Assembly (NCBI GenBank): GCA_000004985.1 | Contig: GG739604.1 | Length of the DNA: 1,034 bases | From: Naegleria gruberi | Taxonomy: Eukaryota | Reading direction: 5' to 3' (one strand) | Shown: positions 1 through 1,034 of the stretch, one piece after another | Layout: each line of letters starts with the position of its first letter | Position numbering within the stretch: the stretch's first letter is position 1 | Notes under the pieces: model-generated | Database searches by the model: none | Seen by the model: the letters and a program-made list of their open reading frames with translations, nothing else | Told to the model about the DNA's origin: nothing | Made by a program: the position numbers and the translations under genes

Positions 1-186
1 AATTGTTTTACTGATCTTGGAAATCTTCTTAATAGCATGTCCTGTTGCATCAGAAACAATAAGGTCACCATTGGACAATCTTGCAATCTTTTGTGGATCA
101 ACAAATTCTCCATTTCCACCAGCAAATGTACTAATTCCGTATATATAGGTTGCAGCTTCGTTGTTGGAATTGCCAGATGTAACATT
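1..186 (-). other. Downstream NHL-like segment that resumes after the EGF cassette (probable start of a further beta-propeller blade)
   Basis: The segment NVTSGNSNNEAATYIYGISTFAGGNGEFVDPQKIARLSNGDLIVSDATGHAIKKISKISKTI contains STFAGGNGE and GDLIVSDATGHAIKKI. These resemble the T-hAG-x-G and G-x-hYIAD-x-x-N-x-hRKI elements of the upstream NHL blades. The match is looser than for blades A-C. Confidence 0.45.
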
Positions 187-1034
187 ACAATTAGAACCAG
201 TCCATAAACCAGTGCATGAACATTGATCCAAAGATAAACAAGAACCGTGACCTCCACAAACAGAGCTATCATTTGAAGCAACACCAAAACATGAAGTGAC
301 ATTACAGTTTGCACTATACCATCCTTGTTTGCAAACACAAGTTTCAGTATTGACACAAGAACCATGTCCACTACAAACAGAATTATCATTTGAAGAAACA
401 CCAGAGCATGAAGTAATGTTACAGTTTGCGCCAGACCATCCTTGTTGACAAACACAAGTGTCAGTATCAAAACATAATCCATTTCCATTACAAGCAGAAT
501 TTTCACTAGCGTCTACATCATAACACACGGTTTGCTTGGTGGAGAGTAATCTAATTCTACCATTTTTAGCATCAGCAATATAAATTTCAACATCTGAAAC
601 AACCAAAATACCAGTTGGAAGAGATAATCCTCTTGAGGTGGCAATTCTACCATCAGAGAAAGAGGCAGTACCATTACCGGCAATTGAGACAATAGTACCA
701 TTGGTTAAAACCATTCTGACTCTGTTATTGTCAGTATCAGCAATCAACATTTCACCATTTGAGAGGAATGCAACATCAGTTGGATGATTCAAATTGGCAG
801 CAGTGGCCAAAATATTGTCACCATTGAATGGTCCAGCACCAGTACCAGCAATTGTTGTAATAACTCCACTAACATCAATCTTTCTAACTTTGAAATTATT
901 ACTATCTGAAATGTAAACTTCATCATTAACAACTCTAACACCATAAGCTTGAGATAAGGCAGCACTTATTGCTTGACCACCATCTCCAATATGACCTGAT
1001 TGACCATTACCAGCAAATGTGACAATAGTGCCAT
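1..1034 (-). CDS. Internal fragment of a large extracellular multidomain protein (NHL repeats, three EGF-like modules, then an NHL-like segment); partial at both ends
   Basis: The reverse-complement frame (codons at + positions 1030-1032 down to 1-3) has no stop in 344 codons, whereas every other frame is full of stops. The translation shows recognisable NHL-repeat and EGF-like motifs. Codon bias is strong and consistent (AGA/CAA/GAA/CCA/GGT), which argues for genuine coding sequence. There is no start or stop codon inside the window, so the gene extends beyond both edges. Confidence 0.9.
184..534 (-). repeat. Three tandem 117-nt coding repeat units (184-300, 301-417, 418-534) encoding the EGF-like modules
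   Basis: Direct alignment of + strand segments gives 241-300 vs 358-417 = 49/60 identical (82%) and 301-357 vs 418-474 = 47/57 identical (82%). The other halves of the units are more diverged, so similarity is mosaic. Confidence 0.8.
187..525 (-). other. Three tandem EGF-like cysteine-rich modules (non-calcium-binding type)
   Basis: Module 1 (nt 421-525) is CYDVDASENSACNGNGLCFDTDTCVCQQGWSGANC. Module 2 (nt 304-408) is CSGVSSNDNSVCSGHGSCVNTETCVCKQGWYSANC. Module 3 (nt 187-291) is CFGVASNDSSVCGGHGSCLSLDQCSCTGLWTGSNC. All three have six Cys with identical spacing C-x10-C-x5-C-x5-C-x-C-x8-C. The tail C-x-C-x2-G-W-x4-C fits the classical EGF-like signature (C-x-C-x(2)-[GP]-[FYW]-x(4,8)-C). The modules recur every 39 aa. 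None has a D-x-D-E-C calcium-binding motif at its N-terminus. Confidence 0.8.
541..1034 (-). other. NHL-repeat (beta-propeller blade) array, three blades
   Basis: Blade A (nt 877-1034) is TIVTFAGNGQSGHIGDGGQAISAALSQAYGVRVVNDEVYISDSNNFKVRKI. Blade B (nt 706-876) is VITTIAGTGAGPFNGDNILATAANLNHPTDVAFLSNGEMLIADTDNNRVRMVL. Blade C (nt 541-705) is TIVSIAGNGTASFSDGRIATSRGLSLPTGILVVSDVEIYIADAKNGRIRLLS. Each follows the NHL consensus (h-x-T-hAG-x-G ... GDGG-x-A ... L-x-x-P-x-Gh ... G-x-hYIAD-x-x-N-x-hR+h) with a period of about 55 aa. Confidence 0.8.

What the first reader, a model, noticed from the sequence alone, without database searches (positions are those of the whole stretch)
1..1034. Entire window is one unannotated open-ended ORF on the minus strand; the ORF track misses it
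The only ORF in the track (513-701, minus strand) is in a different frame and is almost certainly spurious. The real coding frame has no ATG-to-stop boundaries inside the window, which is why a complete-ORF finder does not report it. It reads through 344 codons with coherent domain content (NHL blades and EGF-like modules). The parent gene is longer than 1 kb and probably much longer.
Basis: seen in the sequence. Interest (0 to 1): 0.5.

Follow-up and report, generated by a model that had tools for sequence, protein, structure and literature searches.

The report
Naegleria NHL–EGF surface protein gene fragment
The window is an entire 1-kb orphan scaffold of the amoeboflagellate Naegleria gruberi, and it is one uninterrupted internal piece of a gene for a large NHL-propeller/EGF-repeat cell-surface protein that GenBank already annotates as a partial predicted protein, so it is real but ordinary.

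Summary
Minus-strand frame 3 (window 1032→1) reads 344 codons with no stop. Composition alone gives P≈2e-11, and 2000 shuffles never exceeded 205 codons. GC3 is 0.19. Pfam confirms NHL (71 bits, cutoff 20) and teneurin-type EGF (59.8 bits, cutoff 24.3).

Anatomy: three 56-aa NHL blades, then three 39-aa six-cysteine EGF modules (a 117-nt tandem repeat in the DNA), a short linker, and the first short blade of a second NHL array.

The translation is 100% identical to EFC35194.1/XP_002667938.1, "predicted protein, partial [Naegleria gruberi]", whose only contig is 1034 bp. The window is therefore the whole scaffold, and I could not extend it.

It belongs to a family expanded in Naegleria (N. gruberi EFC38199.1, EFC38200.1, EFC39316.1; several N. 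lovaniensis proteins). Full-length members run signal peptide, 6–17 NHL blades, 5–22 EGFs, sometimes a REJ domain, one TM helix and a short tail. One relative of unknown organism also carries a kinase. None has the YD/RHS shell, so these are not teneurins.

The likely role, ligand binding or adhesion at the cell surface, is inferred and was not shown here. Interest is low.

The parts
1..1032 (-). Open-ended coding frame, 344 codons, no start and no stop in the window. It is an internal fragment of an N. gruberi NHL-EGF protein gene (GenBank partial CDS EFC35194.1 covers aa 1-340).
868..1032 (-). NHL blade A (aa 1-55)
   Evidence: Pfam NHL/TEN_NHL; unit delimitation; AF2 pLDDT 84-95 with 4 strands per blade; Foldseek match to NHL propellers
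700..867 (-). NHL blade B (aa 56-111); best Pfam NHL stretch is aa 81-106
532..699 (-). NHL blade C (aa 112-167), last blade before the EGF array
   Evidence: collinear with the last blade of P0008/P0019/P0057
409..531 (-). EGF module 1 (aa 168-208), six Cys at aa 170/181/187/193/195/204
   Evidence: Pfam EGF_Teneurin best stretch 180-206; Cys positions
292..408 (-). EGF module 2 (aa 209-247), six Cys, 39-aa period
   Evidence: Pfam EGF_2 best stretch 215-243
175..291 (-). EGF module 3 (aa 248-286), six Cys, 39-aa period
236..505 (.). 117-nt tandem repeat, 2.3 copies, 81% matches. This is the DNA footprint of the three EGF modules, not a separate element.
   Evidence: TRF; in strict codon register the pairwise unit identity is 56-75% nt and 44-59% aa
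106..174 (-). Linker GNSNNEAATYIYGISTFAGGNGE (aa 287-309) between EGF3 and the next NHL blade
   Evidence: AF2 pLDDT <50
25..105 (-). Short NHL blade (aa 310-336), the first blade of a second NHL array. The frame runs on to the window edge (aa 337-344).
   Evidence: Pfam NHL on the tail alone: 20.3 bits (cutoff 20), E=5e-4. aa 294-338 (linker end plus this blade) are 82% identical to residues 26-70 of P0121, which directly follow its signal peptide and hold its first blade. Collinear EGF→NHL junctions in P0155, P0235, P0194.
513..701 (-). 62-aa ATG-to-stop ORF from the track: spurious, off-frame overlap with the real frame

Best explanation
The window is a complete 1034-bp unplaced scaffold of Naegleria gruberi. 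It consists entirely of an intron-free internal piece of one protein-coding gene on the minus strand. The encoded 344 aa are the last three blades of an NHL β-propeller, three tenascin/teneurin-type EGF modules, a short linker and the first blade of a second NHL array. The gene is a distinct paralog (at most 47% identical to any other retrieved protein) of a family expanded in Naegleria. Full-length members of that family are type I membrane proteins: signal peptide, one to three NHL propellers, an EGF array, sometimes a REJ domain, one TM helix and a short basic cytoplasmic tail. Shown here: the frame, the domains, the fold of the NHL part, the source and existing annotation, and family membership. 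Inferred: the parent protein is displayed on or secreted from the amoeba, with the NHL propellers as ligand-binding heads and the disulfide-rich, N-glycosylated EGF arrays as rigid spacers, working in adhesion or sensing of substrate or prey. Also inferred: the scaffold is small and orphaned because internally repetitive, multi-copy genes of this kind break assemblies.
For: Open frame and codon bias. Pfam NHL 71 bits (cutoff 20), EGF_Teneurin 59.8 (24.3), EGF_2 52.6 (22.1), TEN_NHL 41.5 (27.1). 100% identity to EFC35194.1 'predicted protein, partial [Naegleria gruberi]' on a 1034-bp contig. Regular 55-56-aa blade and 39-aa EGF periods with all 18 Cys in register, so no room for an in-frame intron. 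AF2 pLDDT 84-95 for aa 1-165; Foldseek top hits are all NHL propellers (9ifo_A 42% id, rmsd 2.1 Å over 164 columns). Paralogs with the same unit order, mapped with HMMs built from the window's own units. They are named as N. gruberi and N. lovaniensis proteins. Collinear N→E alignments at 36-47% identity. Collinear E→N junctions. Signal peptides, single C-terminal TM helices and basic tails in full-length members. Six N-x-S/T sequons in the fragment.
Against: Nothing in the window itself shows a signal peptide, a TM segment, a start or a stop, so topology and full architecture are extrapolated from paralogs that are under 50% identical. The EGF region and the tail are modelled with only moderate or poor confidence (pLDDT 50-68 and <50), and the tail only just reaches the Pfam NHL cutoff. 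I found no expression or functional data. Two literature searches for Naegleria plus NHL terms ('NHL repeat'; 'EGF-like' + 'NHL') returned nothing. A 1-kb scaffold assembled from a few reads of a repeat-rich family could in principle be mis-joined.
Confidence: 0.93

Rival explanations
1. Dead gene fragment: the orphan scaffold is a decaying or truncated copy of an NHL-EGF family gene that is no longer expressed.
For: No start or stop is visible. The scaffold is unplaced and tiny. The family is large and repetitive, which breeds partial duplicates.
Against: 344 codons with no stop or frameshift. All 18 cysteines and the NHL consensus residues are kept in register. Strong codon-position bias is retained. 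I could not compute dN/dS because no close ortholog was found.
Confidence: 0.04
2. Assembly chimera: reads from different NHL-EGF paralogs were joined, so the NHL-EGF-NHL order in the window is artificial.
For: The scaffold is very short and comes from a family with internally repeated 117-nt and about 168-nt units.
Against: Both junction types occur collinearly in independent relatives: NHL→EGF in P0008, P0019, P0237, P0256 and others, and EGF→NHL in P0155, P0235, P0194, P0242. The frame is continuous across both junctions.
Confidence: 0.02
3. Bacterial contaminant or recent bacterial transfer: the NHL part is bacterial DNA in the Naegleria assembly.
For: By summed score, the top database hits after the self-match are bacterial NHL-repeat proteins with up to 51% identity over the blades. 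The best solved relative is the NHL domain of Bacillus inaquosorum TLP (PMC13018210).
Against: Those hits cover only about 47-55% of the query, i.e. the blades. The same continuous frame carries eukaryote-type EGF modules. Codon usage is uniform and AT3-rich. The best full-architecture matches among those whose source I looked up are Naegleria proteins. NHL blades are highly consensus-like, so 45-50% identity across kingdoms is not unusual (my own knowledge). An ancient transfer of the propeller into the family's ancestor is not excluded.
Confidence: 0.01

Closest known systems
Naegleria NHL-EGF surface proteins (uncharacterised): N. gruberi EFC38199.1 (4502 aa), EFC38200.1 (1514 aa), EFC39316.1 (1219 aa); N. 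lovaniensis XP_044545200.1, XP_044543121.1, XP_044543576.1, XP_044553224.1
   Same: Same two unit types (56-aa NHL blade, 39-aa six-Cys EGF) in the same collinear order, 36-47% identity over 260-300 aa. The same genus encodes them.
   Different: The window is only a fragment and is at most 47% identical to any of them, so it is a separate paralog. Most members run NHL array → EGF array → TM. The window shows EGF followed by a new NHL array, as in P0242 (E8-N7), P0155 (N12-E14-N4) and P0151 (alternating). Its ends, signal peptide and TM are unknown.
Teneurins and bacterial teneurin-like proteins (TLPs; e.g. B. inaquosorum TLP, PDB 9IFO/9PT5, PMC13018210)
   Same: The NHL blades are the closest solved relatives (261 bits, 42% identity, rmsd 2.1 Å). 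The EGF modules match Pfam 'Teneurin-like EGF' PF23106. Both are extracellular combinations of EGF and an NHL propeller.
   Different: PMC13018210 defines the teneurin superfold as FN-plug + NHL + YD/RHS shell. No YD/RHS or FN-plug family was detected in the window or in any of nine family members scanned. The whole-domain EGF_TEN model is below its cutoff (38.8 vs 65). Teneurins are type II proteins with the EGFs N-terminal to a single propeller. This family is type I, with one to three propellers N-terminal to the EGFs.
Bacterial secreted NHL-repeat proteins (annotated 'NHL repeat-containing protein', 'sugar lactone lactonase YvrE', T9SS-sorted proteins)
   Same: 43-51% identity over the three blades, with the same about 56-aa 'long' NHL blade and the GDGGxA…YIAD..NxRIRK consensus.
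   Different: Among the listed hits, those carrying a bacterial source name or a T9SS sorting domain show no EGF family in their precomputed Pfam lists, and matches stop at the last blade (47-55% query coverage).
Tenascin-type EGF arrays / giant EGF-repeat proteins
   Same: The three-EGF block matches up to 35 times per protein at about 40% identity in 1-7 kaa proteins. The Cys spacing is C-x10-C-x5-C-x5-C-x-C-x8-C.
   Different: Most of those have EGF arrays without NHL propellers: only 29 of the 271 retrieved proteins have both.

Membership tests
NHL repeat (Pfam PF01436) β-propeller | Sequence score above the curated gathering cutoff | tested here: met
   71 bits vs cutoff 20, E=4.6e-20, 4 stretches; the tail alone gives 20.3 bits
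NHL repeat (Pfam PF01436) β-propeller | Four-stranded antiparallel blade fold superposable on solved NHL propellers | tested here: met
   AF2 pLDDT 84-95 for aa 1-165 with 4 strands per blade; Foldseek prob 1.00 to 9ifo, 7djl, 6g7w, teneurins and TRIM71
NHL repeat (Pfam PF01436) β-propeller | Closed six-bladed ring | not testable with these tools
   Only 3 blades of the first array and 1 of the second lie in the window. Paralogs have 6, 11-12 or 17 blades.
EGF-like domain (PF07974 / PF23106 teneurin-like EGF) | Score above the gathering cutoff | tested here: met
   EGF_Teneurin 59.8 vs 24.3; EGF_2 52.6 vs 22.1; EGF 33.3 vs 21.5; three stretches
EGF-like domain (PF07974 / PF23106 teneurin-like EGF) | Six cysteines per module in conserved spacing | tested here: met
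   18 Cys at 170/181/187/193/195/204, 209/220/226/232/234/243 and 248/259/265/271/273/282
EGF-like domain (PF07974 / PF23106 teneurin-like EGF) | 1-3, 2-4, 5-6 disulfide connectivity | not testable with these tools
   The AF2 model of this region is only moderate (pLDDT 50-68), and I did not analyse disulfides.
Teneurin / teneurin-like protein | YD/RHS-repeat shell | tested here: not met
   No RHS/YD family in the window or in nine family members, including three N. gruberi paralogs. The unseen parts of this particular gene cannot be checked.
Teneurin / teneurin-like protein | FN-plug preceding the NHL domain | tested here: not met
   No such match in paralogs; the region upstream of blade A is outside the window.
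Teneurin / teneurin-like protein | Teneurin EGF domain model PF25024 above its cutoff | tested here: not met
   38.8 bits vs cutoff 65
Teneurin / teneurin-like protein | Teneurin NHL domain model PF25021 above its cutoff | tested here: met
   41.5 bits vs 27.1. The same model also hits generic bacterial NHL proteins, so it is not specific.
Naegleria NHL-EGF type I surface protein family (informal) | Collinear NHL-array/EGF-array alignment to named Naegleria proteins | tested here: met
   P0264 47% over 263 aa, P0237 39% over 290 aa, P0256 37% over 287 aa, P0261 40% over 314 aa; names
Naegleria NHL-EGF type I surface protein family (informal) | N-terminal signal peptide and single C-terminal TM helix | not testable with these tools
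   Both ends of the gene lie outside the 1034-bp scaffold. They are present in P0164 and P0143; the TM helix is present in P0237, P0256 and P0008.

The most novel reading that the evidence does not exclude
Naegleria (Heterolobosea) independently built a large family of receptors from bacterial-type 'long' NHL propellers and teneurin-type EGF arrays. Its blades are as similar to bacterial NHL proteins (up to 51%) as to other Naegleria paralogs (47%), and it sometimes carries REJ domains. A relative of unknown organism also has an intracellular kinase. This would be either an ancient bacterial-to-protist transfer of the propeller or a convergent parallel to the teneurin ectodomain, used by a bacterivorous amoeba to recognise prey or substrate. 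The window would then be one multi-propeller member of that unexplored family.
Probability: 0.15. Interest if true: 0.4.

Novelty: already known. Interest (0 to 1): 0.1.

Why it matters
For the scan, this shows that a complete-ORF track will systematically miss genes on short eukaryotic scaffolds that are coding from end to end. The 'missing annotation' here is an artefact of the track, not of the public record. Biologically, the fragment adds nothing beyond the GenBank partial model. It does point to an uncharacterised, lineage-expanded NHL–EGF(–REJ) surface protein family in Naegleria, with a kinase-bearing relative of unknown organism. That family could be relevant to how free-living and pathogenic Naegleria adhere to and sense surfaces or prey. 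No function has been tested.

Tried and rejected
(1) The look-up of encoding contigs for P0001 found nothing on record, so I got no flanking DNA.

(2) A word-indexed protein search with the C-terminal 180 aa returned only 2 hits. The useful one was P0121. I used the exhaustive HMMER search for the rest.

(3) A 40-sequence MAFFT alignment with bacterial NHL proteins mis-registered the EGF region onto NHL blades. I discarded it for structure prediction and used the 5-sequence alignment A2.

(4) Literature searches for Naegleria + 'NHL repeat' and for Naegleria + EGF-like + NHL returned 0 papers.

(5) A metagenome scan to extend the gene found only 31-34% identical loci.

(6) Rfam and tRNA scans of both strands found nothing.

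(7) I considered and rejected teneurin membership because no YD/RHS or FN-plug was found and EGF_TEN is below cutoff.

(8) I considered that the window might be a haplotig or duplicate of a placed N. gruberi gene. I rejected this because the best paralog is 47% identical and P0001 stands as its own representative in the 50%-identity library.

(9) Off-frame ORFs (513-701 and 3-512, minus strand) have no family matches.

Full report
**Observation.** The window is 1034 nt with GC 0.37. Translating all six frames shows that minus-strand frame 3 (window 1032→1) has no stop in 344 codons. The other frames have 5 to 48 stops. From base composition alone, the probability of 344 stop-free codons is about 1.8e-11. 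In 2000 shuffles the longest open stretch averaged 77 codons and never exceeded 205.

GC by codon position is 0.43/0.50/0.19. Codon choice is strongly biased: AGA is the only Arg codon, CCA the only Pro codon, CAA the only Gln codon and GAA the only Glu codon. The ORF lister cannot report the frame because it omits ORFs that run off the source.

The 62-aa ORF at 513-701 (minus strand) sits in another frame, inside the real one, and has no Pfam match. The same off-frame stays open for a further 170 codons (window 3-512), also with no significant match. Its openness follows from the T-rich third positions of the real frame. That last step is my inference.

**Domain content.** Pfam gives the following, all above the curated cutoffs:
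- NHL: E=4.6e-20, 71 bits, cutoff 20
- EGF_Teneurin: 2.7e-16, 59.8 bits, cutoff 24.3
- EGF_2: 5.8e-14, 52.6 bits, cutoff 22.1
- TEN_NHL: 1.1e-10, 41.5 bits, cutoff 27.1

By inspection and unit alignment the anatomy is:
- NHL blades at aa 1-55, 56-111 and 112-167 (window 868-1032, 700-867, 532-699).
- Three 39-41-aa EGF modules at aa 168-208, 209-247 and 248-286 (window 409-531, 292-408, 175-291). Each has six cysteines with identical spacing.
- A linker, then a short NHL blade at aa 310-336 (window 25-105), which scores 20.3 bits against Pfam NHL on its own.

The EGF modules appear in the DNA as a 117-nt tandem repeat at 236-505. The strictly regular unit lengths leave no room for an in-frame intron. 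Six N-x-S/T sequons are present.

**Fold.** An AlphaFold2 model made from a 5-sequence alignment has pLDDT 84-95 for aa 1-165, with four strands per blade. It drops to 50-68 for the EGFs and below 50 for the tail. Foldseek against the PDB returns only NHL propellers at the top. The best is 9ifo_A at 42% identity and rmsd 2.1 Å over 164 columns, followed by SOQ1, NHLRC2, teneurins and TRIM71. Sequence search of the PDB agrees: 9pt5/9ifo score 261 bits, with the three blades matching repeatedly across residues 922-1255. According to PMC13018210, 9IFO/9PT5 is the Bacillus inaquosorum teneurin-like protein.

**Source and existing annotation.** The translation is 100% identical to P0001, which is EFC35194.1 / XP_002667938.1, "predicted protein, partial [Naegleria gruberi]". 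That protein is 340 aa, and its single contig is 1034 bp long. The window is therefore a whole orphan scaffold of the N. gruberi assembly, and the CDS is already in GenBank.

I could not extend the contig. The encoding-contig index has no record for P0001. A metagenome scan found nothing closer than 31-34% identity.

**Family.** An exhaustive HMMER search with aa 112-344 found 23,113 proteins at E≤1e-3. The top hits are 1-7 kaa proteins in which the EGF triplet matches up to 35 times. I mapped the window's own NHL and EGF units onto all 271 retrieved proteins. Twenty-nine have both unit types, typically as N6-E10, N12-E5, N11-E22 or N17-E11. A few show an EGF→NHL transition: P0155 N12-E14-N4, P0242 E8-N7, and P0151 with alternating units.

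Cluster look-ups name these proteins:
- N. gruberi EFC38199.1 (4502 aa) and EFC38200.1 (1514 aa), which have consecutive accessions and sit on the same 243,952-bp contig
- N. gruberi EFC39316.1 (1219 aa)
- five N. lovaniensis proteins

The best paralog is only 47% identical over 263 aa (P0264), and the others are 34-40%. The window is therefore a separate family member and not a duplicate of a placed gene.

The NHL→EGF junction is collinear with many relatives. The EGF→linker→NHL junction is collinear with P0155 1481-1578, P0235 30-123 and P0194 135-220. The end of the linker plus the tail blade (aa 294-338) is 82% identical to residues 26-70 of P0121, an environmental sequence from SRR3989338. 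Those residues follow P0121's signal peptide directly and hold its first blade. This marks the tail as the opening blade of a new propeller unit.

**Topology and accessory domains of full-length members.** A hydropathy scan shows N-terminal signal-like segments in P0164, P0143, P0161, P0150, P0061 and P0121. It shows a single C-terminal TM helix followed by a short basic tail in P0008, P0237, P0256, P0164, P0143, P0241 and P0248. Pfam adds a REJ domain in P0237 and P0151, and a protein kinase domain after the TM helix in P0150. No RHS/YD repeats appear in any member scanned.

**Interpretation.** The following are shown: a real coding fragment, three NHL blades plus one, three EGF modules, an N. 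gruberi origin, membership of the Naegleria NHL-EGF family, and the fact that it is not a teneurin.

The following are inferred from paralogs and from general knowledge of NHL propellers and EGF arrays. The parent is a large, glycosylated, disulfide-rich extracellular (probably type I membrane) protein with at least two propellers. The propellers bind ligands and the EGFs act as rigid spacers. A role in adhesion or in sensing of substrate or prey is plausible but untested.

The scaffold's small size is best explained by assembly fragmentation in a repeat-rich multigene family. That too is an inference.

**Rivals.**
- Pseudogene fragment (about 0.04). It is disfavoured by the intact frame and the conserved cysteines.
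- Assembly chimera (about 0.02). It is disfavoured because both junctions recur in independent relatives.
- Bacterial contaminant (about 0.01). It is disfavoured by the continuous frame with eukaryotic EGFs, the uniform AT3-rich codon usage and the Naegleria paralogs.

**Verdict.** The feature is ordinary and already in the public record, so interest is low. The only mildly novel angle is the uncharacterised, bacterial-like NHL plus teneurin-type EGF receptor family in Naegleria.

Noticed in passing
P0150 (2807 aa; organism not looked up): A relative with 17 NHL blades, 11 EGF units, a TM helix at about 2550-2568 and a C-terminal protein kinase domain (Pfam Pkinase 2e-33 at 2622-2788). This looks like a receptor kinase with an NHL-EGF ectodomain.
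   Followed up: partly
P0151 = EFC38199.1 and P0237 = EFC38200.1, both N. gruberi, same 243,952-bp contig: Two N. gruberi NHL-EGF genes with consecutive accessions sit on the same contig. Both also carry a REJ domain (PKD1/suREJ type) between the EGF array and the TM helix. This suggests tandem gene duplication and a polycystin-like ectodomain module in the family.
   Followed up: partly
L001 424-1794 (-) and 2105-3850 (+) (NCBI GCA_037189345.1, contig JBBCKJ010012907.1): Two divergently oriented NHL-EGF genes lie next to each other in an unidentified assembly, 38% identical to the window protein. I did not determine the organism.
   Followed up: no
window 3-701, minus strand, frame 1: The off-frame that holds the 62-aa track ORF has only 5 stops and ends in a 170-codon open stretch (window 3-512). 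It has no family match. It is a by-product of the T-rich third codon positions of the real frame.
   Followed up: yes
window 19-153 (aa 294-338) vs P0121 residues 26-70: The last 16 linker residues plus the first blade of the window's second NHL array are 82% identical to the residues that directly follow the signal peptide in an environmental protein (SRR3989338). The rest of that protein is only 41-50% identical to the window's blades. This hints at a conserved 'opening blade' module, or at a close Naegleria relative in that sample.
   Followed up: partly
window 532-1032 (NHL blades): Bacterial NHL proteins reach 45-51% identity over the blades, as high as the best Naegleria paralog at 47%. 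This could reflect strong repeat consensus or an old bacterial origin of the propeller. I built no phylogeny.
   Followed up: no
window 195-221: A 12-nt mini tandem repeat (AACCAGTCCATA, 2.2 copies, 86% matches) lies inside EGF3 coding sequence. It is probably chance.
   Followed up: no

What the first reader, a model, noticed from the sequence alone, without database searches (positions are those of the whole stretch)
1..1034. Extreme codon bias with a eukaryote-like signature; possible non-prokaryotic origin of this contig
All 9 Arg codons are AGA, all Gln are CAA, all Glu are GAA and all Pro are CCA. Gly is GGT or GGA with almost no GGC and no GGG, Asn is predominantly AAT, and Ser is mostly TCT or TCA. 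GC content is roughly 36-40%. No CGN arginine codons at this GC content is atypical for bacteria and typical of AT-rich eukaryotes (dictyostelid social amoebae or yeast-like fungi), where such usage also marks highly expressed genes. The 'SGHG-x-C ... C-x-C-x2-GW-x-G-x2-C' EGF flavour and the Asn/Ser/Thr/Gly-rich composition are reminiscent of the tenascin-like EGF proteins abundant in dictyostelids. If this window comes from a nominally prokaryotic assembly or metagenome bin, it may be eukaryotic contamination or host DNA, or less likely a horizontally acquired eukaryote-like adhesin.
Basis: inference. Interest (0 to 1): 0.5.

Follow-up and report, generated by a model that had tools for sequence, protein, structure and literature searches.

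The report
Naegleria gruberi NHL–EGF surface-protein gene fragment
The window is a 1-kb scaffold of the published genome of the amoeboflagellate Naegleria gruberi, holding part of a gene for an extracellular NHL-propeller/EGF protein, so its eukaryote-like codon bias simply reflects eukaryotic origin and is ordinary.

Summary
The minus strand (window 1032→1) is one open 344-codon frame with AGA 9/9, CAA 9/9, GAA 7/7, CCA 4/4, no GGG, GC 37.3% and GC3 19%. ENC is 31, against 44 expected from GC3. The bias is partly plain avoidance of G at third positions, which is enough to explain CAA and GAA. It is also partly a strong CpG shortage (obs/exp 0.20; no CGN or NCG codon), plus codon-specific choices (CCA, AAG, TTG).

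The origin is settled. The ORF is 340/340 identical to XP_002667938.1/EFC35194.1, "predicted protein, partial [Naegleria gruberi]", on a contig of exactly 1034 bp. Its taxon guess (dictyostelid or yeast) is wrong: Naegleria is a heterolobosean. No contamination scenario is needed.

The protein fragment is three NHL β-propeller blades, three tandem 6-Cys teneurin-type EGF modules (117-nt DNA repeat), a short linker, then the first blade of another NHL module. Relatives carry signal peptides, and one carries a transmembrane helix. I infer a secreted or membrane-anchored, glycosylated binding protein. It is not a teneurin.

Bacterial genomes hold only distant relatives of the NHL part (25–35% identity). 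Interest is low; the sequence is already known.

The parts
1..1032 (-). Single open reading frame, 344 codons, partial at both ends. Residues 1–340 (window 13–1032) equal XP_002667938.1/EFC35194.1 of Naegleria gruberi.
   Evidence: Six-frame translation, 0 stops in this frame against 5–48 in the others. BLASTP 340/340 identical. Accessions and contig length 1034.
868..1032 (-). NHL β-propeller blade (residues 1–55; motifs IVTFAGNG … VYISD).
   Evidence: Pfam NHL PF01436, 71 bits against a cut-off of 20, 4 stretches; TEN_NHL 41.5 bits. Motif positions. pLDDT 83–97.
697..867 (-). NHL blade (residues 56–112; ITTIAGTG … MLIAD).
   Evidence: Best Pfam NHL stretch is residues 81–106.
535..696 (-). 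NHL blade (residues 113–166; IVSIAGNG … IYIAD). Last blade before the EGF stalk; collinear with blade 6 of P0008.
421..525 (-). EGF-like module 1 (residues 170–204), six Cys, followed by the sequon NITS.
   Evidence: Regular expression C-x10-C-x5-C-x5-C-x-C-x8-C. Pfam EGF_Teneurin best stretch 180–206, EGF 178–203.
304..408 (-). EGF-like module 2 (residues 209–243), followed by the sequon NVTS.
   Evidence: Pfam EGF_2 best stretch 215–243. Part of the 117-nt tandem repeat.
187..291 (-). EGF-like module 3 (residues 248–282), followed by the sequon NVTS.
   Evidence: Part of the 117-nt tandem repeat.
236..505 (.). DNA-level tandem repeat, period 117 nt (39 codons), 2.3 copies, 81% matches. This is the EGF modules duplicated in tandem.
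   Evidence: Tandem Repeats Finder score 344. The repeat finder D1: 238–354 against 355–471, 82%.
145..186 (-). Asn/Ser-rich linker (residues 283–296, NVTSGNSNNEAATY) between the EGF stalk and the next NHL module.
   Evidence: Sequence. pLDDT below 50 over 291–307.
1..144 (-). NHL-type blade (residues 297–344; STFAGGNG … LIVSD). In relative P0123 this blade is the first one, directly after a signal peptide, so a second propeller module starts here.
   Evidence: 82% identity over 45 residues to P0123 residues 26–70. P0123 sequence with N-terminal hydrophobic leader. pLDDT 75–84.

Best explanation
The window is a whole small unplaced scaffold of the Naegleria gruberi (Heterolobosea, Discoba) nuclear genome assembly. 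It carries an internal, intron-free piece of a protein-coding gene on the minus strand.

The encoded fragment has this layout:
- the last three blades of an NHL β-propeller;
- a stalk of three tandem six-cysteine EGF modules, each followed by an N-glycosylation sequon;
- a short Asn/Ser linker;
- the first blade of a further NHL propeller.

By analogy with relatives that have signal peptides and, in one case, a C-terminal transmembrane helix, the full protein is most likely secreted or membrane-anchored and extracellular. In that reading the propellers are binding surfaces, held on rigid disulfide-bonded, glycosylated EGF spacers (inferred, not shown).

The codon pattern reflects eukaryotic, AT-rich coding sequence:
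- strong preference for T over A at third positions;
- near-absence of G at third positions, except in AAG and TTG;
- near-complete avoidance of CpG, which removes all CGN and NCG codons and leaves AGA as the only Arg codon in use here;
- amplification of the pattern because the tandem repeats inherited the same codons.

Some translational selection is possible on top of this but is not shown.
For: Shown:
- 340/340 identity to XP_002667938.1/EFC35194.1 'predicted protein, partial [Naegleria gruberi]', recorded on one contig of 1034 bp, the window's length.
- Window GC is 37.3%, against 35% for the N. gruberi genome. That genome is a Sanger assembly of 1,977 scaffolds (PMC9928731).
- Naegleria genes have low GC3 and a wide ENC range, with low ENC in highly expressed genes (PMC11702301).
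- Pfam hits above curated cut-offs: NHL 71 bits, EGF_Teneurin 59.8, EGF_2 52.6, TEN_NHL 41.5.
- Three identical six-Cys spacings and six N-x-S/T sequons.
- AlphaFold models the NHL blades at pLDDT around 90–97. Foldseek matches NHL propellers 9ifo, 7djl, 6gc1 and the teneurins at E 1e-16 to 1e-8.
- Collinear 39% identity over 287 residues to P0008, which has 6 blades + 3 EGF + a TM helix.
- Signal peptides in Naegleria P0061 and in P0123.
- CpG o/e is 0.20 and the junction CpG deficit is significant.
- A 117-nt tandem repeat.
- The 185,579-species bacterial/archaeal genome set gave only 4 hits of 25–35% identity, lying essentially within the NHL part (none reaches past residue 191).
- No plasmid, phage or viral relative. 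No RNA gene or tRNA.
Against: - No Naegleria coding-sequence set could be obtained through the tools, so 'typical for Naegleria' rests on literature statements about GC, GC3 and ENC, not on a per-codon comparison.
- The scaffold is tiny and unplaced, the class of sequence in which assembly contaminants hide.
- No named N. fowleri or N. lovaniensis ortholog appeared among the 120 listed hits.
- The NHL part's highest identities (45–51%) are to bacterial and metagenomic proteins.
- N. gruberi has very little 5mC and no CpG preference (PMC12344493), so the cause of the CpG shortage is unexplained.
- The EGF stretch was modelled at pLDDT below 50.
- Localisation and function are inferred from relatives only. 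The fragment itself has no N- or C-terminus.
Confidence: 0.92

Rival explanations
1. The scaffold is a contaminant inside the N. gruberi assembly. On this view it is DNA of another AT-rich eukaryote that was co-sequenced and wrongly annotated as Naegleria.
For: - It is a 1-kb unplaced scaffold, and a second NHL fragment (P0061) also sits on a tiny 1358-bp scaffold.
- No named ortholog from other Naegleria species is among the listed hits.
- The closest partial relative, P0123, comes from a soil metagenome.
Against: - GC (37.3%) fits N. gruberi (35%).
- N. gruberi can be cultured axenically (PMC12344493).
- P0061, also labelled Naegleria, shares the family and a signal peptide.
- A repeat-rich multigene family is exactly what collapses into small unplaced Sanger scaffolds.
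- No hit points to another named eukaryote.
Confidence: 0.04
2. It is a bacterial adhesin gene from an unusually codon-biased AT-rich bacterium, or a recent bacterial-to-eukaryote transfer that still looks bacterial.
For: - The NHL region is 45–51% identical to many bacterial or metagenomic NHL proteins, some labelled adhesin or T9SS substrate.
- The best solved match is a 'teneurin-like protein' NHL domain.
Against: - A scan of one genome for each of 185,579 bacterial and archaeal species gave only four hits at 25–35% identity, lying essentially within the NHL part; none reaches past residue 191.
- The hits that cover NHL plus the three-EGF layout are unnamed metagenome or assembly proteins (P0008, P0019, P0057, P0099). 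None carries a bacterial name.
- Bacterial loci differ in codon usage, including the AT-rich L003: CGN 22/39, CpG o/e 0.96, ENC 46.
- There is exact identity to an annotated eukaryotic gene model.
- NHL repeats are consensus-like, so high identity to bacterial repeats carries little phylogenetic weight (inference).
Confidence: 0.02
3. The contig comes from a dictyostelid or a yeast-like fungus.
For: The preferred set AGA, CAA, GAA, CCA, GGT, AAG and TTG resembles the preferred codons of yeast and Dictyostelium (my own knowledge).
Against: - Exact identity to a Naegleria gruberi record.
- No dictyostelid or fungal hit is named in the list.
- GC of 37% is well above Dictyostelium coding sequence (my own knowledge).
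- The C-ending pyrimidine codons preferred in yeast are not preferred here (AAT, GAT, TAT and CAT dominate).
Confidence: 0.01

Closest known systems
XP_002667938.1 / EFC35194.1, predicted protein (partial), Naegleria gruberi NEG-M
   Same: Identical over all 340 residues of the model. The contig length equals the window length.
   Different: Nothing, except that the open frame runs four codons beyond the model's end (window 1–12).
Unnamed NHL-propeller + EGF-stalk proteins from metagenomes and an unnamed NCBI assembly (P0008; P0019 and P0057 from GCA_037189345.1; P0099)
   Same: Same domain order, NHL blades then three to five teneurin-type EGF modules. Identity is 37–39% over 83–92% of the query. 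P0008 adds a TM helix and a short tail.
   Different: In the window the EGF stalk is followed by another NHL module rather than a TM helix or the protein's end. Those loci have 45–46% GC and weak codon bias, ENC 52–56.
Teneurins (metazoan type II transmembrane proteins) and the solved 'teneurin-like protein' 9ifo/9pt5
   Same: They share the NHL β-propeller (phmmer E 1e-76 to 9pt5/9ifo and 1e-18 to teneurin-2; Foldseek E 3.5e-16 to 9ifo). They also share teneurin-type EGF modules (Pfam EGF_Teneurin 59.8 bits).
   Different: - The domain order is the reverse of teneurin and is interleaved: NHL→EGF→NHL here, against EGF→…→NHL→YD shell in teneurin.
- There are three EGF modules, not eight.
- No YD-shell, FN-plug, TTR or Tox-GHH part is in the fragment.
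- Pfam EGF_TEN scores 38.8 bits, below its cut-off of 65.
Other NHL-propeller proteins: plant SOQ1 lumenal domain, human NHLRC2, TRIM71/TRIM2/Brat, M. tuberculosis PknD sensor domain
   Same: Same six-bladed NHL propeller fold class.
   Different: Different partner domains (thioredoxin-like, TRIM or kinase), no EGF stalk, and low identity (14–18% in Foldseek alignments).

Membership tests
Naegleria gruberi nuclear genome (origin of the contig) | Sequence identity to an N. gruberi record | tested here: met
   340/340 residues identical to XP_002667938.1/EFC35194.1. That protein's only contig is 1034 bp, the window's length.
Naegleria gruberi nuclear genome (origin of the contig) | Base composition like the genome | tested here: met
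   Window GC is 37.3%, against 35% for the genome (PMC9928731). Low GC3 is as reported for Naegleria (PMC11702301).
Naegleria gruberi nuclear genome (origin of the contig) | Per-codon usage and CpG o/e matching a genome-wide N. gruberi CDS set; placement in a chromosome-scale assembly | not testable with these tools
   The tools returned no gene positions or DNA for the two Naegleria gene models I tried. No per-codon table is in the papers held. The genome paper is not held.
NHL repeat β-propeller (Pfam PF01436) | Repeated ~40–55-residue blades scoring above the curated Pfam cut-off | tested here: met
   71 bits against a cut-off of 20, four stretches. Blade-start motifs recur every 165–168 nt.
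NHL repeat β-propeller (Pfam PF01436) | Four-stranded antiparallel blades arranged as a propeller | tested here: met
   The AlphaFold model has four strands per blade at pLDDT around 90–97. Foldseek probability is 1.00 to the NHL propellers 9ifo, 7djl, 6gc1 and 6fb3. Closure into a six-bladed ring cannot be seen, because only 3+1 blades are in the fragment.
EGF-like domain (Pfam EGF_2 PF07974 / EGF_Teneurin PF23106) | Six cysteines with EGF spacing, scoring above curated cut-offs | tested here: met
   Three modules of C-x10-C-x5-C-x5-C-x-C-x8-C. EGF_Teneurin 59.8 bits against 24.3; EGF_2 52.6 against 22.1; EGF 33.3 against 21.5.
EGF-like domain (Pfam EGF_2 PF07974 / EGF_Teneurin PF23106) | EGF fold with three disulfides | tested here: inconclusive
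   The EGF stretch (residues 175–273) was modelled at pLDDT below 50, probably because the alignment was dominated by NHL-only bacterial rows.
Teneurin | Type II TM protein with eight EGF repeats N-terminal to the NHL propeller | tested here: not met
   Here three EGF modules lie C-terminal to one NHL module and N-terminal to another. Pfam EGF_TEN (the whole eight-EGF region) scores 38.8 bits, below its cut-off of 65.
Teneurin | YD-repeat shell, FN-plug, TTR-like domain and C-terminal Tox-GHH/ABD | tested here: not met
   No such Pfam family matched in the 344 residues or in the longer relatives P0019, P0057, P0008 and P0099. The full-length Naegleria protein is unknown.
   No dictyostelid protein is named among the listed hits. 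The exact match is to Naegleria.

The most novel reading that the evidence does not exclude
The NHL-propeller + teneurin-type-EGF family, seen here in Naegleria and in unnamed environmental eukaryote-like contigs, could be an independent fusion outside animals. It would join a bacterial-type NHL propeller to eukaryotic EGF modules, a parallel to the proposed chimeric origin of teneurins. It would be built into multi-module surface proteins (propeller–EGF stalk–propeller) for prey or substrate recognition in a phagotrophic amoeba. A second, minor possibility is that the marked CpG depletion with TpG/CpA excess records a CpG-specific mutational or selective process. Such a process would not be expected from the very low, CpG-indifferent 5mC reported for N. 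gruberi.
Probability: 0.12. Interest if true: 0.35.

Novelty: already known. Interest (0 to 1): 0.08.

Why it matters
It matters mainly as triage. The window should not be pursued as an odd prokaryotic gene, a contaminant or a cross-domain transfer.

It also shows what can and cannot be read from codon counts in a 1-kb window. CAA/GAA exclusivity follows from low G3 alone. The AGA-only Arg usage is tied to CpG avoidance. Internal repeats inflate the apparent bias.

The protein itself is an uncharacterised member of a modular NHL/EGF surface-protein family in Naegleria. It is of modest interest for amoeba cell-surface biology and for the history of the NHL+EGF domain combination, but nothing in this fragment is surprising to a specialist.

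Tried and rejected
- **DNA for Naegleria gene models.** The look-up of encoding contigs on P0001 and P0061 found nothing on record, so no direct comparison with Naegleria codon usage was possible.
- **EGF-plus-C-terminus-only protein search**. It returned only two hits: P0123, and a syndecan-labelled metagenome cluster, P0124. That was useful for P0123 but gave no taxonomic breadth.
- **Literature.**
  - The 1988 α-tubulin paper is held almost only as its reference list.
  - The GBE 2025 paper and its supplements give ENC/GC3 statements but no per-codon values.
  - The 2010 genome paper is not held.
  - No paper combines Naegleria with NHL repeat and EGF.
  - Assembly GCA_037189345 is not mentioned anywhere.
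  - The Naegleria + teneurin search led only to polymorphic-toxin tables unrelated to this protein.
- **Scans of other collections.**
  - Bacterial/archaeal genomes gave only weak hits to the NHL part.
  - Metagenome contigs gave two weak hits.
  - Viral contigs gave none.
  - Plasmids and phages gave no DNA match.
- **Other features in the window.** There are no Rfam families and no tRNAs. The short ORFs in the other five frames are by-products of the repeat-rich coding strand and were not pursued.
- **Methyl-CpG decay as the cause of CpG depletion.** I considered it, but it is not supported by the published N. gruberi methylome: 0.28% 5mC and no CpG preference.
- **Structure of the EGF part.** It was modelled at low confidence. 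I ran no further search on it because Pfam scores and the six-Cys pattern already settle the domain type.
Full report
**1. What is in the window**

The listed ORFs are all short, because the real reading frame runs off both ends. Six-frame translation shows one frame with no stop: minus strand, window 1032→1, 344 codons. The other five frames have 5 to 48 stops. No Rfam family and no tRNA are present.

**2. The observation**

- AGA 9/9, CAA 9/9, GAA 7/7, CCA 4/4.
- GGT 25, GGA 14, GGC 3, GGG 0.
- AAT 26/32.
- TCT 16 and TCA 11 of 40 Ser.
- GC 37.3%.
- Third positions: 57% T, 24% A, 14% C, 5% G.

ENC is 31.4, against 44.2 expected from GC3 alone, so there is bias beyond composition. It has several components.

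(i) With G3 at 5%, all-CAA and all-GAA are unremarkable (P≈0.17 and 0.25).

(ii) AGA 9/9 (P≈6e-6 under a mononucleotide null) and CCA 4/4 (P≈0.003) are not explained by composition.

(iii) The lack of CGN belongs to a general CpG shortage.
- CpG obs/exp is 0.20, TpG 1.60, CpA 1.56.
- No NCG codon is used.
- At codon junctions there are 7 CpG, against 19.1 expected when synonymous codons are shuffled within the same protein. None of 20,000 shuffles was as low.

(iv) G-ending codons are almost only AAG (6) and TTG (6), a codon-specific preference.

(v) The codons are not independent.
- The EGF region is a 117-nt tandem repeat at 81–82% identity.
- The NHL blades start with a 32-nt motif that recurs every 165–168 nt.

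**3. Origin**

The first protein search returned P0001: 100% identity, 340 aa, a single contig of 1034 bp, named by NCBI 'predicted protein, partial [Naegleria gruberi]'. Its accessions are EFC35194.1 and XP_002667938.1. BLASTP gives 340/340 identities with no gaps. The window is therefore a whole small scaffold of the N. gruberi genome project.

The literature fits this:
- N. gruberi is a Sanger assembly of 40.9 Mb, 35% GC and 1,977 scaffolds (PMC9928731).
- Naegleria genes have low GC3 and a wide ENC range, with low-ENC genes tending to be highly expressed (PMC11702301).

I could not obtain a Naegleria CDS set or a per-codon table. The statement that the pattern is typical for Naegleria therefore remains literature-based and partial.

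**4. Rival origins**

A scan of one genome for each of 185,579 bacterial and archaeal species found four loci at 25–35% identity. They lie essentially within the NHL part; none reaches past residue 191. Metagenome contigs gave two weak hits. Viral contigs, plasmids and phages gave none.

The many bacterial and metagenomic hits (45–51% identity) cover only about 47–55% of the query, the NHL blades. These are consensus-like repeats. The hits that cover both NHL and EGF (83–92% of the query, 37–39% identity) are unnamed: P0008 (JGI metagenome), P0019 and P0057 (NCBI assembly GCA_037189345.1), and P0099 (ENA).

As a composition control, an AT-rich bacterial MAG locus (L003, 33% GC) uses CGN for 22 of 39 Arg and has CpG o/e 0.96 and ENC 46. 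The GC-richer bacterial loci are even less like the window.

The residual risk is that a 1-kb unplaced scaffold is an assembly contaminant. I rate this at about 4%.

**5. The protein**

Pfam gives NHL (71 bits, four stretches), EGF_Teneurin (59.8), EGF_2 (52.6), TEN_NHL (41.5) and EGF (33.3), all above their curated cut-offs. EGF_TEN, the full teneurin EGF region, scores 38.8 bits, below its cut-off of 65.

The sequence shows this layout:

| Feature | Residues | Note |
|---|---|---|
| NHL blade | 1–55 | starts x-AG-x-G, ends x-[YLI]-[IV]-[AS]-D |
| NHL blade | 56–112 | same motifs |
| NHL blade | 113–166 | same motifs |
| EGF module 1 | 170–204 | C-x10-C-x5-C-x5-C-x-C-x8-C, then sequon NITS |
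| EGF module 2 | 209–243 | same spacing, then sequon NVTS |
| EGF module 3 | 248–282 | same spacing, then sequon NVTS |
| Linker | 283–296 | Asn/Ser-rich |
| NHL-type blade | 297–344 | first blade of a further module |

Structure:
- AlphaFold models the blades confidently, with block-mean pLDDT around 90–97 for most of the first three blades and 75–84 for the last blade. The EGF stretch is below 50.
- Foldseek against the PDB returns NHL propellers: teneurin-like protein 9ifo (E 3.5e-16), SOQ1 7djl, NHLRC2 6gc1, then teneurins, Pizza designs, TRIM71 and PknD.
- The sequence search of the PDB agrees.

**6. Family layout and likely function**

- P0008 has six NHL blades, three EGF modules, a hydrophobic transmembrane helix and a short tail. 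The window's blades 1–3 and EGF 1–3 are collinear with P0008's blades 4–6 and EGF 1–3, at 39% identity over 287 residues.
- P0061, the other Naegleria fragment, and P0123, from soil run SRR3989338, begin with signal peptides.
- P0123 continues directly into a blade 82% identical to window residues 294–338. The window's last blade is therefore the first blade of a propeller module.

The Naegleria protein thus has at least two propeller modules separated by a three-EGF stalk.

I infer an extracellular, N-glycosylated, secreted or membrane-anchored protein whose propellers are binding surfaces and whose EGF modules are rigid spacers. Localisation, ligand and expression level are not shown.

**7. 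Comparison with known families**

The fragment is a member of the NHL-repeat and EGF-like domain families, and both tests are met. It works like other extracellular propeller-on-stalk receptors and adhesins.

It is not a teneurin:
- The domain order is different.
- There are three EGF modules, not eight.
- No YD shell, FN-plug, TTR or toxin domain was detected, either here or in the longer relatives.

**8. Unexplained**

CpG depletion with TpG/CpA excess looks like methyl-CpG decay. However, N. gruberi has only 0.28% 5mC with no CpG preference, and only 0.6% of its genes are methylated (PMC12344493). Whether the depletion is genome-wide in Naegleria could not be tested here.

**9. Verdict**

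It is wrong on the taxon and untested on expression.
- The object is an already annotated, uncharacterised N. gruberi gene fragment.
- Interest is low.

Noticed in passing
window 1-1032 (minus-strand ORF): There is strong CpG depletion (obs/exp 0.20) with TpG (1.60) and CpA (1.56) excess. It is significant even at codon junctions: 7 CpG against 19.1 expected, and 0 of 20,000 synonymous shuffles as low. The published N. gruberi methylome (0.28% 5mC, no CpG preference) does not obviously explain it.
   Followed up: partly
window 1-15: The RefSeq model ends at residue 340 (ATC, window 13–15), although the frame stays open to the contig end. The following coding-strand bases read A|GTAAAACAATT, which could be a GT splice donor 11 nt from the contig end. 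If so, the exon would end here.
   Followed up: no
window 187-525: Each of the three EGF modules is followed immediately by an N-[IV]-T-S sequon (residues 205, 244, 283). This suggests regularly spaced N-glycans along the EGF stalk. There are six sequons in all in the fragment.
   Followed up: partly
window 1-144, with P0123 (soil metagenome run SRR3989338): A 131-aa soil-metagenome protein has a signal peptide followed by a blade 82% identical to the window's last blade. A very close relative of this Naegleria gene, or a paralog, therefore occurs in soil data, and this blade type opens a propeller module.
   Followed up: partly
L001 424-1794 (-) and 2105-3850 (+); L002 1313-3064: An unnamed NCBI assembly (GCA_037189345.1, GC 45–46%) carries several paralogs of the NHL + 4–5 EGF family, two of them divergently oriented on one 4.2-kb contig. 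Their codon bias is weak (ENC 52–56), so they belong to a different organism, which I did not identify.
   Followed up: partly
window 1-1032: G-ending codons are almost only AAG (6 of 10 Lys) and TTG (6 of 17 Leu), although G3 is 5% overall. This is a codon-specific preference resembling the 'optimal' sets of yeast and Dictyostelium, and it may reflect the tRNA pool rather than composition.
   Followed up: no
PDB entries 9ifo / 9pt5 against window residues 1-163: The best solved match by far (phmmer E 1e-76, several overlapping repeat alignments) is a recently released 'teneurin-like protein' whose NHL blades are about 50% identical to the window's. The tool output does not give its organism.
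   Followed up: no

What the first reader, a model, noticed from the sequence alone, without database searches (positions are those of the whole stretch)
187..1034. Unusual domain order: NHL propeller blades, then three EGF-like modules, then an NHL-like blade
In the best-known NHL-plus-EGF architecture, the teneurins, the EGF repeats sit N-terminal to the NHL propeller. Here three NHL blades come first, a cassette of three EGF-like modules follows, and the sequence after the cassette again looks NHL-like. Either this is an N-to-C arrangement different from teneurins, or a Cys-rich cassette has been inserted between blades of a propeller. Both would be a noteworthy architecture for an extracellular adhesion or receptor-like protein.
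Basis: partly seen in the sequence, partly recalled or inferred. Interest (0 to 1): 0.6.

Follow-up and report, generated by a model that had tools for sequence, protein, structure and literature searches.

The report
Naegleria NHL propeller–EGF tandem ectodomain fragment
This 1-kb Naegleria gruberi contig encodes a piece of a large surface-type protein in which six-bladed NHL propellers alternate with short runs of EGF modules, a beads-on-a-string design that is common in Naegleria and resembles LDL-receptor/LRP ectodomains, so it is real but fairly ordinary.

Summary
The minus strand carries one open frame (344 codons, open at both ends). It encodes three NHL blades (nt 1032-541), three six-cysteine EGF modules with an exact 39-aa period (nt 525-187), then an NHL-like unit (nt 153-19).

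The window is an entire small contig of Naegleria gruberi (100% match to a "predicted protein, partial"), so the full gene cannot be read from it.

The tail is best read as the first blade of a second propeller, not a blade of the upstream propeller with the EGF modules looped out:
- It is 82% identical to the mature N-terminus, directly after the signal peptide, of a soil heterolobosean-like NHL protein (P0121).
- It carries the opening-strand motif seen at other propeller starts.
- The junction from the window's last blade into EGF1 matches the end of a complete six-bladed propeller in relatives.

NHL-then-EGF is the usual order in this group. N. gruberi XP_002670943.1 alternates roughly six-blade NHL spans with EGF blocks several times, and XP_002673894.1 is signal peptide, ~18 NHL blades, 13 EGF, TM helix, kinase.

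The order differs from teneurins. In type-I relatives with a C-terminal TM helix, the EGF run lies between the NHL blades and the membrane, as in type-II teneurins. The design parallels the LRP6 YWTD-propeller/EGF arrays. I rate it a new member of a catalogued but uncharacterised protein group, of low to moderate interest.

The parts
868..1032 (-). NHL blade, aa 1-55 (GTIVTFAGNG...KVRKIDV). The frame runs off the contig end, so more blades are expected upstream. By alignment to relatives this is about the fourth blade of a six-bladed propeller.
   Evidence: Own NHL blade HMM 58.3 bits. Pfam NHL and TEN_NHL. AlphaFold2 pLDDT 84-94. Aligns to the third-from-last blade of P0019/P0057/P0099.
700..867 (-). 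NHL blade, aa 56-111 (GVITTIAGTGAGPFNGDN...NNRVRMVLTN).
   Evidence: Best Pfam NHL stretch at aa 81-106. Own HMM 74.7 bits. pLDDT 83-96.
541..699 (-). NHL blade, aa 112-164, inferred to be the last blade of the upstream propeller. It contributes three core strands (139-146, 149-154, 159-164) and is followed directly by the EGF junction STKQTVCYDV.
   Evidence: Own HMM 51.6 bits. The junction is conserved with P0019 (SHRTKCYSIW) and P0099 (SNRAKCYGVW). In the P0008 model the last blade likewise contributes only three strands before the EGF run.
421..525 (-). EGF-like module 1, aa 170-204, six Cys (C-x10-C-x5-C-x5-C-x-C-x8-C), followed by the N-glycosylation sequon NITS.
   Evidence: Pfam EGF_Teneurin best stretch 180-206 and EGF PF00008 at 178-203. 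Cys positions. Own EGF HMM 37.0 bits. Sequon.
304..408 (-). EGF-like module 2, aa 209-243, six Cys, followed by the sequon NVTS.
   Evidence: Pfam EGF_2 best stretch 215-243. Own HMM 42.0 bits. 75% nt identity to module 1. Part of the 117-nt tandem repeat.
187..291 (-). EGF-like module 3, aa 248-282, six Cys, followed by the sequon NVTS.
   Evidence: Own HMM 46.1 bits. Pfam gives three EGF stretches. Cys positions.
154..186 (-). Short linker, aa 283-293 (NVTSGNSNNEA), between EGF3 and the next propeller. It is in frame and leaves no room for a stop codon, TM helix or signal peptide.
   Evidence: Read directly from the translation. GC and GC3 are continuous with the flanks.
19..153 (-). Opening strand (TYIYGISTFAGG) plus first blade (PQKIARLSNGDLIVSDATGHAIKKIS) of a second NHL propeller, aa 294-338.
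   Evidence: 82% identity (37/45) to P0121 residues 26-70, which follow its signal peptide directly. phmmer 66.9 bits to P0121, against 21 bits or less to any other blade. Pfam NHL 20.2 bits, E 5.6e-4. Iterated blade HMM 13.5 bits. The same opening motif occurs at propeller starts in P0008, P0131, P0172 and P0228. Three beta-strands are predicted at 315-337, but with low pLDDT.
1..18 (-). aa 339-344 (KISKTI), probably the start of the next strand. The frame runs off the contig end.
   Evidence: Translation. P0121 continues at this position with NGVVTTIAG and further blades.
236..505 (.). 117-nt (39-codon) tandem DNA repeat underlying the EGF cassette: 2.3 copies, 81% matches.
   Evidence: Tandem Repeats Finder, score 344. 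Module nt identities are 56-75%.

Best explanation
The window is an internal fragment of the extracellular part of a large Naegleria gruberi surface or secreted protein. That protein is built as beads on a string: a six-bladed NHL beta-propeller, a short rigid rod of three disulphide-bonded EGF modules with a glycosylation sequon after each, then the start of a second NHL propeller.

The window catches the last three blades of propeller 1, the whole EGF rod, and the opening strand plus first blade of propeller 2.

How it most likely works (inferred): each propeller closes on itself and offers a ligand-binding face. The EGF rods act as spacers or stalks that hold the propellers apart and away from the membrane. 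The missing C-terminal part probably carries more EGF modules and a transmembrane anchor, possibly with a signalling tail as in paralogues.

Shown here: the domain identities, their order, the homology of the tail to a propeller-start blade, and the existence of the same alternating design in complete Naegleria proteins. Inferred: the number of blades outside the window, the membrane anchoring, and any adhesion or receptor function.
For: 1. Real coding sequence. There is one open frame of 344 codons, with chance probability about 2e-11. It is a 100% match to N. gruberi 'predicted protein, partial' P0001, whose longest contig is 1034 bp.

2. Domains. NHL x3, EGF x3 and a fourth NHL stretch.

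3. The tail is a propeller start.
- P0121 is a signal peptide followed by a mature N-terminus that is 82% identical to window aa 294-338, then ordinary NHL blades.
- It is the only strong match of the tail: 66.9 bits, against 21 bits or less for any other blade.
- The aromatic-x-hydrophobic...T-x-AGG opening strand recurs right after signal peptides in P0131 and P0172, and at the N-termini of P0008 and P0228.

4. The upstream propeller needs nothing from the tail.
- The junction from the window's blade 3 into EGF1 aligns with the end of the propeller in P0019, P0057 and P0099.
- The P0008 model (pLDDT 85-98 over the propeller) has 1 N-terminal strand, 5 blades of 4 strands, and 3 final strands. 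That is 24 strands, as six four-stranded blades closed by the protein's own N-terminal strand would give.
- That model superposes on solved six-bladed NHL propellers: 9ifo at E 7e-36, then SOQ1, teneurin-2 and NHLRC2.

5. The same tandem design occurs in complete proteins.
- N. gruberi XP_002670943.1 (P0182, on a 244-kb scaffold) runs EGF, a 310-aa NHL span, EGF x4, a 327-aa NHL span, then a run of about 18 EGF. Six blade cores are found in the first span and five in the second, which also has a blade-sized gap.
- Metagenomic P0145 has 15 EGF followed by at least 5 NHL blades after an 8-aa linker.

6. Extracellular context in relatives.
- P0131 has a signal peptide, about 18 NHL blades, 13 EGF, a TM helix and a protein kinase.
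- P0008 has a hydrophobic helix after EGF3.
- P0182 carries PKD and REJ domains.
- The window has N-x-T sequons after each EGF.

7. No sign of a chimera. GC is 0.37 and GC3 0.16-0.25 in all three segments.
Against: - The full gene is not available. The numbers of blades upstream and downstream are unknown, so a split propeller is not formally excluded.
- The first-blade assignment rests mainly on one close relative, P0121. That sequence is a protein-level assembly from a soil sample (SRC catalogue) and is itself partial.
- AlphaFold2 models the tail with low confidence (pLDDT 29-49) and does not form the ISTFAG strand. The model therefore neither docks the tail on the upstream blades nor shows it as independent.
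- P0182 is a gene model. Its blade counts come from my own HMMs and a regex, and one blade in each span is weak or only inferred from spacing.
- I could not inspect model coordinates, so closure of the P0008 propeller by its N-terminal strand is inferred from the strand count, not observed.
- No experimental data exist on location or function.
Confidence: 0.75

Rival explanations
1. Split propeller. The three EGF modules are an excursion inserted between blades (or between strands) of a single NHL propeller, and the tail blade returns to complete the same ring as the upstream blades.
For: - The last blade before the EGF cassette contributes only three strands and needs a fourth from elsewhere. 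The tail begins with exactly such a strand (ISTFAG).
- The full gene is unavailable, so the blade count cannot be checked.
Against: - In P0008 the strand count fits the fourth strand coming from the propeller's own N-terminus.
- The tail is homologous to a unit that sits directly after a signal peptide in P0121, where no upstream blades exist.
- In P0182 each NHL span between EGF blocks is about 310-327 aa, the size of six blades.
- AlphaFold2 gives no confident packing of the tail on blades 1-3.
- The blade-to-EGF junction is the same as in proteins that end after their EGF run.
Confidence: 0.1
2. Assembly artefact. The 1-kb contig is a chimeric join of two different NHL/EGF genes (for example the 3' part of an NHL-EGF gene and the 5' mature part of a P0121-like gene), so the EGF-to-NHL junction does not exist in the genome.
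For: - The contig is tiny and unplaced, and it belongs to a repeat-rich family. A second N. gruberi NHL fragment, P0061, also sits on a 1358-bp contig.
- The tail matches the N-terminal end of another protein, P0121.
Against: - The reading frame is kept across the junction with only an 11-aa linker, and no remnant of a signal peptide, stop codon or UTR.
- Base composition and GC3 are uniform across the segments.
- EGF-to-NHL junctions with short linkers (8-21 aa) occur independently in P0182 on a 244-kb scaffold and in P0145 on an 11-kb contig.
Confidence: 0.07
3. Teneurin relative. The fragment belongs to a Naegleria teneurin-like protein (EGF + NHL + YD shell + toxin-like C-terminus) with rearranged domain order.
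For: - The best Pfam models are the teneurin-derived ones: EGF_Teneurin and TEN_NHL.
- The best PDB sequence match is a 'teneurin-like protein', 9pt5/9ifo, E 1e-76.
- Teneurin-2 and teneurin-3 NHL domains also match.
Against: - The domain order is reversed.
- The PDB matches cover only the NHL blades.
- Pfam finds no YD, RHS or Tox-GHH domain in the Naegleria and metagenomic relatives P0131, P0182, P0145 and P0124. They carry a kinase, PKD/REJ, or filamin/IQ instead.
- EGF_TEN scores 38.8 bits, below its cutoff of 65.
Confidence: 0.05

Closest known systems
Naegleria NHL-EGF multidomain proteins: N. gruberi XP_002670943.1 (NAEGRDRAFT_53247, P0182) and XP_002673894.1 (NAEGRDRAFT_70916, P0131); N. 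lovaniensis XP_044547544.1 and XP_044553224.1; N. fowleri XP_044567495.1. All are annotated only as predicted or EGF-like-domain proteins.
   Same: - They have the same two domain types and the same NHL-then-EGF order. P0182 has the same EGF-to-NHL return with short linkers.
- The EGF subtype is the same: C-x-C-x2-G-[WY]-x-G-x2-C, with an N-x-[ST] sequon after the last Cys.
- Identity to the window is 34-45%.
   Different: - None is the window's own gene; the best identity is 45%.
- The numbers of blades and EGF modules differ: 12-18 contiguous blades and 3-25 EGF modules.
- The C-terminal parts differ (kinase, PKD/REJ). The window's own C-terminus is unknown.
LDL-receptor family ectodomains (LRP5/6, LRP1, LDLR): tandem pairs of a YWTD six-bladed beta-propeller and an EGF-like domain
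   Same: - Both alternate six-bladed propellers with EGF modules along a type-I ectodomain. LRP6 has four propeller-EGF pairs, and each propeller is a ligand platform (PMC8621929, read).
- The same logic appears in P0182 and in the window's N3-E3-N1.
   Different: - The blades here are NHL (PF01436), not YWTD/LDL-receptor class B. Pfam gave no Ldl_recept_b hit.
- There are three or more EGF modules per spacer rather than one.
- No LDL-A repeats were seen in relatives.
- This is an analogy of design, not membership.
Teneurins (metazoan type-II membrane proteins: EGF x8, then NHL propeller, then YD shell)
   Same: - The NHL propeller subtype and the EGF subtype are the best-matching Pfam models. 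Structural matches are to teneurin-2, -3 and -4.
- In both, an EGF run lies between the NHL propeller and the membrane. The teneurin domain list comes from PMC6297184. The type-I relatives here have the TM helix C-terminal to the EGF run.
   Different: - The N-to-C order is reversed.
- No YD/RHS shell or toxin-like domain is found in any relative examined.
- Relatives are type-I, with a signal peptide and a C-terminal TM helix, rather than type-II.
- Propellers are repeated.
Bacterial NHL-repeat surface proteins, including the bacterial 'teneurin-like protein' (PDB 9ifo/9pt5)
   Same: The NHL blades are 43-51% identical to many bacterial NHL proteins and 46% to 9ifo in structural alignment. 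The long-loop GxGxxGxxGDGGxAxxAxL blade subtype is the same.
   Different: The bacterial proteins among the listed hits carry no EGF modules in their Pfam annotation. Their partners are T9SS sorting, PKD or Ig-like domains.

Membership tests
NHL repeat / six-bladed NHL beta-propeller (Pfam PF01436, clan of six-bladed propellers) | Sequence matches the NHL repeat model above the curated cutoff, in tandem copies of about 45-56 aa | tested here: met
   PF01436 at 71 bits against a cutoff of 20, 4 stretches. Blades lie at aa 1-54, 56-111 and 112-164. The tail alone scores 20.2 bits, E 5.6e-4.
NHL repeat / six-bladed NHL beta-propeller (Pfam PF01436, clan of six-bladed propellers) | Six blades forming a closed ring | not testable with these tools
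   The window holds only 3 + 1 blades and is the whole contig. In relative P0008, six blades are modelled at pLDDT 85-98 and superpose on solved NHL propellers.
EGF-like domain (PF07974 EGF_2 / PF23106 EGF_Teneurin) | Six conserved cysteines in about 35 aa with the C-x-C and G-[WYF]-x-G core, scoring above the Pfam cutoffs | tested here: met
   EGF_Teneurin 59.8 bits (cutoff 24.3) and EGF_2 52.6 bits (cutoff 22.1), 3 stretches each. 18 Cys as 3 x 6 with a 39-aa period.
Teneurin | EGF repeats N-terminal to the NHL propeller on a type-II membrane protein | tested here: not met
   The order in the window is NHL, EGF, NHL. Relatives have an N-terminal signal peptide and a TM helix C-terminal to the EGF run.
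Teneurin | YD-repeat/RHS shell and a Tox-GHH-like C-terminal domain | not testable with these tools
   The C-terminus of this gene lies outside the contig. Pfam scans of relatives P0131, P0145, P0182 and P0124 show no YD or RHS domains.
Teneurin | Full teneurin EGF region model (PF25024 EGF_TEN) above cutoff | tested here: not met
   38.8 bits against a cutoff of 65; 42.4 bits for the cassette alone.
LDL-receptor / LRP family | YWTD (LDL-receptor class B) propeller blades | tested here: not met
   No Ldl_recept_b hit at E <= 1. The blades are NHL.
LDL-receptor / LRP family | Alternation of six-bladed propellers with EGF modules along the ectodomain | tested here: met
   The window parses as N3-E3-N1. 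P0182 has roughly six-blade NHL spans between EGF blocks. The LRP6 design is taken from PMC8621929.
LDL-receptor / LRP family | LDL-receptor class A (complement-type) ligand-binding repeats | tested here: inconclusive
   None in the window and none in the relatives scanned. The rest of this gene is unseen.
Naegleria NHL-EGF surface-protein group (informal; P0182, P0131, P0211, P0141, P0228) | Same organism or genus, NHL blades followed by EGF modules of the same subtype, with a conserved blade-to-EGF junction | tested here: met
   100% match to an N. gruberi protein. 34-45% identity to the group. Junctions aligned. Names and taxa.
Naegleria NHL-EGF surface-protein group (informal; P0182, P0131, P0211, P0141, P0228) | Signal peptide and transmembrane anchor (extracellular location) | not testable with these tools
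   Both ends of the gene lie outside the contig. They are present in relatives P0131 (signal peptide and TM), P0172 and P0141 (signal peptide) and P0008 (TM), by reading the sequences.

The most novel reading that the evidence does not exclude
Heterolobosean amoebae such as Naegleria have independently assembled LRP-like receptor ectodomains: tandem arrays of a six-bladed propeller followed by an EGF rod. They use bacterial-type NHL propellers in place of YWTD propellers, and couple the arrays to kinase, polycystin/REJ or filamin-repeat tails. Other unnamed giant proteins in the hit list do the same with RCC1 propellers. The window would be a piece of a still-unassembled giant member whose EGF cassette is expanding by recent 117-nt tandem duplication. 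That would be convergent invention of a metazoan-style receptor design in Discoba.
Probability: 0.4. Interest if true: 0.45.

Novelty: new member of a known kind. Interest (0 to 1): 0.22.

Why it matters
For this window, very little changes. It is a fragment of an uncharacterised but already catalogued protein group, and both domain families are textbook ones.

The wider pattern has modest value. Naegleria species, including the pathogen N. fowleri, encode many large type-I proteins whose ectodomains alternate NHL propellers with EGF rods, attached to kinase, PKD/REJ or other tails. In my literature searches I found no paper that describes them. They are candidate adhesion or sensing receptors. 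They also offer a case of propeller/EGF tandem architecture outside animals, which bears on how such modular ectodomains evolve.

The result also corrects a tempting inference. A reversed N-to-C order relative to teneurins does not imply a new spatial arrangement, because the relatives have the opposite membrane topology.

Tried and rejected
1. Getting the full gene. The window is the whole contig, and the exact-protein lookup of P0001 found no contig on record. The exhaustive search found no long protein more than 50% identical; the best Naegleria relative is 45%.

2. Metagenome scan with the EGF3-to-tail junction peptide: 302 pattern matches, none confirmed.

3. Metagenome scan with P0121: only distant generic NHL loci at 35-48% identity over most matches, uninformative for the junction and not analysed further.

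4. Word-indexed search with the EGF2-tail segment returned only P0121 and missed P0001 itself. All hits were 601 aa or shorter. I inferred a hit-length ceiling near 1.75 times the query and switched to the exhaustive search.

5. A 42-sequence alignment (A2) put bacterial NHL repeats under the EGF columns. I discarded it for structure prediction and used A1 instead.

6. AlphaFold2 on the fragment, to see whether the tail docks on blades 1-3: the tail has low confidence, so the result is inconclusive.

7. afdb50 fold search, to survey architectures: the library was not available.

8. Literature. No paper holds Naegleria + NHL repeat + EGF together. The Naegleria + teneurin hits concern toxin and immunity domains, not this architecture.

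9. RNA genes in the window: none.

10. Teneurin membership was considered and rejected (see the membership test).

11. A reading with two adjacent genes or read-through was rejected. Only 11 residues separate EGF3 from the tail homology, with no stop codon, TM helix or signal peptide.
Full report
**What is in the window**

Of the six frames, only minus-strand frame 3 is open. It has 0 stops in 344 codons, while the other frames have 5-48 stops. From base composition, an accidental open frame of this length has probability about 2e-11. The frame runs off both ends of the window.

The translation is 100% identical to a 340-aa 'predicted protein, partial' of Naegleria gruberi. The longest contig on record for that protein is 1034 bp. 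The window is thus an entire small unplaced contig, and the exact-protein lookup found no other contig. No Rfam family matches either strand.

**Checking the observation**

Pfam finds the following on the translation:
- NHL PF01436 at 71 bits, E 4.6e-20, four stretches.
- EGF_Teneurin at 59.8 bits and EGF_2 at 52.6 bits, three stretches each.
- TEN_NHL at 41.5 bits.

The three blades lie at aa 1-54, 56-111 and 112-164, which is nt 1032-541.

The 18 cysteines form three sets of six with an exact 39-residue period. The EGF modules lie at aa 170-204, 209-243 and 248-282, which is nt 525-187. At the DNA level the cassette is a 117-nt tandem repeat, 2.3 copies, 81% matches. Module-to-module identity is 56-75% at the nucleotide level, which suggests fairly recent tandem duplication.

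The tail scanned alone (aa 283-344) reaches Pfam NHL at 20.2 bits, E 5.6e-4, right at the gathering cutoff. An iterated blade HMM that I built from relatives also recognises it.

**What the tail is**

A search with the EGF2-to-tail segment returned one protein, P0121. It is a 131-aa partial sequence from a soil protein-level assembly (SRC, SRR3989338). It consists of a signal peptide (MHKVQALIVAMVVVCLAVMTCLVHG) followed directly by ASFEYIDSTLAGGNGEFVDPQKIARLSNGDLIVSDAKGHSIKKIS. That stretch is 82% identical (37/45) to window aa 294-338. P0121 then continues into ordinary NHL blades.

When I searched the tail against every blade of the 271 proteins collected, P0121 scored 66.9 bits and nothing else exceeded 21 bits. 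The tail therefore corresponds to a unit that, in its one close relative, is the very first blade of a propeller.

The same opening strand (an aromatic, a hydrophobic, then T-x-AGG) is found:
- immediately after signal peptides in N. gruberi P0131 (LYNITTIAGGGS) and in P0172 (SYFIETAAGG);
- at the N-termini of P0008 (EYIYTFAGDG) and N. fowleri P0228 (YSVSTFAG).

The window has TYIYGISTFAGGNG.

**Does the upstream propeller need the tail?**

The window's third blade and its junction into EGF1 (STKQTVCYDV) align with the end of the propeller in relatives that simply terminate after their EGF run: P0019 SHRTKCYSIW and P0099 SNRAKCYGVW.

P0008 (511 aa) is a complete module: six blades, three EGF modules, a hydrophobic helix and a short tail. 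AlphaFold2 models its propeller at pLDDT 85-98. The model has one N-terminal strand (residues 14-19, YIYTFA), five blades of four strands, and a last blade with only three strands. That makes 24 strands, which is what six four-stranded blades closed by the protein's own N-terminal strand would give. I could not inspect coordinates, so the closure is inferred from the strand count.

The P0008 model superposes on solved six-bladed NHL propellers:
- the bacterial teneurin-like protein 9ifo, 46% identity, E 7e-36;
- SOQ1, teneurin-2 and NHLRC2.

By homology, the window's upstream propeller is closed by its own unseen N-terminal strand, and the ISTFAG strand of the tail belongs to the next propeller.

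AlphaFold2 on the window fragment gives these confidences:
- blades 1-3: pLDDT 85-96;
- EGF modules: 56-66;
- tail: 29-49, with three strands at blade positions but no confident placement.

This gives no support to a loop-out model, but it is not decisive either.

**Is the architecture unusual?**

The word-indexed search listed only proteins of 601 aa or less. I took this as a length ceiling and ran the exhaustive representative search instead. It returned giant proteins of 1,000-7,000 aa that match through up to 39 stretches.

I parsed all 271 collected proteins with my own blade and EGF HMMs. Seventeen entries, including this window and its database copy P0001, contain both domain types, and all of them have NHL-to-EGF transitions. 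Examples:
- P0008: N6-E3.
- P0019: N6-E5.
- N. gruberi XP_002673894.1 (P0131): N17-E13, then a long ectodomain stretch, a TM helix and a protein kinase.
- N. lovaniensis P0211: N18-E9. N. lovaniensis P0141: N12-E25.
- N. fowleri P0228: N18-E3.

EGF-to-NHL returns occur in several proteins:
- N. gruberi XP_002670943.1 (P0182, 4,502 aa, on a 244-kb scaffold) runs EGF (1900-1934), a 310-aa NHL span, EGF x4 (2245-2397), a 327-aa NHL span, a run of about 18 EGF, then PKD and REJ domains.
- In P0145, 15 EGF modules are followed after 8 residues by at least five blades.
- P0124 and P0125 also show such returns.

The two NHL spans in P0182 contain six and five recognisable blade cores. The second span also has a blade-sized gap. 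This fits whole propellers lying between EGF rods.

The window's N3-E3-N1 is thus a slice through a design that is routine in its own genome.

**Mechanism**

Shown:
- The protein is a chain of closed NHL propellers separated by short Cys-knotted EGF rods.
- Each EGF module is followed by an N-x-T sequon: NITS, NVTS, NVTS.

Inferred from relatives:
- It is extracellular, entering through a signal peptide (P0131, P0172, P0141, P0121, P0061).
- It is anchored by a TM helix C-terminal to the last EGF run (P0008, P0131, P0124).

Inferred from established knowledge of NHL propellers (teneurins: PMC6297184) and of LRP6 (four YWTD-propeller/EGF pairs in which each propeller is a ligand platform: PMC8621929):
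- The propellers are binding surfaces.
- The EGF rods are spacers or stalks.

**The reversed order relative to teneurins**

This has a simple topological reading. Teneurins are type-II proteins, so their N-terminal EGF run sits next to the membrane and the NHL propeller lies further out. The Naegleria relatives are type-I proteins, so the same spatial arrangement (membrane, EGF run, propeller) requires the opposite N-to-C order. This applies to the last propeller and EGF run before the membrane.

**Rivals**

- **Split propeller (0.10).** Disfavoured by P0121, by the junction homology, by the P0008 strand count and by the P0182 spacing. It is not excluded without the full gene.
- **Chimeric contig (0.07).** Disfavoured by the preserved frame, the 11-aa linker, uniform GC and GC3, and independent EGF-to-NHL junctions elsewhere.
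- **Teneurin relative (0.05).** Rejected on domain order, on the sub-threshold EGF_TEN score, and on the absence of YD/RHS domains in the relatives scanned.

**Comparison and novelty**

The closest relatives are uncharacterised Naegleria proteins already in public databases. The closest functional analogy is the propeller/EGF array of the LDLR/LRP family, but the blades here are NHL, not YWTD, so this is analogy and not membership.

No paper in the searchable library combines Naegleria, NHL repeat and EGF.

I rate this a new member of a known, catalogued kind, with interest about 0.2. The broader theme is propeller/EGF arrays in protists, including the RCC1-propeller/EGF2 arrays seen in passing. 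That theme is the only part with some wider appeal.

**Limits**

- The full gene is unseen.
- The first-blade argument leans on one partial, protein-assembled relative.
- Blade counts in P0182 come from my own models.
- Location and function are inferred, not tested.

Noticed in passing
window 236-505: The EGF cassette is a 117-nt (39-codon) tandem DNA repeat with 81% matches. Modules 1 and 2 are 75% identical at the nucleotide level but only 56% at the protein level. This suggests recent duplication of EGF units followed by amino-acid divergence.
   Followed up: partly
window 418-408, 301-291, 184-174 (aa 205-208, 244-247, 283-286): An N-x-T glycosylation sequon (NITS, NVTS, NVTS) follows the sixth cysteine of each EGF module. 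This fits a secreted or extracellular glycoprotein.
   Followed up: no
proteins P0127, P0130, P0139 (hits; source not looked up): These giant proteins (5.5-7 kaa) repeat an RCC1-type propeller of about 385 aa followed by two EGF modules 9-12 times, then carry 23-31 EGF modules. Pfam on a P0127 segment gives WD40_RLD at 480 bits plus EGF. This is a second propeller type used in the same alternating design.
   Followed up: partly
protein P0124 (JGI metagenome, 4722 aa), residues ~3270-4722: After about 60 EGF modules and a TM helix, the presumed cytoplasmic part has at least 9 filamin/ABP280 repeats (339 bits) and an IQ motif. This is an unusual tail for an EGF-rich receptor-like protein.
   Followed up: partly
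proteins P0131 (N. gruberi XP_002673894.1) and P0182 (XP_002670943.1): The NHL/EGF ectodomains are coupled to a protein kinase domain (P0131, 116 bits) or to PKD and REJ domains as in polycystin-1 and sperm REJ receptors (P0182, REJ 95.8 bits). They are candidate Naegleria receptor kinases or polycystin-like sensors.
   Followed up: partly
L001 424-1794 (-) and 2105-3850 (+), contig JBBCKJ010012907.1 of GCA_037189345.1: Two paralogous NHL-EGF genes (456 and 581 aa) sit head to head on one 4.2-kb contig of an assembly whose organism I did not identify. This indicates local gene duplication in this family.
   Followed up: no
window (whole contig) and P0061 (N. gruberi, 1358-bp contig): At least two N. 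gruberi NHL-repeat gene fragments sit on tiny unplaced contigs. This suggests that members of this repeat-rich family are collapsed or broken in the reference assembly.
   Followed up: no
window 541-1032 (NHL blades): The blades are as similar to bacterial NHL proteins (43-51% identity; 46% to PDB 9ifo for P0008) as to Naegleria paralogues (34-45%). This could reflect consensus-like repeats or a bacterial origin of the propeller. No phylogeny was done.
   Followed up: no
tool behaviour: All hits from the search for homologous proteins were at most about 1.75 times the query length (601 aa or less for a 344-aa query), and a 136-aa query missed the 340-aa self-match. Long multi-module relatives of a fragment are invisible to that search and only appeared in the exhaustive search.
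   Followed up: yes
literature, PMC12089049: An 'EGF-like domain-containing protein' (A0A6A5BKQ4, 105 kDa) is listed among N. fowleri excretion/secretion products. I did not check whether it is an NHL-EGF protein of this group.
   Followed up: no
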